From sequence record OL964735.1: a stretch of 64,000 bases of DNA. One strand, written 5' to 3'. How positions within the stretch are numbered: position 1 is the stretch's first letter; every line of letters starts with the position of its first letter. The notes under the pieces were generated by a model. It made no database searches. It worked only from the letters and a program-made list of their open reading frames with translations, and was not told where the DNA came from. The DNA comes from Escherichia phage T4. The translations under genes were made by a program, and so were the position numbers. Shown piece by piece: positions 1 through 64,000 of this stretch.

Positions 1-15
1 TAAAGAGGATTAAAA

Positions 16-1995
16 ATGACTTTATTATCTCCGGGCATTGAGCTCAAAGAAACTACGGTTCAAAGCACCGTAGTTAATAACTCTACTGGTACAGCAGCTT
101 TGGCCGGTAAATTCCAGTGGGGTCCTGCTTTTCAGATTAAACAGGTTACAAATGAAGTAGATTTAGTTAATACTTTTGGTCAACCAACCGCTGAAACTGC
201 TGACTATTTTATGTCTGCGATGAATTTCTTGCAGTACGGAAATGACTTACGAGTAGTTCGTGCTGTTGATAGAGATACCGCTAAAAACTCATCGCCAATT
301 GCTGGTAATATTGAATACACAATTTCTACCCCAGGTAGTAGCTATGCGGTTGGAGATAAAATCACGGTCAAATATGTTTCAGATGATATTGAAACTGAAG
401 GTAAAATTACTGAAGTAGACGCAGATGGAAAAATTAAGAAAATTAATATTCCTACTGCAAAAATTATCGCTAAAGCGAAAGAAGTCGGTGAATATCCAAC
501 ACTAGGTTCTAACTGGACTGCGGAAATTTCTTCATCTTCCTCTGGTTTAGCTGCAGTAATAACTCTTGGAAAAATTATTACTGATTCTGGTATTTTATTA
601 GCTGAAATTGAAAATGCTGAAGCTGCTATGACAGCGGTTGACTTTCAAGCAAATCTTAAAAAATATGGAATTCCAGGAGTAGTAGCGCTTTATCCAGGCG
701 AATTAGGCGATAAAATTGAAATTGAAATCGTATCTAAAGCTGACTATGCAAAAGGAGCTTCTGCATTACTCCCAATTTATCCAGGTGGTGGTACTCGTGC
801 ATCTACTGCTAAAGCAGTGTTTGGATATGGACCGCAAACTGATTCACAGTACGCTATTATAGTTCGTCGTAATGATGCTATTGTTCAAAGCGTTGTTCTT
901 TCAACTAAGCGTGGTGAAAAAGATATTTACGATAGTAACATCTATATCGATGACTTTTTCGCAAAAGGTGGTTCAGAATATATTTTTGCAACTGCACAAA
1001 ACTGGCCAGAAGGCTTCTCTGGAATTTTAACTCTGTCTGGTGGATTATCATCAAATGCTGAAGTAACAGCAGGAGATTTGATGGAAGCTTGGGACTTCTT
1101 TGCTGACCGTGAATCTGTTGACGTTCAACTGTTTATTGCAGGTTCTTGTGCCGGTGAATCTTTAGAAACAGCATCTACTGTCCAAAAACACGTCGTTTCA
1201 ATTGGGGATGCTCGCCAAGATTGCTTAGTATTGTGCTCTCCTCCGCGTGAAACTGTAGTTGGAATTCCTGTAACCCGTGCTGTTGATAACTTAGTCAATT
1301 GGAGAACTGCGGCAGGTTCATACACTGATAATAACTTTAATATCAGTTCAACCTATGCAGCAATTGATGGTAACTATAAGTATCAGTATGACAAATATAA
1401 TGATGTGAATCGTTGGGTTCCATTAGCAGCTGATATTGCTGGTTTATGCGCAAGAACTGATAACGTATCTCAGACTTGGATGTCTCCAGCTGGTTATAAT
1501 CGTGGTCAGATTCTTAACGTTATTAAACTTGCTATTGAAACTCGCCAGGCTCAGCGCGACCGTTTATACCAAGAAGCTATCAACCCGGTAACCGGTACAG
1601 GTGGTGATGGTTACGTATTGTATGGTGATAAAACAGCTACTTCTGTTCCTTCTCCATTTGATCGTATTAACGTTCGTCGTCTGTTTAATATGTTGAAAAC
1701 GAATATCGGACGTAGTTCAAAATATCGTTTGTTCGAATTAAACAACGCGTTTACTCGTTCATCATTCCGCACAGAAACTGCCCAGTACTTACAGGGAATT
1801 AAAGCTCTCGGTGGAATTTATGAATATCGTGTAGTTTGCGATACAACAAATAACACTCCGTCAGTAATTGATAGAAATGAGTTTGTTGCAACATTCTACA
1901 TCCAACCGGCTAGAAGCATTAACTACATTACCTTAAACTTCGTAGCAACTGCTACTGGTGCAGATTTCGATGAGTTAACTGGTCTTGCTGGTTAA
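16..1995 (+). CDS. 18: tail sheath protein (T4 gp18)
   Basis: 659-aa ORF; sequence and length match recalled T4 gp18; GAGGA RBS at 5-9. Confidence 0.95.
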   Translation: MTLLSPGIELKETTVQSTVVNNSTGTAALAGKFQWGPAFQIKQVTNEVDLVNTFGQPTAETADYFMSAMNFLQYGNDLRVVRAVDRDTAKNSSPIAGNIEYTISTPGSSYAVGDKITVKYVSDDIETEGKITEVDADGKIKKINIPTAKIIAKAKEVGEYPTLGSNWTAEISSSSSGLAAVITLGKIITDSGILLAEIENAEAAMTAVDFQANLKKYGIPGVVALYPGELGDKIEIEIVSKADYAKGASALLPIYPGGGTRASTAKAVFGYGPQTDSQYAIIVRRNDAIVQSVVLSTKRGEKDIYDSNIYIDDFFAKGGSEYIFATAQNWPEGFSGILTLSGGLSSNAEVTAGDLMEAWDFFADRESVDVQLFIAGSCAGESLETASTVQKHVVSIGDARQDCLVLCSPPRETVVGIPVTRAVDNLVNWRTAAGSYTDNNFNISSTYAAIDGNYKYQYDKYNDVNRWVPLAADIAGLCARTDNVSQTWMSPAGYNRGQILNVIKLAIETRQAQRDRLYQEAINPVTGTGGDGYVLYGDKTATSVPSPFDRINVRRLFNMLKTNIGRSSKYRLFELNNAFTRSSFRTETAQYLQGIKALGGIYEYRVVCDTTNNTPSVIDRNEFVATFYIQPARSINYITLNFVATATGADFDELTGLAG

Positions 1996-2011
1996 TACGG
2001 TGCATTCTAAA

Positions 2012-2029
2012 GGCCTGTTTCGGCAGGCC
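2012..2029 (+). terminator. hairpin after gene 18 (GGCCTG/CAGGCC stem), no T-run
   Basis: 6-bp GC stem 17 nt after gene 18 stop; followed directly by late-promoter motif. Confidence 0.35.
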
Positions 2030-2030
2030 A

Positions 2031-2038
2031 TATAAATA
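2031..2038 (+). promoter_or_regulatory. late promoter motif TATAAATA
   Basis: exact TATAAATA between genes 18 and 19. Confidence 0.6.
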
Positions 2039-2089
2039 CACTATATCCTTAATTCTTTAATTCTATATGCCCTAGGTTAAACATAGGGA

Positions 2090-2097
2090 TATAAATA
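2090..2097 (+). promoter_or_regulatory. late promoter motif TATAAATA (gene 19 proximal)
   Basis: exact TATAAATA 15 nt upstream of gene 19 ATG. Confidence 0.65.
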
Positions 2098-2111
2098 CTA
2101 CAGAGGCTAAT

Positions 2112-2603
2112 ATGTTTGTAGATGATGTAACACGAGCGTTTGAATCTGGTGATTTTGCTCGACCTAACTTATTCCAAGTAGAAATTTCTTATCTTGGACA
2201 AAATTTTACGTTCCAATGTAAAGCTACTGCTCTACCAGCTGGTATTGTAGAAAAAATTCCAGTCGGATTTATGAACCGTAAAATTAACGTAGCAGGCGAT
2301 CGTACATTCGATGACTGGACTGTTACAGTAATGAACGATGAAGCTCATGATGCTCGTCAGAAGTTCGTTGATTGGCAAAGCATTGCTGCGGGGCAAGGAA
2401 ACGAAATTACTGGTGGAAAACCTGCAGAGTATAAAAAGAGCGCTATCGTTCGTCAATATGCTCGTGACGCTAAAACAGTAACAAAAGAAATTGAAATTAA
2501 AGGTCTGTGGCCTACTAACGTGGGTGAACTTCAATTAGATTGGGATTCAAACAATGAAATCCAAACTTTTGAAGTAACTCTTGCTCTCGATTATTGGGAA
2601 TAA
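2112..2603 (+). CDS. 19: tail tube protein (T4 gp19)
   Basis: 163-aa ORF matching recalled gp19 length and sequence. Confidence 0.95.
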   Translation: MFVDDVTRAFESGDFARPNLFQVEISYLGQNFTFQCKATALPAGIVEKIPVGFMNRKINVAGDRTFDDWTVTVMNDEAHDARQKFVDWQSIAAGQGNEITGGKPAEYKKSAIVRQYARDAKTVTKEIEIKGLWPTNVGELQLDWDSNNEIQTFEVTLALDYWE

Positions 2604-2610
2604 AATGAAT

Positions 2611-2624
2611 GGGGAGAAATCCCC
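2611..2624 (+). terminator. GAAA-tetraloop hairpin after gene 19
   Basis: GGGGA-GAAA-TCCCC; no T-run, weak terminator. Confidence 0.35.
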
Positions 2625-2635
2625 ATCCTGCTTAA

Positions 2636-4260
<1,625 letters not shown>

Positions 4261-4261
<1 letters not shown>

Positions 4262-4503
4262 TGGAAGGTTTAATTGAAGCTATTAAATCAAACGACCTCG
4301 TAGCCGCTCGTAAATTATTTGCTGAAGCCATGGCTGCAAGAACGATTGATTTAATTAAAGAAGAAAAAATCGCTATCGCTCGCAATTTCTTAATCGAAGG
4401 TGAAGAACCTGAAGACGAGGATGAAGATGAAGATGACGAAGATAGTGATGATAAAGACGACAAAAAAGACGAAGACTCTGACGAAGACGAGGATGATGAA
4501 TAA
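4261..4503 (+). CDS. 67: prohead core protein (T4 gp67) with poly-acidic C-terminus
   Basis: 80-aa ORF, ATGA-type overlap with gene 20 stop; D/E-rich tail. Confidence 0.85.
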
Positions 4504-4928
4504 TGCTTCTGATCCCTGAAACTCATGAATTAGTTCTCGAGAATGTCGAAGCACTTATTCCTGAAGCACAGGGTCGCTTTGACGAATTGTCTTCTGCTTT
4601 AAATAAAGACGATATAAATACAATTGTCGAGAATATGCTTGATGATGAAACTGATTTAGCGGTTGCATTAGCTTCTATTAATGAAAATATGCCGTTAAAT
4701 GAATTCATCGTTAAACATGTTTCTGCCCGTGGTGAAATTACTCGCACTAAAGACCGCAAAACGCGTGAACGAAATGCATTTCAAACCACTGGGCTGTCTA
4801 AAGCAAAACGTAGACAAATTGCTCGTAAAGCTACCAAAACGAAGATTGCCAATCCAGCAGGTCAATCTCGTGCTCAGCGTAAGCGTAAAAAAGCTCTTAA
4901 ACGCCGTAAAGCATTAGGATTAAGCTAA
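4503..4928 (+). CDS. 68: prohead core protein (T4 gp68), basic C-terminus
   Basis: 141-aa ORF, start overlaps gene 67 stop. Confidence 0.85.
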
Positions 4929-5566
4929 TGAATGAACCCCAATTACTAATTGAAACTTGGGGTCAACCTGGCGAAATTATTGATGGCGTACCAATGCTTG
5001 AATCTCATGATGGAAAAGACTTAGGTTTAAAACCGGGTTTATACATCGAAGGAATATTCATGCAAGCGGAAGTCGTCAATAGAAATAAACGTCTTTATCC
5101 AAAACGTATATTAGAAAAAGCGGTAAAAGACTATATTAATGAGCAAGTTTTAACTAAACAAGCTCTCGGAGAATTAAATCATCCTCCACGCGCTAATGTT
5201 GACCCGATGCAAGCCGCTATCATTATAGAAGATATGTGGTGGAAAGGAAATGACGTATACGGACGAGCTCGTGTTATTGAAGGTGACCATGGTCCTGGAG
5301 ATAAATTAGCAGCTAATATTCGTGCCGGATGGATTCCAGGAGTTTCTTCTCGTGGATTAGGTTCATTGACTGACACAAATAAAGGTTATCGTATCGTAAA
5401 CGAAGGATTCAAATTAACTGTAGGTGTTGATGCAGTATGGGGTCCAAGTGCTCCAGATGCATGGGTAACTCCTAAGGAAATTACCGAATCACAGACGGCG
5501 GAAGCCGATACAAGTGCCGATGACGCCTATATGGCTCTCGCAGAGGCCATGAAAAAAGCGTTATAA
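4928..5566 (+). CDS. 21: prohead core scaffold protein and protease (T4 gp21)
   Basis: 212-aa ORF, sequence recognised as gp21. Confidence 0.93.
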   Translation: MNEPQLLIETWGQPGEIIDGVPMLESHDGKDLGLKPGLYIEGIFMQAEVVNRNKRLYPKRILEKAVKDYINEQVLTKQALGELNHPPRANVDPMQAAIIIEDMWWKGNDVYGRARVIEGDHGPGDKLAANIRAGWIPGVSSRGLGSLTDTNKGYRIVNEGFKLTVGVDAVWGPSAPDAWVTPKEITESQTAEADTSADDAYMALAEAMKKAL

Positions 5567-5569
5567 ATA
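5562..5569 (+). promoter_or_regulatory. late promoter TATAAATA for gene 22
   Basis: motif overlaps gene 21 stop codon, 27 nt upstream of gene 22 ATG. Confidence 0.65.
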
Positions 5570-5596
5570 TTATTATCTAAACAACAGGACTACAAA

Positions 5597-6406
5597 ATGC
5601 TTAAAGAACAACTGATTGCCGAAGCGCAGAAAATTGATGCTTCCGTTGCTCTTGATAGTATTTTCGAATCAGTTAATATTTCTCCGGAAGCAAAAGAAAC
5701 TTTCGGCACTGTATTCGAAGCTACCGTCAAGCAGCACGCCGTTAAATTAGCTGAATCTCATATCGCTAAAATTGCTGAAAAAGCAGAAGAAGAAGTAGAA
5801 AAAAATAAAGAAGAAGCCGAAGAAAAAGCTGAGAAGAAAATCGCTGAGCAAGCTTCTAAATTCATTGACCATCTTGCAAAAGAATGGCTCGCTGAAAATA
5901 AATTAGCAGTTGATAAAGGCATCAAAGCCGAACTGTTTGAATCCATGCTTGGTGGATTAAAAGAGCTCTTTGTTGAACACAACGTTGTTGTTCCAGAAGA
6001 ATCAGTTGATGTTGTAGCTGAAATGGAAGAAGAGCTGCAAGAACATAAAGAAGAATCAGCTCGTCTGTTCGAAGAACTCAATATGCGCGACGCATATATC
6101 AATTATGTGCAGCGTGAAGTGGCATTGAGCGAAAGTACTAAAGATCTGACTGAGTCTCAAAAAGAAAAAGTCTCTGCTCTGGTCGAAGGTATGGATTATT
6201 CAGATGCATTCTCAAGTAAATTGAGTGCAATCGTAGAAATGGTGAAGAAATCTAATAAAGATGAAAGCACTATTACTGAGAGTATAAATACTCCTGATAC
6301 TGAAGCAGCCGGACTGAATTTCGTCACTGAAGCTGTAGAAGATAAAGCTGCACAGGGTGCAGAAGATATTGTAAGTGTATATGCGAAAGTCGCATCTCGT
6401 TTCTAA
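5597..6406 (+). CDS. 22: prohead core scaffold protein (T4 gp22)
   Basis: 269-aa E/K-rich coiled-coil-like ORF. Confidence 0.93.
   Translation: MLKEQLIAEAQKIDASVALDSIFESVNISPEAKETFGTVFEATVKQHAVKLAESHIAKIAEKAEEEVEKNKEEAEEKAEKKIAEQASKFIDHLAKEWLAENKLAVDKGIKAELFESMLGGLKELFVEHNVVVPEESVDVVAEMEEELQEHKEESARLFEELNMRDAYINYVQREVALSESTKDLTESQKEKVSALVEGMDYSDAFSSKLSAIVEMVKKSNKDESTITESINTPDTEAAGLNFVTEAVEDKAAQGAEDIVSVYAKVASRF
6283..6290 (+). promoter_or_regulatory. late promoter TATAAATA (P23) inside 3' end of gene 22
   Basis: exact motif about 135 nt upstream of gene 23 ATG, within gene 22 coding sequence. Confidence 0.7.
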
Positions 6407-6424
6407 TTTTAAAGGTTAACACAA

Positions 6425-7990
6425 ATGACTATCAAAACTAAAGCTGAACTTTTGAACAAATGGAAGCCATTACTGGAAGGTGAAGGTTTACCGGAAATTG
6501 CTAATAGCAAACAAGCGATTATCGCTAAAATCTTTGAAAACCAGGAAAAAGATTTCCAGACAGCTCCGGAATATAAAGACGAAAAAATTGCTCAGGCATT
6601 CGGTTCTTTCTTAACAGAAGCTGAAATCGGTGGTGACCACGGTTACAATGCTACCAACATCGCTGCAGGTCAGACTTCTGGCGCAGTAACTCAGATTGGC
6701 CCAGCTGTTATGGGTATGGTACGTCGTGCTATTCCTAACCTGATTGCTTTCGATATTTGTGGTGTTCAGCCGACGAACAGCCCGACTGGCCAGGTATTCG
6801 CACTGCGCGCAGTATATGGTAAAGACCCAGTGGCTGCCGGTGCTAAAGAAGCATTCCACCCAATGTATGGTCCAGATGCAATGTTCTCTGGTCAGGGTGC
6901 TGCTAAGAAATTCCCAGCTCTGGCTGCTAGCACACAAACCACAGTAGGTGATATCTATACTCACTTCTTCCAGGAAACTGGTACTGTATATCTGCAAGCT
7001 TCTGTTCAAGTAACAATCGATGCTGGTGCGACTGATGCTGCTAAATTAGATGCTGAAATTAAGAAACAAATGGAAGCTGGTGCACTGGTAGAAATCGCTG
7101 AAGGTATGGCTACTTCTATCGCTGAACTCCAGGAAGGTTTCAATGGTTCTACCGATAACCCATGGAATGAAATGGGCTTCCGTATCGATAAGCAAGTTAT
7201 CGAAGCTAAATCTCGTCAGCTGAAAGCTGCTTACTCTATTGAATTAGCACAAGACCTCCGCGCTGTTCACGGTATGGATGCTGATGCTGAACTGTCTGGT
7301 ATTCTGGCTACAGAAATTATGCTGGAAATCAACCGTGAAGTTGTTGATTGGATTAACTACTCAGCTCAGGTTGGTAAATCTGGTATGACCCTGACTCCGG
7401 GTTCTAAAGCTGGTGTATTTGACTTCCAGGACCCAATTGATATTCGTGGTGCTCGCTGGGCGGGTGAATCCTTTAAAGCTCTGTTGTTCCAGATTGACAA
7501 AGAAGCAGTTGAAATTGCTCGTCAGACCGGTCGTGGTGAAGGTAACTTCATTATCGCTTCCCGTAACGTAGTTAACGTTCTGGCTTCAGTTGATACCGGC
7601 ATTTCTTATGCTGCACAGGGTCTGGCTACCGGCTTTAACACTGATACTACCAAGTCAGTATTTGCTGGTGTTCTGGGTGGTAAATACCGCGTATATATCG
7701 ACCAGTATGCTAAACAGGATTATTTCACTGTAGGTTATAAAGGTCCGAACGAAATGGATGCTGGTATTTACTATGCTCCATATGTAGCTCTGACTCCGCT
7801 GCGTGGTTCCGATCCGAAGAACTTCCAACCGGTAATGGGATTCAAAACTCGTTACGGTATCGGTATCAACCCATTTGCAGAATCCGCTGCTCAGGCTCCG
7901 GCTTCTCGCATCCAGAGCGGTATGCCTTCTATTCTGAATAGCCTTGGTAAAAACGCTTACTTTAGACGTGTATATGTTAAAGGTATCTAA
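6425..7990 (+). CDS. 23: major capsid protein (T4 gp23)
   Basis: 521-aa ORF, recognised gp23 sequence; codon usage typical of highly expressed gene. Confidence 0.97.
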   Translation: MTIKTKAELLNKWKPLLEGEGLPEIANSKQAIIAKIFENQEKDFQTAPEYKDEKIAQAFGSFLTEAEIGGDHGYNATNIAAGQTSGAVTQIGPAVMGMVRRAIPNLIAFDICGVQPTNSPTGQVFALRAVYGKDPVAAGAKEAFHPMYGPDAMFSGQGAAKKFPALAASTQTTVGDIYTHFFQETGTVYLQASVQVTIDAGATDAAKLDAEIKKQMEAGALVEIAEGMATSIAELQEGFNGSTDNPWNEMGFRIDKQVIEAKSRQLKAAYSIELAQDLRAVHGMDADAELSGILATEIMLEINREVVDWINYSAQVGKSGMTLTPGSKAGVFDFQDPIDIRGARWAGESFKALLFQIDKEAVEIARQTGRGEGNFIIASRNVVNVLASVDTGISYAAQGLATGFNTDTTKSVFAGVLGGKYRVYIDQYAKQDYFTVGYKGPNEMDAGIYYAPYVALTPLRGSDPKNFQPVMGFKTRYGIGINPFAESAAQAPASRIQSGMPSILNSLGKNAYFRRVYVKGI

Positions 7991-8016
7991 TCTCTAACGA
8001 TAGAAACACAATTTTA

Positions 8017-8039
8017 GGGAACCTTCGGGTTCCCTTTTT
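8017..8039 (+). terminator. intrinsic terminator after gene 23
   Basis: GGGAACC-TTCG-GGTTCCC hairpin followed by TTTTT. Confidence 0.75.
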
Positions 8040-8714
8040 CTATTTTATACGATAGCAATCAGGCATATCATCCGCATTTATCCAATTGCGAATAGTTTTA
8101 GGACTAACTTTAAAATGCTCCGCTGCGTAATCAGGATTATCAAATTTAACGCCCTTTATACATATTGGAATAAATTTTTTAATACCACCAAGTTTTTCAG
8201 AAATAGCTTTACGATGTGAAATCGATATAGGTTTGTTTTTTCGTGGATGAACATGTGTTTTATAATATTCATTGCGCCCTTTAACTCGCTTCGCAATAGT
8301 TTCATCAGATTGCTTAACGCCTGTTTTTGCCTTTGATATTTTTCGTTTAGCTTCCACAGTCATTCCTTCTTTTGTTCGTATTGATAACATATTACGATAT
8401 GAAGGATCTTGCAAATGAACTATAACTGGATTTCCTCTGCCACCAATAGCAGCATTATAGGTATCAGTTCTCATAACGAATTCCTCATTAACTAGTAAAG
8501 CTTCCATTTTATACATCTCCTCAGATGAGGAGAAAGAATAAAGAATTTCTTTTTTAAAGTTATGAATACCATATTTTTTGATGGATTTTTTGATGTTTAC
8601 GCCAGAACCCATATAACCATCGTTTTCGTCAAGAGTAGCATGAGCTCCGATGTAAATTTTTCCATTGATGATATTAGTAATTTGATATATTAAATATTTC
8701 ATTTTAAACATCAC
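8040..8714 (-). CDS. segD: GIY-YIG homing endonuclease-like protein (SegD-like)
   Basis: 224-aa ORF with N-terminal YLIYQITN...NGKIYIGA GIY-YIG motif; sits between genes 23 and 24 on opposite strand. Confidence 0.8.
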   Translation of the reverse strand: MMFKMKYLIYQITNIINGKIYIGAHATLDENDGYMGSGVNIKKSIKKYGIHNFKKEILYSFSSSEEMYKMEALLVNEEFVMRTDTYNAAIGGRGNPVIVHLQDPSYRNMLSIRTKEGMTVEAKRKISKAKTGVKQSDETIAKRVKGRNEYYKTHVHPRKNKPISISHRKAISEKLGGIKKFIPICIKGVKFDNPDYAAEHFKVSPKTIRNWINADDMPDCYRIK

Positions 8715-8766
8715 TCCGTTTGTATATGATTATAATATCATATTACTTTGGTCTTGTAAATAACTT

Positions 8767-8774
8767 TATAAATA
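8767..8774 (+). promoter_or_regulatory. late promoter TATAAATA for gene 24
   Basis: exact motif 27 nt upstream of ATG 8802. Confidence 0.7.
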
Positions 8775-8801
8775 GTATTATATTTCAACAAGGAAAATAC
8801 A

Positions 8802-10085
8802 ATGGCTAAAATCAACGAACTTCTGCGCGAATCAACCACAACGAATAGCAACTCAATCGGTCGCCCAAATCTCGTTGCTTTGACTCGCGCTACCACTAAA
8901 TTAATATATTCTGACATTGTAGCAACGCAAAGAACTAATCAACCTGTTGCTGCTTTTTATGGTATCAAATACCTTAACCCAGACAACGAATTTACATTTA
9001 AAACTGGTGCTACTTACGCTGGCGAAGCTGGATATGTAGACCGAGAACAAATCACAGAATTAACAGAAGAGTCTAAATTAACTCTCAATAAAGGCGATTT
9101 ATTCAAATATAATAATATCGTTTATAAAGTATTAGAAGATACTCCATTTGCTACTATCGAAGAAAGTGATTTAGAATTAGCTCTTCAGATTGCAATCGTT
9201 CTTTTAAAGGTTCGTCTATTTTCTGACGCAGCGTCAACAAGCAAATTTGAAAGCTCTGATAGTGAAATTGCGGATGCTAGATTCCAGATTAATAAATGGC
9301 AAACTGCAGTTAAATCTCGTAAACTTAAAACTGGCATCACAGTTGAATTAGCGCAAGATTTAGAAGCAAATGGATTCGATGCTCCTAATTTCTTGGAAGA
9401 TTTGCTTGCAACTGAAATGGCAGATGAAATCAATAAAGACATTCTGCAGTCTTTGATTACAGTGTCAAAACGCTATAAAGTTACAGGAATTACTGATAGT
9501 GGATTCATCGATTTGAGTTATGCATCTGCTCCTGAAGCTGGTCGTTCATTATACCGAATGGTATGTGAAATGGTTTCGCATATCCAAAAAGAATCAACTT
9601 ATACAGCAACGTTCTGTGTTGCTTCAGCTCGTGCCGCTGCGATTCTTGCTGCATCAGGCTGGTTAAAACATAAACCAGAAGATGACAAATATCTTTCACA
9701 AAATGCCTACGGGTTCTTAGCTAATGGTTTACCGCTTTATTGCGATACTAACAGCCCATTAGATTATGTAATCGTTGGCGTAGTAGAAAATATCGGTGAA
9801 AAAGAAATTGTTGGATCAATTTTCTATGCTCCGTATACAGAAGGTCTCGACTTAGATGACCCTGAACATGTAGGTGCATTTAAAGTTGTTGTTGATCCAG
9901 AAAGCTTACAACCATCTATCGGTTTATTAGTTAGATATGCTTTATCAGCAAATCCTTATACTGTAGCAAAAGATGAAAAAGAAGCAAGAATAATTGACGG
10001 TGGAGACATGGATAAAATGGCAGGTCGTTCAGATTTGTCTGTTTTATTAGGTGTTAAGCTACCAAAAATTATCATTGATGAATAA
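8802..10085 (+). CDS. 24: capsid vertex protein (T4 gp24)
   Basis: 427-aa ORF, recognised gp24 sequence. Confidence 0.95.
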   Translation: MAKINELLRESTTTNSNSIGRPNLVALTRATTKLIYSDIVATQRTNQPVAAFYGIKYLNPDNEFTFKTGATYAGEAGYVDREQITELTEESKLTLNKGDLFKYNNIVYKVLEDTPFATIEESDLELALQIAIVLLKVRLFSDAASTSKFESSDSEIADARFQINKWQTAVKSRKLKTGITVELAQDLEANGFDAPNFLEDLLATEMADEINKDILQSLITVSKRYKVTGITDSGFIDLSYASAPEAGRSLYRMVCEMVSHIQKESTYTATFCVASARAAAILAASGWLKHKPEDDKYLSQNAYGFLANGLPLYCDTNSPLDYVIVGVVENIGEKEIVGSIFYAPYTEGLDLDDPEHVGAFKVVVDPESLQPSIGLLVRYALSANPYTVAKDEKEARIIDGGDMDKMAGRSDLSVLLGVKLPKIIIDE

Positions 10086-10090
10086 AACAA

Positions 10091-10112
10091 AGGGACCTTT
10101 CGGTCCCTTTTT
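10091..10112. terminator. bidirectional intrinsic terminator between gene 24 and rnlB
   Basis: AGGGACC-TTTC-GGTCCCT hairpin flanked by T-runs on both strands; convergent genes. Confidence 0.75.
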
Positions 10113-10114
10113 AT

Positions 10115-11119
10115 TTAACTTACCAACTCAATCCAAGCTGGACGAAGTACATCTTGTACCATTTTAACTAATTCCTTTTTAATCAAAGAAGGATTATCTG
10201 CTTGAGTTAGAGTAATACCTTCACGAGAAGTTTCTTCCAAAATATCTTGAACAGTTAGCCCCATCACCTTTCCAAAATCCTTTGGACCAATTTCGCCAAT
10301 TTTAGAAATAACGTTATTTACGCGGTTCAGTGTAACGTAACAAGCTAAAATTCCCACCAATTTGTTATCAGCTTCTGATAGCTCAACTTTAGCTTTAATA
10401 GGCTTATCAGACTTTTTCTTTTCACTAAATTTAGAGTTCTTGCATTTAATCGCTACACGATTTCCATTACGAAGCCAAGAAGGATAACAAGGTTTCAATA
10501 CATATCCTTCAGCAGTAAATACTTCGCCTTTTGCTTCGGCATTCCAAACGCATTTATTTGCATCAACTAATCCAGCATGGTCTACTGTAAAATTATAATC
10601 TTGGACGACAGAATCTAAATCATTTGGCAATTTAATAAGCTCTTCAAATTTACCGCGACCTAAAAGTGGAGCCATTTTAAATTTAAATGTATTACAGAAT
10701 GATTCCATCATATAATCATCTACATAAGTCACATCACCGCTTTCTGTAGTAACAATAATGTCAAATACATAAAAATCTTTATCACCATAATCAACATTCT
10801 TCTGAATGCCAGGTCCAGCGAATTCGCCAAAGACTTGATAAGATACAACCGCTGAGGTTTCCATAATATCTTGTACAGCTTTAATGGAATCAGCATAATT
10901 CTTCAAAATAATTTCATACCCAAAGAAATCTTCAGCAGGAAGAATCGGTCCAGTGCGTTTAGCGCAAGTCACTTTATCACGCTCAATAATCAATGAGAAA
11001 TTTGTGCCGTGAATCTTTTCACGAGCTACCCACTCCCCACCAGTCAATCCCAAGCTATAAAGTTTTTCAATAAATTTAGAGTTGTAATGATTTTCAAGAC
11101 TGCTATACTTTTTAAACAT
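10115..11119 (-). CDS. rnlB: RNA ligase 2
   Basis: 334-aa ORF; nucleotidyltransferase motif I lysine in EKIHGTNFS. Confidence 0.93.
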
Positions 11120-11128
11120 AATTAATCC

Positions 11129-11407
11129 TCAAAATGTAATTTCTAACCAATCACCATCACGCTGATCACTATTGACTTTAAAGCTGAATCCTTCTTTTCT
11201 CAGCCAATCACCAATTTCTTCTGTAATCAATTTATCACGAGCAATACAATAATAATTAAAATGTGTTTTACCTTGTTCAGCTGCTTTATTAGCAAGTTCT
11301 GAAAAATCTTTAATAAAACACTCTAGCTTAAACTGTTTACTTTTTAATGCTTTTTCGCGTAATTGATTAGCAAAAGATTCATTTTCATAAAGATCATACT
11401 GTTCCAT
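11129..11407 (-). CDS. hypothetical protein (T4 24.2 position)
   Basis: 92-aa ORF in conserved position. Confidence 0.7.
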   Translation of the reverse strand: MEQYDLYENESFANQLREKALKSKQFKLECFIKDFSELANKAAEQGKTHFNYYCIARDKLITEEIGDWLRKEGFSFKVNSDQRDGDWLEITF

Positions 11408-11609
11408 TTTTCACCTTTTTATTGATATGTCTTTTTCTATAGACAACTTTTTCTCGAGTTTCAAATTTATTCTTAGCAGTCATAGCTCGAGCCCATAATA
11501 CAGCCACTTCTTTTGCCTGTAAGTTTAATTCACGAGCAATTTCAATGAATGACTTTCCAGACTCATGAAGAGTAAACACCACAACCTCAGTTCTCATAAT
11601 CAATCTCAT
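11394..11609 (-). CDS. hypothetical small protein, possible HTH (T4 24.3 position)
   Basis: 71-aa ORF overlapping the next ORF by 14 nt. Confidence 0.65.
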   Translation of the reverse strand: MRLIMRTEVVVFTLHESGKSFIEIARELNLQAKEVAVLWARAMTAKNKFETREKVVYRKRHINKKVKNGTV

Positions 11610-11677
11610 GTTATCGAGTTGGTGCCATTATATACATCATTTTCTGATTGTGTTTTGTGTGCTTTCAAAATGAAGAA

Positions 11678-11693
11678 AGGGGCCGAAGCCCCT
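11678..11693 (-). terminator. intrinsic terminator after hoc
   Basis: GGGGC-TTCG-GCCCC hairpin on minus strand followed by TTTCTTCATTTT. Confidence 0.6.
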
Positions 11694-11698
11694 TATGA

Positions 11699-12829
11699 TT
11701 ATGGATAGGTATAGATGATACCAGTTTCTAAAGCAGTTTTATGAATGATGTATCCATTACGCGATTCTTGGACATCAACTTCTGGATAGTCTTTCATCAT
11801 CTTCTGGAGAGTGTAACGATGCAGGTAATATTTACTATCTGGGTCGTCAGTTTTCCAATCTTTACCTTCTTCGGTCATTTTTTGGATTTCATCCATAACC
11901 CACCAACCGCACCAGATGTAAGCTGAGCTACGGTGTGGAAGAGGATGAACATAAGGTAATTCACCTTCTGGTTCTGGAGCAACTTTAGCCGTGACTGTTA
12001 CATTACCAGTTTTGGTAACGGTTACAGGGTTATAATCTGCAGCAGTAACAGTTGCAGTAACTTCAATAGTTTGACTTCCAACAGATGAGGTATCGACAGT
12101 ATATACGTTAGTTGACCCTTCTACAGGAGAAGAATCTTTCTTCCATGAGTAAGTAATTTGTGCTTCTTCTGGAGCACCCGTAACATTAGCCGTAAATGTA
12201 GCCGAAGCATCTTGCTGAACATTAATAGAAGGAGGAGTCAATGTAACCTGTGGATTCATTGTCTTCTTATTAACCGTTAATGATACTTCATTAGAAGTAA
12301 CGCTTAGTGCATCATAATCTGTCGCGGTTACTTGGGCTACGCATTTAATTCTTTTTACTCCACTTGTAGTTGGAGTATAGCTAAATGTAGAGTTAGTTTC
12401 TCCACCAACTTGTGAATCATCTACATACCACTGATACGTAGCAGATGCTCCATCAGGTTGAGAAGCTAAGGCAGCAGTAAATTGAACTGGGGTTCCAATC
12501 ACTCCAGCCGCAGGACTAGCAGGAGTTACGGCTAAGGTAGTCGTCTGTGTCTTATTTTTAACTGTGATAGTTGTTGTCGCTTCAGCCGTTTCCGGGCCTC
12601 CTTCAGAAAGTGTATTTGTTGCAACTACTTTAATAGTCTTTTGACCGGCAGGTCCTTTTAGTACATAACTAAAAGTTGCTTCAGCTCCATCTTGTGGAAC
12701 ATTATCTACGCTCCAAGCATATGTAATAGTTCCGCCTCCAGTTTGACCACTGGGTGTAGCAGTAAACTGCTTAGTTTCATCAATAACCCCTGTAGGTGTT
12801 TTAGGAGTTATATCAACTGTAAAAGTCAT
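11699..12829 (-). CDS. hoc: highly antigenic outer capsid protein Hoc (Ig-like repeats)
   Basis: 376-aa ORF with repeated T/V-rich Ig-like segments. Confidence 0.93.
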   Translation of the reverse strand: MTFTVDITPKTPTGVIDETKQFTATPSGQTGGGTITYAWSVDNVPQDGAEATFSYVLKGPAGQKTIKVVATNTLSEGGPETAEATTTITVKNKTQTTTLAVTPASPAAGVIGTPVQFTAALASQPDGASATYQWYVDDSQVGGETNSTFSYTPTTSGVKRIKCVAQVTATDYDALSVTSNEVSLTVNKKTMNPQVTLTPPSINVQQDASATFTANVTGAPEEAQITYSWKKDSSPVEGSTNVYTVDTSSVGSQTIEVTATVTAADYNPVTVTKTGNVTVTAKVAPEPEGELPYVHPLPHRSSAYIWCGWWVMDEIQKMTEEGKDWKTDDPDSKYYLHRYTLQKMMKDYPEVDVQESRNGYIIHKTALETGIIYTYP

Positions 12830-12838
12830 AAGTTATCC

Positions 12839-13519
12839 TTATTTTAATGTTACGAAAGAAGAGTTGCGTGTTTCACGAATTAAAACTGATCCATCGCGAT
12901 TAATGTAATAAATTAAGCTAAATAAAGTTTGGTGTGCTGACGCATGTTCAAAACTAGTTGGGTGAGATTTCCAATCAGGAGTTTCAGCAATCCATTGATA
13001 AATCCACCAAGGAACAGTACAGAATCCTGGATTTTTTCCAATCAGTTGAAGATTCGGACTAAAGTTTTCCGGAAGAGTAAATACAGACGGCTTTTCAGAT
13101 TCAATAATCTCAGCTACAGCCTGTTCGAATTTTTCTTCAACAAAAGGAGTATCTTCAATCAAAACATCGGTATTTTCAGGAATTTTATCCGTTTCTACTA
13201 CTTCAATTTTAATGTCAGATTTAATCGGAGAATCAATCAGAAGTGCTGCTTCTGGATTGACTTCTTCATCGTCATATTTTAATCCCTCTGCGGCATCAGC
13301 AGCATCAATTAAGTCTTTAATAGATAACCCATCAGTCTCTGGCATAGGTTCACTAGCGAGCTTCTGGAGGGCTTCTTCAATATCAACAACGATATTATCA
13401 AAAGATTTATTCTTTTTGACCTTTATACCAAACTGTTCAGCATATTCAGCTAATTTAGCTTTAGCTTCTTTGTTATCATCAAGAGCCTTCAGCTCTGCAA
13501 TATAATCTTTATCTATCAT
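12839..13519 (-). CDS. inh: inhibitor of prohead protease (Inh)
   Basis: 226-aa ORF, recognised by position and sequence. Confidence 0.85.
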   Translation of the reverse strand: MIDKDYIAELKALDDNKEAKAKLAEYAEQFGIKVKKNKSFDNIVVDIEEALQKLASEPMPETDGLSIKDLIDAADAAEGLKYDDEEVNPEAALLIDSPIKSDIKIEVVETDKIPENTDVLIEDTPFVEEKFEQAVAEIIESEKPSVFTLPENFSPNLQLIGKNPGFCTVPWWIYQWIAETPDWKSHPTSFEHASAHQTLFSLIYYINRDGSVLIRETRNSSFVTLK

Positions 13520-13532
13520 AATATTTCCTCAG

Positions 13533-13540
13533 TATAAATA
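13533..13540 (+). promoter_or_regulatory. late promoter TATAAATA upstream of segE
   Basis: exact motif 28 nt upstream of segE ATG. Confidence 0.55.
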
Positions 13541-13568
13541 TAGATATATTTATTACTCGGAAAATAGT

Positions 13569-14186
13569 ATGTACCACTTTGTATATGAAACAACAAATCT
13601 AATAAATGGTAAAAAGTATATAGGAAAGCACTCTACTGATGACTTGAATGATGGTTACCTTGGTTCCGGTAAGGCAATTCAGCAGGCTATAAAGAAATAT
13701 GGTGAAAACAATTTCTCTAGAACAATACTAAAAGAGTTTAAAACTTCCGAAGAAGCGTACATGTATGAAGAAGAAATTATAACTCCTGAACTAATAAAAA
13801 GCAAAAATTATTATAATATGAAACCTGGTGGAATTGGTGGAATTGTTATGACTACAGATGTTATAGCAAAGATGAAAGAATCTTCCGCTAAAAGATTTGA
13901 AAACTCACCGGGCACGGTATTAGGTAAAACTTGTTATACTAATGGAACTAAAAATATTTTTATTAAACCTGGAGAACTTGTTCCAGAAGGATTTGTAAAA
14001 GGGATGGTTCATCCTAATAGAAAGTCCAGAAAAGGATGTAAAGTCAAACCGACTACCACAGGAACTTTTTGGGTCAATAATGGCGCAATAAATAAATTAA
14101 TACAACCAGACGGTATTATTCCCGACGGATTTATTAAAGGTCGTCTCATGAAAAGAGATTCTAAAGGCAAATTTAGTAAGGCATAA
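13569..14186 (+). CDS. segE: GIY-YIG homing endonuclease SegE
   Basis: 205-aa ORF; N-terminal MYHFVYETTNLINGKKYIGK GIY-YIG motif. Confidence 0.88.
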   Translation: MYHFVYETTNLINGKKYIGKHSTDDLNDGYLGSGKAIQQAIKKYGENNFSRTILKEFKTSEEAYMYEEEIITPELIKSKNYYNMKPGGIGGIVMTTDVIAKMKESSAKRFENSPGTVLGKTCYTNGTKNIFIKPGELVPEGFVKGMVHPNRKSRKGCKVKPTTTGTFWVNNGAINKLIQPDGIIPDGFIKGRLMKRDSKGKFSKA

Positions 14187-14188
14187 TT

Positions 14189-15697
14189 ATGGATATTAAA
14201 GTACATTTTCACGACTTCAGTCATGTACGCATCGATTGTGAAGAGAGCACGTTCCACGAATTAAGAGATTTCTTTTCGTTTGAGGCCGATGGATATAGAT
14301 TTAATCCTCGCTTCAGATATGGCAACTGGGATGGACGAATCCGTCTTTTAGATTATAATCGTCTTCTTCCATTCGGCTTAGTCGGGCAAATTAAAAAATT
14401 CTGTGATAATTTTGGCTATAAAGCCTGGATTGACCCACAAATTAACGAAAAAGAAGAATTATCAAGAAAAGATTTTGATGAATGGCTTTCTAAATTAGAA
14501 ATCTATTCAGGAAATAAAAGAATTGAACCGCACTGGTATCAAAAAGATGCAGTGTTCGAAGGATTAGTTAATCGTCGTAGAATTCTTAATCTTCCAACAT
14601 CTGCAGGTAAATCTTTAATTCAAGCTTTGCTTGCGCGATATTATTTGGAAAATTATGAAGGTAAAATTCTTATCATTGTTCCAACAACTGCTCTGACAAC
14701 TCAGATGGCTGATGACTTCGTCGACTATCGTTTATTCAGCCATGCAATGATAAAGAAAATTGGTGGCGGAGCATCAAAAGATGATAAATATAAAAATGAT
14801 GCACCAGTCGTTGTTGGTACATGGCAAACTGTAGTAAAACAACCGAAAGAATGGTTCTCACAGTTTGGAATGATGATGAATGATGAATGCCATCTTGCTA
14901 CAGGAAAAAGTATTTCATCTATCATATCAGGTTTAAATAACTGCATGTTCAAATTCGGTTTGTCTGGTTCATTACGTGATGGCAAAGCCAATATCATGCA
15001 GTATGTTGGAATGTTTGGTGAAATATTTAAACCAGTAACGACTTCTAAATTAATGGAAGATGGACAAGTAACTGAGCTAAAAATTAATAGTATTTTTCTT
15101 CGCTATCCCGATGAGTTCACTACTAAATTAAAGGGAAAAACTTACCAAGAAGAAATAAAAATTATTACTGGGCTTAGTAAAAGAAATAAATGGATCGCTA
15201 AATTAGCTATTAAGCTTGCGCAAAAAGATGAAAACGCTTTTGTCATGTTTAAACATGTATCGCATGGTAAAGCTATTTTCGATTTAATTAAAAATGAATA
15301 CGATAAAGTTTATTACGTATCAGGGGAAGTTGATACCGAAACCCGCAATATAATGAAAACCTTAGCTGAAAATGGTAAAGGAATAATTATAGTAGCTAGT
15401 TATGGTGTATTTTCTACTGGTATTTCAGTTAAAAATCTGCATCACGTTGTTTTAGCGCACGGTGTTAAATCAAAAATCATTGTATTACAAACAATCGGTC
15501 GTGTATTACGTAAGCATGGTTCTAAGACAATAGCAACAGTCTGGGACCTCATAGATGACGCAGGCGTCAAGCCAAAATCTGCTAATACGAAAAAGAAATA
15601 TGTTCATTTGAACTATCTTTTAAAACACGGCATTGATCGTATTCAGCGCTACGCAGATGAAAAATTTAATTACGTAATGAAAACAGTTAATTTATAA
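14189..15697 (+). CDS. uvsW: UvsW RNA-DNA and DNA helicase
   Basis: 502-aa ORF; Walker A PTSAGKS and DECH box. Confidence 0.93.
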   Translation: MDIKVHFHDFSHVRIDCEESTFHELRDFFSFEADGYRFNPRFRYGNWDGRIRLLDYNRLLPFGLVGQIKKFCDNFGYKAWIDPQINEKEELSRKDFDEWLSKLEIYSGNKRIEPHWYQKDAVFEGLVNRRRILNLPTSAGKSLIQALLARYYLENYEGKILIIVPTTALTTQMADDFVDYRLFSHAMIKKIGGGASKDDKYKNDAPVVVGTWQTVVKQPKEWFSQFGMMMNDECHLATGKSISSIISGLNNCMFKFGLSGSLRDGKANIMQYVGMFGEIFKPVTTSKLMEDGQVTELKINSIFLRYPDEFTTKLKGKTYQEEIKIITGLSKRNKWIAKLAIKLAQKDENAFVMFKHVSHGKAIFDLIKNEYDKVYYVSGEVDTETRNIMKTLAENGKGIIIVASYGVFSTGISVKNLHHVVLAHGVKSKIIVLQTIGRVLRKHGSKTIATVWDLIDDAGVKPKSANTKKKYVHLNYLLKHGIDRIQRYADEKFNYVMKTVNL

Positions 15698-15712
15698 GGG
15701 CTTCGGCCCTTT
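15697..15712 (+). terminator. UUCG-tetraloop hairpin at uvsW stop
   Basis: AGGGC-TTCG-GCCCT followed by TT; overlaps RBS region of next ORF. Confidence 0.5.
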
Positions 15713-15722
15713 GGAGAAAAAG

Positions 15723-15953
15723 ATGTTACTAGAATTTAAACAATTTCTTTATGAAGCTTCTATTGATGAATTTATGGGTAAAATTGCCTCTTGTCAAACA
15801 TTAGAAGGTTTAGAAGAACTTGAAGCTTATTATAAGAAAAGAGTCAAAGAAACTGAATTAAAAGATACTGATGACATCTCTGTGAGAGATGCTTTGGCAG
15901 GAAAAAGAGCTGAATTAGAAGATTCAGACGATGAAGTAGAAGAAAGCTTTTAA
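15723..15953 (+). CDS. hypothetical acidic protein (T4 uvsW.1 position)
   Basis: track starts at TTG 15711; ATG 15723 preceded by GGAG gives 76 aa. Confidence 0.75.
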   Translation: MLLEFKQFLYEASIDEFMGKIASCQTLEGLEELEAYYKKRVKETELKDTDDISVRDALAGKRAELEDSDDEVEESF

Positions 15954-16008
15954 ATTAAAAAAGGCCCAACCAAAAAGGAAGGGCCAAAACTATAGACTAA
16001 AGGTCACA

Positions 16009-16176
16009 CTATAGCAAAAGTTGTGTTTCATTTAATTGTTCTTCCGAACTTTCTGAAACTGGTAGTTCTTTAATGTAATTATAGCAAGGCCCAGGATGTA
16101 CAGGACCTTTGTCTGTTTCAACAACCAATGCAGAATCGATTGGAGTTTTACAGACAACACAAATCTTATCTGACAT
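16009..16176 (-). CDS. hypothetical 55-aa CxxC protein (T4 uvsY.-2 position)
   Basis: ORF below the track's 60-aa cutoff; GAGGAG RBS upstream of ATG; CVVC and PGPC motifs. Confidence 0.55.
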   Translation of the reverse strand: MSDKICVVCKTPIDSALVVETDKGPVHPGPCYNYIKELPVSESSEEQLNETQLLL

Positions 16177-16202
16177 GATTGTCTCCTCTGAATTATATCT
16201 AT

Positions 16203-16427
16203 TTATACAACTCTCATATGCATATCAATGCCCATATCTTTAGAATAAAAATATTCATCAAGATATCCGGCAAATTTTCCTTTAATATAAAGGACATCTT
16301 CACCACACGGGTGGTCGGCCAGGATACGAATATCCTGACGCTTAAGATTATGCTTTTTCATTAAGAATTGAATTTCCGTTTCAAATTCTTCTTCATAATT
16401 AAAAGCATCATCAATGCTATATCTCAT
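16203..16427 (-). CDS. hypothetical protein (T4 uvsY.-1 position)
   Basis: 74-aa ORF. Confidence 0.65.
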   Translation of the reverse strand: MRYSIDDAFNYEEEFETEIQFLMKKHNLKRQDIRILADHPCGEDVLYIKGKFAGYLDEYFYSKDMGIDMHMRVV

Positions 16428-16840
16428 TATTTTCCAGCCTCAAATGCTCGCATGTCTTGAATATGCTTAATAGCAAATCCACGTGATTTAATAGCATCAA
16501 GAGCTCCGCTACAGAAATCTAATAAAATCCCCCAATACTGCAACGAGGTATCAACCTTTAAAACATCCTTATCCGCTGATAGAACTGTCTTCATTTCTGA
16601 TTTCTCGTAACGATCCATACTAAATTCATCACCATCTCCTCGTCCCGAGTAGTAGTCTAATCTAGCTTTAAGAGCAACTTTTTTCTGTGCTTCAATTCTA
16701 AGCATTTCCTTTTTAATACTTGAATGCTTATTAAGCCATTTACTATATAACATCACATTATTAGCTGCTTCATACTGTAATTTAGTCGAATCTATAAACA
16801 CATCTTTCTTCAATTCTTCTTGAAGATCTTCTAATCTCAT
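16427..16840 (-). CDS. uvsY: recombination mediator UvsY
   Basis: 137-aa ORF, recognised sequence. Confidence 0.93.
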   Translation of the reverse strand: MRLEDLQEELKKDVFIDSTKLQYEAANNVMLYSKWLNKHSSIKKEMLRIEAQKKVALKARLDYYSGRGDGDEFSMDRYEKSEMKTVLSADKDVLKVDTSLQYWGILLDFCSGALDAIKSRGFAIKHIQDMRAFEAGK

Positions 16841-16888
16841 ATTGTTCTCTATTCAATTGTTATTGGTTGTTATTGGATGGACTTAGAT

Positions 16889-16918
16889 TCATTATACCAC
16901 GTTTTAACGTGAAGCATT
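16889..16918 (-). promoter_or_regulatory. middle (MotA-dependent) promoter for uvsY
   Basis: minus strand TGCTTCA MotA box, 13-nt spacer, TATAAT -10; about 50 nt upstream of uvsY ATG. Confidence 0.65.
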
Positions 16919-17315
16919 ATACTCTATTACTGGAAGCCAGCTGCAGTTTTATCTGCTCAATATCATCAGGATTATCGATGACCGAAAAGCGTATTTCTAC
17001 TATCAGAGTATAATCGTCATAAACGGGTATCACATTAACTGCTAATTTATCAATACGTGGCTCATAGTTTCTTACTGCGCTTTCGATATTGCGTTCAACC
17101 GTGTCAGCAGTAAGAGGAGTCATATTTTCAAAAAGCTGGTCTGATAAATCACATCCAAATTCAGGGTCAAACGGTCTTGAACCTTTTCTTGTTGTAATAA
17201 TTCCCAAAAGACTGTTTTTAATTGACCTTAATCCAAGCGATCTGGAAACGTCTTTGTTCCAATCCATTTTCATTTCCGGGTCAATATCAGAATAAAGCTT
17301 ATTAATATTTGCCAT
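16917..17315 (-). CDS. 25: baseplate wedge protein (T4 gp25)
   Basis: 132-aa ORF, recognised sequence. Confidence 0.93.
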   Translation of the reverse strand: MANINKLYSDIDPEMKMDWNKDVSRSLGLRSIKNSLLGIITTRKGSRPFDPEFGCDLSDQLFENMTPLTADTVERNIESAVRNYEPRIDKLAVNVIPVYDDYTLIVEIRFSVIDNPDDIEQIKLQLASSNRV

Positions 17316-17941
17316 TATAGTAACTCAAAGAACTCTTTGAGGCCTCTTATTACGTGAGCATGGGTTTTTCCACACTCTGGACACTTAATTGGAACAGCCA
17401 AATAAACGGTAGGCTTTAAAAGCATATCTTTTATAGCTACAATATCTGACTCTGTGATGATAGAATATAAATCTTCTAGTTCCTTTTCATTTAAGTCTTC
17501 AACTGGAATGCTTTCCCCGTTAGCATGAATCGTTTCTATACATGATACTATCATGTGGGCTATATTTTTATCATCAAAAATTTTAGGGTATCGGAATTTA
17601 ATTTTAATGTCACCTAGTGTATACCAGAGGTCTTCTGGTGCATCTATTTGTGTATGTAATAGATTTATATGGGTTGGTATTTCAGTTCCACAGGTGCACT
17701 TCCAGGAGTTTTCGTGATTAACTTCACCGAGAGAATGTGCCCATAAATGAATCAACAATAGTTCTGATTCTTGGCGGTTTAAATCTTTTGCATTTGTGCA
17801 GTCTTTGATTAGCTTTTTAACAATTACTTCTACGGAACCATTATTTTTGGCAGTAATAAGTTCTAGATATTCTTTAAGCGTGAATGCGCGACAATTGATT
17901 ATTTTAGAACCAACTCTCACATCAAATTTGTATTCATACAT
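17315..17941 (-). CDS. 26: baseplate hub protein (T4 gp26)
   Basis: 208-aa ORF; stop overlaps gene 25 start. Confidence 0.9.
17316..17347 (-). promoter_or_regulatory. structured translation initiation region of gene 25 (hairpin between SD and AUG)
   Basis: minus strand GAGG is about 27 nt from the AUG, with a 7-bp hairpin CTCAAAG-AGTT-CTTTGAG in between. Confidence 0.6.
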
Positions 17942-17962
17942 ATTTAGCTCCTTTATTTATCA

Positions 17963-17970
17963 TATTTATA
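17963..17970 (-). promoter_or_regulatory. late promoter TATAAATA for gene 26
   Basis: part of palindrome TATTTATAAATA at 17963-17974. Confidence 0.6.
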
Positions 17971-17974
17971 AATA
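17967..17974 (+). promoter_or_regulatory. late promoter TATAAATA for gene 51
   Basis: part of palindrome TATTTATAAATA; 17 nt upstream of gene 51 ATG. Confidence 0.65.
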
Positions 17975-17991
17975 GAATAAAAGGAGCATCT

Positions 17992-18741
17992 ATGGCAAAC
18001 ATTATTCGTTGTAAATTACCAGATGGTGTTCATCGTTTTAAACCATTTACGGTAGAAGATTATCGAGATTTTTTGTTAGTTCGAAACGATATAGAACATC
18101 GGTCACCACAAGAACAAAAAGAAATAATTACTGATTTAATTGATGATTATTTTGGAGACTATCCGAAGACTTGGCAACCATTTATATTTTTGCAGGTATT
18201 TGTAGGGTCAATAGGTAAAACTAAAGTACCGGTCACATTTATATGTCCAAAATGTAAAAAAGAAAAGACAGTTCCATTTGAAATATATCAAAAAGAATTA
18301 AAGGAACCTGTTTTTGATGTAGCTAATGTTAAAATTAAATTAAAGTTTCCTTCTGAGTTTTATGAAAATAAAGCAAAGATGATTACTGAAAATATTCATT
18401 CTGTTCAAGTAGATGAAATATGGTATGATTGGAAGGAAATTAGCGAGTCCAGTCAAATAGAACTAGTTGACGCCATCGAGATAGAAACATTAGAAAAAAT
18501 TCTCGATGCAATGAATCCTATTAATTTAACTCTACACATGTCATGCTGTAATAAGTACATTAAAAAATACACTGATATAGTAGACGTGTTTAAGCTATTA
18601 GTTAACCCAGATGAGATATTTACTTTTTATCAAATTAATCACACACTCGTAAAAAGTAATTATAGCTTAAATTCAATAATGAAAATGATTCCTGCCGAGC
18701 GCGGATTCGTATTAAAACTGATTGAGAAGGATAAACAATAA
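17992..18741 (+). CDS. 51: baseplate hub assembly catalyst (T4 gp51)
   Basis: 249-aa ORF. Confidence 0.9.
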
Positions 18742-19916
18742 TGAGTATGTTGCAACGCCCCGGATATCCAAATCTCAGCGTTAAATTATTTGATAGCTAC
18801 GACGCTTGGAGTAATAATAGATTTGTTGAATTAGCTGCTACTATTACCACATTAACTATGCGGGATTCTCTTTATGGCCGAAATGAAGGAATGCTGCAGT
18901 TTTATGATTCTAAAAACATCCATACAAAAATGGATGGAAATGAAATAATTCAGATTTCTGTAGCTAATGCAAATGATATTAATAATGTTAAAACACGAAT
19001 TTATGGATGTAAGCATTTTTCCGTGTCAGTAGATTCAAAAGGTGATAACATCATTGCTATTGAATTGGGAACTATTCATTCTATAGAAAATCTTAAATTT
19101 GGTAGACCATTTTTCCCTGATGCAGGTGAATCTATAAAAGAAATGCTTGGTGTCATTTATCAGGATCGCACATTATTAACTCCAGCAATAAATGCTATAA
19201 ATGCTTATGTTCCTGATATTCCATGGACTAGCACATTTGAAAACTATTTGTCATATGTAAGAGAAGTTGCTCTAGCTGTAGGAAGCGACAAATTTGTATT
19301 TGTATGGCAAGACATCATGGGCGTTAACATGATGGACTATGATATGATGATAAATCAAGAACCATATCCAATGATTGTCGGTGAGCCATCTTTAATAGGT
19401 CAATTCATCCAAGAATTAAAATATCCATTAGCATATGATTTCGTTTGGTTGACTAAATCGAATCCTCACAAACGTGACCCAATGAAAAACGCTACTATCT
19501 ATGCGCATTCATTTTTAGATTCTTCAATACCAATGATTACTACAGGAAAGGGTGAAAACTCTATTGTGGTGTCAAGGTCAGGTGCTTATTCTGAAATGAC
19601 TTATAGGAATGGATATGAAGAAGCTATTCGTCTTCAAACTATGGCACAATATGACGGCTATGCTAAATGTTCTACTATCGGTAATTTTAACTTGACTCCT
19701 GGTGTTAAAATTATTTTTAATGATAGTAAAAACCAATTTAAAACAGAATTTTACGTTGATGAAGTTATCCATGAATTATCCAATAATAATTCAGTAACTC
19801 ATCTATATATGTTCACTAATGCAACGAAACTGGAAACAATAGACCCAGTTAAGGTTAAAAATGAATTTAAATCTGATACTACCACTGAAGAAAGTAGTTC
19901 TTCCAATAAGCAATAA
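18741..19916 (+). CDS. 27: baseplate hub protein (T4 gp27)
   Basis: 391-aa ORF. Confidence 0.93.
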
Positions 19917-20394
19917 AGAAGTTTCTATTCCTAAAATGGGTCTTAAACATTATAACATTTTAAAAGATGTTAAAGGTCCTGATGAAAATTTAAAACTTCT
20001 CATTGATTCTATTTGTCCGAATTTATCACCGGCAGAAGTTGATTTCGTTTCTATTCATTTATTGGAATTTAATGGAAAGATTAAATCTCGTAAAGAAATA
20101 GATGGTTATACTTATGACATTAATGATGTTTATGTATGCCAAAGATTGGAATTTCAATACCAAGGAAATACATTTTATTTTAGACCTCCTGGAAAATTTG
20201 AACAATTTTTAACGGTGAGCGATATGTTATCTAAATGCTTACTTAGGGTCAACGATGAAGTTAAAGAAATTAATTTTCTTGAGATGCCAGCATTCGTTTT
20301 AAAATGGGCAAATGATATTTTTACAACTTTAGCAATTCCTGGCCCTAATGGTCCAATAACTGGAATTGGCAATATTATTGGATTATTTGAATGA
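19861..20394 (+). CDS. 28: baseplate hub distal protein (T4 gp28)
   Basis: 177-aa ORF overlapping gene 27 by 56 nt in another frame. Confidence 0.88.
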
Positions 20395-22163
20395 AAAAGC
20401 CACAAGAAATGCAAACGATGCGTAGAAAAGTTATTTCAGATAATAAACCAACACAGGAAGCGGCTAAATCCGCTTCTAATACTTTATCTGGGCTTAATGA
20501 CATATCTACGAAATTGGATGATGCTCAAGCTGCTTCTGAATTAATAGCTCAAACTGTCGAAGAAAAATCGAATGAAATAATTGGAGCAATTGACAATGTA
20601 GAAAGCGCAGTGAGTGATACTACTGCCGGTTCTGAGTTAATTGCTGAAACTGTCGAAATTGGCAACAATATTAATAAAGAAATCGGTGAATCGCTCGGAA
20701 GCAAATTAGATAAATTAACAAGTTTACTAGAGCAAAAAATCCAGACAGCTGGAATTCAACAGACTGGAACTAGTTTAGCTACGGTTGAAAGCGCTATTCC
20801 TGTTAAAGTCGTTGAGGATGATACTGCTGAATCTGTGGGTCCTTTATTACCAGCTCCTGAAGCAGTTAATAATGATCCTGACGCTGATTTTTTCCCTACC
20901 CCTCAGCCAGTTGAGCCAAAGCAAGAATCACCAGAAGAAAAACAGAAAAAAGAAGCATTTAACTTAAAATTATCTCAAGCTTTAGATAAATTAACGAAGA
21001 CTGTTGATTTTGGATTTAAAAAATCCATTTCAATTACTGATAAAATATCAAGCATGCTATTTAAGTACACCGTCAGTGCTGCTATTGAAGCTGCTAAAAT
21101 GACTGCAATGATATTGGCTGTTGTTGTTGGAATAGACCTTTTGATGATTCACTTTAAATACTGGTCAGATAAATTTTCAAAAGCCTGGGATTTGTTTAGT
21201 ACAGACTTTACCAAATTCTCTAGCGAAACCGGAACTTGGGGTCCTTTATTACAGAGCATCTTTGATTCTATTGATAAAATTAAACAACTTTGGGAAGCGG
21301 GAGATTGGGGTGGATTGACAGTAGCTATTGTTGAAGGGCTTGGAAAGGTTCTTTTTAATTTAGGTGAACTTATTCAATTAGGTATGGCTAAATTATCTGC
21401 AGCAATTCTTCGAGTCATTCCTGGTATGAAGGATACTGCTGATGAAGTAGAAGGAAGAGCATTAGAAAATTTCCAAAATTCTACTGGAGCATCTCTCAAT
21501 AAAGAAGACCAAGAAAAAGTAGCAAATTATCAAGATAAACGAATGAATGGAGACCTTGGCCCAATAGCAGAAGGACTAGACAAAATCTCTAACTGGAAAA
21601 CTCGTGCATCTAACTGGATTCGTGGTGTAGATAATAAAGAAGCGCTGACTACCGACGAAGAGCGTGCGGCAGAAGAAGAAAAATTAAAGCAACTTTCACC
21701 GGAAGAAAGAAAAAATGCTTTAATGAAGGCTAATGAAGCTCGTGCTGCGATGATTCGTTTTGAAAAATATGCCGATTCAGCTGATATGAGTAAAGACTCA
21801 ACGGTTAAATCAGTTGAAGCTGCCTATGAAGACCTTAAAAAACGGATGGATGACCCGGATTTAAATAATTCACCGGCAGTTAAAAAAGAACTTGCTGCTA
21901 GATTTTCTAAAATTGATGCTACTTATCAAGAGCTCAAGAAAAATCAGCCTAATGCCAAACCTGAAACTTCTGCTAAATCACCAGAAGCGAAACAAGTCCA
22001 GGTGATTGAAAAGAACAAAGCACAGCAAGCTCCTGTTCAACAAGCATCTCCTTCGATCAATAATACTAATAATGTTATTAAGAAAAATACTGTCGTTCAT
22101 AATATGACACCTGTAACGAGCACGACTGCTCCTGGTGTATTTGATGCGACTGGAGTTAATTAA
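20391..22163 (+). CDS. 29: baseplate hub / tail length determinator (T4 gp29)
   Basis: 590-aa ORF. Confidence 0.93.
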   Translation: MKKPQEMQTMRRKVISDNKPTQEAAKSASNTLSGLNDISTKLDDAQAASELIAQTVEEKSNEIIGAIDNVESAVSDTTAGSELIAETVEIGNNINKEIGESLGSKLDKLTSLLEQKIQTAGIQQTGTSLATVESAIPVKVVEDDTAESVGPLLPAPEAVNNDPDADFFPTPQPVEPKQESPEEKQKKEAFNLKLSQALDKLTKTVDFGFKKSISITDKISSMLFKYTVSAAIEAAKMTAMILAVVVGIDLLMIHFKYWSDKFSKAWDLFSTDFTKFSSETGTWGPLLQSIFDSIDKIKQLWEAGDWGGLTVAIVEGLGKVLFNLGELIQLGMAKLSAAILRVIPGMKDTADEVEGRALENFQNSTGASLNKEDQEKVANYQDKRMNGDLGPIAEGLDKISNWKTRASNWIRGVDNKEALTTDEERAAEEEKLKQLSPEERKNALMKANEARAAMIRFEKYADSADMSKDSTVKSVEAAYEDLKKRMDDPDLNNSPAVKKELAARFSKIDATYQELKKNQPNAKPETSAKSPEAKQVQVIEKNKAQQAPVQQASPSINNTNNVIKKNTVVHNMTPVTSTTAPGVFDATGVN

Positions 22164-22171
22164 GGAATAAT

Positions 22172-23266
22172 ATGGCAATTGTTAAAGAAATAACTGCTGA
22201 TTTAATTAAAAAGTCCGGTGAGAAAATTTCAGCCGGACAGAGTACTAAATCAGAAGTAGGAACTAAAACATACACAGCCCAGTTTCCAACTGGGCGTGCT
22301 AGTGGTAATGACACTACAGAGGACTTCCAGGTAACAGATCTATATAAGAATGGATTATTATTTACTGCATACAATATGTCATCTAGGGATTCTGGAAGTC
22401 TTAGATCGATGAGATCTAACTACTCTTCTTCATCTTCGAGTATTTTACGTACAGCTAGAAACACTATTAGTAGTACAGTATCAAAACTATCAAATGGATT
22501 AATATCAAATAATAATTCAGGAACAATAAGTAAATCTCCTATCGCAAACATTCTTTTACCGAGATCTAAATCTGATGTTGATACATCATCACATAGATTT
22601 AATGATGTTCAAGAAAGCCTTATCAGTAGAGGCGGAGGTACTGCTACTGGTGTGCTAAGTAATATTGCTTCAACCGCAGTATTTGGGGCACTGGAAAGTA
22701 TAACACAAGGTATAATGGCTGATAATAATGAACAGATTTATACGACAGCCAGAAGTATGTATGGTGGTGCTGAAAATAGAACTAAAGTGTTTACATGGGA
22801 TTTGACTCCACGTTCAACAGAAGATTTAATGGCTATTATTAATATCTATCAATATTTTAACTATTTTTCTTATGGTGAAACGGGTAAATCTCAATATGCT
22901 GCTGAAATAAAGGGGTATTTAGATGATTGGTATCGTTCTACGTTAATTGAACCTTTATCTCCGGAAGACGCAGCTAAAAATAAAACACTATTTGAGAAAA
23001 TGACATCGAGTTTAACTAACGTTCTAGTAGTTTCAAACCCGACAGTTTGGATGGTGAAAAACTTTGGCGCAACATCTAAGTTTGATGGAAAAACGGAAAT
23101 ATTTGGTCCATGTCAAATACAGAGCATTAGATTTGATAAAACACCTAATGGTAACTTTAACGGATTAGCTATTGCTCCAAACCTCCCTAGTACATTTACT
23201 CTCGAGATTACTATGAGAGAAATTATCACGTTAAACCGTGCTTCTTTATATGCGGGGACTTTTTAA
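22172..23266 (+). CDS. 48: baseplate tail tube cap (T4 gp48)
   Basis: 364-aa ORF. Confidence 0.92.
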   Translation: MAIVKEITADLIKKSGEKISAGQSTKSEVGTKTYTAQFPTGRASGNDTTEDFQVTDLYKNGLLFTAYNMSSRDSGSLRSMRSNYSSSSSSILRTARNTISSTVSKLSNGLISNNNSGTISKSPIANILLPRSKSDVDTSSHRFNDVQESLISRGGGTATGVLSNIASTAVFGALESITQGIMADNNEQIYTTARSMYGGAENRTKVFTWDLTPRSTEDLMAIINIYQYFNYFSYGETGKSQYAAEIKGYLDDWYRSTLIEPLSPEDAAKNKTLFEKMTSSLTNVLVVSNPTVWMVKNFGATSKFDGKTEIFGPCQIQSIRFDKTPNGNFNGLAIAPNLPSTFTLEITMREIITLNRASLYAGTF

Positions 23267-24231
23267 TGTATTCTTTAGAGGAATTTAATAATCAAGCAAT
23301 AAACGCAGATTTCCAACGTAATAATATGTTTAGCTGCGTTTTTGCGACAACTCCATCAACTAAAAGCTCTTCGTTGATAAGTTCAATTAGCAACTTTTCT
23401 TATAATAACTTGGGCCTAAATTCAGATTGGTTAGGATTAACTCAAGGTGATATTAATCAGGGAATTACCACGCTAATTACAGCTGGCACACAAAAACTGA
23501 TAAGAAAATCAGGAGTCAGTAAATATCTTATTGGTGCCATGAGTCAACGTACAGTTCAAAGTTTATTAGGCTCATTTACAGTTGGTACATATTTAATTGA
23601 CTTCTTTAACATGGCATATAACTCATCTGGATTGATGATATACTCTGTAAAAATGCCAGAGAATAGATTATCCTATGAAACTGACTGGAACTATAATTCT
23701 CCTAATATTCGTATAACCGGAAGAGAATTAGACCCTTTGGTTATTTCATTTAGAATGGATTCAGAAGCTTGTAACTATCGTGCAATGCAAGACTGGGTTA
23801 ACTCCGTTCAAGACCCAGTAACTGGACTGCGTGCTTTGCCACAAGATGTCGAGGCAGATATTCAGGTTAATCTTCATTCTCGCAATGGATTACCTCATAC
23901 TGCGGTGATGTTCACCGGATGCATTCCAATATCAGTGAGCGCTCCTGAGTTATCATATGATGGAGATAACCAAATAACTACATTTGATGTTACTTTTGCG
24001 TACAGAGTGATGCAGGCTGGAGCAGTTGATAGGCAAGCTGCGCTTGAATGGCTTGAATCTGCTGCTATAAATGGTATTCAAAGCGTTCTCGGAAATAGTG
24101 GAGGTGTTACTGGACTATCTAATTCGCTTTCACGACTTAGTAGATTAGGGGGAACTGCAGGAAGCATTTCAAACATTAATACTATGACAGGAATTGTCAA
24201 TTCGCAGAGTAAAATATTAGGAGCAATATAA
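23266..24231 (+). CDS. 54: baseplate tail tube initiator (T4 gp54)
   Basis: 321-aa ORF, TAATG overlap with gene 48. Confidence 0.92.
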   Translation: MYSLEEFNNQAINADFQRNNMFSCVFATTPSTKSSSLISSISNFSYNNLGLNSDWLGLTQGDINQGITTLITAGTQKLIRKSGVSKYLIGAMSQRTVQSLLGSFTVGTYLIDFFNMAYNSSGLMIYSVKMPENRLSYETDWNYNSPNIRITGRELDPLVISFRMDSEACNYRAMQDWVNSVQDPVTGLRALPQDVEADIQVNLHSRNGLPHTAVMFTGCIPISVSAPELSYDGDNQITTFDVTFAYRVMQAGAVDRQAALEWLESAAINGIQSVLGNSGGVTGLSNSLSRLSRLGGTAGSISNINTMTGIVNSQSKILGAI

Positions 24232-24235
24232 CAAT

Positions 24236-24260
24236 GGGGACCGAAAGGTCCCCATATTTT
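24236..24260 (+). terminator. intrinsic terminator after gene 54
   Basis: GGGGACC-GAAA-GGTCCCC hairpin followed by ATATTTTTATTT. Confidence 0.7.
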
Positions 24261-24550
24261 TATTTACGGAATGAAATGAAAGCAGCAACTGAAGCAACTA
24301 AACTGTCTTCAATATAAACTTCAATTTTTACAGGAGCTTCTGACTCAAATTTACCTGTTACTACACCCTGAAAAATACTTTCAGTCTGTTCTGGCTTTGA
24401 AAAATTTTCAGAAGGAAAAATTCCGAACTTTTTATCTGTTCCAAAAATTTTGATAAATTCATCGTAAACCGCTTCGTTAAAAGCATTATCAGCAGGAATA
24501 ACGCCTTCAACTACAAGTTCTTGACCTAAAAAGCGTAAAGAAGATTTCAT
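24260..24550 (-). CDS. hypothetical protein (T4 alt.-3 position)
   Basis: 96-aa ORF downstream of early promoter cassette. Confidence 0.7.
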   Translation of the reverse strand: MKSSLRFLGQELVVEGVIPADNAFNEAVYDEFIKIFGTDKKFGIFPSENFSKPEQTESIFQGVVTGKFESEAPVKIEVYIEDSLVASVAAFISFRK

Positions 24551-24557
24551 TTTGTGT

Positions 24558-24611
24558 TCCTCATGTTATGTTAGTAAGACTACTATAACACAACACGAGG
24601 GACTTGTAAAC
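24558..24611. repeat. 54-bp promoter/RBS cassette, copy 1 (pairs with 37700-37753)
   Basis: 53 of 54 identical to 37700-37753. Confidence 0.85.
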
Positions 24612-24612
24612 T
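24575..24612 (-). promoter_or_regulatory. early promoter (GTTTACA -35, 17-nt spacer, TGTTATAGT extended -10)
   Basis: minus strand motifs with sigma70-like spacing upstream of alt.-3 ORF. Confidence 0.6.
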
Positions 24613-24786
24613 ACATTTTGAACTTTTTAGTACGCGTAATAGGCATGCGTCGATTTTATACTGTTTCATTGTTTGAAGAGCAGTATCAAAAACAGCATTA
24701 ATGACACCAATTGGATTTCCACCCAAGTTTTTAAGCTTAACTAATGATAGTTTCTCATTAACACCTATCATTACGATATGCATCAT
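24583..24786 (-). CDS. Alt-like fragment ORF (T4 alt.-2 position), paralog of Alt residues ~65-125
   Basis: 67-aa ORF; MMHIV...QTMKQYKIDACLLRVLKS aligns to Alt MMHIV...QTMRQYKIDACMLRILKS. Confidence 0.6.
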   Translation of the reverse strand: MMHIVMIGVNEKLSLVKLKNLGGNPIGVINAVFDTALQTMKQYKIDACLLRVLKSSKCSLQVPRVVL

Positions 24787-24968
24787 TTTATCGCCTGGTT
24801 TAACGTTTTATTTGTATCACCGCCAGAGGTGTATGTACAAAATCTAAATCCAGGAAGTACACTTTCTTCACCGGCTTGAATAGCAAAAATTTGTGGTATT
24901 TTATGCTTAGGATTTAAGTTAACAACCGGCGCCGAAGCGCCGTCAAATAATTCTGTAATAAGTTCCAT
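24783..24968 (-). CDS. Alt-like fragment ORF (T4 alt.-1 position), paralog of Alt residues ~2-62
   Basis: 61-aa ORF; MELITELFD...KIPQIF...PGFRFCTYTSGGDTN aligns to Alt N-terminus. Confidence 0.6.
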   Translation of the reverse strand: MELITELFDGASAPVVNLNPKHKIPQIFAIQAGEESVLPGFRFCTYTSGGDTNKTLNQAIK

Positions 24969-24971
24969 GAT

Positions 24972-27020
24972 TTATCCTTGAACGAACTTGTAAGGCATGT
25001 TTGCAATATCTATGCAAGACGCAATAATTCCAAGAGATGATTCTACTTTCTGTTTAACATTTGATGAAACAAATGATGCAAAGTCAACTCTATCTTCTAT
25101 ATCACCTGTCATTGTAACCAATTCACCAGTTTCCATTAAATGGTCTCCGTCATAGATTACCGATTCGGTGAGTTCTTCTGTGGTCATAACTTCAGCTTGA
25201 ATAAGCTTGTTGTTAGTTTTAACTGTTCCATCATTGTAAGATGCATCGGTTATTTTATTAACTTTGACCATTAATCCACGTGGCAAAATGACTTCCATTT
25301 CATTTGAAGGCGCTAAACTTCCACCGGGTAAAACAACATTGACCTTATCAGCCCCAGTAATAACCCATCCAATTCCAACTAAATTATCGCTAGAATTTAC
25401 AAGTCCTTCATCAGTTTTATCAATAGAAACGCTTAAACGCTTTTCGTCTGGTAAAACACCTATAGATGAATCAGTCATCCAAGTACCAAAAATATTTGGA
25501 TATAATGATGTTGACACAAAGTTTCTAAAATAAAAAACTCGATTTTTTACCATTGCTTCGTATATTGAAGGTAACATTCGTTGTGAACGATACAAAGTAA
25601 TACCTTTTGGTAATCGTTCACCATTTTTAAAGGCTGAATCTAAATTATCAATAGCTTTTTCTATGTCAGATGCTGTCAAAATACTTGTACGCTCATCTGG
25701 ATTATATAATCCCAAAAGAGCATTATTTATGTCTACATATCCTGAACCTACGTATTCACGAATTCCGCGTTTTTGCGCTGGTGTGTATTTAGATGAATCT
25801 TTATTTTCGACTATAGGATGTAATGACCATCCAGCGGTAAGAGCATATCCACGTAATTCTCTTCGAATAATCTTTGTTTTTATTGCATTCCAAGAATTTT
25901 GTACTAACTCATTTGCAGCATCTTGGTTTAAATGCGAATGTTTGTTAATATTTCTTTCAAACCAAGCACCCTTATATTTTTCTAAAGTATCATCGACGAT
26001 AGAAGCAATAGTTTCTAAGGTTTTTATTGAAGTAATAGATTCTTTTCGTAATCTTTCTAAAGCTTTATTTTTTATTTCTGCGTTAATAATGGATTCTTTA
26101 TCTTCAGGAATTATAGAAGCTTCTCTGAATGCCATCCCAGCTGTAACACTGCTAAGAGCATTCTCTAGTGCAAATCCTGAAGTAGAAATTACCGTTAATT
26201 CATTAGAATCAGAAATTAAAGGCGCGTCCGCTGGTTTATTTAATTCGGCCGCTGAAGCCTCAAATTTTTGAAACATTGGTGTTTCAAATCTAGAAGATTC
26301 CAATGACTGACTTTGCGCAATTGCTCTACGGGAAATTTTAACTTTAACGATTACAGCTTGGTCAGAACGTTTATCATTTTCTTGCGCAATAGATGCTGCA
26401 ATTGCCTCATTTTTAGTTACTTGAGCCCCAGTATCTTTATTGATATAAACATCACCGACCTTCGATTCAACTTTAGTAAAGAGCTCGGTACTAATTTCCG
26501 GAACTCCTGGAATGTCTTCTAGTGATACATTTTTGCGATGTATAAGAATATATGCATACTTTTTATCGTAATCCCAGAGTTCCTTAAGAAGGACGTATCT
26601 ACCACCTGAACGACTACGGATAAGTCTATCAGCAATAACTTGAATTTGTCGAGCTTGGCCAGCAGTTTTAGACTTAAGAATACGGAGCATACAGGCATCA
26701 ATTTTATACTGGCGCATTGTTTGCATTGCAACAGTAAAAACTGAATTGATATAATTAATTGGGCTTGGACCAAGACCTTTTAATTTAGCAATTGAACCTT
26801 TAGCAGTTAATGTAAAAGGAACAATATGCATCATTTTATCGCCCATCTTTAAATCACGATTAGTATCACCTCCAGATGTATAGGTACATAAACGAAAGCC
26901 TGGTTGTTCAATTGCATCATCAACATGAACTGAAAAAATTTGCGGTATTTTCTTCTTTGGATATAAGTTTGTAATTGGAAGAGTAGTATCTTCGTCAAAT
27001 AATTCTGTAATAAGTTCCAT
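24972..27020 (-). CDS. alt: Alt ADP-ribosyltransferase (virion-packaged)
   Basis: track gives 683 aa from the first of two ATGs; GAGG RBS spacing favours the second ATG (682 aa). Confidence 0.93.
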   Translation of the reverse strand: MELITELFDEDTTLPITNLYPKKKIPQIFSVHVDDAIEQPGFRLCTYTSGGDTNRDLKMGDKMMHIVPFTLTAKGSIAKLKGLGPSPINYINSVFTVAMQTMRQYKIDACMLRILKSKTAGQARQIQVIADRLIRSRSGGRYVLLKELWDYDKKYAYILIHRKNVSLEDIPGVPEISTELFTKVESKVGDVYINKDTGAQVTKNEAIAASIAQENDKRSDQAVIVKVKISRRAIAQSQSLESSRFETPMFQKFEASAAELNKPADAPLISDSNELTVISTSGFALENALSSVTAGMAFREASIIPEDKESIINAEIKNKALERLRKESITSIKTLETIASIVDDTLEKYKGAWFERNINKHSHLNQDAANELVQNSWNAIKTKIIRRELRGYALTAGWSLHPIVENKDSSKYTPAQKRGIREYVGSGYVDINNALLGLYNPDERTSILTASDIEKAIDNLDSAFKNGERLPKGITLYRSQRMLPSIYEAMVKNRVFYFRNFVSTSLYPNIFGTWMTDSSIGVLPDEKRLSVSIDKTDEGLVNSSDNLVGIGWVITGADKVNVVLPGGSLAPSNEMEVILPRGLMVKVNKITDASYNDGTVKTNNKLIQAEVMTTEELTESVIYDGDHLMETGELVTMTGDIEDRVDFASFVSSNVKQKVESSLGIIASCIDIANMPYKFVQG

Positions 27021-27048
27021 CATATCCTCTCTAGTGTTTATTCTATTC

Positions 27049-27056
27049 TATTTATA
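27049..27056 (-). promoter_or_regulatory. late promoter TATAAATA upstream of alt
   Basis: minus strand exact motif about 29 nt upstream of alt ATG. Confidence 0.55.
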
Positions 27057-27077
27057 AAATTAAAGGCCCGAAGGCCT

Positions 27078-27266
27078 TTAATAATCTATTGGTAAGAGAG
27101 TACGATATATTTCAAACTTTGGACCTTTTTCATAAGCATCAAATGTTTCTGTGAATTTATTATAAGCATATGCATCTATAAATTCAATCATGATTTGTGA
27201 TACAGAAGTAGAAACATCTCCACCTTCTTTTTGAGCCACGACAATTGTTTCTAAGTAAGCTTTCAT
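27078..27266 (-). CDS. hypothetical protein (T4 alt.1 position)
   Basis: 62-aa ORF. Confidence 0.65.
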   Translation of the reverse strand: MKAYLETIVVAQKEGGDVSTSVSQIMIEFIDAYAYNKFTETFDAYEKGPKFEIYRTLLPIDY

Positions 27267-28726
27267 AGACCAGTTACCTCATGAAAATCACCAAATACAT
27301 CTTCGAATGTATTAGCTTTAGTTTTATCTTCACGTAAACGAATCGCAATCGGAAGAAATAATTTAACGTAATCAGTGCGGCCATCAGATTTTAACCAACC
27401 GTTGCATTCGCACTCTAGAATTTTTCCAATATAATAATTTTGGTTTTCCATAATGCGAGTACGGTCAAGTTCATGCGATTTTACACCGGCTTTATCTTTT
27501 AAGCCTGAACCAGCATTTACCTTAATTTTTCCACACTCTGACTCAAGAATAAATCCACCCGCTTTAGTAGGGTCTTTACGGTGAGGATAAATTCCTACAA
27601 TTTTTAAATCAACATCAATTACTTCTTTAAATTTATAAAGATTTTTTGAACGAGCATTTTCCCATAATCCATCGATATTTTTGAGAATAATACCTTCAAG
27701 ACCTTGGTCAATATACTTTTTATAAATTACCTTAGCTTCATCTAGGTTATTTACTACCTGGTTTTCAATTAAAATTACTTTATCATATCCAGATGTCATT
27801 TGTTCTAGTTTAGAAAAACGTACATCATATTTCAAACGAAATGCAGGAAGACTGTATATTTCTACCAACGGGACATAATCCCAGACCTGAAACTTCATGC
27901 ATTGTGCTTCTTTTTCAGAAATGGTTCCCTTTAAAGATTTATTGGCGATTCCATTAGAAGCAGTACGTGATTCAGCTACTTCGGCGAATTCTTTAGCTTT
28001 ACTGTTTTCAGGATAAGCATCAAAAAGAAAATCTAGGCCTTCTGGCTCCTTTTTAACTTGCTCATGGTATACCAATTCGCCATCAATCAACACACCTTCT
28101 GGATGAATCTGGCGGGCTTCAGCGGTCATTTTAATTAACTCTTCCTTAAGAAGATCTAATCCTAGATATTCATTACCAGCTCGTGATAAAAGACGAACAT
28201 CATCTAATTCATCACCTCTAACTTCAGCAAAACACCGAGCTCCATCAGCTTTTAACTGAGCAAAGGCTGGAAATTTGATATTCTTATTAATGCCTTTTTC
28301 ATCATAAGAACTTGCGAGCATTTGAGGTTGTTCAGGAATTAAACCTGGCCAAACTTTGTTTGCAATAGATACTGAAGCACCACATTCAAGGTCTCGCATC
28401 ATCACTCGACGCAAAACTTCAACATCATCTTTTTTACCATCGGTGATATATCCAGTTAATTCCTCAATTGCTGCATTTCCAGTCAATTTCCGAGTAGCTA
28501 ATGTGAATTCAATGAAGTCAAGCATATCGGTAAGAGTCAACATTCCAAAACTCTGGGTAGCAATACCAGGTTTAGGCCATTTCTTGATATAATACTGTAA
28601 CCCACGAGAATAAGTCAGACGATATACTCGTTTAAGCAATTCATTATCTTTATTCTTTTCAAGAATTGCTTGCTTCTGTTTAGTTGAACCAATAGATGCT
28701 ATTTCGTTCAGAATTTTAAGAATCAT
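27263..28726 (-). CDS. 30: ATP-dependent DNA ligase (T4 gp30)
   Basis: 487-aa ORF; KxDG adenylation motif in QLKADGARCF. Confidence 0.96.
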   Translation of the reverse strand: MILKILNEIASIGSTKQKQAILEKNKDNELLKRVYRLTYSRGLQYYIKKWPKPGIATQSFGMLTLTDMLDFIEFTLATRKLTGNAAIEELTGYITDGKKDDVEVLRRVMMRDLECGASVSIANKVWPGLIPEQPQMLASSYDEKGINKNIKFPAFAQLKADGARCFAEVRGDELDDVRLLSRAGNEYLGLDLLKEELIKMTAEARQIHPEGVLIDGELVYHEQVKKEPEGLDFLFDAYPENSKAKEFAEVAESRTASNGIANKSLKGTISEKEAQCMKFQVWDYVPLVEIYSLPAFRLKYDVRFSKLEQMTSGYDKVILIENQVVNNLDEAKVIYKKYIDQGLEGIILKNIDGLWENARSKNLYKFKEVIDVDLKIVGIYPHRKDPTKAGGFILESECGKIKVNAGSGLKDKAGVKSHELDRTRIMENQNYYIGKILECECNGWLKSDGRTDYVKLFLPIAIRLREDKTKANTFEDVFGDFHEVTGL

Positions 28727-28992
28727 TGTTCATCCTTTAGAGTTTGGTTTACAGCTCTATTATAAATCAATTCATCATTAAGCTCAGTCAAAGACCTGTG
28801 GTACGTGGTTCTAACTTTATTTCCTTGCATCCAGTGCTTGATATAAATGAAACCTTGCTCTACACATTTTTTAAAAATTCGTTCGTCTTTTTGAGCTCGG
28901 AATTCTGGATTGCATCTAAAAAATTGATTTACGTGACCGTAATCACGTGTAGTATTACCTTCATTTTCATAAATAGTGTGAACAACAAACAT
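28723..28992 (-). CDS. hypothetical protein (30.1 position)
   Basis: 89-aa ORF. Confidence 0.65.
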   Translation of the reverse strand: MFVVHTIYENEGNTTRDYGHVNQFFRCNPEFRAQKDERIFKKCVEQGFIYIKHWMQGNKVRTTYHRSLTELNDELIYNRAVNQTLKDEQ

Positions 28993-29828
28993 TAGAATGC
29001 TCCTTGGAAAATATTATCACCACAAGTAGGTCTATTATACAAATACTCTATACCGCCGGGCTTAATATAGTTCCATGTCTGAAACGGATGCGTCTGATAT
29101 GGATGATATGGATTATAAGGATTAAATCCAGGAGTTCTCCAGGTAGTGTTCCAAGGAAAAGAATCGTTTTTAATCATCTTTTCAATTACATCTTTTATAG
29201 CTTTTTCACTATCAAAACTTTCTTTATTTTCCTTTGGTGAAAAAAGCTTATTCTCTACATCGTTCCATGTATAAACTCGCTGAGCAGTTTTTGGAATATT
29301 GTCACGCTCTCCTCGAGCCATCCAATACACAGGAACACGTAATATTTCACTCGCGTGATCGCAGTGGTGAGCGAGATCGTCAATATAACAAATTACGTTA
29401 TATTTCTCTTTTGCTTTTTTGAACAACTCTTCTTTTGAAGAATCATGACTACACATCAGTACTTCTGAGAAAGCACCAGGAAAAAGAGCATTCAAATTAA
29501 ATTGACGATTTAATAGAGCGTCAATAGAATCACCCAATGCTGTAACAGCAACAAAATTATAATCTTCTTTTAATTTGTTAATTACACACAGAGCATCTTT
29601 ATATGGAGACAAGTAACGAATAAAATCCGAACGATTGTATTTTTCAATTAACTTGACGCCAAGTTCTTCATCACAGTTAAAGAGTTTACCAGGAGAAATA
29701 AATTTCTCATCTTGGATCATTTTTAAAATATGTTCTAACGGAAGATTATATTTCTGAGCAAAATAAGGAAGGCCTGATTGCCAGCTTAAACATACTCCAT
29801 CAATATCAGTTAAAATAGTAGGCTTCAT
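28992..29828 (-). CDS. HAD-superfamily hydrolase-like protein (30.2 position)
   Basis: 278-aa ORF; N-terminal TDIDGV (HAD motif I-like) and YIDD (motif IV-like). Confidence 0.7.
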   Translation of the reverse strand: MKPTILTDIDGVCLSWQSGLPYFAQKYNLPLEHILKMIQDEKFISPGKLFNCDEELGVKLIEKYNRSDFIRYLSPYKDALCVINKLKEDYNFVAVTALGDSIDALLNRQFNLNALFPGAFSEVLMCSHDSSKEELFKKAKEKYNVICYIDDLAHHCDHASEILRVPVYWMARGERDNIPKTAQRVYTWNDVENKLFSPKENKESFDSEKAIKDVIEKMIKNDSFPWNTTWRTPGFNPYNPYHPYQTHPFQTWNYIKPGGIEYLYNRPTCGDNIFQGAF

Positions 29829-30289
29829 AGAGAGTCTCTTAATAGGTTTAACACATCAATAAATTCAGCTTCGGTTAGTATTGTATCATCTTTTGTTAGA
29901 CCACTAGCAATGCTGTGCTTCAAAACTTTTCCTTTCGAGGCTTGTAATGCATCACGAAAGCCCTTGTTTTGAATCGCTGCTTCAAAATATGCATTTGTGT
30001 ATAATTCTTTCCACGCCGGGGAGTATCTTGAAAACGGAACTCCAAGCCAAAAGAGGGTCCCACGGTCCTGAGCTCTAGCATAAGACCTTCCAGCTTGTTG
30101 GGCGGCAAGCCCGGATAACCCAAATATACGACGTTGTTGTTCAACATTTTTCACCTTACACCCTTGGAGGAATCCTTCAAGACCTCCAAATTGAATACCA
30201 TCCATAACGAAAGGCCATTGGGCGAAATTACTTAATGCACATGATGGCCACCTAAAATTGCTTCTAATCTCTAACTCAGACATTTTCAA
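29825..30289 (-). CDS. NADAR/YbiA-like domain protein (30.3 position)
   Basis: 154-aa ORF with ALSNFAQWPF...DG and EGFLQGCK motifs resembling the NADAR family. Confidence 0.65.
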   Translation of the reverse strand: MKMSELEIRSNFRWPSCALSNFAQWPFVMDGIQFGGLEGFLQGCKVKNVEQQRRIFGLSGLAAQQAGRSYARAQDRGTLFWLGVPFSRYSPAWKELYTNAYFEAAIQNKGFRDALQASKGKVLKHSIASGLTKDDTILTEAEFIDVLNLLRDSL

Positions 30290-30482
30290 TGCTTATAATT
30301 TCAACATCAGCCCAATGACCATAGCAAGGAAGACGAAATTCAACTGGCCAGTTAGGGTCCTTTTCTAATATAATAGACTCAACTTGTGGTTCTTCGTGTT
30401 CATCAGTATACGGATTTTTATCTGTTACTTTATATGTGACCTTAATGTACTGAATTCCAAAAATCTTATTAATTATATTCAT
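30276..30482 (-). CDS. hypothetical protein (30.x region)
   Basis: 68-aa ORF. Confidence 0.55.
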   Translation of the reverse strand: MNIINKIFGIQYIKVTYKVTDKNPYTDEHEEPQVESIILEKDPNWPVEFRLPCYGHWADVEIISIENV

Positions 30483-30676
30483 ACTAATTCCTTTAATCCG
30501 TAGATAGGAGATAATTCATCACCCATACGAAGGTCTTCATTTCCATCTACCCAGGAAACAATATAAGCCTCTTTTATTTGAATACCACTCCATTTAAATG
30601 GAGGTAGAACCTTAGAAATTAATCCAGGTATACCAACTCCCTTTAATTCAACAGTTTGACCTAAAAAGAATTTCAT
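30479..30676 (-). CDS. hypothetical protein (30.x region)
   Basis: 65-aa ORF. Confidence 0.55.
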   Translation of the reverse strand: MKFFLGQTVELKGVGIPGLISKVLPPFKWSGIQIKEAYIVSWVDGNEDLRMGDELSPIYGLKELV

Positions 30677-30963
30677 TAGAACCTCATCTGAAAACCGTGC
30701 GATTTAACATTACCGCCGCCAATATCAGAAATGTTAATTTCACGCGCAATTGAAGGGTCAATGTCAATTTCACGATTGAGTTTAGTGATAGCTAAAGTAT
30801 CACGCCCATTTACAGTACGGAACTCTAAAGGACAAACCACATCAACGTAGTTTTTAATCGATTCGCTAGTAAGTTGCAAATGTGCAGGAAGGTCTTTAGG
30901 TGCCTTTGAGAAAACCACTTCACAGAAATTTTTGCGGGTATCAAAATAAGTAGTCATAAACAT
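30676..30963 (-). CDS. hypothetical protein (30.x region)
   Basis: 95-aa ORF with GAGGA RBS. Confidence 0.6.
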   Translation of the reverse strand: MFMTTYFDTRKNFCEVVFSKAPKDLPAHLQLTSESIKNYVDVVCPLEFRTVNGRDTLAITKLNREIDIDPSIAREINISDIGGGNVKSHGFQMRF

Positions 30964-31004
30964 AATATTTTCCTCAGTAAGGGGCTGAAGCCCCTCATTT
31001 TATT

Positions 31005-31370
31005 TTAAATATCAAATTCATTAAGAACTACATCAAAGATTGCTTCAAGATGCTCAGGTTTAGCTCTGTTACTCAGAATATGACGAATCCAAGTTTTAAC
31101 TAAGAGTTTACGATTAGCACCATTCCAGCAAGGATGAGTCCCTAAATCGCGTTGGCGGAAATCATCATCCAGAGCGATTTTGAAGTTGGAACCTTTCATC
31201 GTGATTGAAACCGTGATACCGTTTTCAAATCGCATATAAACGTAGTTAGGAGTCATATACTGTTCAATTTCGCATACTGATCCATTTTGATGTTTCCAGA
31301 GGCAAATAGTATCAATAGAACCTGCAATACCATTAGAAACATATTTACGTTCAAAGTTAATGTAGTTCAT
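31005..31370 (-). CDS. hypothetical protein (30.x region)
   Basis: 121-aa ORF. Confidence 0.6.
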   Translation of the reverse strand: MNYINFERKYVSNGIAGSIDTICLWKHQNGSVCEIEQYMTPNYVYMRFENGITVSITMKGSNFKIALDDDFRQRDLGTHPCWNGANRKLLVKTWIRHILSNRAKPEHLEAIFDVVLNEFDI

Positions 31371-31438
31371 TTTTATTCTCCGAGATGTTTAATTGCGGTA
31401 CAGGTATATAATATCATATCCTGTACCAAAGTAAACAA

Positions 31439-31771
31439 TTATTTTACTACTTTCCAATGCTGCATGTCAAGTTTACCAACTTTTTTCATCTTCTCAATTA
31501 AGCGTTCTGCACGTTGGCGAGCTGTAACATAATGCCATTCGCCTAATTCATTTTGTTCAATTTTTCCAACGATTACTGTATTCAATTCATAAATCCAACC
31601 AGTAAAGAAATTATGAACTTGAATTGTAAAGGTGAAATCTGTTCCCATACCTTCTGTTGTTTCTACTTCAATAATATCACCTTCAACTGCCATTAAGAAC
31701 CACATAGTTTCATCATATTTACCATTGAAGCATTTAGTTTTAACTGCAGCGTTCAGATTAATCGTTTTCAT
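31439..31771 (-). CDS. hypothetical protein (30.x region)
   Basis: 110-aa ORF. Confidence 0.6.
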   Translation of the reverse strand: MKTINLNAAVKTKCFNGKYDETMWFLMAVEGDIIEVETTEGMGTDFTFTIQVHNFFTGWIYELNTVIVGKIEQNELGEWHYVTARQRAERLIEKMKKVGKLDMQHWKVVK

Positions 31772-31845
31772 TTTATTCTCCTTTGTTTGTGTAAGATAAT
31801 ACTATCACAAAGGAACTATACTGTAAACAACTTTGTGCAATCTTT

Positions 31846-31876
31846 GGAAAATAAAAAAGGACTCCCGAAGGAGTCC
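31846..31876 (-). terminator. intrinsic terminator downstream of small basic ORF
   Basis: minus strand GGACTCC-TTCG-GGAGTCC hairpin followed by TTTTTTATTTTCC. Confidence 0.65.
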
Positions 31877-31881
31877 TCAAC

Positions 31882-32058
31882 TTATGCTTTCTGCTTACCA
31901 AAACGAGAAGCATCATCTCGAAGAACCGCACGTGCTCGGCGCATGATCTTCTCAACAGTTTGATTGATACGAGAGTTCGACCCACGCTTGTAGCCAGCGC
32001 GTTTAGAATCACCAACTTTCTTTTCAACTGCTTTCTTTGCTTTAGCTTGTTTTGCCAT
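31882..32058 (-). CDS. hypothetical small basic protein (58 aa, 30.9-like position)
   Basis: track ORF starts at non-ATG 32100; first in-frame ATG at 32058 gives 58 aa rich in K/R. Confidence 0.5.
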   Translation of the reverse strand: MAKQAKAKKAVEKKVGDSKRAGYKRGSNSRINQTVEKIMRRARAVLRDDASRFGKQKA

Positions 32059-32302
32059 TATAAATTCTCTTTTAAATGAAAATGCAGGACTTATTGGCAT
32101 TGCCTGCGCAAGCCCTCAAGGGGAACATAGGTTTTTGGATATTTAACGACCAGGATAACCATAAACCCGTCATCATTCACATTCAAGAGGTACACCGTAA
32201 AACTGTCGGGGTCTTAAAACTATAATGATTCGCAAATCATTAATCAGACAGTTCGACGGCTCCTCGATTTAGCTCACACTAAGGCAGTGAATCTCCAATA
32301 AA

Positions 32303-32551
32303 TTACTTCAGTGTTACCACAAAGTGACGAACTGCTTTTCGTGCAGCAGAAGCCAGAGGCTTAGCATATTTAAGTTCATCTTTTTCCTGAAGCTCAGCAG
32401 CTAATGCAGTTTGAGCAGGATTCAGATGTTTGAAATAACGCAGGATTTCAAGAGCTTCGGCTTCAACATCAATAGATGCGCCATAGTTTTCGTGACCATT
32501 ATTCCATGCGTTTCGTTGCAGTTCAAGAGCGTGTTGTAATTGTTTAATCAT
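32303..32551 (-). CDS. rIII: rIII lysis-inhibition accessory protein
   Basis: 82-aa ORF. Confidence 0.9.
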   Translation of the reverse strand: MIKQLQHALELQRNAWNNGHENYGASIDVEAEALEILRYFKHLNPAQTALAAELQEKDELKYAKPLASAARKAVRHFVVTLK

Positions 32552-32690
32552 TTAAAAATTCTCGTTAGAGATTAAAACTCGGTAGTCACGTTCTTCTGAA
32601 TTTCATCTTCTTTCGACAGATCTCTCAGTTGTAGACTACCACATAGAATTGTTCGGTTAACTTATTATTCCGACACCCAATTCATATTAT

Positions 32691-32698
32691 TATTTATA
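32691..32698 (-). promoter_or_regulatory. late promoter TATAAATA upstream of rIII
   Basis: minus strand exact motif adjacent to gene 31 stop; about 140-nt leader to rIII. Confidence 0.55.
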
Positions 32699-33034
32699 TC
32701 ACTTATAAAGACACGGAATAGCTTTATAGTGACAGGTAACGAATTTTTGTTTAATTTCTTTTGGCTGCTTAAGACCCAGAGCTACAAAAGGATGCGGAAC
32801 ATTTCGAATTTGACCAACTGGAAGAGAAGTCAAATCACCAACTTCGCAGAAACCTTCAGGAACATCAGGACCGACAGAGTGAACTACACACAGTTCAGGA
32901 ACTTCACCTTGAACACGTTTACCGATAATAAGTCCTGATTCTGTAACTTCTTCATCACCGGCTTGTGCAGGTTCAGAAACTAAAATAACATATTCACCGA
33001 CAGCACGAATTGGTAGCTGTTGTACTTCAGACAT
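32699..33034 (-). CDS. 31: head assembly co-chaperonin (T4 gp31, GroES-like)
   Basis: 111-aa ORF. Confidence 0.93.
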
Positions 33035-33061
33035 CGTTTTTCCTTTTTGTTAACAGATGAA

Positions 33062-33092
33062 TTAATAATAACAAATAGTTCTTAAAGCATTT
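33062..33092 (-). promoter_or_regulatory. middle promoter for gene 31 (MotA box TGCTTTA)
   Basis: minus strand TGCTTTA, 12-nt spacer, TATTAT; about 30 nt upstream of ATG. Confidence 0.55.
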
Positions 33093-33399
33093 ATTTACCA
33101 ATAAATTGAAGCAAATGCTCAACTTTCATACCATTAACGGAAATCAATTTGTCAATAGAAAAACCTCGCCACGCACCAAGCTCAACATCAAATACTGGAA
33201 TCATGTCAGTAGATTCTTTCCGAGTAGATTCAGTCAATTTGCCAGTTTGCATGGTTGGCATAAAGTCTGCATCACGAGTACCTTTCATAGTACGAATAGT
33301 ACCATCAGACTTTTCAAAAACTACGTTTGAAACACCCATGGACAATTTAGTTTTCAAAATTTCACGAATTGCTACTTTCTGCTCAGTTGTCAGTTTCAT
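33091..33399 (-). CDS. hypothetical protein (31.1 position)
   Basis: 102-aa ORF. Confidence 0.65.
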   Translation of the reverse strand: MKLTTEQKVAIREILKTKLSMGVSNVVFEKSDGTIRTMKGTRDADFMPTMQTGKLTESTRKESTDMIPVFDVELGAWRGFSIDKLISVNGMKVEHLLQFIGK

Positions 33400-33636
33400 T
33401 TATTTACCTATTACAGTTTTAATATGAGTTGTTCCACGTTCTTTAAGGGTGGAAAGTAATTTTTGGCATTTTTCTAAATCAGATTTCCAACTATATGGTC
33501 TATCAATACAAACCCAATTTGTCTTATAATACTGTTTCCATTTAGAGAAAAAATATTTCTTATACTCTACAGCAAATGAGATGTTCTCGTTAGAATAAGA
33601 ACTAATTGCTGTGAGTTTTACCAAACGAAATTTCAT
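33400..33636 (-). CDS. hypothetical protein (31.2 position)
   Basis: 78-aa ORF. Confidence 0.6.
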   Translation of the reverse strand: MKFRLVKLTAISSYSNENISFAVEYKKYFFSKWKQYYKTNWVCIDRPYSWKSDLEKCQKLLSTLKERGTTHIKTVIGK

Positions 33637-34217
33637 TATTCACCACAGAATTCGTTGATATTTTCCCAGTTTAACTTATTCAAGTTTTTCTTAGGAACAT
33701 TAAACACTTCAATACCTGCATTTCGCAGAATATCATCCCAACCGGGTTTATTTTTGTCGTATGTTTCACAATAAACCAGCTTTTTAATACCAGATTGAGC
33801 TATCGCTTTTGCGCAATCTGGACAAGGAGAAAGTGTTACATACATAGTAGCACCTTCAATAGAAGAACCATTTCGTGCAGCAAACAAAATTGCATTTAGT
33901 TCAGCATGAATTTCATTTTTAGATGACCATTCCGAGTGAGCACTACGATGTTCTTTCGCCAAAACAAAACGATCAGTTGAACCAAATGATACGCATTCAG
34001 GCTTATGACCTTGAATGATAGCATGTTTAGGCTTATTCAACAACCATCCTTGCTCAGCAGCATAATCACAACAGTTCACACCCCCTGCGGGTGAACCATT
34101 ATACCCAGTAGAAATAATACGTCCATTCTTTTCAATTACTGCTCCTACCTTCCAGGAGCAACATTTTGATTCCTGCGATACTAAATATGCAATTTGAAGT
34201 ACTGTACTCGCTTTCAT
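33636..34217 (-). CDS. cd: dCMP deaminase
   Basis: 193-aa ORF; HAE and PCPDC zinc-binding deaminase motifs. Confidence 0.95.
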   Translation of the reverse strand: MKASTVLQIAYLVSQESKCCSWKVGAVIEKNGRIISTGYNGSPAGGVNCCDYAAEQGWLLNKPKHAIIQGHKPECVSFGSTDRFVLAKEHRSAHSEWSSKNEIHAELNAILFAARNGSSIEGATMYVTLSPCPDCAKAIAQSGIKKLVYCETYDKNKPGWDDILRNAGIEVFNVPKKNLNKLNWENINEFCGE

Positions 34218-34552
34218 TTCATAATCACCAGATAAGCAGATTTAGCAGTTTCAACACGATAAATTTCGTGACGAAGTTTAGTTATACTTTTAATAACAGA
34301 ACTAATTATATTCTGCCCATCTTTAAAGCGGTTTTTCTTATCAATAAAAACTGCGCCAGTCATCTTTTTGTGAAGCTCAACTGGATACTTCGTCACAATA
34401 ATAGCATCATACACAGAAGGATGAATACTATTCACCAGAGTATCATTCATTAAAGTTATTCTAATGAACTGTGCTGTTTCAGAATCAAGCGCTCTATGAT
34501 CGCCAGTATCATTTTCAAGACAATTATCAATTATATCAGTTAAATTCATCAT
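34214..34552 (-). CDS. hypothetical protein (cd.1 position)
   Basis: 112-aa ORF. Confidence 0.6.
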   Translation of the reverse strand: MMNLTDIIDNCLENDTGDHRALDSETAQFIRITLMNDTLVNSIHPSVYDAIIVTKYPVELHKKMTGAVFIDKKNRFKDGQNIISSVIKSITKLRHEIYRVETAKSAYLVIMK

Positions 34553-34788
34553 AGTACGCCATACACCCTTTGTGCTTCAACTAATCCATCAAAATCCAGT
34601 TTAAGATGCGATATTTGATCGCCATCACCTGGATTCACAATTACTAATACTGAACGAGGAGTTTCGGTAATAACACGAACCGATGTTTCAGGAAATCGTT
34701 CAGAAACCTTATTTACTAATTCCTGCGCAAATAGTTTAACTTTTTCTTGGAATTCTTTAACAGTAATCGGTTTTTCACTTAGCAACAT
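34549..34788 (-). CDS. hypothetical protein (cd.2 position)
   Basis: 79-aa ORF. Confidence 0.6.
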   Translation of the reverse strand: MLLSEKPITVKEFQEKVKLFAQELVNKVSERFPETSVRVITETPRSVLVIVNPGDGDQISHLKLDFDGLVEAQRVYGVL

Positions 34789-34816
34789 TTTGTTTTCCTC
34801 ATTTGTTTTGGTAGAG

Positions 34817-35026
34817 CTATAATATCACAACTCTACCGTAAAGTAAACCATTAAATCGCTTTGAATTCCGCAGTTTGAGATTCAAATCTGGAAGCAAAGT
34901 GTTCAATACATGAGTCACTTGAGCATGGATTCGAAGCTCAGCTGCGTTATCAAGTTTTTCAAACATATTATTAGCGATAATTTGGCTAAACACTACTTCT
35001 ACGATTTTAGAGTAAGTCGGAAACAT
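34817..35026 (-). CDS. hypothetical protein (cd.3 position)
   Basis: 69-aa ORF. Confidence 0.55.
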   Translation of the reverse strand: MFPTYSKIVEVVFSQIIANNMFEKLDNAAELRIHAQVTHVLNTLLPDLNLKLRNSKRFNGLLYGRVVIL

Positions 35027-35028
35027 AT

Positions 35029-35221
35029 TTACCTCACATAATTTTCTTCAAGCCAATCAATAACATCCAACGCATTATCAAAAGTTGAACCATCTACTCT
35101 GTCTTCTGTTTCATAATCAAGAACATCTAGGCCTACTCTTCCGTCAACAATAGGCCATAGACAAAATAGATATTTCTTTTCTTTTTCAATTTTATCACAA
35201 AGACGATAAATCTTTTCTAGG

Positions 35222-35229
<8 letters not shown>
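35029..35229 (-). CDS. hypothetical protein (cd.4 position)
   Basis: 66-aa ORF. Confidence 0.55.
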
Positions 35230-36548
<1,319 letters not shown>

Positions 36549-36552
<4 letters not shown>

Positions 36553-36848
36553 TTACATTTATCCTCTTTTAGCTCTTGACGATAATAACATATCATAGTT
36601 TTCTGGTCATGTACATATCGTTTTACATCATTAAGCCAAATACGAAATTCCTGAGAATCTTCAAATGGCATACCGACCCAGGCTTTACCATCAATAACTT
36701 TAACTTGCCAAGATAGTTTAGCTTCATCATATGACTTTATTTGCACAGGCCAATTAGGATGAACTGTTTCTTTCTTTACTTCTAGAGGCTTTGTCGAACA
36801 ACCAACTAGAAGACCAATAGATAATATTACTGCTGATAGTTTAATCAT
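36549..36848 (-). CDS. putative lipoprotein (pseT.2 position)
   Basis: 99-aa ORF; signal peptide ending in lipobox-like LVGC. Confidence 0.6.
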
Positions 36849-37198
36849 TTAGAAAGGTCCTGGATGTCTTCTGCGAACTTGTTGAAGGAGTTGTTGATTT
36901 GTTTTTCAACCAATCCTGGCTTATGAGCCACCACATCCGCCTTCTTTGCATCTTTGCGCAGTTTTTCATTTTCACGCTCAATAGCAGCAATTGCCTCACG
37001 ATTTTTATTATTCATCGCATCAATATAATTATACTGAATTCGCAAATTATTTAATGCTAAGGCGTTTTCATTGGCCGTTTTTGTAATTTCAGTAACTGAT
37101 GTTTCTAATCTTTCTACCTTATGTTTTAAAATAATAGATGTTCCGCCAAATGCTATTACAAGTAATAGCAATCCAGCTGTAAAATTACTTACATGCAT
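36845..37198 (-). CDS. putative membrane-anchored protein (pseT.3 position)
   Basis: 117-aa ORF with N-terminal hydrophobic helix. Confidence 0.6.
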   Translation of the reverse strand: MHVSNFTAGLLLLVIAFGGTSIILKHKVERLETSVTEITKTANENALALNNLRIQYNYIDAMNNKNREAIAAIERENEKLRKDAKKADVVAHKPGLVEKQINNSFNKFAEDIQDLSK

Positions 37199-37695
37199 AA
37201 AGTTTTAATAACCTCTACAATATCGTCTTGAGAAAGACCGTTAATTAAAATATGATGTTCAGCTGGAGATTTAGAAATTTTAAAGCATGCCTCAACATCT
37301 TCTGCCATATCCGATGCACTACGATTTGGATTACTAATACCAAGGCGATGTTTTCCCGTCAAAGGATTAACGATGATATAGCATTTGCAGCTATTGATAT
37401 GAACATTGGGTTGAGTCTGATTAATGAACACTTCACAATCATACTTAGCAAGTTGATTTTCTAAAAAGACTTTCATCTCTTCAACCGCATCAGGAAGCAT
37501 ATCACGGGCTTGCTCAAGACGACGATTTCGATATTCTTTAATGGTCGTTTTCCGCTTGACTTGCTTAGCTAAATCTTTCTTAAGATCAGTGATATATCCA
37601 ACTCGACGATTTCCTTTGAATACAGAAATCCCATCTGTAGTATCACCGTATGCTTCAACGACCATTTCAGTAGTAATAAGTTGTAAATCCATCAT
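37189..37695 (-). CDS. alc: Alc, inhibitor of host transcription on cytosine DNA
   Basis: 168-aa ORF (two consecutive ATGs); downstream of early promoter cassette. Confidence 0.88.
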   Translation of the reverse strand: MMDLQLITTEMVVEAYGDTTDGISVFKGNRRVGYITDLKKDLAKQVKRKTTIKEYRNRRLEQARDMLPDAVEEMKVFLENQLAKYDCEVFINQTQPNVHINSCKCYIIVNPLTGKHRLGISNPNRSASDMAEDVEACFKISKSPAEHHILINGLSQDDIVEVIKTLCM

Positions 37696-37699
37696 AAAG

Positions 37700-37753
37700 T
37701 CCTCATGTTATGTCAGTAAGACTACTATAACACAACACGAGGGACTTGTAAAC
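37700..37753. repeat. 54-bp promoter/RBS cassette, copy 2 (pairs with 24558-24611)
   Basis: 53 of 54 identical to copy 1. Confidence 0.85.
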
Positions 37754-37754
37754 A
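37717..37754 (-). promoter_or_regulatory. early promoter for alc (GTTTACA -35, 17-nt spacer, TGTTATAGT)
   Basis: identical motifs to the promoter at 24575-24612. Confidence 0.6.
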
Positions 37755-37756
37755 AC

Positions 37757-39344
<1,588 letters not shown>

Positions 39345-39371
39345 AATAAAATGGGCCTTGCGGCCCACTCC

Positions 39372-39874
39372 TTAAAAGTATTTTTTAAAACTCATCATAA
39401 CTTTATCATCAACATCATTATCAATCTGTGCAACAAGGTAAGATGACAGTTCTACTTCTTGCGGCGCGGATTGAACATTATCAGAATTAAGATATTCACG
39501 AATCCAAGGATATGGATGTTTAACCGGAGCATCGGTAATTGGGCATGGAAGACCGCACTGTTTCATACGAGATACAGTTAAGTAATCAATAAAGCTCCAC
39601 ATGCTATTTGTATTTAATCCAGGAACATCACCATCTTTAAATAAATGAACTGCCCAGTCTTTTTCCTGGCGGTTAACTTCCATGAAAATATCAACTGCTT
39701 CTTGTTCACACTCTTGGGCAATTTTAACCCATTCATCACCATCAGTACCGGATTGAAGTTGACGAATAATATATTGGGTGCCTTTAAGGTGAAGCTGTTC
39801 ATCACGTGCAATGAACTTCATAATCTTGGCATTACCTTCCATGATTTCCATGTTCTTATGGAAGTTAAAGGTAC
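39372..39874 (-). CDS. nrdB: ribonucleotide reductase small subunit NrdB, exon 2
   Basis: exon boundary inferred from frame, intron ending in G, and restoration of conserved YVSFACTFNF...MEGNAK sequence. Confidence 0.88.
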
Positions 39875-40472
39875 CGTATGTTCGATTGAGCTCGCTAATT
39901 CTCAACCCGTTCTCTTATGAACTGCTGCATGTTACCATGCAGTCCAGACTATATCACAATCCCGGAGGGATTCTCCCCATTTCGAGTCGCTTGACCCTAC
40001 GTCCGAAGACTAGTCGTTGAACCTTGTTTTGCAATTGTCGCCGTGCCATCGTTTATATGTTGATGGTGATAAATCTTTCTTATCACAATATGGACAATTC
40101 AATTGAATTCTATTTGGATTTAATTTACATCTGTCATTATGTTTTAGATAAAATCCAGGACCTTTACCAATGTGACCACAGAAATCACATGTGATTTCTT
40201 TTTGTGCAGGATGGGTCCCGTTCTTAACCATTTCTAATGTTTTTGCTGATGTTCTTTTCTTATGTTCTTCCATCAGAATCTTTAGGTATAGGTCCGTTAG
40301 CATCTATCCAAATTTTTCTATAGTTCAATTGTGCATCCTCTTAAAAGTATAATCATATTTATATTATACTAATTAAAGGTGCAAGCAAAACCTTGGCTGC
40401 TAGTTTTCCATAAAGGACTTTCCAGCAATTAAAGGAGTTTTCGATAAACGTTACCGTTTAAAGGCGCATTTT
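39875..40472 (-). mobile_element. group I intron in nrdB (598 nt) with degenerate homing endonuclease ORF
   Basis: in-frame stop directly after exon 1 U; core shared with td intron (TTTCGAGTC.CTTGACCCTAC); intron ends in G. Confidence 0.85.
40010..40303 (-). CDS. truncated intron-encoded endonuclease (I-TevIII remnant)
   Basis: 97-aa ORF inside intron with CxxC/HxxC zinc-finger-like motifs only; no catalytic domain. Confidence 0.75.
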   Translation of the reverse strand: MLTDLYLKILMEEHKKRTSAKTLEMVKNGTHPAQKEITCDFCGHIGKGPGFYLKHNDRCKLNPNRIQLNCPYCDKKDLSPSTYKRWHGDNCKTRFND

Positions 40473-41136
40473 ACGCAAAAGATACATAAAAACGAATAGC
40501 TTCTAAGGCATTAATAACGTGCAAACAGAGGTAAAGAGATTTCATCAGATCTCGTTTAGCTCTTTGCTCAACGTCTTTATCAGCTAGAATTAGACCTTGG
40601 TCTTTATAATATTCAACCATGTCTTTAGCATTTTCCCATTCACGGGTTTTAACCAAGACATCATCGTAATATCGCCCAATGGACTCAGCACGTTTCATAA
40701 TAGCTTCATCTAATACAATCTCATCAAACACCTTCGATGGATCAGTATAAAGATTTCGCATGATATGAGTATATGAACGACTGTGAATAGTTTCACTAAA
40801 AGTCCATGTAGCAACCCATGTATCAAGGCTTGGGTCTGAAATTAATGACATAAGTACAGCAGATGGCGCACGACCCTGAATGCTATCCAAAAGTGATTGA
40901 TACTTCAGGTTGTTAGTAAAAATATTTTGCTGATACTGAGGAAGCTTATTAAATTGCGCAGCATCCATCATTAAGTTTACTTCTTCAGGACGCCAAAAAA
41001 AACTGATCTGCCGCTCAATGAGTTCTTCAAATACTCGATGTCGTTGAATATCATATCGAGCTAAACCTAATCCAGAACCAAAGAACATCGGTTCATTCAA
41101 AACATCAACTGGATTTGTATTAAAAACTGTACTCAT
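40473..41136 (-). CDS. nrdB: ribonucleotide reductase small subunit NrdB, exon 1
   Basis: exon 1 plus exon 2 total 1167 nt = 388 aa plus stop. Confidence 0.88.
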
Positions 41137-41831
41137 TTAGAATCCTTAAATTTACATTTATCATAATGCCATCTTAAAGCATTGCCTTTATTAACTTTCT
41201 TACCACAGTGCGGGCAAGGTGGATACTCTGCTCCTTGTTTAGTTCTCAAAGAAATCAAATCACGGGTTTCTTTAGTATGAGGAACATCTCTTGTCGGAGA
41301 AATTGTACCATACATCGGATTAAGCACGCCGACTTTAGCAGCAGCTATATTCTTTTTAGCTTCTTCAGTTTTAGGCTTTCTCATCTTTTTCTTAGTTTCT
41401 TCGCTTTTAGCCCTTCCTTTGGTTGCCGCCGATATTTTGTGTTTGGTTTCTTCTGTTAAACGCAGACCTGTTTTCGCTTTTGACATTTTCAGTCTCGTTT
41501 CTTCAGAAATGACCGTACCTTTGCGAAATTGCGAATTTAACTTCTTTGCATGGGCATATATTTTAGAATGAACTTTATAATGACGTTTCTTAGTTCCTTT
41601 CATATTGCACATCATGAAAAATGCGAATATAACAGATTTTACCGGATAAATCTTTGATAAAATAGCATGCGCTATAAAATGCTCTCTAGCTGTTAATTCA
41701 ACTAAATTTTCTTTATCATCAGAACCTCCCATGCATCTAGGGATTATATGATGTGTCTCTTTATATTCGGATAAAGGTTCCCGAGCCTGAGCTCGGGAAA
41801 TTAGGTCGTTATAGATTTTTTGATAATTCAT
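41133..41831 (-). CDS. mobE: HNH homing endonuclease-like protein MobE
   Basis: 232-aa ORF; HHIIPRCMGGSDDKENLVELTAREH HNH motif; wedged between nrdA and nrdB with overlapping start/stop. Confidence 0.85.
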   Translation of the reverse strand: MNYQKIYNDLISRAQAREPLSEYKETHHIIPRCMGGSDDKENLVELTAREHFIAHAILSKIYPVKSVIFAFFMMCNMKGTKKRHYKVHSKIYAHAKKLNSQFRKGTVISEETRLKMSKAKTGLRLTEETKHKISAATKGRAKSEETKKKMRKPKTEEAKKNIAAAKVGVLNPMYGTISPTRDVPHTKETRDLISLRTKQGAEYPPCPHCGKKVNKGNALRWHYDKCKFKDSK

Positions 41832-44095
41832 TACAATTTACACGCTGCACAATCATCGGCTTTAGGAGTTTCTATTTCATAATCATCAGTACCAGAACCA
41901 TCACGGGTATTATGATAATAGAAATTTTTAATGCCATAATACCATCCGTATAGCATGTCATCAATCATTATTGACATTGGAACCTTTCCTTTTGGAAAAA
42001 TCTGCGGGTCATAATATGTATTCGCTGAAGCTGATTGACATACCCATTTCAGCATAATAGCTACCTGCGTAAGATAAGGTTTATTACCTTTCTTAGCTAA
42101 TTTCCATGTATAATCATAGAGGTCTATGTTATGCTCAATATTGGGCACGACTTGATTAAAGGAACCCTCTTTTGATTCTTTAACACTTACCGGTCCACGT
42201 GGAGGCTCGATGCCGTTTGTACTGTTAGAAACTTGGGAAGATGACTCACATGGCATAAGTGCTGATAATGTGCTATTACGGATGCCAAATAGCTTAAGGT
42301 CTTCCCGCAGCGCCGACCAGTCACAAACGTATTTTGGAGCTGCGATTTGGTCAATCTTTTTATTGTACCAGTCGATAGGTAATTCGCCTCGAGACCAACG
42401 AGTGTCTGAATAATATTCGCAAGGTCCTTTTTCTTTGGCGAGCTTAATGGATGCTTTAATGAGTCCATACTGTAATCTCTCAAATAGTTCATGTGTTAAA
42501 TCGTTAGCATCTTCATAAGAAGCAAAGTTACTTGCCAGCCAAGCTGCATAGTTGGTAACACCTACACCGAGGTTACGACGCTTTTTAGCTTTTTCTGCTT
42601 CAGGAACCGGATATCCTTGGTAATCCAACAGATTATCAAGAGCACGAACTTGAACTTCTGCCAATTCATTAATTTTATCTTGGTCTTGCCAGTCAAAATT
42701 ATCTAATACGAATGCAGAGAGAGTACACAATCCAATTTCAGCATCAGGGCTATTCACATCATTTGTTGGAATAGCAATTTCACAGCACAAGTTACTCTGA
42801 CGAATAGGTGCCTTTTCACGAATAAACGGAGTATAGTTATTCGTATTATCAATGAACTGCACATAAATCCTTGCTGTTCCTGAACGTTCAGTCATGAGCA
42901 ATTCAAATAGTTCACGGGCTTTAATACGCTTTTTACGAATATTAGGGTCTTTTTCTGCTGCTTCGTATAATTCACGGAAACGGTCTTGGTCTTTAAAATA
43001 AGAATAATAAAGCTCGCCACCCATTTCATGCGGACTGAACAAAGTAATGTAATCGTTTTTTCCAAAACGTTCCATCATCAAATCATTCAGTTGAACACCA
43101 TAATCCATATGACGAATGCGGTTTTCTTCTACGCCTTTGTTATTTTTCAAAACGAGAAGATTTTCAACTTCCAAATGCCAAATAGGATAATAAGCAGTAG
43201 CAGCGCCGCCACGAATTCCACCCTGTGAACATGATTTAACTGCAGTCTGAAAATGTTTCCAAAAAGGAATAACACCAGTATGGCGTACTTCACCCATGCC
43301 AATCTTAGAACCTTCGGCACGAATCATACCAACGTTAATACCAATTCCAGCGCGTTTAGAGATATATTCAACAATTGAAGCAGAAGCCTTATTGATAGAC
43401 TTCAATGAATCTCCTGCCTCAATAACAACACATGAACTAAACTGTCGAGTCGGAGTACGACAACCAGCCATAATAGGAGTTGGCAATGAAATCTGTCGAG
43501 TAGATACTGCTTCATAAAAACGGATAACATGTTTTAATCTATCAACAGGTTCATCTTGATGCAGTGCCATTCCAATAGTCATAAATGCAAACTGTGGAGT
43601 TTCATAAATTTGACCAGTGGTTTTATCTTTAACTAGATATTTTTCTTTTAATTGCATTGCCCCGGAATAAGTAAATTCCATATCCCGTTCGTGCTTAATT
43701 TTTGATTCTAAAAATGTAATTTCTTCTGCTGAATATTTTGACAATAATTCAGGGTCGTATTTACCTGCATTTACACAATAAGAAATATGGTCAATAAATG
43801 AACGTGGTTCATACTGCCCATAAACATGCTTACGAAGAGCAAACATTAAACAGCGTGCAGCTACATATTGATAATCAGGTTCTTCAACCGAAATAGAATT
43901 CGCAGCAGCCTTAATGACAATAGTCTGAATATCATCAGTTGTCATTCCATCACGGAGATAAGATTTAATATTTTCATATAATTCATAAGGATCTACTGAT
44001 GTTCCTTCAGCTGCCCAAGATAAAACTTTAATAATTTTTTGTGGGTCAAAGCTCTGAGAAACACCACTACTTTTGATAACATTAATTAATTGCAT
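41831..44095 (-). CDS. nrdA: ribonucleotide reductase large subunit NrdA
   Basis: 754-aa ORF. Confidence 0.96.
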   Translation of the reverse strand: MQLINVIKSSGVSQSFDPQKIIKVLSWAAEGTSVDPYELYENIKSYLRDGMTTDDIQTIVIKAAANSISVEEPDYQYVAARCLMFALRKHVYGQYEPRSFIDHISYCVNAGKYDPELLSKYSAEEITFLESKIKHERDMEFTYSGAMQLKEKYLVKDKTTGQIYETPQFAFMTIGMALHQDEPVDRLKHVIRFYEAVSTRQISLPTPIMAGCRTPTRQFSSCVVIEAGDSLKSINKASASIVEYISKRAGIGINVGMIRAEGSKIGMGEVRHTGVIPFWKHFQTAVKSCSQGGIRGGAATAYYPIWHLEVENLLVLKNNKGVEENRIRHMDYGVQLNDLMMERFGKNDYITLFSPHEMGGELYYSYFKDQDRFRELYEAAEKDPNIRKKRIKARELFELLMTERSGTARIYVQFIDNTNNYTPFIREKAPIRQSNLCCEIAIPTNDVNSPDAEIGLCTLSAFVLDNFDWQDQDKINELAEVQVRALDNLLDYQGYPVPEAEKAKKRRNLGVGVTNYAAWLASNFASYEDANDLTHELFERLQYGLIKASIKLAKEKGPCEYYSDTRWSRGELPIDWYNKKIDQIAAPKYVCDWSALREDLKLFGIRNSTLSALMPCESSSQVSNSTNGIEPPRGPVSVKESKEGSFNQVVPNIEHNIDLYDYTWKLAKKGNKPYLTQVAIMLKWVCQSASANTYYDPQIFPKGKVPMSIMIDDMLYGWYYGIKNFYYHNTRDGSGTDDYEIETPKADDCAACKL

Positions 44096-44412
44096 AAGTC
44101 CTCAACTTGAAAATCGTCTTTAAACAATCGGTTAACTATATGAGCTATTATATCACCATGACACGGCTTTGGTTTACATGTGCATCCTAGCCTCATTCCA
44201 CGTAAAGGCTCTAAATGTGCTTTAGTTATTTCTCCGGATTTAATTCGACGTATAAAATCTTTTTTGAATAATTCAATGGCAGCCTCCCGGCTGCCAGCAT
44301 CTTTACCGACGTAATTTCCCCAAAATGTACCGCGGTGAATATTAACATCAAAGTCGGATTTATATTTATTCACTACCCGGCATAGACGGCCCACGCTGGA
44401 ATAATTCGTCAT
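44086..44412 (-). CDS. hypothetical protein (nrdA.1 position)
   Basis: 108-aa ORF overlapping nrdA start by 10 nt. Confidence 0.6.
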
Positions 44413-44641
44413 ATTGTTTTTCCGTTAAAACAGTAATATCGTAGTAACAGTCAGAAGAAGTTTTAACTGTGGAAATTTTATTATCAAAATACTCACGAGT
44501 CATTTTATGAGTATAGTATTTTTTACCATAAATGGTAATAGGCTGTTCTGGTCCTGGAACTTCTAACTCGCTTGGGTTAGGAAGTGTAAAAAGAACTACA
44601 CCAGAAGTATCTTTAAATCGTAAAATCATATATCCTCGCAA
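44366..44641 (-). CDS. hypothetical protein (nrdA.2 position)
   Basis: 91-aa ORF. Confidence 0.6.
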
Positions 44642-44649
44642 TAATAAAA

Positions 44650-44961
44650 TTACACCGCCATCTTTCCTTTAATAGGAGGGTGTGATACATAGTTGTTAAG
44701 AACGAAATCTTTAGGCCTAAGTTTAAGAACATATTTTAATTGTTCTTTAGTAGAAAGATATCGGAATTTATAAGGTAGACCACTTATTACCAGCTCACAA
44801 AGCTCTTTAGGTTCACGCCTCAAAATTTCTTTACATTGTTCTACGTGATTCATATAGATATGAGTATTACCACCAGAAAATATCAAATCCCCTGGAATAA
44901 GATTACACATCTTAGCTACAATATGAACTAACGTAGCATATGACGCAATATTAAACGGTAG
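44650..44961 (-). CDS. td: thymidylate synthase, exon 2
   Basis: exon starts at Leu codon after intron terminal G (44962); junction VDVFLG|LPFNIASYA. Confidence 0.93.
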
Positions 44962-45977
44962 CATTATGTTCAGATAAGGTCGTTAATCTTACCCCGGAAT
45001 TATATCCAGCTGCATGTCACCATGCAGAGCAGACTATATCTCCAACTTGTTAAAGCAAGTTGTCTATCGTTTCGAGTCACTTGACCCTACTCCCCAAAGG
45101 GATAGTCGTTAGGCATTTATGTAGAACCAATTCCATTTATCAGATTTTACACGATAAGTAACTAATCCAGACGAAATTTTAAAATGTCTAGCTGCATCTG
45201 CTGCACAATCAAAAATAACCCCATCACATGAAATCTTTTTAATATTACTAGGCTTTTTACCTTTCATCTTTTCTGATATTTTAGATTTAGTTATGTCTGA
45301 ATGCTTATGATTAAAGAATGAATTATTTTCACCTGAACGATTTCTGCATTTACTACAAGTATAAGCAGAAGTTTGTATGCGAACACCGCACTTACAAAAC
45401 TTATGGGTTTCTGGATTCCAACGCCCGTTTTTACTTCCGGGTTTACTGTAAAGAGCTTTCCGACCATCAGGTCCAAGTTTAAGCATCTTAGCTTTAACAG
45501 TTTCAGAACGTTTCTTAATAATTTCTTCTTTTAATGGATGCGTAGAACATGTATCACCAAACGTTGCATCAGCAATATTGTATCCATTAATTTTAGAATT
45601 AAGCTCTTTAATCCAAAAATTTTCTCGTTCAATAATCAAATCTTTCTCATATGGAATTTCTTCCAAAATAGAACATTCAAACACATTACCATGTTTGTTA
45701 AAAGACCTCTGAAGTTTTATAGAAGAATGGCATCCTTTTTCTAAATCTTTAAAATGCCTCTTCCATCTCTTTTCAAAATCTTTAGCACTTCCTACATATA
45801 CTTTATTGTTTAAAGTATTTTTAATCTGATAAATTCCGCTTTTCATAAATACCTCTTTAAATATAGAAGTATTTATTAAAGGGCAGTCCTACAATTTAGC
45901 ACGGGATTGTCTACTAGAGAGGTTCCCCGTTTAGATAGATTACAAGTATAAGTCACCTTATACTCAGGCCTCAATTA
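44962..45977 (-). mobile_element. group I intron in td (1016 nt) carrying I-TevI
   Basis: intron begins UAAUUGAGGCCUGAG immediately after exon 1 GGU and ends in G; contains GIY-YIG ORF. Confidence 0.93.
45109..45846 (-). CDS. intron-encoded GIY-YIG homing endonuclease I-TevI
   Basis: 245-aa ORF starting MKSGIYQIKN...KVYVGSA. Confidence 0.95.
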   Translation of the reverse strand: MKSGIYQIKNTLNNKVYVGSAKDFEKRWKRHFKDLEKGCHSSIKLQRSFNKHGNVFECSILEEIPYEKDLIIERENFWIKELNSKINGYNIADATFGDTCSTHPLKEEIIKKRSETVKAKMLKLGPDGRKALYSKPGSKNGRWNPETHKFCKCGVRIQTSAYTCSKCRNRSGENNSFFNHKHSDITKSKISEKMKGKKPSNIKKISCDGVIFDCAADAARHFKISSGLVTYRVKSDKWNWFYINA

Positions 45978-47119
<1,142 letters not shown>

Positions 47120-47175
47120 TTAATTGAAAACGAATGCTTACTTGGATAATTTCAATGACATACATAATATTTTCC

Positions 47176-47418
47176 TCAAACAGACTTTTTCACAATTTTC
47201 CAATCAGCTTTAAACTGCTCGACGTCAGAATGGTAAATCCAAAATCCTGCGCTTTCTCCGTCTTCATAAAGAGGACATCCATCGCATTCATCTTCCCATC
47301 CCATATCACGTAAAAGATGTTCAGCTTTTTCAACAAGTTCAGAATCTTTACCGATGATATTAAAATACCATTTACCTCTAACTTCTGAATCTTTGATGCT
47401 CTGGCGTTGTAATCTCAT
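47176..47418 (-). CDS. hypothetical protein (frd.1 position)
   Basis: 80-aa ORF. Confidence 0.6.
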   Translation of the reverse strand: MRLQRQSIKDSEVRGKWYFNIIGKDSELVEKAEHLLRDMGWEDECDGCPLYEDGESAGFWIYHSDVEQFKADWKIVKKSV

Positions 47419-47524
47419 TTTATTCTCCTTAGCAAGCTTTAATCAAAAGATATAAACAGACCAACATAACTGCTGCCATAATATAAGGTGCGAACATTTT
47501 CTTTTCTCCATTAGTTTTGATAGG

Positions 47525-47558
47525 GTAATAGTATCACACTACTACCCTGATGTAAACT
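47525..47558 (-). promoter_or_regulatory. early promoter (GTTTACA, 17-nt spacer, TACTAT)
   Basis: minus strand motifs overlapping the frd.2-position ORF stop. Confidence 0.45.
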
Positions 47559-47958
47559 ACTTTTTGAAAGTTTTTCGCAAAAGTTCAATGATTTCATCTA
47601 CATTGTTTTCGTCAACAATGCAGTGAATTTTTGTTACGCCAGAAACCTTGTCTTTGACTTCATCTTCTTCAGAAGTCGGTTCTTTATATTCGCGGAAACA
47701 ATAAAACTCTTCTTCACTAAGTTCAAAATAATCATCACCCATACCATCATCATTATAGATTTCACCATTAGCACAAATGATTTCGGTTACATAATCAAAG
47801 CCATCTAAACTTGATATTGATTTAACTTCAAACCAACCGCCATTTTCTTGAATGATGCCGACCATACTAGCATTTGATGAACTAATATCAATGAAAGATT
47901 TAATACGATGTGGATTTAACTCGTATTTTTTGCCGATTTCCATTTTGATTTTCCTCAT
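47557..47958 (-). CDS. hypothetical protein (frd.2 position)
   Basis: 133-aa ORF. Confidence 0.6.
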   Translation of the reverse strand: MRKIKMEIGKKYELNPHRIKSFIDISSSNASMVGIIQENGGWFEVKSISSLDGFDYVTEIICANGEIYNDDGMGDDYFELSEEEFYCFREYKEPTSEEDEVKDKVSGVTKIHCIVDENNVDEIIELLRKTFKK

Positions 47959-47988
47959 TTTAATAGGGGCTTGATAGCCCCTTGATAA

Positions 47989-48216
47989 TTATTGTTCAAT
48001 CAGTCCCATGTAAAATTCTGCGTCTTCAGAATCCATGCCATCACAATATTCATTAGCCATAAAGCGGGTGAGGTCTTCAAGAGGACCTTCAATAACGATT
48101 TGAATACTCCAAAACTTAGAATCTTGCACGCTTGTGATACTAAGTTCAGGATAACGATTACGAATAATCTCTTCAATATATTCAAAATCAACGATGTCAA
48201 TATCAACTTTAGCCAT
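47989..48216 (-). CDS. hypothetical protein (frd.3 position)
   Basis: 75-aa ORF. Confidence 0.55.
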
Positions 48217-48254
48217 ATTATTTTCCTCTTTAATTATTAGCAGTATTGCCGATA

Positions 48255-48291
48255 GTTGTATAGTACCATAAAGCTTTATGCTTGTAAACCG
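48255..48291 (-). promoter_or_regulatory. early promoter (GTTTACA, 17-nt spacer, TACTAT)
   Basis: minus strand motifs about 40 nt upstream of the frd.3-position ORF. Confidence 0.5.
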
Positions 48292-48310
48292 TTTTGTGAA
48301 AAAATTTTTA

Positions 48311-48339
48311 AAATAAAAAAGGGGACCTCTAGGGTCCCC
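48311..48339 (-). terminator. intrinsic terminator after gene 32
   Basis: minus strand GGGGACC-CTAGA-GGTCCCC hairpin followed by TTTTTTATTTT. Confidence 0.75.
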
Positions 48340-48361
48340 AATTAATTAGTAATATAATCTA

Positions 48362-49267
48362 TTAAAGGTCATTCAAAAGGTCATCCAGGTCCGTGTCATC
48401 AGCACTAGATGAACTACCAGAGCTTGAGCTCATAAAATCATCTTCAGTTTTTGTATTGAAGTCATCAACATTGAATGCATCCAAATCATCAGCAACTTTA
48501 TCAGCTTTCTTAGCAGCAGTTGCAGCAGCACCGCCCATCACAGCAGTTCCCATAACTTGACCGAATTTAGTATTAAGTTCTTCAAACGATTTGAATTTAT
48601 CTTTAGAAGTCATTTCAGAAAGGTCAACCATTTGTTCGAACAGTTCTTTCTGGAAAGATTCATCGTCAATGTTTGGAATCGCAGATTGATTCAGGAATTT
48701 AGATTCATCGTAGTTACTAAATCCAGAAACTTGTTTAACTTTCAGTACAAAGTTAGCACCTTCCCACGGACAAGTTACATCAACTGGAGTTTCACCCATT
48801 TCAACATCAACCGCAATCATTGCATTGATTTTATCCCAGATTTTCTTACCGAAACGGTATTTAAATACTTTACCTTCGTTTTCTGGAGCAGCTGGGTCTT
48901 TTACTACAAGAATGTTAGCCCAGTAAGAAGTTTTACGTTTAACAAGACTGTACTCTTTATTGTCAGTGTTGTATAGATCATTTTTACTGATGTATTGACA
49001 TACTGGGCAAGAATCGTAATCACCATGGGTAGATGAACATGTTTCAATATACCATTTACCATTTTTCTTGAAACCGTGATTTACAAGAATTGCGAATGGT
49101 GCTTGTTCATCATTTTTAGACGGAAGAAAACGAATTACTGCTTGACCGTTACCCGCATTATCGAGTTTCAGTTTCCACTCGCCTTTATCTTCAGAAGAAA
49201 AACCTTTATTGCCATTCAGTTTAGCCATTTGTGCAGCGAGTTCAGCAGTAGATTTACGTTTAAACAT
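48362..49267 (-). CDS. 32: single-stranded DNA-binding protein (T4 gp32)
   Basis: 301-aa ORF; zinc site H...CPVC; acidic C-terminal tail. Confidence 0.96.
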
Positions 49268-49337
49268 TTTTATTTCCTTTTTAATTTAATTTAATTAACA
49301 GTTGGTGCTATGACACTTTACCTCATAGCTGGCATAA
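49268..49337 (-). promoter_or_regulatory. gene 32 autoregulatory translational operator (AU-rich tract plus upstream pseudoknot-forming hairpin)
   Basis: mRNA-sense leader GCUAUGAGGUAAAGUGUCAUAGC then UUAAUUAAAUUAAAUUAAAAAGGAAAUAAAAAUG. Confidence 0.7.
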
Positions 49338-49955
49338 TTCGCAATACTCTGGGTCTTCGAGAGGTATCCAACCTGAGTTGAAATACTTTACCATCGATTT
49401 AGCAGTTGTATCAGTTATATTTATATTACCTTTAACTCTTCGCCATCCAGGAGTTTTACCGTACAGATTAGAGGATAATAATAACACATAATTCTCGTAA
49501 GCAATATGAGATAATTTCCAAGACTCTATATTAGCTCGTGATGTTTTCCAAGGTCTAAAATCGTCACGGTTCATATAATTAGCCAATCTCATATGCTCTC
49601 TAACTTCCGGGTCTTTGGCTGGATGAGTTTCACCACTCACACCAAATCCACCACCAGCATATACCAGATTAAAATAGTCTGGATTATCTCTGGCATTTAC
49701 TTCAAGTTGGTATTTTCGTTCTGCTTCAATAACATCCAAGTCATCATCAATTTGAATTATTTTAACGCTCGGTTTTTGAAGCATTAGCGCATTCAAAAAT
49801 CTTTTTTGTTTACATGAGCTCCAGTATTCCTTTCCGGAAGAGTCATATATTATTCCGTTCTCAAATGAGCAATTTAATTTACTACCGATATAGTAGTATG
49901 GCGGAGTCTTATTTTTGACACGGTCTTCAAATGTAAACCAATATACTATATTCAT
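49323..49955 (-). CDS. segG: GIY-YIG-like homing endonuclease (SegG-like)
   Basis: 210-aa ORF; N-terminal IVYWFTF...PPYYYIGSK; inserted between genes 32 and 59. Confidence 0.8.
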   Translation of the reverse strand: MNIVYWFTFEDRVKNKTPPYYYIGSKLNCSFENGIIYDSSGKEYWSSCKQKRFLNALMLQKPSVKIIQIDDDLDVIEAERKYQLEVNARDNPDYFNLVYAGGGFGVSGETHPAKDPEVREHMRLANYMNRDDFRPWKTSRANIESWKLSHIAYENYVLLLSSNLYGKTPGWRRVKGNINITDTTAKSMVKYFNSGWIPLEDPEYCELCQL

Positions 49956-49956
49956 A

Positions 49957-50610
49957 TCAATACTTGCAAGATTTCACAGTTTCAATGAAAACATTTTTAG
50001 CTTTCTGTGAATCAATATTTAAAATTTTTCTATAAGCCTTTAACTTTATAGAATAATTATTCCAGACTAAATTATCAGTCTGTTCATCATGTTTATCAAT
50101 TATATTTAAAAACGAATCAAGCAAGATAAACGTCTCAAACGAAATTATGTTCGATTGCAGAAGTTTAAAAATATAACTTGATTGAACTTTTGGATTATAC
50201 TCAAAAATTTCTTTAAAAGCAGAAACTTCAACTTTTTTACTAAAATAATAAATGTTGCGAATATCTTCTTCAAACTTAAATTTAATTTGCTTTAAGCGTC
50301 CGATATATTCACGATAAAACACAAGTGCATCAGCGTCAGAGATGTCACCAATCCAAGCATCTTGGTTAGCAACCAAATTGCTTATAAAGATTAAAGCAAG
50401 TTCCTTTAATTTATATTTTTCTGATAACTTCTGGAAAAAATACTTATCCCTTCGCTTTTGATAAGCGGCATCAGACACCCGCATGCACCAATTATACTTA
50501 ATTACATCATACTTTCCATTCATATGTTGTTTTATCATTAAGTATAATTTATAAACTGATTTACCATCAATGTATCTTTCACCACCAGCAGGCATGCGGA
50601 GTTTAATCAT
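49957..50610 (-). CDS. 59: helicase loader (T4 gp59)
   Basis: 217-aa ORF. Confidence 0.92.
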   Translation of the reverse strand: MIKLRMPAGGERYIDGKSVYKLYLMIKQHMNGKYDVIKYNWCMRVSDAAYQKRRDKYFFQKLSEKYKLKELALIFISNLVANQDAWIGDISDADALVFYREYIGRLKQIKFKFEEDIRNIYYFSKKVEVSAFKEIFEYNPKVQSSYIFKLLQSNIISFETFILLDSFLNIIDKHDEQTDNLVWNNYSIKLKAYRKILNIDSQKAKNVFIETVKSCKY

Positions 50611-50945
50611 AGTAGAAAATCTAATGTATTAGTTTTTTCACAACGAACAACAGAAGGACGTAAAAGATTTTCGTCAATAGCTTCTGACTGAATTTTTTCA
50701 ATTATACCCGAAGGAATAAATTTAGCAAATTGAGTTTCAGGAATAGAATTTTCTTCTAAGAATGCTGTTGTAGCTTCAAGATAACTCATTCCAAACTCTT
50801 CTACCATTTTTTCAATAATAAATCCATTTTCTTGGCGGTCAAGAAGCTTTGCTATTTCATCCTTTTCTTTCTTAATTGAAAGTTCTTTTTCTGAAAGACC
50901 GGTCTCATCGACCGGACGAATATCATTTAGAGAAAACTGTGTCAT
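50607..50945 (-). CDS. 33: late transcription co-activator (T4 gp33)
   Basis: track starts at TTG 50954; ATG 50945 gives 112 aa. Confidence 0.88.
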   Translation of the reverse strand: MTQFSLNDIRPVDETGLSEKELSIKKEKDEIAKLLDRQENGFIIEKMVEEFGMSYLEATTAFLEENSIPETQFAKFIPSGIIEKIQSEAIDENLLRPSVVRCEKTNTLDFLL

Positions 50946-51192
50946 AAAGTTCAACTACCTCTTCAGTTTCAGCTTCAAACACATCACGGTTATCTTTATG
51001 ATACAAAGCTAATAGACGATTAAACATCTTACCATCAACGCCAAGTTCATCTTTAGCACGAATTCGAATATCTTTAATCAGTTCATTATAACCGGAAATT
51101 TTCAGTTTATGATCAGATGCTTCTTTAATAAATTTAGCCAAGTCTTCGCCATGGATAGCTTCATCAAATTCAACCATTTCTTTTTTAGCCAT
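50923..51192 (-). CDS. dsbA: dsDNA-binding late transcription protein DsbA
   Basis: 89-aa ORF overlapping gene 33 start by 23 nt. Confidence 0.88.
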   Translation of the reverse strand: MAKKEMVEFDEAIHGEDLAKFIKEASDHKLKISGYNELIKDIRIRAKDELGVDGKMFNRLLALYHKDNRDVFEAETEEVVELYDTVFSK

Positions 51193-51200
51193 TATTCACC

Positions 51201-52118
51201 TCAAAATTCATTAATGCTATTAGTTAATTTAGAAAGACCCGCTTTTACAAAATATGAATAAATTTTGCCACGCGGTGGTAATTTATATGAATTATAGTAA
51301 TTCACAATGTTTGAAGCAATATTATCAGGAATATAATCAAAATCAATTAGAACTAAATTTTCTTTATAACGATTATATTCAGATTCAGTGAGAAGCACCT
51401 TAGCTTGCTCACGGTCATTAGCAATAGCTTCAACGATTGAAGTTTTCATTGAAGGAGTTCGTTCACCTTCAACTCTGGTAAACCAAAAGTCAGATCGTAC
51501 TTTAACTGAAGCAACGTTATCCTTTTTGTCGCCTTTAAGGATTTTAGTCATACAGTCAATTTCAGCAGAACCGCTTTTAATTTTAACCCATTTCTTATGC
51601 ATCGGAGACCATTGCTTAACATTTGGATATTTGTGAAGCTGAGTAAAGTCACCATCTGACGAAATGATTAAAATCTTATGTCCTTCTAAAGAGAACTTTT
51701 TAACAAGAACAGCAATGTGGTCATCTGCTTCATACTTATCAATATCCATAACAATGTATGGCATATAAGCTTTCAATTCATCTATAACTTTATGGCTGGA
51801 TTCAAAATAACCTTCCCAGTCCCAAGTAGATTCTTCTCGTGCTTTTCCACGGTTTTTCTTATAATAATAAGCGAAATCACGACGCCAATATCCAGATTTC
51901 GCGTTATCAATACACAGTACAATTTTAGTGTATCCAAGCGTTTTTGCTTTTTTGACATTAAACTTAATTGAGTTCAATATCAAATGACGAACCATTGATA
52001 AATTAATTTTTTCTTTATCTGGGAAGTTTACCAAAGCAGTTGAAAGCGCAATTTGACTAAAGTCAATTAAGCAGATTCCTTCTTTGTAATCTTCATCCAA
52101 CATCATTTCTAAATCCAT
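51201..52118 (-). CDS. rnh: RNase H (5'-3' exonuclease, FEN family)
   Basis: track starts at TTG 52133; ATG 52118 gives 305 aa. Confidence 0.93.
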   Translation of the reverse strand: MDLEMMLDEDYKEGICLIDFSQIALSTALVNFPDKEKINLSMVRHLILNSIKFNVKKAKTLGYTKIVLCIDNAKSGYWRRDFAYYYKKNRGKAREESTWDWEGYFESSHKVIDELKAYMPYIVMDIDKYEADDHIAVLVKKFSLEGHKILIISSDGDFTQLHKYPNVKQWSPMHKKWVKIKSGSAEIDCMTKILKGDKKDNVASVKVRSDFWFTRVEGERTPSMKTSIVEAIANDREQAKVLLTESEYNRYKENLVLIDFDYIPDNIASNIVNYYNSYKLPPRGKIYSYFVKAGLSKLTNSINEF

Positions 52119-52180
52119 ATGAACCTCGTTCAATTAGTGAGATTTCTATTATATACCATCCAAATCTTAAAGTAAACAAG

Positions 52181-52188
52181 TATAAATA
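52181..52188 (+). promoter_or_regulatory. late promoter TATAAATA for gene 34
   Basis: exact motif 34 nt upstream of ATG 52223. Confidence 0.7.
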
Positions 52189-52222
52189 CTTATTATTGAA
52201 AACACAATAGGAGCCCGGGAGA

Positions 52223-55200
52223 ATGGCCGAGATTAAAAGAAAGTTCAGAGCAGAAGATGGTCTGGACGCAGGTGGTGATAAAATAATCAACGTAGCTTTA
52301 GCTGATCGTACCGTAGGAACTGACGGTGTTAACGTTGATTACTTAATTCAAGAAAACACAGTTCAACAGTATGATCCAACTCGTGGATATTTAAAAGATT
52401 TTGTAATCATTTATGATAACCGCTTTTGGGCTGCTATAAATGATATTCCAAAACCAGCAGGAGCTTTTAATAGCGGACGCTGGAGAGCATTACGTACCGA
52501 TGCTAACTGGATTACGGTTTCATCTGGTTCATATCAATTAAAATCTGGTGAAGCAATTTCGGTTAACACCGCAGCTGGAAATGACATCACGTTTACTTTA
52601 CCATCTTCTCCAATTGATGGTGATACTATCGTTCTCCAAGATATTGGAGGAAAACCTGGAGTTAACCAAGTTTTAATTGTAGCTCCAGTACAAAGTATTG
52701 TAAACTTTAGAGGTGAACAGGTACGTTCAGTACTAATGACTCATCCAAAGTCACAGCTAGTTTTAATTTTTAGTAATCGTCTGTGGCAAATGTATGTTGC
52801 TGATTATAGTAGAGAAGCTATAGTTGTAACACCAGCGAATACTTATCAAGCGCAATCCAACGATTTTATCGTACGTAGATTTACTTCTGCTGCACCAATT
52901 AATGTCAAACTTCCAAGATTTGCTAATCATGGCGATATTATTAATTTCGTCGATTTAGATAAACTAAATCCGCTTTATCATACAATTGTTACTACATACG
53001 ATGAAACGACTTCAGTACAAGAAGTTGGAACTCATTCCATTGAAGGCCGTACATCGATTGACGGTTTCTTGATGTTTGATGATAATGAGAAATTATGGAG
53101 ACTGTTTGACGGGGATAGTAAAGCGCGTTTACGTATCATAACGACTAATTCAAACATTCGTCCAAATGAAGAAGTTATGGTATTTGGTGCGAATAACGGA
53201 ACAACTCAAACAATTGAGCTTAAGCTTCCAACTAATATTTCTGTTGGTGATACTGTTAAAATTTCCATGAATTACATGAGAAAAGGACAAACAGTTAAAA
53301 TCAAAGCTGCTGATGAAGATAAAATTGCTTCTTCAGTTCAATTGCTGCAATTCCCAAAACGCTCAGAATATCCACCTGAAGCTGAATGGGTTACAGTTCA
53401 AGAATTAGTTTTTAACGGTGAAACTAATTATGTTCCAGTTTTGGAGCTTGCTTACATAGAAGATTCTGATGGAAAATATTGGGTTGTACAGCAAAACGTT
53501 CCAACTGTAGAAAGAGTAGATTCTTTAAATGATTCTACTAGAGCAAGATTAGGCGTAATTGCTTTAGCTACACAAGCTCAAGCTAATGTCGATTTAGAAA
53601 ATTCTCCACAAAAAGAATTAGCAATTACTCCAGAAACGTTAGCTAATCGTACTGCTACAGAAACTCGCAGAGGTATTGCAAGAATAGCAACTACTGCTCA
53701 AGTGAATCAGAACACCACATTCTCTTTTGCTGATGATATTATCATCACTCCTAAAAAGCTGAATGAAAGAACTGCTACAGAAACTCGTAGAGGTGTCGCA
53801 GAAATTGCTACGCAGCAAGAAACTAATGCAGGAACCGATGATACTACAATCATCACTCCTAAAAAGCTTCAAGCTCGTCAAGGTTCTGAATCATTATCTG
53901 GTATTGTAACCTTTGTATCTACTGCAGGTGCTACTCCAGCTTCTAGCCGTGAATTAAATGGTACGAATGTTTATAATAAAAACACTGATAATTTAGTTGT
54001 TTCACCTAAAGCTTTGGATCAGTATAAAGCTACTCCAACACAGCAAGGTGCAGTAATTTTAGCAGTTGAAAGTGAAGTAATTGCTGGACAAAGTCAGCAA
54101 GGATGGGCAAATGCTGTTGTAACGCCAGAAACGTTACATAAAAAGACATCAACTGATGGAAGAATTGGTTTAATTGAAATTGCTACGCAAAGTGAAGTTA
54201 ATACAGGAACTGATTATACTCGTGCAGTCACTCCTAAAACTTTAAATGACCGTAGAGCAACTGAAAGTTTAAGTGGTATAGCTGAAATTGCTACACAAGT
54301 TGAATTCGACGCAGGCGTCGACGATACTCGTATCTCTACACCATTAAAAATTAAAACCAGATTTAATAGTACTGATCGTACTTCTGTTGTTGCTCTATCT
54401 GGATTAGTTGAATCAGGAACTCTCTGGGACCATTATACACTTAATATTCTTGAAGCAAATGAGACACAACGTGGTACACTTCGTGTAGCTACGCAGGTCG
54501 AAGCTGCTGCGGGAACATTAGATAATGTTTTAATAACTCCTAAAAAGCTTTTAGGTACTAAATCTACTGAAGCGCAAGAGGGTGTTATTAAAGTTGCAAC
54601 TCAGTCTGAAACTGTGACTGGAACGTCAGCAAATACTGCTGTATCTCCAAAAAATTTAAAATGGATTGCGCAGAGTGAACCTACTTGGGCAGCTACTACT
54701 GCAATAAGAGGTTTTGTTAAAACTTCATCTGGTTCAATTACATTCGTTGGTAATGATACAGTCGGTTCTACCCAAGATTTAGAACTGTATGAGAAAAATA
54801 GCTATGCGGTATCACCATATGAATTAAACCGTGTATTAGCAAATTATTTGCCACTAAAAGCAAAAGCTGCTGATACAAATTTATTGGATGGTCTAGATTC
54901 ATCTCAGTTCATTCGTAGGGATATTGCACAGACGGTTAATGGTTCACTAACCTTAACCCAACAAACGAATCTGAGTGCCCCTCTTGTATCATCTAGTACT
55001 GGTGAATTTGGTGGTTCATTGGCCGCTAATAGAACATTTACCATCCGTAATACAGGAGCCCCGACTAGTATCGTTTTCGAAAAAGGTCCTGCATCCGGGG
55101 CAAATCCTGCACAGTCAATGAGTATTCGTGTATGGGGTAACCAATTTGGCGGCGGTAGTGATACGACCCGTTCGACAGTGTTTGAAGTTGGCGATGACAC

Positions 55201-56092
55201 ATCTCATCACTTTTATTCTCAACGTAATAAAGACGGTAATATAGCGTTTAACATTAATGGTACTGTAATGCCAATAAACATTAATGCTTCCGGTTTGATG
55301 AATGTGAATGGCACTGCAACATTCGGTCGTTCAGTTACAGCCAATGGTGAATTCATCAGCAAGTCTGCAAATGCTTTTAGAGCAATAAACGGTGATTACG
55401 GATTCTTTATTCGTAATGATGCCTCTAATACCTATTTTTTGCTCACTGCAGCCGGTGATCAGACTGGTGGTTTTAATGGATTACGCCCATTATTAATTAA
55501 TAATCAATCCGGTCAGATTACAATTGGTGAAGGCTTAATCATTGCCAAAGGTGTTACTATAAATTCAGGCGGTTTAACTGTTAACTCGAGAATTCGTTCT
55601 CAGGGTACTAAAACATCTGATTTATATACCCGTGCGCCAACATCTGATACTGTAGGATTCTGGTCAATCGATATTAATGATTCAGCCACTTATAACCAGT
55701 TCCCGGGTTATTTTAAAATGGTTGAAAAAACTAATGAAGTGACTGGGCTTCCATACTTAGAACGTGGCGAAGAAGTTAAATCTCCTGGTACACTGACTCA
55801 GTTTGGTAACACACTTGATTCGCTTTACCAAGATTGGATTACTTATCCAACGACGCCAGAAGCGCGTACCACTCGCTGGACACGTACATGGCAGAAAACC
55901 AAAAACTCTTGGTCAAGTTTTGTTCAGGTATTTGACGGAGGTAACCCTCCTCAACCATCTGATATCGGTGCTTTACCATCTGATAATGCTACAATGGGGA
56001 ATCTTACTATTCGTGATTTCTTGCGAATTGGTAATGTTCGCATTGTTCCTGACCCAGTGAATAAAACGGTTAAATTTGAATGGGTTGAATAA
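52223..56092 (+). CDS. 34: long tail fibre proximal subunit (T4 gp34)
   Basis: 1289-aa ORF with internal ATETRRG...TPKKL repeats. Confidence 0.96.
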   Translation: MAEIKRKFRAEDGLDAGGDKIINVALADRTVGTDGVNVDYLIQENTVQQYDPTRGYLKDFVIIYDNRFWAAINDIPKPAGAFNSGRWRALRTDANWITVSSGSYQLKSGEAISVNTAAGNDITFTLPSSPIDGDTIVLQDIGGKPGVNQVLIVAPVQSIVNFRGEQVRSVLMTHPKSQLVLIFSNRLWQMYVADYSREAIVVTPANTYQAQSNDFIVRRFTSAAPINVKLPRFANHGDIINFVDLDKLNPLYHTIVTTYDETTSVQEVGTHSIEGRTSIDGFLMFDDNEKLWRLFDGDSKARLRIITTNSNIRPNEEVMVFGANNGTTQTIELKLPTNISVGDTVKISMNYMRKGQTVKIKAADEDKIASSVQLLQFPKRSEYPPEAEWVTVQELVFNGETNYVPVLELAYIEDSDGKYWVVQQNVPTVERVDSLNDSTRARLGVIALATQAQANVDLENSPQKELAITPETLANRTATETRRGIARIATTAQVNQNTTFSFADDIIITPKKLNERTATETRRGVAEIATQQETNAGTDDTTIITPKKLQARQGSESLSGIVTFVSTAGATPASSRELNGTNVYNKNTDNLVVSPKALDQYKATPTQQGAVILAVESEVIAGQSQQGWANAVVTPETLHKKTSTDGRIGLIEIATQSEVNTGTDYTRAVTPKTLNDRRATESLSGIAEIATQVEFDAGVDDTRISTPLKIKTRFNSTDRTSVVALSGLVESGTLWDHYTLNILEANETQRGTLRVATQVEAAAGTLDNVLITPKKLLGTKSTEAQEGVIKVATQSETVTGTSANTAVSPKNLKWIAQSEPTWAATTAIRGFVKTSSGSITFVGNDTVGSTQDLELYEKNSYAVSPYELNRVLANYLPLKAKAADTNLLDGLDSSQFIRRDIAQTVNGSLTLTQQTNLSAPLVSSSTGEFGGSLAANRTFTIRNTGAPTSIVFEKGPASGANPAQSMSIRVWGNQFGGGSDTTRSTVFEVGDDTSHHFYSQRNKDGNIAFNINGTVMPININASGLMNVNGTATFGRSVTANGEFISKSANAFRAINGDYGFFIRNDASNTYFLLTAAGDQTGGFNGLRPLLINNQSGQITIGEGLIIAKGVTINSGGLTVNSRIRSQGTKTSDLYTRAPTSDTVGFWSIDINDSATYNQFPGYFKMVEKTNEVTGLPYLERGEEVKSPGTLTQFGNTLDSLYQDWITYPTTPEARTTRWTRTWQKTKNSWSSFVQVFDGGNPPQPSDIGALPSDNATMGNLTIRDFLRIGNVRIVPDPVNKTVKFEWVE

Positions 56093-56100
56093 GAGGTATT

Positions 56101-57219
56101 ATGGAAAAATTTATGGCAGAGTTTGGACAAGGATATGTCCAAACGCCATTTTTATCGGAAAGTAATTCAGTAAGATATAAAATAAGTATAGCGGGTTCTT
56201 GCCCGCTTTCTACAGCAGGACCATCATATGTTAAATTTCAGGATAATCCTGTAGGAAGTCAAACATTTAGCGCAGGCCTTCATTTAAGAGTTTTTGACCC
56301 TTCCACCGGAGCATTAGTTGATAGTAAGTCATATGCTTTTTCGACTTCAAATGATACTACATCAGCTGCTTTTGTTAGTTTCATGAATTCTTTGACGAAT
56401 AATCGAATTGTTGCTATATTAACTAGTGGAAAGGTTAATTTTCCTCCTGAAGTAGTATCTTGGTTAAGAACCGCCGGAACGTCTGCCTTTCCATCTGATT
56501 CTATATTGTCAAGATTTGACGTATCATATGCTGCTTTTTATACTTCTTCTAAAAGAGCTATCGCATTAGAGCATGTTAAACTGAGTAATAGAAAAAGCAC
56601 AGATGATTATCAAACTATTTTAGATGTTGTATTTGACAGTTTAGAAGATGTAGGAGCTACCGGGTTTCCAAGAAGAACGTATGAAAGTGTTGAGCAATTC
56701 ATGTCGGCAGTTGGTGGAACTAATAACGAAATTGCGAGATTGCCAACTTCAGCTGCTATAAGTAAATTATCTGATTATAATTTAATTCCTGGAGATGTTC
56801 TTTATCTTAAAGCTCAGTTATATGCTGATGCTGATTTACTTGCTCTTGGAACTACAAATATATCTATCCGTTTTTATAATGCATCTAACGGATATATTTC
56901 TTCAACACAAGCTGAATTTACTGGGCAAGCTGGGTCATGGGAATTAAAGGAAGATTATGTAGTTGTTCCAGAAAACGCAGTAGGATTTACGATATACGCA
57001 CAGAGAACTGCACAAGCTGGCCAAGGTGGCATGAGAAATTTAAGCTTTTCTGAAGTATCAAGAAATGGCGGCATTTCGAAACCTGCTGAATTTGGCGTCA
57101 ATGGTATTCGTGTTAATTATATCTGCGAATCCGCTTCACCTCCGGATATAATGGTACTTCCTACGCAAGCATCGTCTAAAACTGGTAAAGTGTTTGGGCA
57201 AGAATTTAGAGAAGTTTAA
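56101..57219 (+). CDS. 35: long tail fibre hinge protein (T4 gp35)
   Basis: 372-aa ORF. Confidence 0.93.
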   Translation: MEKFMAEFGQGYVQTPFLSESNSVRYKISIAGSCPLSTAGPSYVKFQDNPVGSQTFSAGLHLRVFDPSTGALVDSKSYAFSTSNDTTSAAFVSFMNSLTNNRIVAILTSGKVNFPPEVVSWLRTAGTSAFPSDSILSRFDVSYAAFYTSSKRAIALEHVKLSNRKSTDDYQTILDVVFDSLEDVGATGFPRRTYESVEQFMSAVGGTNNEIARLPTSAAISKLSDYNLIPGDVLYLKAQLYADADLLALGTTNISIRFYNASNGYISSTQAEFTGQAGSWELKEDYVVVPENAVGFTIYAQRTAQAGQGGMRNLSFSEVSRNGGISKPAEFGVNGIRVNYICESASPPDIMVLPTQASSKTGKVFGQEFREV

Positions 57220-57224
57220 ATTGA

Positions 57225-57247
57225 GGGAGCCTTCGGGTTCCCTTTTT
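57225..57247 (+). terminator. intrinsic terminator after gene 35
   Basis: GGGAGCC-TTCG-GGTTCCC hairpin (one GU pair) followed by TTTTTCTT. Confidence 0.75.
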
Positions 57248-57250
57248 CTT

Positions 57251-57258
57251 TATAAATA
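57251..57258 (+). promoter_or_regulatory. late promoter TATAAATA for gene 36
   Basis: exact motif 23 nt upstream of ATG 57282. Confidence 0.7.
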
Positions 57259-57281
57259 CTATTAAAATAAAGGGGCATACA

Positions 57282-57947
57282 ATGGCTGATTTAAAAGTAG
57301 GTTCAACAACTGGAGGCTCTGTCATTTGGCATCAAGGAAATTTTCCATTGAATCCAGCCGGTGACGATGTACTCTATAAATCATTTAAAATATATTCAGA
57401 ATATAACAAACCACAAGCTGCTGATAACGATTTCGTTTCTAAAGCTAATGGTGGTACTTATGCATCAAAGGTAACATTTAACGCTGGCATTCAAGTCCCA
57501 TATGCTCCAAACATCATGAGCCCATGCGGGATTTATGGGGGTAACGGTGATGGTGCTACTTTTGATAAAGCAAATATCGATATTGTTTCATGGTATGGCG
57601 TAGGATTTAAATCGTCATTTGGTTCAACAGGCCGAACTGTTGTAATTAATACACGCAATGGTGATATTAACACAAAAGGTGTTGTGTCGGCAGCTGGTCA
57701 AGTAAGAAGTGGTGCGGCTGCTCCTATAGCAGCGAATGACCTTACTAGAAAGGACTATGTTGATGGAGCAATAAATACTGTTACTGCAAATGCAAACTCT
57801 AGGGTGCTACGGTCTGGTGACACCATGACAGGTAATTTAACAGCGCCAAACTTTTTCTCGCAGAATCCTGCATCTCAACCCTCACACGTTCCACGATTTG
57901 ACCAAATCGTAATTAAGGATTCTGTTCAAGATTTCGGCTATTATTAA
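57282..57947 (+). CDS. 36: long tail fibre distal connector (T4 gp36)
   Basis: 221-aa ORF. Confidence 0.93.
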
Positions 57948-57955
57948 GAGGACTT

Positions 57956-60900
57956 ATGGCTACTTTAAAACAAATACAATTTAAAAGAAGCAAAATCGCA
58001 GGAACACGTCCTGCTGCTTCAGTATTAGCCGAAGGTGAATTGGCTATAAACTTAAAAGATAGAACAATTTTTACTAAAGATGATTCAGGAAATATCATCG
58101 ATCTAGGTTTTGCTAAAGGCGGGCAAGTTGATGGCAACGTTACTATTAACGGACTTTTGAGATTAAATGGCGATTATGTACAAACAGGTGGAATGACTGT
58201 AAACGGACCCATTGGTTCTACTGATGGCGTCACTGCAAAAATTTTCAGATCTACACAGGGTTCATTTTATGCAAGAGCAACAAACGATACTTCAAATGCC
58301 CATTTATGGTTTGAAAATGCCGATGGCACTGAACGTGGCGTTATATATGCTCGCCCTCAAACTACAACTGACGGTGAAATACGCCTTAGGGTTAGACAAG
58401 GAACAGGAAGCACTGCCAACAGTGAATTCTATTTCCGCTCTATAAATGGAGGCGAATTTCAGGCTAACCGTATTTTAGCATCAGATTCGTTAGTAACAAA
58501 ACGCATTGCGGTTGATACCGTTATTCATGATGCCAAAGCATTTGGACAATATGATTCTCACTCTTTGGTTAATTATGTTTATCCTGGAACCGGTGAAACA
58601 AATGGTGTAAACTATCTTCGTAAAGTTCGCGCTAAGTCCGGTGGTACAATTTATCATGAAATTGTTACTGCACAAACAGGCCTGGCTGATGAAGTTTCTT
58701 GGTGGTCTGGTGATACACCAGTATTTAAACTATACGGTATTCGTGACGATGGCAGAATGATTATCCGTAATAGCCTTGCATTAGGTACATTCACTACAAA
58801 TTTCCCGTCTAGTGATTATGGCAACGTCGGTGTAATGGGCGATAAGTATCTTGTTCTCGGCGACACTGTAACTGGCTTGTCATACAAAAAAACTGGTGTA
58901 TTTGATCTAGTTGGCGGTGGATATTCTGTTGCTTCTATTACTCCTGACAGTTTCCGTAGTACTCGTAAAGGTATATTTGGTCGTTCTGAGGACCAAGGCG
59001 CAACTTGGATAATGCCTGGTACAAATGCTGCTCTCTTGTCTGTTCAAACACAAGCTGATAATAACAATGCTGGAGACGGACAAACCCATATCGGGTACAA
59101 TGCTGGCGGTAAAATGAACCACTATTTCCGTGGTACAGGTCAGATGAATATCAATACCCAACAAGGTATGGAAATTAACCCGGGTATTTTGAAATTGGTA
59201 ACTGGCTCTAATAATGTACAATTTTACGCTGACGGAACTATTTCTTCCATTCAACCTATTAAATTAGATAACGAGATATTTTTAACTAAATCTAATAATA
59301 CTGCGGGTCTTAAATTTGGAGCTCCTAGCCAAGTTGATGGCACAAGGACTATCCAATGGAACGGTGGTACTCGCGAAGGACAGAATAAAAACTATGTGAT
59401 TATTAAAGCATGGGGTAACTCATTTAATGCCACTGGTGATAGATCTCGCGAAACGGTTTTCCAAGTATCAGATAGTCAAGGATATTATTTTTATGCTCAT
59501 CGTAAAGCTCCAACCGGCGACGAAACTATTGGACGTATTGAAGCTCAATTTGCTGGGGATGTTTATGCTAAAGGTATTATTGCCAACGGAAATTTTAGAG
59601 TTGTTGGATCAAGCGCTTTAGCCGGCAATGTTACTATGTCTAACGGTTTGTTTGTCCAAGGTGGTTCTTCTATTACTGGACAAGTTAAAATTGGCGGAAC
59701 AGCAAACGCACTGAGAATTTGGAACGCTGAATATGGTGCTATTTTCCGTCGTTCGGAAAGTAACTTTTATATTATTCCAACCAATCAAAATGAAGGAGAA
59801 AGTGGAGACATTCACAGCTCTTTGAGACCTGTGAGAATAGGATTAAACGATGGCATGGTTGGGTTAGGAAGAGATTCTTTTATAGTAGATCAAAATAATG
59901 CTTTAACTACGATAAACAGTAACTCTCGCATTAATGCCAACTTTAGAATGCAATTGGGGCAGTCGGCATACATTGATGCAGAATGTACTGATGCTGTTCG
60001 CCCGGCGGGTGCAGGTTCATTTGCTTCCCAGAATAATGAAGACGTCCGTGCGCCGTTCTATATGAATATTGATAGAACTGATGCTAGTGCATATGTTCCT
60101 ATTTTGAAACAACGTTATGTTCAAGGCAATGGCTGCTATTCATTAGGGACTTTAATTAATAATGGTAATTTCCGAGTTCATTACCATGGCGGCGGAGATA
60201 ACGGTTCTACAGGTCCACAGACTGCTGATTTTGGATGGGAATTTATTAAAAACGGTGATTTTATTTCACCTCGCGATTTAATAGCAGGCAAAGTCAGATT
60301 TGATAGAACTGGTAATATCACTGGTGGTTCTGGTAATTTTGCTAACTTAAACAGTACAATTGAATCACTTAAAACTGATATCATGTCGAGTTACCCAATT
60401 GGTGCTCCGATTCCTTGGCCGAGTGATTCAGTTCCTGCTGGATTTGCTTTGATGGAAGGTCAGACCTTTGATAAGTCCGCATATCCAAAGTTAGCTGTTG
60501 CATATCCTAGCGGTGTTATTCCAGATATGCGCGGGCAAACTATCAAGGGTAAACCAAGTGGTCGTGCTGTTTTGAGCGCTGAGGCAGATGGTGTTAAGGC
60601 TCATAGCCATAGTGCATCGGCTTCAAGTACTGACTTAGGTACTAAAACCACATCAAGCTTTGACTATGGTACGAAGGGAACTAACAGTACGGGTGGACAC
60701 ACTCACTCTGGTAGTGGTTCTACTAGCACAAATGGTGAGCACAGCCACTACATCGAGGCATGGAATGGTACTGGTGTAGGTGGTAATAAGATGTCATCAT
60801 ATGCCATATCATACAGGGCGGGTGGGAGTAACACTAATGCAGCAGGGAACCACAGTCACACTTTCTCTTTTGGGACTAGCAGTGCTGGCGACCATTCCCA

Positions 60901-61036
60901 CTCTGTAGGTATTGGTGCTCATACCCACACGGTAGCAATTGGATCACATGGTCATACTATCACTGTAAATAGTACAGGTAATACAGAAAACACGGTTAAA
61001 AACATTGCTTTTAACTATATCGTTCGTTTAGCATAA
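57956..61036 (+). CDS. 37: long tail fibre distal subunit, receptor-binding (T4 gp37)
   Basis: 1026-aa ORF; C-terminal HxH repeat region. Confidence 0.96.
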
Positions 61037-61063
61037 GGAGAGGGGCTTCGGCCCCTTCTAAAT
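61036..61063 (+). promoter_or_regulatory. structured translation initiation region of gene 38 (hairpin between SD and AUG)
   Basis: AAGGAG at 61036-61041 is 22 nt from ATG 61064; AGGGGC-TTCG-GCCCCT hairpin at 61041-61056 lies between. Confidence 0.6.
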
Positions 61064-61615
61064 ATGAAAATATATCATTATTATTTTGACACTAAAGAAT
61101 TTTACAAAGAAGAAAATTACAAACCGGTTAAAGGCCTCGGTCTTCCTGCTCATTCAACAATTAAAAAACCTTTAGAACCTAAAGAAGGATACGCGGTTGT
61201 ATTTGATGAACGTACTCAGGATTGGATTTATGAAGAAGACCATCGCGGAAAACGCGCATGGACTTTTAATAAAGAAGAAATTTTTATAAGTGACATTGGA
61301 AGCCCGGTTGGTATAACTTTCGATGAGCCCGGCGAATTTGATATATGGACTGATGACGGTTGGAAAGAAGACGAAACATATAAGCGAGTTTTAATTCGTA
61401 ATAGAAAAATTGAAGAATTATATAAAGAGTTCCAAGTTTTAAATAATATGATTGAAGCTTCTGTCGCCAATAAAAAGGAAAAATTCTATTATAAAAACCT
61501 TAAGCGGTTCTTTGCTCTTTTAGAAAAGCATGAGCATTTAGGTGGTGAATTCCCTTCATGGCCTGAAAAAGAACAGAAGCCTTGGTATAAGCGTTTATTC
61601 AAGCATTACGTATAA
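61064..61615 (+). CDS. 38: tail fibre assembly chaperone / adhesin (T4 gp38)
   Basis: 183-aa ORF. Confidence 0.93.
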   Translation: MKIYHYYFDTKEFYKEENYKPVKGLGLPAHSTIKKPLEPKEGYAVVFDERTQDWIYEEDHRGKRAWTFNKEEIFISDIGSPVGITFDEPGEFDIWTDDGWKEDETYKRVLIRNRKIEELYKEFQVLNNMIEASVANKKEKFYYKNLKRFFALLEKHEHLGGEFPSWPEKEQKPWYKRLFKHYV

Positions 61616-61618
61616 ATA
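61611..61618 (+). promoter_or_regulatory. late promoter TATAAATA for holin gene t
   Basis: exact motif overlapping gene 38 stop, 17 nt upstream of t ATG. Confidence 0.65.
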
Positions 61619-61635
61619 TCTTAAAAGGAGGGTCT

Positions 61636-62292
61636 ATGGCAGCACCTAGAATATCATTTTCACCCTCTGATATTCTATTTGGTGTTCTAGATCGCTTGTT
61701 CAAAGATAACGCTACCGGGAAGGTTCTTGCTTCCCGGGTAGCTGTCGTAATTCTTTTGTTTATAATGGCGATTGTTTGGTATAGGGGAGATAGTTTCTTT
61801 GAGTACTATAAGCAATCAAAGTATGAAACATACAGTGAAAATATTGAAAAGGAAAGAACTGCACGCTTTGAATCTGTCGCCCTGGAACAACTCCAGATAG
61901 TTCATATATCATCTGAGGCAGACTTTAGTGCGGTGTATTCTTTCCGCCCTAAAAACTTAAACTATTTTGTTGATATTATAGCATACGAAGGAAAATTACC
62001 TTCAACAATAAGTGAAAAATCACTTGGAGGATATCCTGTTGATAAAACTATGGATGAATATACAGTTCATTTAAATGGACGTCATTATTATTCCAACTCA
62101 AAATTTGCTTTTTTACCAACTAAAAAGCCTACTCCCGAAATAAACTACATGTACAGTTGTCCATATTTTAATTTGGATAATATCTATGCTGGAACGATAA
62201 CCATGTACTGGTATAGAAATGATCATATAAGTAATGACCGCCTTGAATCAATATGTGCTCAGGCGGCCAGAATATTAGGAAGGGCTAAATAA
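61636..62292 (+). CDS. t: holin T (lysis timing, lysis inhibition)
   Basis: 218-aa ORF with single TM helix VAVVILLFIMAIVWY and large C-terminal domain. Confidence 0.93.
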   Translation: MAAPRISFSPSDILFGVLDRLFKDNATGKVLASRVAVVILLFIMAIVWYRGDSFFEYYKQSKYETYSENIEKERTARFESVALEQLQIVHISSEADFSAVYSFRPKNLNYFVDIIAYEGKLPSTISEKSLGGYPVDKTMDEYTVHLNGRHYYSNSKFAFLPTKKPTPEINYMYSCPYFNLDNIYAGTITMYWYRNDHISNDRLESICAQAARILGRAK

Positions 62293-62565
62293 TTATTTGT
62301 TCGTATACATCTCTAGATATCGATATACACCCTCAAAACCCTCGTTGAATTCGTCGATGAGGGTTTTCTTATCTTCTTGAGTTAATTCAGAAACAATTTT
62401 ACGGAATGAATTTTGATTTAACTTTCTACCTTCATGCGTTACTCCAATCTCATTTAGAAATGCAATAAAATTAGCACGATTCTCAACAATATCTTCTCTG
62501 GAAAATTTAATCAAAATAGATGCAACAGTAATAATTTCACGAACTGTATCAATGTTTTTATTCAT
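62293..62565 (-). CDS. asiA: anti-sigma70 factor AsiA
   Basis: 90-aa ORF, recognised sequence. Confidence 0.93.
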   Translation of the reverse strand: MNKNIDTVREIITVASILIKFSREDIVENRANFIAFLNEIGVTHEGRKLNQNSFRKIVSELTQEDKKTLIDEFNEGFEGVYRYLEMYTNK

Positions 62566-62577
62566 TAACTATACCAC

Positions 62578-62730
62578 TCAATTAGTTGACTTTGTTATAA
62601 TATCATCAGACGCTTGATTTGTAAACTGGTCTGTGTAATTTTCTTCAAAAATTTTTTCTACGAATTCCTTGAACGATTCACGTTCCTGAGCTACATTATG
62701 CTCGATTACCTTTTCAAGATTATGACTCAT
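62578..62730 (-). CDS. hypothetical small protein (50 aa) between asiA and arn
   Basis: ORF below track cutoff; ATG overlaps arn stop (ATGA); acidic. Confidence 0.4.
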   Translation of the reverse strand: MSHNLEKVIEHNVAQERESFKEFVEKIFEENYTDQFTNQASDDIITKSTN

Positions 62731-63005
62731 TCGAAATAATCTTCAATTTCATAATCATGGACATAAATCATTATAGTTTTTAATACATCATCAATATTTT
62801 TTCCTGGAGCTGGAATTACGTAAAAATACCCTGCTTTTGAGAGGTCTTTATAAGTTCCAATCAAGAAATCATTATTCTCAAGATGTAACTCTTCAACTAA
62901 TTCATTGACAATTGAATGGTATAGGTTTGGCAGAAACTTATATAGCTTTTCTAGAATATCAATTTTGAATGTATATTGAACCACGGACTGAGAATCAATA
63001 ATCAT
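62727..63005 (-). CDS. arn: Arn, anti-restriction (McrBC inhibitor)
   Basis: 92-aa acidic ORF. Confidence 0.88.
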   Translation of the reverse strand: MIIDSQSVVQYTFKIDILEKLYKFLPNLYHSIVNELVEELHLENNDFLIGTYKDLSKAGYFYVIPAPGKNIDDVLKTIMIYVHDYEIEDYFE

Positions 63006-63088
63006 AGACCTTCCCCTTATGTTTCTGTTTGCGATTAGATTCTTTAAACGCTTTCTTCTTATCCTTATGAACAGAAGCTTTATTAAAA

Positions 63089-63307
63089 TTATGCTTTGCG
63101 ACTAAATTGTTCATAGTGCTGAATTACCTCTCTTAAACATTTGCATGTGAATGAAAACTTTTTAGCTACACCACATTCAAATATATGTTCTCTTAAATCG
63201 CGTGTATCGGTATATCCCATCTCAACAATAAAATGCCGTATTAGATTTTTATCTTTATCGTTTAGAGAATTAAAATAATCAGATTTTGAATTAATTTCCC
63301 TGGCCAA
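63089..63307 (-). CDS. hypothetical protein (arn.x / motA-proximal region)
   Basis: 72-aa ORF. Confidence 0.55.
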   Translation of the reverse strand: MAREINSKSDYFNSLNDKDKNLIRHFIVEMGYTDTRDLREHIFECGVAKKFSFTCKCLREVIQHYEQFSRKA

Positions 63308-63486
63308 ATTGAATCACCTTCAGTTGACGTTTTAACTCTTTTATCATCTCTTCGTTCATCGCAATATAAAGATCGCGTAGAGCAGGTTTTAGCATTCCAT
63401 TTACTGGAGAACTAAATGGACATACATAATCTTTTCCTACTGGATTTGATTCATAATTCCATCAATTTGAAACTTTTTAATATTCA

Positions 63487-63945
63487 TTAGTAAAGGTCCT
63501 CAGAGTAAAGTTCTTTTTCACTACCACGTTCAATACTTACTTGTCCAGCGTAAGTTGCAATAATCATTGCTTCTTCACGTGTCCAATAATTACTATATTG
63601 GTCAATAAACCCTTGGTCATCATCACAAACTTGCTGAGTAACTAATTGAGGTTTAACTACATCTAAAACTTCTGCCATATCTTTAGAATAATGACGAGCA
63701 CCTGGAATAATAAGAGTTCGTCCATCTTTTAATTTAAAACGGTTGGCTGCGCAAACAATTCGTCGTTGATACTTTTGGTTTTCATCCCAGTACGCAGTCT
63801 GCCAACAGATTTCAGGAACTTCTTTCAGAATATCTTCTTCTGTGCATTTATAACCATGCGCTTTAAATTTTTCAACAAGACTTTCTGGAGTTTCACGAGA
63901 TAAAGGAACATTCAGCATTTTTAAACGATTGATAAATGGGTTCAT
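63487..63945 (-). CDS. hypothetical protein (arn.x / motA-proximal region)
   Basis: 152-aa ORF. Confidence 0.6.
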
Positions 63946-64000
63946 TTAAACCATCCTTTAATACGCTGCCACAAAGTTTTCTGTTGAGCTTTGTTGACGC

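Follow-up and report, generated by a model that had tools for sequence, protein, structure and literature searches.

We analysed a 64,000-nt stretch of DNA from Escherichia phage T4 (sequence record OL964735.1), hereafter called the window, in which an ATG-initiated open reading frame (ORF) of 232 amino acids occupies positions 41133–41831 of the minus strand. The ORF region is 100.0% identical over 3801 nt to ten records of the T4 group (T4, T4T, RB55 and RB59), and the T4T annotation places here a single intact coding sequence of 699 nt (232 aa), with boundaries equal to those of the window ORF, under the name mobE and the label 'homing endonuclease'. The PHROGs match of the ORF carries the same label (E = 1.4e-65), and the Pfam domains described below agree with it. 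[quoted passage not shown] The gene is already known: in the best-studied phage it has a name, an annotation and an experimental characterisation, and its biology was examined by Wilson and Edgell (2009, NAR 37:7110; PMC2790892).

The neighbourhood reproduces the classical T4 map, in the order td (with the I-TevI intron), nrdA.2, nrdA.1, nrdA, mobE, nrdB (with its intron) and denA. Upstream of mobE lies nrdA (754 aa; 41831–44095, minus strand), in which Pfam recognizes an ATP-cone together with the all-alpha and barrel domains of the ribonucleotide reductase (RNR) large subunit, and whose product ends in ...DCAACKL. Downstream, a 221-aa ORF at 40471–41136 (minus strand) matches the N-terminal part of the RNR small subunit and represents the first exon of nrdB. 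The group I intron of nrdB contains a truncated I-TevIII ORF of 97 aa (40010–40303, minus strand), as identified by annotation and PHROGs. An Rfam search at the gathering threshold over positions 38500–47000 gave no matches; under relaxed settings a group I intron was matched, below threshold, at 39925–40165, within the nrdB intron. The ORF list and Pfam thus bear out a preliminary description of the window, made from its letters alone, that placed an HNH ORF of 232 aa between nrdA and nrdB; all three genes lie on the minus strand, which that description did not state. The same description called nrdA and nrdB essential, which is too strong a word, as T4 with nrd mutations remains viable on normal hosts. 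Published work terms the two genes functionally critical (PMC2790892, PMC2988022).

Both boundaries of mobE overlap the coding sequence next to it, as had been proposed, and the sequence itself shows each overlap. At the nrdA junction, the plus-strand letters CAT at 41829–41831 correspond to the mobE ATG and TTA at 41831–41833 to the nrdA TAA, such that stop and start codon share base 41831 within the motif TAATG (41829–41833, minus strand). At the nrdB junction, TCA at 41133–41135 corresponds to the mobE TGA and CAT at 41134–41136 to the nrdB ATG, and the two codons overlap in the motif ATGA (41133–41136, minus strand).

The ORF appears differently in the older reference record AF158101/NC_000866, which is 99.8% identical to the window: there, two extra single bases, after window positions 41394 and 41477, divide it between mobE (141 aa) and nrdB.1 (83 aa). 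We considered this two-gene arrangement and rejected it: the extra bases are absent from the window and from all records matching it at 100.0%, and T4T has one ORF. The phages ELT1 and ECO4 also carry an intact 699-nt mobE ORF, at 96% identity.

The MobE protein begins with an HNH catalytic core at residues 21–55 (41667–41771, minus strand), identified by Pfam and by alignment. The Pfam HNH profile (PF01844) matches residues 21–44 with 24.6 bits, against a cut-off of 21.4, and 43 homologues sharing 35–76% identity all have H27, H28, N42, H51 and H55. An AlphaFold (AF2) model built from the alignment of these 43 homologues has a mean pLDDT of 86; in it the core consists of two strands (residues 25–28 and 43–46) and a helix (residues 48–61), predicted with pLDDT values of 95–97, and a series of short helices comes after it. 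Searching the PDB by sequence with MobE yielded a group II intron maturase alone, matched marginally at the HNH motif (E = 0.076); I-HmuI was not among the results, and fold searches with the model did not retrieve I-HmuI or I-HmuII.

The remainder of the protein has the features of a DNA-binding module, although this role is presumed. Residues ~106–201 (41229–41516, minus strand) form lysine-rich helix repeats of the NUMOD3 type, recognized by Pfam (PF07460; 46 bits, cut-off 20.4) as well as in the translation, where they take the form xSEETRxKMSxAKxG, and in the model; PF07460 is present in most of the homologues. The earlier remark that the lysine-rich C-terminal half resembles a DNA-binding tail agrees with these repeats and with the composition of residues 101–232, which include 25 lysines (18.9%) and have a pI of 10.1. 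A CCHC metal-binding knuckle (C206, C209, H222 and C226; 41154–41216, minus strand), invariant in the 43 homologues, completes the C terminus. This knuckle is 48% identical over 23 aa to the zinc-finger repeats of the I-TevIII remnant (pairwise E = 2e-4).

Expression of mobE depends on its neighbours. The gene lacks its own promoter and is co-transcribed with nrdA, its transcription starting at the nrdA promoters (PMC2790892). Inspection of the sequence upstream of the mobE ATG revealed no Shine–Dalgarno sequence; therefore, translational coupling at TAATG is proposed, and mobE is probably translated by termination–reinitiation at this overlap. The UAAUGA overlap between nrdA stop and mobE start, together with the coupling hypothesis, appears in a 2010 review (PMC2988022). 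Near the 5′ end of the gene, RNA folding predicts a stem-loop with a 9-bp stem, a 4-nt loop and a short U tract (41778–41799, minus strand; −16.7 kcal/mol, z = −3.0), which corresponds to a weak intrinsic terminator. As measured by 3′ RACE and RNase protection, 30–50% of transcripts terminate at this hairpin, which was found in all mobE-containing phages examined and is missing from empty sites (PMC2790892). Owing to the short U tract, a generic terminator scan did not pick up the published terminator. Placed ~30 nt into the gene, the hairpin keeps the level of mobE transcript low.

Signals for nrdB are also located within mobE. The published work places a middle promoter for nrdB in the 3′ region of mobE (PMC2790892). 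A scan for sigma-70 promoters found promoter-like sites at background frequency (19 found, 15.6 expected), and a MotA-box pattern was used instead because T4 middle promoters do not follow the sigma-70 consensus. This pattern matched a candidate MotA-type promoter for nrdB (TGCTTAA, 12 nt, TACAAT) in the 3′ part of mobE at 41302–41326 (minus strand), with the end of its −10 element 165 nt upstream of the nrdB ATG. The Shine–Dalgarno sequence of nrdB, AAGGA, is found in the last codons of mobE (41143–41147, minus strand), and the spacer that precedes nrdB in empty-site phages differs in sequence from this end of T4 mobE. The preliminary description held that the ORF is inserted without disturbing either neighbour, a claim that does not survive the presence within mobE of a terminator acting on 30–50% of transcripts and of the middle promoter (PMC2790892) and Shine–Dalgarno sequence of nrdB. 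Because this promoter and ribosome-binding site lie inside mobE, the gene would be hard to lose.

Comparison of the nrdA–nrdB junction in relatives, as the preliminary description had recommended, revealed a site that is more often empty than occupied. A synthetic 'empty' junction was used as a query to sort relatives by the span between the two genes, and class-specific probes were then run over a phage collection of 50,697 records. Empty junctions of the T2 type, with a 51-nt spacer, were present in 373 records, T2 included, whereas the T4-type mobE occupied the site in 19, a T6-type mobE in 50 and an RB3/RB6-type occupant in 57; thus, roughly 126 records are occupied and ~75% are empty. Empty-site alleles are therefore common, and it is not the case that all relatives carry the ORF. 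The spacer at empty sites, including that of T2, is conserved and measures 51–52 nt. A 2005 paper by Sandegren and colleagues reportedly deals with the replacement of mobC and mobE by SegH and Hef.

The three occupants share their position and the N-terminal part of the protein, and differ mainly in the regions that follow. The T6-type MobE (213 aa; T6, HY03 and slur04) is located at the same site as T4 MobE with the same overlaps, and it is almost the same as T4 MobE over residues 1–55 and over the C-terminal ~90 residues, in which the CCHC knuckle lies. Its residues ~56–140, which form the linker and the first NUMOD3 repeats, have diverged; the protein is 19 aa shorter and 78% identical overall. 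The RB3/RB6-type 'mobE' (243 aa) also sits at the T4 MobE site and is nearly identical to T4 MobE over its N-terminal 61 residues, which comprise the HNH core and the region of the terminator. Its C-terminal half, in contrast, is unrelated and contains a NUMOD1 motif, with neither NUMOD3 repeats nor a CCHC knuckle. The RB3/RB6-type occupant is a domain-swapped enzyme, presumably with a different target.

A base-by-base comparison of the junction in 16 phages (9 occupied, 7 empty) showed that the state of the site is associated with the alleles of the flanking genes. NrdA ends in ...DCAACKL in all nine occupied phages and in ...DCSSCKL in all seven empty ones. T4 and T2 are 83–85% identical over nrdB nt 1–200 and 91% identical over the final 100 nt of nrdA, compared with 92–99% further out. 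The allele association, together with this dip in identity, is the footprint that would be expected of endonuclease-driven co-conversion and target-site divergence.

The experiments of Wilson and Edgell place the activity of MobE within this divergent region. [quoted passage not shown] What was mapped is a nick and not a demonstrated double-strand break (PMC2790892). An in-frame deletion in the HNH domain (residues 33–62) abolished the nick in vivo and lowered inheritance: in T4 × T2 co-infections, wild-type mobE was inherited at 2.1 ± 0.2 times input, a ratio that dropped to 1.5 ± 0.3 in the deletion (PMC2790892). Inheritance of I-TevIII falls in parallel in this deletion, and the recombination junctions in mobE+ I-TevIII− progeny are located within the first 189 nt of nrdB (PMC2790892). 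Activity of MobE in vitro was not obtained, as no expression clone of the gene could be made and the protein synthesised in vitro showed none, and the authors left it possible that MobE regulates another nuclease or that it cuts both strands (PMC2790892).

These published results and the features of the protein are consistent with a pathway in which the C-terminal NUMOD3 repeats and CCHC knuckle, by presumption, bind the conserved DNA that encodes FFWRPEE, and the N-terminal HNH domain would nick the polymorphic stretch adjoining it. Repair by recombination, with the T4 chromosome as template, then copies mobE into the recipient, a step shown genetically. The 3′ end of nrdA, the 5′ end of nrdB and often the nrdB intron with its dead I-TevIII ORF are copied along with it. 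The I-TevIII intron is in this way a passenger that is mobilised in trans by MobE-initiated gene conversion ('trans homing').

The T4 chromosome itself is probably spared because its nrdB carries different nucleotides at codons 41–45, as the polymorphism at this place suggests. The T4 position that matches the T2 nick site (nt 122–126, codon 42) is 41011–41015 on the minus strand, and codons 41–45 read GAG CGG CAG ATC AGT in T4 versus GAA AAG CAG TTG TCA in T2. All three T4-type mobE phages compared have the T4 sequence, and five of the seven empty-site phages have the T2 sequence; the remaining two, EPIMRB01 and HP3.1, carry a T6-like nrdB allele. The T6-type MobE is linked to a third nrdB allele, GAG AAR TCT TTR TCA. 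RB6, which has the RB3-type occupant, is T2-like in its own nrdB at the T4 MobE nick site, which suggests that the RB3-type enzyme has a different specificity. The association between nrdB allele and MobE type could, however, reflect linkage alone rather than immunity.

Several other readings of the locus have to be weighed against that of a nicking homing endonuclease. The preliminary description expected cleavage at the homologous intergenic site, whereas the published nick lies within T2 nrdB at nt 122–126 (PMC2790892). A related proposal would have MobE make a double-strand break at the empty nrdA–nrdB intergenic site, such that homing site and insertion site coincide as they do for intron-encoded enzymes. 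The conserved 51–52-nt spacer at empty sites is in principle a target, and only one strand break was mapped while a double-strand break was kept possible by the authors (PMC2790892). This proposal is nevertheless most unlikely, as primer extension puts the break at nrdB nt 122–126 rather than in the spacer, with the same outcome on a plasmid, the recombination junctions fall within the first 189 nt of nrdB (PMC2790892), and T4 and T2 diverge most sharply at nrdB nt 1–200. A different suggestion, raised by the authors themselves, is that MobE is not itself a nuclease: it would bind DNA and supply specificity or regulation, and a second T4 nuclease, guided to nrdB by MobE, would do the cutting. 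The protein synthesised in vitro indeed had no detected activity (PMC2790892). Against this suggestion stand the five HNH residues, whose constancy in all 43 homologues, even at 35% identity, is an argument for selection on catalysis, the loss of the nick on deletion of residues 33–62 (PMC2790892) and the single-strand nicking of its target reported for the related MobA (PMC2988022). We consider a purely accessory role for MobE highly improbable.

It has also to be asked whether mobE persists for reasons other than mobility. The gene might be mainly a domesticated regulatory cassette that keeps NrdA and NrdB synthesis in balance through its terminator and internal promoter, with homing being incidental or historical. 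[quoted passage not shown] However, about three-quarters of close relatives are without mobE, which is therefore not needed for nrd regulation; its transmission exceeds the Mendelian expectation in a manner dependent on the HNH motif (PMC2790892); and the presence of three endonuclease variants at one site is typical of selfish turnover. We judge domestication of this kind to be unlikely. The contrary view, in which the ORF is a decaying and non-functional endonuclease remnant like the neighbouring I-TevIII, could draw on the split ORF of AF158101/NC_000866, yet that split is due to two extra bases and the ten T4-group records at 100.0% identity read like the window. Its probability is practically nil, and it is already refuted by the intact ORF in the independent isolates ELT1 and ECO4 (96% identity) and by the genetic function and deletion phenotype that have been demonstrated (PMC2790892). 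A selfish element that homes by nicking nrdB is the reading that we retain.

The gene in the window is the one studied by Wilson and Edgell (PMC2790892): sequence, boundaries and flanks are identical, as are the terminator within the gene and the overlap at the nrdA junction, and biologically nothing sets the two apart. Among other enzymes, MobE of Aeromonas phage Aeh1 (Gibb and Edgell 2007, as cited in PMC2988022) resembles T4 MobE in being an HNH enzyme of the mob family that is associated with RNR genes and subject to multilayer expression control. According to that account, it is inserted inside nrdA and splits this gene in two, whereas T4 mobE lies between nrdA and nrdB. The Bacillus phage enzymes I-HmuI and I-HmuII share with MobE the combination of an HNH domain with an extended modular DNA-binding part, the nicking of one strand and the co-conversion of flanks (PMC2790892), but are intron-encoded, whereas MobE is free-standing. 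I-TevIII is likewise of the HNH family, also targets nrdB and has zinc-finger repeats like the CCHC knuckle of MobE. It differs in being intron-encoded and, in its intact RB3 form, in making a double-strand break; the T4 version is a 97-aa remnant whose spread depends on MobE (PMC2790892).

As a discovery the locus has little weight, since even the overlap of start and stop codons is contained in the 2010 review (PMC2988022). Its general significance is established: a selfish nuclease gene enters an operon, borrows the upstream promoters and carries the promoter and ribosome-binding site of the downstream gene. The mobE case adds a nick that is able to drive gene conversion, and a working endonuclease that keeps a dead neighbouring intron endonuclease circulating. 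The present census updates this picture with ~75% empty sites and three types of occupant.

A broader model can be put forward tentatively, with the odds in our judgement against it. The nrdA–nrdB junction may be an arena of three competing alleles, the T4 type, the T6 type and the domain-swapped RB3 type, each with its own target specificity and a matching immunity allele at the 5′ end of nrdB. The rare T4 type (T4, ELT1, ECO4 and mogra) would be a recombinant that was retargeted by an altered linker and an extra NUMOD3 repeat, the MobE variants would be able to home not only into empty sites but also into genomes that carry another variant, and EPIMRB01 and HP3.1 would be resistant survivors. 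Apart from this model, the comparisons suggest two minor leads, namely the domain-swapped RB3-type occupant and the distinct nrdB 5′ allele that is paired with each MobE type.

The HNH homing endonuclease gene mobE (positions 41133-41831 of the window, minus strand) occupies a junction between nrdA and nrdB that holds different but partly related genes in other phages. The T6-type MobE, found in about 50 records and represented by phage T6 (L005:683-1324), is a 213-aa protein that forms a mosaic when compared with the T4-type. Specifically, the N- and C-terminal ends are almost the same in both proteins, whereas residues from about 56 to 140 have diverged and the T6-type is 19 aa shorter in this region. 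The full T4-type is rare: it appears in 19 records, 16 of which are at least 99% identical and are essentially T4 isolates and their derivatives, and the remainder include ELT1, ECO4 and mogra.

A further occupant, the RB3/RB6-type 'mobE', lies at the same site in about 57 records, such as RB6 (L004:698-1429) and Ptacy1496 (L013:700-1431). This protein has only its N-terminal 61 residues in common with T4 MobE, and its unrelated C-terminal half carries a NUMOD1 motif but lacks the NUMOD3 repeats and the CCHC knuckle. Because nrdB of RB6 itself reads like that of T2 at the position nicked by T4 MobE, the RB3/RB6-type protein presumably aims at a different target. Two phages whose junction lacks mobE, EPIMRB01 (L007) and HP3.1 (L015), have an nrdB 5′ allele that is T6-like rather than T2-like across codons 34-50. 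These two may be products of recombination, may descend from phages that once had mobE, or may carry a resistant allele.

The older T4 reference (AF158101.6/NC_000866) contains two extra single bases within mobE, located after positions 41394 and 41477 of the window; the ORF is thereby broken in two, with 141 aa assigned to 'mobE' and 83 aa to 'nrdB.1'. On sequence comparison, nrdB.1 is an annotation artefact, because a single intact 232-aa ORF is read in the window, in all records that match it at 100.0% and in the ELT1 and ECO4 phages. A 3.8-kb query has two matching places in resequenced T4 records versus one in AF158101/NC_000866.

The C-terminal CCHC knuckle of MobE (41154-41216) is similar to both zinc-finger repeats in truncated I-TevIII (40010-40303, minus strand), which resides in the adjoining nrdB intron. 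The pairwise E value is 2e-4, and the common pattern is CPxCxKK...RWHxDxCK. Given that both proteins target nrdB, module exchange between them may have occurred.

The nrdB group I intron itself (39925-40165, minus strand) matches Rfam below the gathering score (35.7 versus 50 bits, E = 5.9e-7), and the td intron around I-TevI (45109-45846) yields no Rfam match at the gathering threshold, likely because the ORFs inserted in these introns break the models. Directly downstream of nrdB is denA (endonuclease II; 38934-39368, minus strand), a 144-aa ORF whose translation contains a GIY-YIG-like motif. Together with I-TevI, mobE and I-TevIII, denA brings the number of nuclease-related ORFs in a stretch of about 7 kb to four.

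Follow-up and report, generated by a model that had tools for sequence, protein, structure and literature searches.

Within the 64-kb stretch of DNA analysed here (the window), the thymidylate synthase gene td is interrupted by a segment that holds an open reading frame of its own, and the question raised by this locus is whether the interruption is a spliced and still mobile group I intron and, if so, whether it is one already known. A first-pass annotation had called it the td group I intron, carrying the homing endonuclease I-TevI. Group I splicing and phage homing have long been studied with the T4 td intron as a model, and among the GIY-YIG homing endonucleases of the T-even phages none is better characterised than I-TevI (PMC2988022). 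It is practically certain, with no result obtained here to the contrary, that the feature described below is the td intron of bacteriophage T4, a group I (IA2) ribozyme that splices itself and has the I-TevI gene in its P6a loop. As such it is a textbook archetype, already known and characterised, and its novelty is nil. The td case is instead of value as a positive control, in which the intron boundaries can be called to the base from raw sequence.

Layout of the locus and its splice boundaries

The td intron lies on the minus strand of the 64-kb window, and all readings of the locus given here follow that strand (Table 1). Exon 1, running from 46526 to 45978, closes with GATGTTTTCTTGGGT, and the intron opens at 45977 with TAATTGAGGCCTGAG in its short form and TAATTGAGGCCTGAGTATAA in a longer reading. 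At its other end the intron reads CTGAACATAATG, finishing in ...ATAATG, and its terminal base, at window 44962 and directly before exon 2, is the guanosine (omega G) that marks the end of a group I intron. Exon 2 begins at 44961 with CTACCGTTTAATATT, its first codon being CTA (Leu). The computed translation of the joined exons gives 286 amino acids and a stop codon, and the unspliced frame meets a stop immediately, at intron bases 1-3 (UAA). The frame inside the intron, from 45846 to 45109, begins with MKSGIYQIKNTLNNKVYVGS.

The first-pass annotation had placed the end of exon 1 at GTT TTC TTG GGT, followed by the typical td intron 5' end, and the minus-strand readings from 46526..45978 and from 45977 both bear this out. 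Its intron length of 1016 nt with G as the last base is exact (45977..44962, ...ATAATG), as is its length of 245 amino acids for the embedded frame (45846..45109), and the resumption of exon 2 at a Leu codon to give a 286-aa product was recovered by translating the exon join. All of its coordinates and lengths are thus exact; the strand, minus, was absent from it.

Table 1. Coordinates of the td locus and of related features in the window
Feature	Coordinates	Strand	Extent and content
td exon 1	45978..46526	minus	549 nt, 183 codons; ends ...GTT TTC TTG GGT; same coordinates in the T4T joined CDS
CAACG (5'-CNNNG-3' motif)	46000..46004	minus	in exon 1, -27..-23 from the insertion site
P1	45963..45984	minus	exon 1 -7..-1 CUUGGGU (45984..45978) with guide nt 9-15 GCCUGAG (45969..45963)
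td group I intron (subgroup IA2)	44962..45977	minus	1016 nt; 5' UAAUUGAGGCCUGAG to AUAAUG 3'; from boundaries, helices, partial RF00028 match and T2 intronless allele
Ribozyme core, 5' half	45885..45962	minus	intron nt 16-93: P2 hairpin, P3 5' strand, P4, P5, P6 5' strand, P6a 5' strand
I-TevI control region	45845..45891	minus	intron nt 87-133: operator-like stretch, late-promoter-like motif, RBS hairpin
I-TevI ORF	45109..45846	minus	245 aa, intron nt 132-869; GIY-YIG catalytic domain, zinc finger, C-terminal DNA-binding domain
Ribozyme core, 3' half	44962..45128	minus	intron nt 850-1016: P6a', P6', P7, P7.1, P7.2, P3', P8, P7', P9, P9.1, P9.2, terminal G
td exon 2	44650..44961	minus	103 codons and stop; starts CUA CCG UUU; 1TIS and PF00303 continuous across the junction
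nrdB group I intron	within 39372..41136	minus	carries truncated H-N-H endonuclease I-TevIII, 40010..40303
segD	~8040-8711		homing-endonuclease gene, T4T annotation transferred
segE	~13569-14186		homing-endonuclease gene, T4T annotation transferred
I-TevIII	40010-40303		homing-endonuclease gene, T4T annotation transferred
mobE	~41133-41831		homing-endonuclease gene, T4T annotation transferred
segG	~49323-49955		homing-endonuclease gene, T4T annotation transferred

Identity with the phage T4 element

The locus is matched at 100% over 2001 nt (window 44600-46600) by 11 phage records, namely nine of T4 or T4T together with RB55 and RB59. The original 1986 deposit, M12742, aligns over its full 2162 nt to window 44579..46740 with 0 mismatches and 0 gaps, and window 34887..50000 is likewise free of mismatches and gaps against T4T (HM137666.1), whose sequence from 98600 onward coincides with the window coordinates from 34887. 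No base difference from M12742 or T4T was found within 44650..46526. This full identity to deposited T4 sequence means that the td intron pattern is not a chance one. The T4T annotation gives td as a joined CDS at 44650..46526 and I-TevI at 45109..45846, exactly the window coordinates, and labels the latter 'DNA endonuclease encoded by group 1A intron in td; GIY-YIG family'. In the T4 records td is a two-piece joined CDS, and in the full genome records I-TevI is named inside it. This complete match to the T4 records and to M12742, together with the joined-CDS annotation, upholds the naming of the feature as the td group I intron. The element is none other than the published T4 td intron with I-TevI (M12742; T4T HM137666.1; NC_000866.4 T4p237, T4p238), and the boundaries, the 1016-nt intron, the 245-aa frame and the 286-aa enzyme all agree.

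The RefSeq genome differs at two places. In NC_000866.4 and AF158101.6 the intron has one extra T, reading GGACTTGCCC where the window has GGACTGCCC; the place is the top of P6a (window 45885/45886), and the RefSeq td intron is 1017 nt long as against 1016 nt in the window. The same two records show a TA/AT swap at 46433-46434, the sole difference found in exon 1; it falls in codon 32, which specifies T in the window and is S in PDB 1TIS. Since M12742 and the other 100%-matching T4 records side with the window at both positions, the extra T and the swap may be errors in the reference. The extra T lies at the P6a tip and within the operator-like stretch (intron nt 87-106). A reading of the difference as a real strain polymorphism that tunes I-TevI autorepression or the stability of P6a, and not as an old sequencing error in the reference, is considered very unlikely.

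The I-TevI endonuclease and the prospect of mobility

The predicted product of the intron frame is identical to I-TevI over residues 130-245 in PDB 1I3J and 1T2T, and its residues 1-97 agree with 1MK0 and 1LN0 at all but the engineered position, which in 1MK0 is E75. Three profiles cover its length, PF01541 (GIY-YIG) at residues 3-90 with 66.8 bits against a cut-off of 22.6, PF22635 (I-TevI zinc finger) at residues 149-179 with 73.4 bits, and PF20987 (I-TevI DNA-binding domain) at residues 192-242 with 110.5 bits, the last two also above their cut-offs. Residues Y6, Y17, R27, H31, H40, E75 and N90 are all present, as are the zinc-finger cysteines C151, C153, C164 and C167. The intact GIY-YIG N-terminus that had been claimed for this frame is thus confirmed by the retention of Y6, Y17, R27, E75 and N90, by the PF01541 match and by the correspondence with 1MK0 and 1LN0.

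An intron of this kind may nonetheless be present and immobile, decayed and with an inactive endonuclease, as is the nrdB intron of T4 with its truncated I-TevIII. That precedent lies 5 kb away in the same phage, I-TevIII being annotated there as truncated and defective (40010..40303), and homing endonuclease genes often decay once an intron has become fixed; the td frame, however, when inspected for inactivating mutations, proved to be full length at 245 aa, with its catalytic and zinc-finger residues all intact, and its sequence is that of I-TevI itself, an enzyme known from biochemical and structural work and listed as active in Table 1 of PMC2988022. An immobile td intron is therefore judged highly improbable. 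The earlier prediction that the intron is actively mobile agrees with the literature, in which I-TevI is entered as active (PMC2988022) and the td intron is stated to be mobile (PMC1865063); I-TevI drives homing via double-strand-break repair (PMC2988022; PMC1865063).

The two introns are alike in being group I introns within genes of nucleotide metabolism, in holding an endonuclease frame and in giving an RF00028 match below threshold. The nrdB intron differs in that its endonuclease is of the H-N-H type and is truncated and defective in T4 (T4T annotation), and the intron is immobile (PMC1865063).

Control of I-TevI expression

When the homing site was slid along the intron, nt 87-106 matched it at 14/20 positions, and an equal 14/20 match, attributable to chance, occurs inside the frame at intron nt 788. 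Because this chance site scores equally, sequence alone does not establish the operator. A late-promoter-like motif, AATAAATA, occupies intron nt 101-108 and overlaps the operator-like stretch, agreeing with TAWAAATA at 7/8 positions; the strict TAWAAATA late-promoter pattern gave no match. The GAGG ribosome-binding site and the start codon AUG lie buried in a hairpin that pairs intron nt 102-113 with nt 122-133, with -11.6 kcal/mol predicted on long leaders; on a leader starting at nt 112 the hairpin cannot form (0.0 kcal/mol). The operator, late promoter and ribosome-binding-site hairpin of the td intron have all been described, I-TevI being translated from late transcripts only and repressing its own late promoter at the operator, which is barely cut because it has no CXXXG motif at the right distance (PMC2988022).

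The ribozyme core

P1 pairs the end of exon 1 with the guide in 7/7 standard pairs, the last exon U standing opposite G9 as the U.G wobble at the 5' splice site. The remaining helices were tested by explicit complementarity, and complete pairing was obtained for P2 (6/6), P3 (6/6), P4 (6/6), P5 (3/3), P6 (2/2), P6a (9/9), P7 (6/6) and P8 (7/7), as well as for P9, P9.1 and P9.2. In intron numbering P2 joins nt 16-21 with 26-31, P3 joins 39-44 with 910-915, P4 joins 48-53 with 72-77 and P7 joins 871-876 with 941-946; P6 is of 2 bp only (78-79/864-865), and P6a joins 85-93 with 850-858. Also completely paired are P7.1 (CCC/GGG, nt 877-886) and P7.2 (GAGU/ACUC, nt 886-904). Such extra hairpins between P7 and P3' are characteristic of subgroup IA2, and the T4 annotation of the td intron reads 'group 1A intron'. 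The loop of P6a holds the I-TevI frame, whose last codons supply the 3' strands of both P6a and P6 and whose stop codon (intron nt 867-869) falls in J6/7. The same arrangement, with the 3' end of the frame inside the core, has been described, and the td intron self-splices (PMC2988022). Among the T-even phage copies listed, td introns are at least 97% identical.

Folding of a mini-intron from which the frame had been deleted gave -80.7 kcal/mol, compared with -67.6 +/- 5.0 kcal/mol for shuffled sequences, a modest z of -2.6. The unconstrained fold recovers P2-P6a, P7.1, P8, P9 and P9.1, and replaces P1 with a long-range alternative; P7 is missing from it because P3 and P7 form a pseudoknot. 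It was because this fold misses P7 and P1 that the helices were checked one by one for complementarity.

The Rfam scan of the whole 64-kb window at the gathering threshold returned 0 matches. With an E-value threshold on 44900-46050, RF00028 scored 40.3 bits (E 1.5e-8) against a gathering score of 50, with only the 3' core truly aligned, in the order GACUA... / CGAUAGACA / P8 / GAUAUAGUCU / P9. The score probably stays below the gathering score because the 738-nt frame separates the halves of the core, a gap of about 750 nt that the model cannot bridge. The 5' half of that alignment lies inside the 3' end of the frame, into which the model was forced, and was rejected as spurious; the other matches on 44900-46050 (snoR66, GIR1, group II D1D4 and others), with E of 0.3-7, were judged to be chance. 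The core of the nrdB intron gives a similar RF00028 match on the minus strand at 39925..40165 (35.7 bits, E 2.8e-7), also below the gathering score of 50. A standard Rfam scan at gathering threshold hence misses both of the ORF-bearing group I introns of the window.

The spliced product and the intronless alleles

The spliced 286-aa product is the T4 thymidylate synthase of PDB 1TIS over all 286 residues except T32/S32 (670.9 bits), and the match is uninterrupted across the junction, ...VFLG/LPFN.... On the same product PF00303 (Thymidylat_synt) spans residues 2-286 and profile positions 1-266 of 266 (E 2.7e-95); the profile is covered in full, so that splicing gives back a whole enzyme.

The td gene of T2 is a single uninterrupted 861-nt CDS with the junction ...CTTGGT/CTTCCATTT. 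Set against each other, T2 reads ...GTTTTTCTTGGT/CTTCCATTTAAT... and T4 reads ...GTTTTCTTGGGT(intron)CTACCGTTTAAT.... Only synonymous changes separate the two, and the point of joining is the same in both. A 245-nt probe of the spliced junction gave one unbroken match in T2 and in many other T-even phages. These intronless alleles are about 95% identical to the T4 gene around the junction and encode the same V-F-L-G-L-P-F peptide, but lack the intron, and their uninterrupted junction is the I-TevI homing site. Because about 402 records have a continuous td junction and about 195 contain most of the intron-bearing query, the td intron is polymorphic among close relatives, a pattern of presence and absence that is as expected for an intron predicted to be mobile. 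In intronless td I-TevI cuts at positions 23/25 nt upstream of the insertion site. The CAACG motif of exon 1 stands at this spacing and is also present in the T2 allele, and cleavage by I-TevI has a CXXXG requirement (PMC2988022).

These results bear equally on whether td is spliced at all. In principle a free-standing endonuclease cassette could divide the gene, which would then be expressed without RNA splicing as two polypeptides that assemble, an arrangement that the annotation of several relatives seems to imply, since they carry two 'thymidylate synthase' CDSs, td-A and td-B, on either side of the endonuclease; these labels, however, come from automatic gene callers. An in-frame UAA does close exon 1 and an ATG-started frame (44650..44964) does overlap exon 2, yet a complete group I core, with its U.G splice site, P1-P9.2 and terminal G, surrounds the endonuclease frame, the crystallised T4 enzyme is one 286-aa chain continuous across the junction, and the T2 gene, which lacks the intron, agrees with that junction to the base. 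The likelihood of a split td gene is accordingly regarded as negligible.

A model for splicing and homing

For td as a spliced gene with a mobile group I intron, the following course of events may be proposed, in which the sequence anatomy, the T4 identity, the intact proteins and the intronless allele come from the present analysis and the catalysis, regulation and homing are taken from the literature. The td pre-mRNA would be transcribed from the minus strand and its intron would fold into the P1-P9.2 core. Pairing of the exon 1 sequence CUUGGGU with the guide GCCUGAG would place the U.G pair at the 5' splice site, to be attacked by an external guanosine, and the freed exon 1 would then attack after the terminal G, so that GGU would be ligated to CUA in an mRNA for the 286-aa thymidylate synthase. 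On early and middle transcripts the hairpin that buries the ribosome-binding site would keep I-TevI silent. The endonuclease would be made late, from the promoter internal to the intron, and would repress this same promoter through the operator that resembles its homing site. When T4 and an intronless relative, for instance T2, infect the same cell, I-TevI would bind the uninterrupted td junction and cut it at CAACG, upstream of the insertion site by 23-25 bp, and double-strand-break repair would copy the intron into the cut allele.

Other features of the window and of related phages

The window departs from T4T elsewhere. An exact deletion of 100 bp relative to T4T HM137666.1 (bases 133386-133485) is found at 34886/34887, inside cd.3, where it causes a frameshift and shows no microhomology; this region measures 801 bp in the window and 901-902 bp in each of the 13 T4 records among the matches listed. 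The round number of its size suggests that the cd.3 deletion was engineered or arose in data processing and is not natural. Another deletion of exactly 100 bp, at 63440/63441 inside arn.2 and identified by comparison with T4T only (bases 162040-162139), is of the same character, with a frameshift, loss of the N-terminal part of the frame and 0-1 nt of junction homology. That the resemblance of the td region to T4 is itself a data artefact, arising from an edited or mis-assembled window as these two deletions elsewhere might lead one to fear, is next to inconceivable, given that 44579..46740 against M12742 and 34887..50000 against T4T both align with no mismatch and no gap.

Seven single-base differences from T4T are spread across the 64 kb. 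Those at 341, 6774, 9308 and 11932 fall in genes 18, 23, 24 and hoc, and those at 59205, 61662 and 61841 in the tail-fibre/lysis region (genes 37 and t).

Among the relatives, Yersinia phage PST (NC_027404.1) carries an additional 121-aa frame, 'ORF232', at 387..752 between frd and td, accounting for about 420 bp. In T4 frd and td overlap, whereas PST-like relatives have 'ORF232' between them. The roughly 420 extra bases of PST were considered as an intron variant and rejected, being a separate frame between the two genes. The td gene of PST-like phages is annotated as separate CDSs, td-A and td-B, and not as a spliced join.

The window is also dense in homing-endonuclease genes, with segD, segE, I-TevIII, mobE, I-TevI and segG placed by transfer of the T4T annotation (Table 1); before position 34887 the numbering is offset by +100 from that of the T4T locus. 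Of these genes, mobE sits between nrdA and nrdB.

Follow-up and report, generated by a model that had tools for sequence, protein, structure and literature searches.

The segG homing endonuclease gene of bacteriophage T4 ends within the gene 32 operator pseudoknot, probably as an incidental result of its insertion

In bacteriophage T4 the homing endonuclease gene segG terminates inside the pseudoknot of the gene 32 translational operator. This overlap was confirmed here, but has been known since 2004 (PMC535899). We infer, at a probability of roughly 0.8, that it is an incidental by-product of the insertion of segG hard against a pre-existing operator, and that the control of gene 32 is largely insulated from its neighbour. 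New relative to the published T4 work are the covariation of the pseudoknot across eight variants, the database counts of its two alleles and the comparisons of the junction in other genera; new as well is the indication from aligned homologues that the C-terminus of SegG is no longer than theirs, so that the published 'chimera' would amount to three codons and a stop. Positions refer to the window, i.e. the whole 64,000-nt stretch of T4 DNA that was analysed (OL964735.1).

Locus and gene order

The region from 48300 to 50700 (2.4 kb) is 100% identical to a phage T4 genome record, and a total of 729 phage records were matched with it. The gene order on the minus strand is rnh, dsbA, 33, 59, segG (the 210-aa ORF) and 32, followed by frd.3 onward; segG is free-standing between genes 59 and 32 and has the same orientation as both. 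The following features were predicted:

49957-50610, minus strand: gene 59, helicase loader (Pfam T4_Gp59_N and T4_Gp59_C, E about 1e-53)
49323-49955, minus strand: segG (32.1), free-standing Seg-type homing endonuclease, 210 aa, ATG start (PHROG 7504, annotation in T4 records, PMC2988022, PMC535899)
48362-49267, minus strand: gene 32, gp32, ssDNA-binding protein and autogenous translational repressor (Pfam gp32, E = 4.9e-67)
48321-48339, minus strand: intrinsic terminator 3' of gene 32 (terminator scan)

A single nucleotide lies between the gene 59 UGA and the segG AUG (UGAUAUG). When the minus strand was scanned for terminators from gene 59 to the end of gene 32, the sole terminator-like site was that at 48321-48339, and none was found between segG and gene 32. 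The first-pass annotation, which had described a 210-aa segG-like ORF at 49323-49955 and had raised read-through into gene 32, thus was right on both counts: the ORF is present as described and encodes a Seg-type endonuclease, and read-through transcription is real, as there is no terminator to prevent it.

The window also contains I-TevI, the homing endonuclease of the td intron (45109-45846, minus strand), which is ordinary for T4 and was used as GIY-YIG reference.

SegG and its family

The ORF is T4 segG itself, not just segG-like: it carries the annotation segG or 'homing endonuclease' in T4 and relatives, and its product matches PHROG 7504 ('homing endonuclease') with E = 1.3e-133. Sequence profiles failed to place the protein in the GIY-YIG class. 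Searches of Pfam and NCBIfam with T4 SegG, including the curated GIY-YIG profiles, gave zero matches, and SegE_GIY-YIG was matched once, weakly (E = 0.035), among 26 members of the SegG family. Nothing was found for SegG by phmmer against the PDB; the family profile retrieved no GIY-YIG protein from the PDB (top match, an isochorismatase-family protein, E = 1.2), and hhalign aligned just 23 C-terminal columns of this profile with I-TevI (probability 0.3).

The motif residues of the class (GIY...YIG, catalytic Arg, Glu and Asn) are nevertheless present in the N-terminal domain of about 100 aa. In an alignment of 26 SegG-family sequences Y22-I23-G24, E79 and N96 are invariant, Y5 is nearly so, and R52 is largely conserved; we take these residues to be the equivalents of the catalytic residues of I-TevI. 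SegG also matches PHROG 314 (E = 1.3e-7, profile positions 184-392), in the same region as the I-TevI of the window (positions 177-389, E = 5.9e-51). The top PDB structural match of the AF2 model of SegG (pLDDT 91) is the I-TevI catalytic domain 1LN0, a non-significant match (E = 1.3, TM 0.49), and its structural matches in BFVD include Seg-like and GIY-YIG-named viral proteins (E 1e-4 to 1e-3). On the conserved motifs, the PHROG 314 match, the predicted AF2/BFVD fold matches and the literature, in which SegG appears among the GIY-YIG enzymes, with gene 32 as its cleavage target (Edgell et al. 2010, PMC2988022), we accept SegG as a putative Seg-type GIY-YIG endonuclease. As Liu et al. (2003) are summarized in PMC2988022, PMC2330249 and PMC535899, SegG cleaves gene 32 of segG-less phages, which leads to co-conversion and marker exclusion.

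Gene 32 is polymorphic at +227/+228 (window 49040-49041, codon 77). The codon is Thr ACA in seven of seven segG-containing genomes and in one of nine segG-less genomes, and Asn AAC/AAT in the remaining segG-less ones. This polymorphism is a candidate target-site or immunity polymorphism of SegG, and its near co-segregation with segG may lend indirect backing to SegG cleavage and co-conversion.

The gene 32 operator pseudoknot

The leader is numbered from the gene 32 AUG at 49267. It reads GAAUUA-UGCC-A-GCUAUGA-GGUA-AAGUG-UCAUAGC-ACC, followed by UUAAA/UAAA repeats and AAGGAAA, and comprises these elements:

49307-49334, minus strand: gene 32 operator pseudoknot, -67 to -40 (sequence, covariation, folding, PMC535899, PMC3014915)
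49334-49331 with 49322-49319, minus strand: stem 1, UGCC/GGUA (leader sequence)
49330, minus strand: loop 1, a single A (leader sequence)
49329-49323 with 49313-49307, minus strand: stem 2, GCUAUGA/UCAUAGC (leader sequence)
49318-49314, minus strand: loop 2, AAGUG (leader sequence)
49323-49325, minus strand: segG stop codon UGA, -58 to -56 (final three bases of the 5' strand of stem 2)
49268-49306, minus strand: A/U-rich unstructured part of the operator (UUAAA/UAAA repeats) and Shine-Dalgarno sequence AAGGAAA (sequence, PMC535899)

The last three codons of segG (Cys-Gln-Leu) and its UGA are thus made of pseudoknot bases (UGCC A GCUAUGA). The ORF had initially been placed with its end in a hairpin-forming part of the leader at 49268-49337. 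The stop codon does lie in stem 2; the interval itself corresponds to the processed leader in full (-1 to -70), which is structured only from 49307 to 49334.

Covariation was evaluated across eight distinct leader variants, namely T4, T2 and six IMG/VR contigs from T4-like phages. All cells (100%) pair, and compensatory double changes are present in four of the seven pairs of stem 2; the observed pairing score was matched by none of 500 shuffles, and slid controls collapsed. The outer pairs of stem 1, which is 4-5 bp long, covary, and a single A forms loop 1 in all eight variants. The pairing is thus not due to chance. Nested MFE folding of the leader yields the stem-2 hairpin. The MFE z-scores were about 0 for the leader, where the score covers nested structures only since nested folding is unable to represent a pseudoknot, and for the segG start region, in which there was no sign of a structure that sequesters the start. 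An Rfam scan of 47900-50700 returned no family for the gene 32 pseudoknot, and its lone match was spurious (scaRNA, E = 0.37).

The position of the pseudoknot and the downstream repeats and ribosome-binding site agree with PMC3014915 and PMC535899. According to these reports, the pseudoknot nucleates gp32 binding and translational repression. Borjac-Natour et al. (2004, PMC535899) give a footprint of T4 gp32 on the leader that extends from +3 to -70, note that in T4 the segG reading frame enters the pseudoknot at its 5' part (their Figure 3), and propose segG to be a chimera that reads into the pseudoknot of the recipient.

At 49310-49338 the plus strand, opposite the pseudoknot and the 3' end of segG, contains a match to a sigma-70-like promoter whose -10 is extended (ATGACA-17-CATAAT, TG upstream). 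Earlier papers have reported antisense transcripts of gene 32.

Promoters, translation start and RNase E processing

The middle and late promoters of gene 32 are located within segG, past its start codon (PMC2988022). The corresponding sequence elements, and the RNase E site, are as follows:

49498-49505, minus strand: MotA-box-like AUUGCUUA (UUGCUUA, about 49503; -236), inside segG (motif scan)
49418-49425, minus strand: late-promoter consensus TATAAATA, -158 to -151, inside segG (motif scan, PMC2988022)
49335-49340, minus strand: GAAUUA, -73 to -68, segG Glu206-Leu207, matching the published RNase E -71 region (sequence, PMC3014915)

Judged by its motif, AUUGCUUA may belong to the middle promoter of gene 32. 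No recognisable Shine-Dalgarno sequence was found when the start context upstream of segG was checked. RNase E cuts all gene 32 mRNA species 71 nt 5' of the AUG, and the upstream part is rapidly degraded (Uzan & Miller 2010, PMC3014915); segG transcripts are processed by RNase E (Edgell et al. 2010, PMC2988022). Position -71 corresponds to 49338, within GAAUUAU (-73 to -67) and five codons ahead of the segG stop. The AAUUAU motif is likewise found 5' of the T2 pseudoknot, so that the segG/leader junction is resolvable to about 10 nt at best, and the motif may be derived either from the leader (it aligns with the T2 spacer) or from segG (it aligns with Lys/Glu-Leu codons of the homologues).

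Gene 32 would be insulated in two ways. The promoters inside segG lie past its start codon, and most gene 32 mRNA would hence be without a translatable segG; further, the cut at -71 would produce one uniform leader that starts 4 nt 5' of the pseudoknot, whatever the origin of the transcript. The cost would be borne by segG, whose ORF would be parted from its stop by the cut and whose upstream fragment would be quickly degraded, and the cut may thus help to keep SegG low, as expected for a homing endonuclease.

On an uncut polycistronic transcript, a ribosome that completes segG must unwind both stems, and the gp32 footprint (+3 to -70, PMC535899) spans the last segG codons; some cross-talk is physically possible. 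We see a slim chance that it is functional, in that ribosomes which terminate at the UGA in stem 2 unfold the pseudoknot of polycistronic transcripts and briefly lift the repression by gp32, or in that operator-bound gp32 blocks the completion of SegG and couples both syntheses. While such an effect would fit the stop codon (-58 to -56) within the pseudoknot (-67 to -40), the missing terminator between segG and gene 32, the published footprint up to -70 (PMC535899) and a segG AUG 1 nt past the gene 59 stop, which permits coupled translation, it fits poorly with a segG that has no recognisable Shine-Dalgarno sequence, with gene 32 promoters internal to segG (PMC2988022) and with the cleavage of every gene 32 mRNA at -71 (PMC3014915). 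It is further disfavoured by the same pseudoknot architecture in segG-less T2-type phages, by homologous Seg genes at this site without a pseudoknot overlap, and by the variability of the C-terminal segG codons (E/K at codon 206). The chance is similarly slim that the junction is a working regulatory one, where gp32 on the operator and the -71 cut gate the completion of SegG, its output tracking the free-gp32/ssDNA state, and where ribosomes terminating in stem 2 open the pseudoknot for a short time on early polycistronic mRNA and delay the onset of gp32 autorepression.

Tequatrovirus relatives with and without segG

The segG body, with the shared bases left out, was found in 141 INPHARED records at 97.6-100% identity, many of them annotated as segG; they include one partial T4 fragment, which ends before the leader. 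The T4-type pseudoknot (38-mer) was found in 140 INPHARED records, and their breakdown by organism is that of the segG records minus the partial one. The T2-type pseudoknot (41-mer) was found in 356 INPHARED records, which are segG-less; among the matches listed (60 of the 356), none has a CDS annotated under the pseudoknot. Together the two alleles cover 496 of the 497 records that match the region at ≥95% identity, and by INPHARED record counts no genome was found with a T4-type pseudoknot and without segG.

Phage T2 has no segG and carries a non-coding 59-32 spacer of 99 nt with its own TATAAATA. Identity between T4 and T2 restarts at CCAGCUAUGAGGU, which is identical in the T2-type spacer. 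GCUAUGA is also found in the segG-less T2-type phages, where it is non-coding; since it is shared in this way, the stop codon most probably pre-existed the insertion.

Seven segG-containing and nine segG-less loci were compared in detail. The fixed differences between the groups are all upstream of -48 and affect loop 2 and the 5' strand of stem 1; this agrees with the first-pass proposal that the insertion boundary coincides with a regulatory RNA structure. The segG-linked block ends inside the pseudoknot, broken only by a 13-nt identity island. The pseudoknot architecture is the same in both groups. Other polymorphisms at the locus are not linked in this way. The AATTA repeat number is polymorphic within the segG-containing phages and common to both groups, as are the gene 32 alleles at +52 to +63 (e.g. 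Salmonella phage Lv5cm contains segG together with a T2-like 5' end of gene 32), and codon 206 of segG is E or K among the segG-containing phages.

That the pseudoknot allele and segG are completely linked is attributed to the 13-nt island, which is too short for homologous exchange, and to SegG-driven co-conversion from a cut inside gene 32; with just 13 nt of identity between segG and the allele-specific parts, the pseudoknot allele would be inherited together with segG. The linkage might also mean that the pseudoknot allele and segG are co-adapted.

In two loci segG is frameshifted into two ORFs, with an unchanged leader and pseudoknot: L004 (1318-1951, an IMG/VR T4-like contig) and L086 (1301-1859, a 'mutant T4 clone'). 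These are either degenerate copies that are kept in place or sequencing errors.

It is unlikely that entanglement with the gene 32 leader favours the keeping of segG, i.e. acts as a form of addiction. The same argument has been made for embedded promoters (PMC2988022), and degenerate segG appears to be kept rather than deleted (frameshifted with the leader intact in L004 and L086; truncated 32.1 in VR7), but the overlap comprises just three codons and the promoters alone would have the same effect, and 356 segG-less genomes thrive on their own spacer promoters. The failure to find a genome with the T4-type pseudoknot and no segG would also be expected under retention; however, a homology island of 13 nt is too short for recombination, which accounts for the missing pseudoknot-only recombinants.

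Other variation was observed around the locus. Past about +880 of gene 32, several segG-less Tequatrovirus records (L006, L094, L096) diverge completely from T4. Gene 32 is annotated as longer in one record (IME537) and as a joined CDS of two pieces in another (EcNP1), so that the 3' end of the gene may carry an insertion or encode an alternative C-terminus in such records. An extra ORF is located between genes 33 and 59 in the T4-like contigs L019 (682-1290, 202 aa) and L103 (172-867, 231 aa, with an I-TevI_DNA-bd Pfam match), and the 33-59 gap probably is a second landing site for homing endonucleases, just upstream.

SegG-family genes at the 59-32 site in other genera

For SegG, 29 homologues were detectable, and all those examined are located between genes 59 and 32. 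The homologues of Dhakavirus VR5, Bp7 and MX01 (58% identity) stop about 30 nt 5' of the homologous pseudoknot, and that of metagenomic contig L101 (64% identity) stops 22 nt ahead of a pseudoknot; in L103, L104 and Yersinia phage MHG19 a SegG-family gene is located upstream of a pseudoknot-less leader, and VR7 has a truncated 32.1 remnant at the site. Among the junctions examined, a stop codon within the pseudoknot was found in the T4 type only. Since the SegG homologues located at this site end outside any pseudoknot, the overlap is not a conserved design.

Two more general descriptions of the junction were rejected. Reading into the leader has not given segG a net extension, since its ORF in T4 stops as many codons after 'EDPE' as those of homologues P0003 and P0004. 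Nor does segG carry a pseudoknot everywhere as a general rule, for the leaders of L103, L104, MHG19 and NC-G are pseudoknot-less.

In phage NC-G (L106, 693-1389), a SegG-family ORF of 33% identity is located between genes 59 and 32, upstream of a pseudoknot-less JS98-type leader. Its 3' end enters the native spacer (TGCTTCA...TAA-TATACT, resembling a MotA box and a -10) and stops at a TAA there. By its sequence, this is a putative second Seg ORF that ends in gene 32 regulatory sequence, with the same reading-on to the first stop in the host leader as in T4.

In Dhakavirus, a T4-like pseudoknot leader (ACCU-A-GUUAUCA-AGGU-AAAYG-UGAUAAC) was found in 14 database records, with a SegG-family gene between 59 and 32 in every one of those examined, and a pseudoknot-less 90-nt spacer (JS98 type) in 35 records. 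Among the loci compared, the pseudoknot leader is present in L083, L099, L100 and L107 and absent from L097 and L098. The operator structure may have moved together with the endonuclease by co-conversion in this genus.

Origin of the overlap and relation to known systems

The preferred reading is that of an incidental overlap. A terminator-less segG cassette would have been inserted between genes 59 and 32, directly against the existing gene 32 operator; the coding part homologous to the family would end at Leu207 (GAA UUA, -73 to -68), and the pseudoknot bases would supply the remainder.

The object is identical to the published T4 segG/gene 32 locus, with the same sequence, gene order, overlap, internal promoters and -71 site (Borjac-Natour et al. 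2004, PMC535899; Edgell et al. 2010, PMC2988022; Uzan & Miller 2010, PMC3014915). It resembles segA, segE, mobB and mobC (PMC2988022), which also are mobile endonuclease genes between essential genes, are co-transcribed and have host regulatory signals in or abutting the ORF; segG differs from them in its entanglement with a translational operator RNA and an RNase E site, besides the embedded promoters.

The T2 type offers the closest comparison for the pseudoknot itself. The T2/T6 gene 32 pseudoknot is an NMR model system. Like that of T4 it is of the H-type, with an identical 7-bp stem 2 (GCUAUGA/UCAUAGC), a single-A loop 1 and a stem 1 closed by CC/GG, whereas T2 and T4 differ in stem 1, with 5 bp (UGACC/GGUCA) in T2 and 4 bp, including a G-U pair, in T4, and in loop 2, with 7 nt and 5 nt, respectively. 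The T2 pseudoknot is located in the non-coding 99-nt spacer with its own TATAAATA, whereas the T4 pseudoknot is partly coding, as the end of segG. The SegG-family genes of Dhakavirus (VR5, Bp7, MX01, NC-G), VR7, MHG19 and the metagenomic contigs share the site upstream of gene 32 (33-64% identity); unlike T4, their stops are 22-30 nt 5' of a pseudoknot, or they are located upstream of a pseudoknot-less leader.

The matter is a small one and the phage is the textbook T4, but segG presents a selfish endonuclease cassette that has become physically tangled up in the regulatory RNA of a neighbouring essential gene, the control of which would be kept by promoters inside segG, by RNase E processing and by pseudoknot alleles that are compensated. 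The pseudoknot allele belongs to the segG block and travels with it across about 500 genomes. SegG-family genes have repeatedly landed in the 59-32 gap in several genera, and the pattern in Dhakavirus hints that homing-driven co-conversion can carry a translational operator between lineages.

Follow-up and report, generated by a model that had tools for sequence, protein, structure and literature searches.

The window analysed here, a stretch of 64,000 nt from Escherichia phage T4 (record OL964735.1), carries on its minus strand the genes for gp59, SegG and gp32, transcribed in the order gene 59, segG, gene 32 according to the T4 annotation. The element under study occupies positions 49268-49337 (-1 to -70 relative to the AUG), directly 5' of the gp32 gene start, and its anatomy is summarised in Table 1. 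Over 411 nt, the surrounding sequence (49150-49560, minus strand) matches a dozen phage T4 records with 100% identity, AF158101.6 and NC_000866.4 among them, and the open reading frame downstream matches the gp32 family of Pfam (PF08804, E = 4.9e-67), which confirms its previous assignment, in a sequence-only reading, as the leader of gene 32. The SegG open reading frame gave no Pfam-A match at E <= 0.001. A terminator located 3' of gene 32 would close the transcription unit, and the octamer TATAAATA inside segG is a putative late promoter. In phages lacking segG, this octamer precedes the pseudoknot described below by a few to about 25 nt, so the pseudoknot would always come to lie at the very 5' terminus of the mature mRNA. 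A sigma-70-like match in the antisense orientation to the pseudoknot (49310-49338, plus strand; ATGACA, a 17-nt spacer and CATAAT, with an upstream TG, 10/12) was also observed, in a region where seven such sites are present and 6.6 are expected by chance.

Table 1. Features of the gene 32 locus of phage T4, in the order of transcription (window positions; distances from the gene 32 AUG in brackets)
Feature	Position	Strand	Remarks
gp59	49957-50610	-	Pfam T4_Gp59_N and T4_Gp59_C
segG (gene 32.1)	49323-49955	-	Named as a GIY-YIG homing endonuclease in the T4 record; overlaps the pseudoknot at its 3' end
TATAAATA, match to T4 late-promoter consensus (putative late promoter)	49418-49425	-	Inside segG (-158 to -151)
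RNase E processing site	49338 (A)	-	-71; GCGA/AUUAUGCC context; position computed from the AUG, cleavage from PMC3014915
Stem 1, 5' strand	49331-49334	-	UGCC (-67 to -64); pairs with GGUA as U-A, G-U, C-G, C-G
Loop 1	49330	-	Single A, invariant in 9/9 variants, within the invariant CC-A-G junction
Stem 2, 5' strand	49323-49329	-	GCUAUGA; one arm of the 7-bp inverted repeat
Stem 1, 3' strand	49319-49322	-	GGUA; sits in the hairpin loop
Loop 2 (third connecting segment)	49314-49318	-	AAGUG; 3 to 7 nt long among relatives
Stem 2, 3' strand	49307-49313	-	UCAUAGC; ends at -40
AACUGU box	49298-49303	-	Start of the single-stranded operator arm
Repeat tract	49280-49298	-	UUAA + (UUAAA)x3; cooperative gp32 binding lattice (role from PMC535899 and PMC3014915)
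Shine-Dalgarno	49275-49279	-	AAGGA (GG at -10/-9); read from the sequence, within the published gp32 footprint
Gene 32 CDS (gp32, 301 aa)	48362-49267	-	AUG at 49267-49265; open reading frame and T4 annotation
Intrinsic terminator 3' of gene 32	48321-48339	-	GGGGACC-CTAGA-GGTCCCC, then TTTTTTATTT

Read on the minus strand, the sequence is ...GAAUUAUGCCAGCUAUGAGGUAAAGUGUCAUAGCACCAACUGUUAAUUAAAUUAAAUUAAAAAGGAAAUAAAAAUG, the AUG being at 49267-49265, and in full, up to and including the start codon, it is GAAUUAUGCC AGCUAUGAGG UAAAGUGUCA UAGCACCAAC UGUUAAUUAA AUUAAAUUAA AAAGGAAAUA AAAAUG. The 5' part of the leader forms an H-type pseudoknot of 28 nt spanning -67 to -40, composed of two stems and a loop 1 of a single nucleotide. 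The sequence-only reading had described a 7-bp inverted repeat, which is present exactly where it was placed, forms stem 2 and, as a hairpin alone, has a computed stability of -7.3 kcal/mol. The same reading called this hairpin pseudoknot-type without spelling out a second helix; the structure is a true pseudoknot because UGCC (49334-49331) pairs with GGUA (49322-49319) to form stem 1. The UUAAA repeats that it reported, followed by the Shine-Dalgarno sequence and the AUG, were likewise recovered at their positions, and the only correction to the succession of hairpin and repeats concerns the 8 nt between them, ACCAACUG, which had been left out. Tandem Repeats Finder describes the tract as period 5, 3.4 copies and 100% match, and the exact (UUAAA)x3 15-mer occurs once in the 64 kb, with 0.3 matches expected when up to one mismatch is allowed. 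The number of UUAAA units varies among phages that are more than 94% identical to T4 in the region, with two (L003, L096), three or four units (L083, L095), which shifts the distance between pseudoknot and AUG in steps of 5 nt (33/34, 38/39 and 43/44 nt). The whole 3' arm (-39 to -1) is 85% A+U, compared with 64% for the window, and its predicted mean probability of being unpaired is 0.60, compared with 0.46 +/- 0.09 at these positions in pieces drawn at random from the window, making it more open than 93% of the control pieces (top 6.5%). These predictions agree modestly with the earlier description of the arm as unstructured, for which experimental support has been published.

The T4 sequence considered alone is not decisive, because both the hairpin and the pseudoknot fall within the range of chance. 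The window contains 135 perfect 7-bp hairpins, compared with 68 +/- 10 in shuffled sequences, and an equally good pseudoknot is obtained in 2.3% of shuffled leaders and in 4.5% of 110-nt pieces taken at random from the window. Folding of the single leader sequence with RNAfold, which cannot predict pseudoknots, gave an uninformative z-score of -0.02. Such figures are what would be expected if a functionless hairpin happened to lie beside low-complexity A/T-rich sequence. We therefore rely on the comparison of the regions upstream of gene 32 in 26 IMG/VR contigs and 15 named phages. Nine different forms of the pseudoknot were recovered, all at the same location, 29-54 nt upstream of the AUG, and they come from Tequatrovirus, Mosigvirus, Winklervirus, Jiaodavirus, Marfavirus and further contigs (Table 2).

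Table 2. The nine pseudoknot variants upstream of gene 32 (S1, stem 1; S2, stem 2; loops in lower case)
Variant	S1 5'	Loop	S2 5'	S1 3'	Loop	S2 3'
T4	UGCC	a	GCUAUGA	GGUA	aagug	UCAUAGC
T2-like	UGACC	a	GCUAUGA	GGUCA	uacaucg	UCAUAGC
RB69 / Mosigvirus	AUACC	a	GCUACGA	GGUAU	aagug	UCGUAGC
L016	GUCC	a	GGUGCAA	GGAC	ccacg	UUGCAUC
Marfavirus	GUCC	a	GGUGCAA	GGAC	ucaug	UUGCACC
Serratia Winklervirus	AUGCC	a	GGUGUGA	GGCAU	uaug	UCACAUC
L019	AUGCC	a	GAUGUGA	GGCAU	uaug	UCACAUC
L021	UACC	a	GAUGCAA	GGUA	aug	UUGCAUC
Klebsiella KPV15	GUCC	a	GUUGCAA	GGAC	ccaug	UUGCAAC

Pairs were counted on an ungapped alignment in which the variable part of the loop was trimmed to its last 3 nt, since MAFFT applied to the full region had placed loop gaps inside the 3' strand of stem 1. 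On this alignment, all 99 of the 99 cells (nine variants by 11 pairs) are canonical, compared with 79% in shuffles, none of which (0/500) reaches this level, and the covariation score of 0.669 against 0.229 in shuffles is likewise attained by 0/500. Compensatory changes affect six of the 11 pairs, two of the four in stem 1 (S1.1, UA/GC; S1.2, AU/UA/GC/GU) and four of the seven in stem 2. The complete pairing is in part a consequence of construction, because the variants were first located by a search requiring perfect pairing, and the nine variants are phylogenetically related; both caveats are mitigated by the invariant CC-A-G and A-GG anchors and by a slid-register control that keeps the relatedness, in which displacing the 3' partners by one to three columns lowers the pairing to 26-52% and nearly abolishes the compensatory changes. 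The comparative test is decisive, and both stem 1 and stem 2 are, as judged from covariation, real. A chance hairpin, which would leave neither compensatory changes across genera with no broken pair, nor a fixed position relative to the AUG, nor the published footprints discussed below, is refuted by the covariation, and its probability can be regarded as negligible.

The overlap with segG deserves separate consideration. The stop codon UGA of segG (49325-49323) lies within the 5' strand of stem 2, and the overlap of the 5' part of the pseudoknot with this gene has already been pointed out (PMC535899). It follows that a ribosome terminating translation of segG would have to open the operator structure. 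Since the last three codons and the stop are inside the hairpin, the open reading frame ending as CAG CUA UGA inside stem 2, it could be argued that the hairpin is conserved owing to a coding or homing constraint on segG, with no RNA structure involved. This explanation is excluded for practical purposes by the phages that lack segG and nevertheless keep a covarying, purely intergenic pseudoknot, namely the T2-like phages (L004, L083), RB69 (L082), the Serratia phages (L018, L085) and KPV15 (L086). The hairpin was also considered as a terminator of segG transcription and rejected, since no U-run follows the stem and the terminator scan finds none there.

The architecture deduced in this way coincides with that published for the T4 gp32 operator, in which a 5' pseudoknot of about 28 nt adjoins a less structured part, more than 40 nt long, that carries several UUAAA/UAAA repeats and the ribosome-binding site (PMC535899). 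The pseudoknot has been placed 67 nt upstream of the AUG (PMC3014915), and our computed limits of -67 to -40 (28 nt) reproduce both its position and its published size. It is described as the nucleation site from which gp32 binds cooperatively along the 3' arm (PMC535899, PMC3014915); this is the same model, for an identical sequence, as the cooperative binding of the single-stranded DNA-binding protein to its own mRNA that had been expected from the letters of the leader. The footprinting proposed as a check of that expectation is already in the literature with a positive outcome: gp32 of T4 protects G(+3) to U(-70) (PMC535899), that is, window positions 49265-49337, a near-exact fit to 49268-49337. 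Autogenous repression depends on the pseudoknot and the UUAAA/UAAA repeats alike, each being essential according to PMC535899, which cites Shamoo 1993, McPheeters 1988 and Fulford & Model 1984. For the T2 version, an NMR structure (2TPK) with two coaxially stacked A-form stems is cited in PMC3014915. The element is thus already known, a textbook system that has been footprinted for decades.

Taken together, these data identify the element, with near certainty, as the autogenous translational operator of bacteriophage T4 gene 32. In the present analysis this identification is based on the identity to T4, the anatomy of the leader, the covariation of both helices and the small amount of structure predicted for the 3' arm; for the identical sequence, the literature contributes the binding and footprint of gp32, the need for both elements and the cleavage by RNase E. 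The present analysis found no evidence contradicting the operator reading.

The mechanism, taken in the main from the literature on the identical sequence, is as follows. Host RNase E processes all gene 32 mRNAs at -71 (PMC3014915), corresponding to A 49338, and in the trimmed transcript the pseudoknot begins 4 nt from the 5' terminus. Once the available single-stranded DNA has been saturated, free gp32 recognises the pseudoknot as a nucleation site and, by means of its N-terminal domain, polymerises cooperatively towards the 3' end over the unstructured, A+U-rich tract AACUGUUAAUUAAAUUAAAUUAAAAAGGAAAUAAAA. The resulting coat covers the Shine-Dalgarno sequence and the AUG, thereby blocking the entry of ribosomes, and the outcome is a free gp32 concentration kept at a set value. 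Through this exclusion of ribosomes, the synthesis of gp32 tracks the amount of single-stranded DNA.

It could alternatively be hypothesised that the 5' pseudoknot is mainly a stabiliser or a processing determinant of the mRNA and the A/U-rich tract a strong leader for S1-type ribosome loading, the repression by gp32 being independent of either. The RNase E cut immediately 5' of the pseudoknot would suit such a role, as would the stability of gene 32 mRNA, the highest of all T4 messages (PMC3014915), and the putative late promoter just upstream of the pseudoknot in phages without segG, which would again bring the structure to the extreme 5' end of the transcript. As a replacement for the operator reading, this proposition is nonetheless very improbable, since it is contradicted by published mutagenesis, repression requires both elements and the gp32 footprint covers the whole element (PMC535899). 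A stabilising role is compatible with the operator as an extra function.

The distribution of the pseudoknot is not uniform among the Tevenvirinae. No canonical T4-type pseudoknot was found upstream of gene 32 in many of them (L006-L011, L013-L015, L017, L020, L022-L024 and L092-L094), which include Karamvirus, Kanagawavirus, Citrobacter phage Moon, Salmonella CGG4-1-like phages and Erwinia COW86c, and in two (L023 and L024) a match was obtained with a relaxed geometry only. In the genomes without the pseudoknot where the stop codon of gene 59 could be located, this codon lies 10-42 nt before the gene 32 AUG; for the five groups just named, the distance is given as 10-27 nt. Two further contigs (L025 and L026) exhibit a variant situated about 42-85 nt upstream of the gene 32 start codon, UGACA-GGUGUAG-(9 nt)-UGUCA-aaacuaa-CUACAUC, which has no loop-1 nucleotide and carries the 9-nt insert between the 5' strand of stem 2 and the 3' strand of stem 1.

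Of 31 distinct leaders of gene 32 from T4-like phages, 29 contain an AACUGU(W)AA box, compared with a background of 0.06 per 60 nt, and it occurs with or without the pseudoknot; at five loci (L006, L010, L011, L014 and L020) it is situated about 10-60 nt upstream of the gene 32 start codon. In the genera devoid of the pseudoknot, which may not be independent clades, the final 12 codons of gene 59 contain three ACUGU motifs in three different codon phases, compared with none or one in the same 12 codons where gene 59 lies at least 79 nt from gene 32. This pattern suggests a selection at the nucleotide level tied to the gene 32 leader. Our literature search found no paper pairing 'gene 32' with 'ACUGU'. 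It is conceivable, albeit unlikely, that this box followed by UAAA-type repeats, rather than the pseudoknot, is the most constant part of the leader across T4-like phages and that it may act as a specific recognition element not described so far, serving gp32 or another factor and able to replace the pseudoknot as nucleation site.

Scanning with Rfam 15 at permissive E-values gave no family reaching its gathering threshold, the best overlapping match below threshold being scaDm46E3 (19.8 bits against 61). A match to the DUF2815 RNA (RF03084) at 49265-49323 on the minus strand (18 bits against a gathering threshold of 41.2, E = 3.8) is probably due to chance, as it is carried by the linear A-rich part from UUAAAAAGGAAAUAA to the Shine-Dalgarno sequence and AUG, and three of its seven hairpin pairs are non-canonical. 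DUF2815 is a family of phage single-stranded DNA-binding proteins (Enc34 SSB; PMC5686142), and the match raises the question of whether that orphan RNA motif is also an autoregulatory leader of such a protein. There thus appears to be no Rfam model of the gene 32 pseudoknot, and automated annotation pipelines will keep missing the element for this reason. The copy in the T4 window in itself teaches nothing new, since it is among the founding examples of autogenous translational control and of functional RNA pseudoknots. The contribution of the covariation survey is to extend the pseudoknot to genera of Serratia and Klebsiella phages and to delineate several other genera without it, a closer examination of how gp32 controls its own synthesis in diverse T4-related phages having been urged (PMC3014915, 2010 review).

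Among the known systems, the element is the same, base for base, as the T4 gene 32 operator (Krisch & Allet 1982; McPheeters, Stormo & Gold 1988; Shamoo et al. 1993; review PMC3014915), with no difference, and shares its pseudoknot, UUAAA/UAAA repeats, ribosome-binding site, footprint from +3 to -70 and RNase E site at -71. The pseudoknot of T2/T6 (2TPK; Holland et al. 1999, cited by PMC3014915) has an identical stem 2, the same single-A loop 1 and CC-A-G...A-GG junction, and then a AACUGUUAAUUAAA arm (L004, L083 and L084), whereas its stem 1 comprises at least 5 bp (UGACC/GGUCA) compared with the 4 bp of T4, one of which is a G-U pair, and its loop 2 measures 7 nt (UACAUCG) instead of 5. Since segG is absent from these phages, the element is intergenic and comes directly after the TATAAATA late promoter, itself putative. 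The operator of RB69 (Borjac-Natour, Petrov & Karam 2004, PMC535899) displays the same architecture at the same position relative to the AUG, with a compensatory change from U-A to C-G in stem 2, AUACC/GGUAU as stem 1, and a 3' arm about 5 nt longer than that of T4 with repeats of the UAAAU/AAUCUAAAU type; cross-repression between the gp32 proteins of T4 and RB69 has been reported, and their footprints differ (PMC535899). Outside the T4-like phages, the rpsO operator of E. coli, a comparison already made in PMC3014915, is likewise an autogenous control by a pseudoknot in the leader, but it is unrelated in sequence and has no repeat lattice, and S15 traps the ribosome on the mRNA whereas gp32 excludes it by cooperative coating. 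The gene V protein of M13/f1, acting on gene II mRNA (cited in PMC535899), is also a cooperative single-stranded DNA-binding protein that serves as a translational repressor, but it belongs to an unrelated protein family and its target is the mRNA of another gene, which is bound without a pseudoknot, in contrast to the operator described here, through which gp32 controls its own synthesis.

Follow-up and report, generated by a model that had tools for sequence, protein, structure and literature searches.

The window analysed here is a stretch of 64,000 nucleotides, and the 1.2 kb around its gene 37/38 junction is that of phage T4 (99.8-99.9% identity). The features matched are gene 37, gene 38 and t (holin), and re-sequenced T4 genomes match across the whole 1201-nt query. 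Gene 37, for the distal subunit of the long tail fibre (1026 aa), occupies 57956-61036 on the + strand according to the ORF listing and the T4 match. Its TAA stop codon is at 61034-61036. Gene 38, for the distal tail-fibre assembly chaperone (183 aa), occupies 61064-61615 (+) with its AUG at 61064-61066, and the ORF listing places t at 61636-62292 (+). The nearest late promoter upstream of gene 38 is the TATAAATA before gene 36 (57251-57258, +). Nearby on the + strand this consensus is found solely at 57251 and at 61611, the second being before t, and a + strand scan for TATAAATA gave gene 38 no late promoter of its own between the two. Since there is none, gene 38 must be translated from a gene 36-37-38 message, and the promoter at 57251 is the presumed driver of that message.

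Positions 61034-61066 read TAAGGAG AGGGGC TTCG GCCCCT TCTAAAT ATG, with GCA just before. The Shine-Dalgarno (SD) sequence UAAGGAG (61034-61040, +, with AAGGAG at 61035-61040) overlaps the stop codon of gene 37. Its 7 consecutive bases are complementary to the 3' end of 16S rRNA. Next comes a hairpin, whose 5' arm AGGGGC (61041-61046, +) is defined by sequence, folding and covariation. Its UUCG tetraloop (61047-61050, +) is closed by C61046-G61051 on a 6-bp Watson-Crick stem, and its 3' arm is GCCCCU (61051-61056, +). A pyrimidine/A-rich tail of 7 nt, UCUAAAU (61057-61063, +), runs from the hairpin to the AUG and would be the effective spacer once the hairpin is folded. The initial annotation had described an AAGGAG upstream of the gene 38 AUG with an AGGGGC-TTCG-GCCCCT hairpin between them, and both the sequences and their positions are confirmed. 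It had also placed the SD 22 nt from the AUG, too far for a linear ribosome-binding site. The SD is indeed too far away, but the spacing here is 23 nt, counted from the last G of GGAG to the A of AUG. We took an SD more than about 13 nt from the start as too far for linear function, and an effective spacer of about 5-9 nt as suitable. The stretch from the hairpin to the AUG contains no GGAG, GAGG, AGGA or AAGG. The gene 38 layout is that of a split site: the SD is distant, there is no nearer one, a stable hairpin fills the gap and the structure is conserved.

The published spacing of 22 nt stems from AF158101, in which the hairpin's 3' arm is one C shorter. That record (AF158101/NC_000866, 159636-159640) has GCCC, whereas the window has GCCCC (61051-61056). 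The longer form is also found in re-sequenced T4 genomes and in most relatives, and the loss of the C in AF158101 probably goes back to a mistake in early sequencing of this GC-rich hairpin. The difference changes the fold: the reference folds as an 8-bp helix with a G.U pair, whereas the window stem is a clean 6-bp helix. The two records also differ in length. The coordinate offset of the window relative to AF158101 is 98487 at the gene 25 start, 98586 at frd.2 and 98585 at gene 38, therefore the window is about 99 nt shorter than AF158101 somewhere between 115.8 and 146.5 kb of T4 (about 17315 to 47943 in the window).

Folding of the junction RNA

Alone, the 6-bp hairpin of gene 38 is worth -11.2 kcal/mol, and -12.5 kcal/mol if G61040.U61057 is added. 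Its five G-C pairs have pairing probabilities of 0.99-1.0 in contexts of 52, 101 and 201 nt. The window has 8 hairpins with a UUCG loop and 6 or more Watson-Crick pairs, whereas 200 dinucleotide shuffles gave a mean of 0.15 and a maximum of 2, and CTTCGG occurs 25 times where 14.4 are expected. It might be supposed that an SD-like sequence has simply come to lie beside a GC-rich palindrome by chance, and the 66-nt region reaches a z-score of only -1.76 when compared with dinucleotide shuffles. We give that score little weight because GC-rich dinucleotides are taken to survive the shuffle. The excess of hairpins, the covariation of the stem, the presence of the junction in 208 phage records and the lack of an alternative SD all speak against chance, and we regard it as a negligible explanation. 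Rfam covariance models run over 59000-64000 gave no family at E <= 1.

The SD may be partly paired as well. ViennaRNA predicts an extension of the helix in which GGA (61037-61039) pairs with UCU (61057-61059) at a probability of 0.33-0.62, and in naked RNA the GGAG of the SD has a predicted probability of 0.23-0.53 of being unpaired. One could argue from this that the hairpin represses gene 38, partly burying the SD in the extended helix and so keeping the chaperone scarce relative to gp37. The pyrimidine-rich tail is able to pair with GGAG in all variants, which fits such a role. However, a bulge breaks up the extension, which brings only about 1.3-2.6 kcal/mol and in many relatives consists of G.U pairs. 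The seven-base pairing with 16S rRNA should outcompete it, and the literature gives hairpins of this kind a positive role (PMC3014915, PMC7297116). Repression by burial of the SD is a poor candidate, and we think it quite improbable.

We argue that the locus is probably the split (non-contiguous) ribosome-binding site of T4 gene 38. The split site is real and conserved, and it is almost certainly functional. Gene 38 would be carried on a polycistronic late message begun before gene 36. The only SD, overlapping the gene 37 stop, would be too far from the AUG at 23 nt if the RNA were linear. The 16 nt that intervene would fold at once into a very stable 6-bp hairpin capped by C(UUCG)G. With the hairpin folded, the SD and the AUG would be 7 nt of single strand apart, which is within the working range. 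Bound to the SD, the 30S subunit could then bring the AUG into its P site, with the hairpin bulging from the mRNA track. That the hairpin shortens the effective spacing had been proposed from the sequence at the outset, and the 7-nt tail, the lack of any other SD, the compensatory changes in the stem and the same reading in print all support it. From the literature, the work on gene 25 and the conservation described below, we infer that the ribosome accepts the folded hairpin and initiates more often at gene 38 because of it.

Published split sites and gene 25

The split ribosome-binding sites of T4 genes 38 and 25 are the classic examples of their kind, and this interpretation is already in the literature. 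The published gene 38 site is the same locus as the one here, with the same SD, hairpin and start codon, so for T4 the split site is already known and nothing new. Both sites are described in PMC3014915 and PMC7297116, along with the finding that mutations which weaken the structure lower initiation. In PMC3014915, by that review's own counting, the structure shortens the spacing from 22 to 5 nt in gene 38 and from 27 to 11 nt in gene 25. The same review reports that the gene 25 case was confirmed by lacZ fusions and DMS probing, and that the site works in lacZ reporter fusions. To judge by their titles, the mutational and probing papers that it cites (references 108 and 109) concern gene 25. 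The gene 25 split site goes back to Nivinskas 1999 and to Malys and Nivinskas 2009, as these are cited in PMC3014915, and PMC7297116 in its passage on the subject credits the gene 38 split site to Gold 1988. A literature search for toeprinting of gene 38 or mutagenesis specific to gene 38 found none.

The gene 25 counterpart lies on the - strand at 17313-17348. It consists of AAGAGG (17348-17343), a C, the hairpin CUCAAAG-AGUU-CUUUGAG (17341-17324), a tail of 8 nt and the ATG at 17315-17313. Its linear spacing is 27 nt, as published. The initial annotation had called the gene 38 arrangement the same as that of gene 25, and this stands for the order of the parts. Both have an SD, a hairpin, a short tail and an AUG in that order, and both are within a polycistronic late message. 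It does not extend to the hairpin itself, which in gene 25 is AU-rich with an AGUU loop instead of UUCG, and weaker (-6.4 kcal/mol versus -11.2 for gene 38). The stop codons are placed differently too: the stop of gene 26 overlaps the AUG of gene 25 (TAATG), whereas at gene 38 it is the SD that the upstream stop overlaps.

The whole window was scanned for further sites. The scan took ORFs of at least 50 codons for which the 15 nt up to position -4 from the start hold no SD core, and which have an SD abutting a hairpin that ends 3-9 nt upstream. It returned 3 sites, namely gene 38, gene 25 and frd.2 (47958, -), and only genes 38 and 25 were accepted. We rejected frd.2 at 47958 as a split site since the annotation begins the gene at a second ATG (47943), and this one is preceded by a GAGGA 8 nt upstream. 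The frd.3-frd.2 junction (47990-47943, -) has a TAA stop, the hairpin GGGGCU-AUCA-AGCCCC and then AUGAGGAAAAUCAAAAUG, and it is the first ATG at 47958 that makes it resemble a split site.

A related case in E. coli is thrS. In the account given in PMC7297116, citing Sacerdot et al. 1998, its hairpin is an operator bound by ThrRS, and it lies between an upstream single-stranded enhancer and a normally spaced SD. Like gene 38, thrS has a ribosome-binding site that is interrupted by a stable hairpin which the ribosome tolerates. Unlike thrS, gene 38 has its hairpin between the SD and the AUG. We know of no protein ligand of the gene 38 hairpin. As a rule, structured RNA at a ribosome-binding site inhibits initiation, and the gene 38 site is a textbook exception: it implies that a hairpin can stay folded between the SD and the start codon and still be accommodated by the 30S subunit. 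There is a practical side as well. Gene callers and ribosome-binding site calculators assume linear spacing and would score gene 38 as having no SD.

Conservation of the junction

A tblastn search found the T4-type gp38 in 296 phage records, and the 57-nt gene 37/38 junction is found in 208 phage records at 80-100% identity. The junction was read in 20 records and in 6 metagenomic or viral contigs. Scans of IMG/VR and of metagenomes with the gp38 protein and the 3' end of gene 37 gave 2 and 4 loci; these are too few for covariation, and the annotated phage collection was used instead. In all of the T4-type junctions sampled UAAGGAG is invariant, the stop codon overlaps it and the hairpin follows directly. 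The position of the SD and a tail of 7-9 nt are kept in the T4-, VR7-, ESCO47- and Mosigvirus-type junctions. The homologues of gp38 share the N-terminus MK(I/L)YH.

The stem varies in a way that keeps its pairing. It is AGGGGC/GCCCCU in T4 and VR7, and AGGGCC/GGCCCU in ESCO47, where a G-C pair has become C-G. In phiD1, F27 and APCEc01 it is AAGGGAC/GUCCCUU, with an A-U pair, and KAW3E185 has the G.U intermediate AAGGGGC/GUCCCUU. At the pair adjoining the loop-closing pair, the 13 junction variants have GC six times, AU three times, CG three times and GU once. Covariation was scored on a gap-free, hairpin-centred alignment of 18 nt with these 13 variants, a full-junction MAFFT alignment having been set aside because it mis-registered ESCO47 and TuIa. 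Although the 13 variants are few and related, 94.5% of the cells are paired versus 85.9% in shuffles, and none of 500 shuffles reached the observed score. Three pairs are changed on both sides, and all slid registers score far lower. The loop is freer. It is UUCG in most T4-type relatives, and UUCU in F27, UUAU in O157 typing phage 6, UUUG in SHBML-50-1 and UUCA in TuIa. The idea that a UUCG loop is a required feature of the arrangement is not borne out by these relatives. Taken together, the alignments give good support to selection on the stem of the gene 38 hairpin, and suggest that the exact tetraloop is not under selection.

It must be mentioned that in KAW3E185 (MK373782; 377-390 of our locus L010) the junction hairpin is followed by UUUUUA, and the record labels it a putative transcription terminator. 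Even so, the gp38 homologue has its only SD on one side of this hairpin and its start on the other.

The overlap of the SD with the stop codon allows another reading. Ribosomes that end at the UAA of gene 37 could stay on the overlapping SD and begin again at the gene 38 AUG, which is 27 nt past the stop codon. The hairpin would then be irrelevant, or would block independent initiation. Restart of this kind would be possible without any help from the hairpin, and a ribosome that terminates there has to open the stem, which begins 5 nt past the stop codon. The homologous lambda genes stf and tfa are joined by an overlapping TAATG, which also fits coupling. However, 27 nt is a long gap for direct restart. 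The stem is conserved with compensatory changes, and these argue that the folded form is under selection. The equivalent site of gene 25 works in lacZ reporter fusions (PMC3014915). Finally, the same cassette also stands before genes with no long upstream ORF seen to end next to it, for example in the viral contigs L038 and L075, where no stop codon of an ORF of at least 60 codons lies within 14 nt. We consider coupling as the explanation unlikely, though less so than burial of the SD. The stop codon of gene 37 and the AUG of gene 38 are in the same frame in T4, 30 nt apart. A readthrough fusion of gp37 and gp38 as a conserved feature was rejected, as this frame relation is lost in ESCO47 and TH57.

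Gene 37-end hairpins and possible recurrence of the cassette

A split site does not account for where else such hairpins are found. Seven other T-even genera have a GC-rich hairpin after the stop codon of gene 37, and in these an ordinary SD lies 3' of the hairpin, 5-7 nt before the AUG. T2 (4050-4086 of our locus L029) has UAA-A-AGAGGGC-UUCG-GCCCUCU-AAGGA-6 nt-AUG. RB69 has GAGGGGC-UUCG-GCCCCUU-GGAGG, and VR5 and Melville have GGGCC-UUC(G/U)-GGCCC-UGGAGG. CIP9 and Miller have a pentaloop, GGGGC-GUAA(A/U)-GCCCC, and then GAGGA or AAGAGG. Citrobacter phage Moon has GGGGC-UUCG-GCCCC-UCU-GAGGA-5 nt-AUG. The gene 38 that follows is an unrelated T2-type adhesin in six of the seven (T2, RB69, VR5, CIP9, Melville and Miller), and in Moon it is a distant T4-type gp38. 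Because the hairpin is present in all of these T-even genera we take it to predate the split layout, and because all seven have it with an ordinary downstream SD it is not there for the sake of the split site. The hairpin seems to be a standing part of the end of gene 37, and the arrangement of the T4 type, with the SD on its 5' side, looks derived.

The other hairpins in the window are also at gene ends. The eight strong C(UUCG)G hairpins, at 8016-8035 (+), 11694-11677 (-), 15696-15711 (+), 24942-24927 (-), 27082-27059 (-), 31878-31857 (-), 57223-57244 (+) and 61040-61057 (+), all come 0-32 nt downstream of the point where a long ORF stops. A U-rich tract follows five of them, and two of those five (27082 and 57223) also precede a late promoter TATAAATA. 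In this window only that of gene 38 separates an SD from its AUG. After the others comes a U-tract, a late promoter or an ordinary SD. In 1988 Tuerk et al. reportedly worked on the C(UUCG)G tetraloop hairpins found in T4 intercistronic regions. The gene 38 hairpin is like the T4 intercistronic hairpins in its UUCG loop, C-G closing pair, GC-rich stem and position just after a stop codon. Their discovery in T4 mRNA is recounted in PMC4371310.

This distribution suggests a different main function. The hairpin could be chiefly an element of the gene 37 end, blocking 3'-to-5' exonucleases or terminating transcription weakly and in part, with the split site a merely tolerated by-product of where the SD lies. 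In its favor, all eight strong hairpins of the window follow stop codons closely and most have a U-rich tract. The T-even genera keep a like hairpin whichever type of gene 38 follows, with the SD on its 3' side, and Mosigvirus-type stems are followed by UUUUUA, with a putative terminator annotated in the KAW3E185 record. Like intrinsic terminators, the gene 38 hairpin is a GC-rich stem-loop directly after a gene, and Mosigvirus-type relatives add the U-run. Unlike them, the T4 copy has no U-tract and fails a consensus scan, and the gene downstream has no promoter of its own. The terminator scan made no call at the gene 38 hairpin, where the tail UCUAAAUA has 3 U in 8 bases; it was passed over because UCUAAAU is not U-rich. 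A comparable C(UUCG)G hairpin downstream of gene 35 (57223-57244) was picked up by the same scan. As gene 38 lacks its own promoter, the majority of transcripts have to pass the gene 38 hairpin without ending. Moreover, a gene-end role is compatible with the split site. Gene 38 still needs an SD, and this is the only one. That the hairpin is mainly a gene-end element is a serious contender, although we lean slightly against it. As a complement to the split site a gene-end role is likely; as the sole function it is unlikely. Apart from serving the split site, the hairpin very probably has a second, older role, which would likely be to protect the 3' end of the upstream message or to terminate transcription weakly.

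If the hairpin is older than the split site, it is worth considering how the two came together. DNA homology to lambda stf/tfa is found on both flanks of the junction. It runs up to GCATAA and is found again from AT(G/A)AAAAT(A/T)TAT onwards. The 27-nt segment of T4 that holds the SD and hairpin takes the place of the first 11 codons of lambda tfa, and in lambda the stf-tfa pair is joined by the overlapping TAATG. This suggests an origin for the gene 38 layout in which a lambda-like stf/tfa tail-fibre module became attached to the T-even hairpin already present at the end of gene 37, the first 11 codons of tfa being replaced.

The arrangement may not be confined to T4. The junction search also matched Delftia phage PhiW-14, which is unrelated (NC_013697, 99663-99696; 401-434 of our locus L036) and in which 25 nt of the T4 cassette, TAAGGAGAGGGGCTTCGGCCCCTTC, recur exactly. 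The end of its gene 143 reads TAA-GGAG-AGGGGC-TTCG-GCCCCT-TCGCCGAC-ATG and leads into gene 144. Here too the stop codon overlaps the SD, the tail is 8 nt long, and no other SD is present at the junction of genes 143 and 144. A scan of IMG/VR for GGAGAGGGGCTTCGGCCCCT then gave 54 contigs in 33 distinct contexts (L037-L089). In 10 of the 33 the core is followed, after 5-10 nt that hold no SD, by an ATG that opens an ORF of at least 60 aa. The comparable figure for GGGGCUUCGGCCCC hairpins without an upstream SD is 8 of 99 (Fisher one-sided p = 0.003). A nearby start is found in 8 of the 13 contexts where GGAG is free versus 2 of the 20 where it is paired in a longer stem that is followed by a U-run. 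GGAG-A-GGGGC-UUCG-GCCCC stands directly before start codons in at least 8 unrelated families of viral contigs, and elsewhere its GGAG is part of a longer, terminator-like stem. In two of the downstream proteins, a dCMP deaminase (L075) and a head-tail attachment protein (L038), the Pfam domains begin at residues 7-8, therefore these two ATGs are supported as true starts.

This recurrence should be considered a lead and not a result. In an unconditioned sample of 119 GGGGCUUCGGCCCC hairpins, a loosely defined upstream SD has no predictive value for a nearby start (3 of 20 versus 8 of 99, p = 0.27). The claim is tentative because only the sample with the exact GGAGA cassette is significant. It is conceivable, though somewhat less likely than not, that an SD, a C(UUCG)G hairpin and an AUG make up a recurrent, portable initiation cassette of phages that extends beyond the two T4 genes, the gene 38 copy having been formed from a lambda-like stf/tfa module and the gene 37-end hairpin. 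At the very least there are modest comparative extensions here that could seed a survey: the gene 37-end hairpin across the T-evens, the SD on its 5' side only in the T4-type lineage, the free loop, and the cassette in unrelated phages.

The hairpin between uvsW and uvsW.1 (15696-15711) shows the ordinary order of stop, hairpin, GGAG and AUG. The TAA of the uvsW ORF overlaps the hairpin AAGGGC-UUCG-GCCCUU, and GGAG and the ATG of a 76-aa ORF follow (window 15696-15725, +). AF158101 annotates uvsW there as one CDS of 1764 nt (587 codons), therefore the window has the split uvsW/uvsW.1 version.
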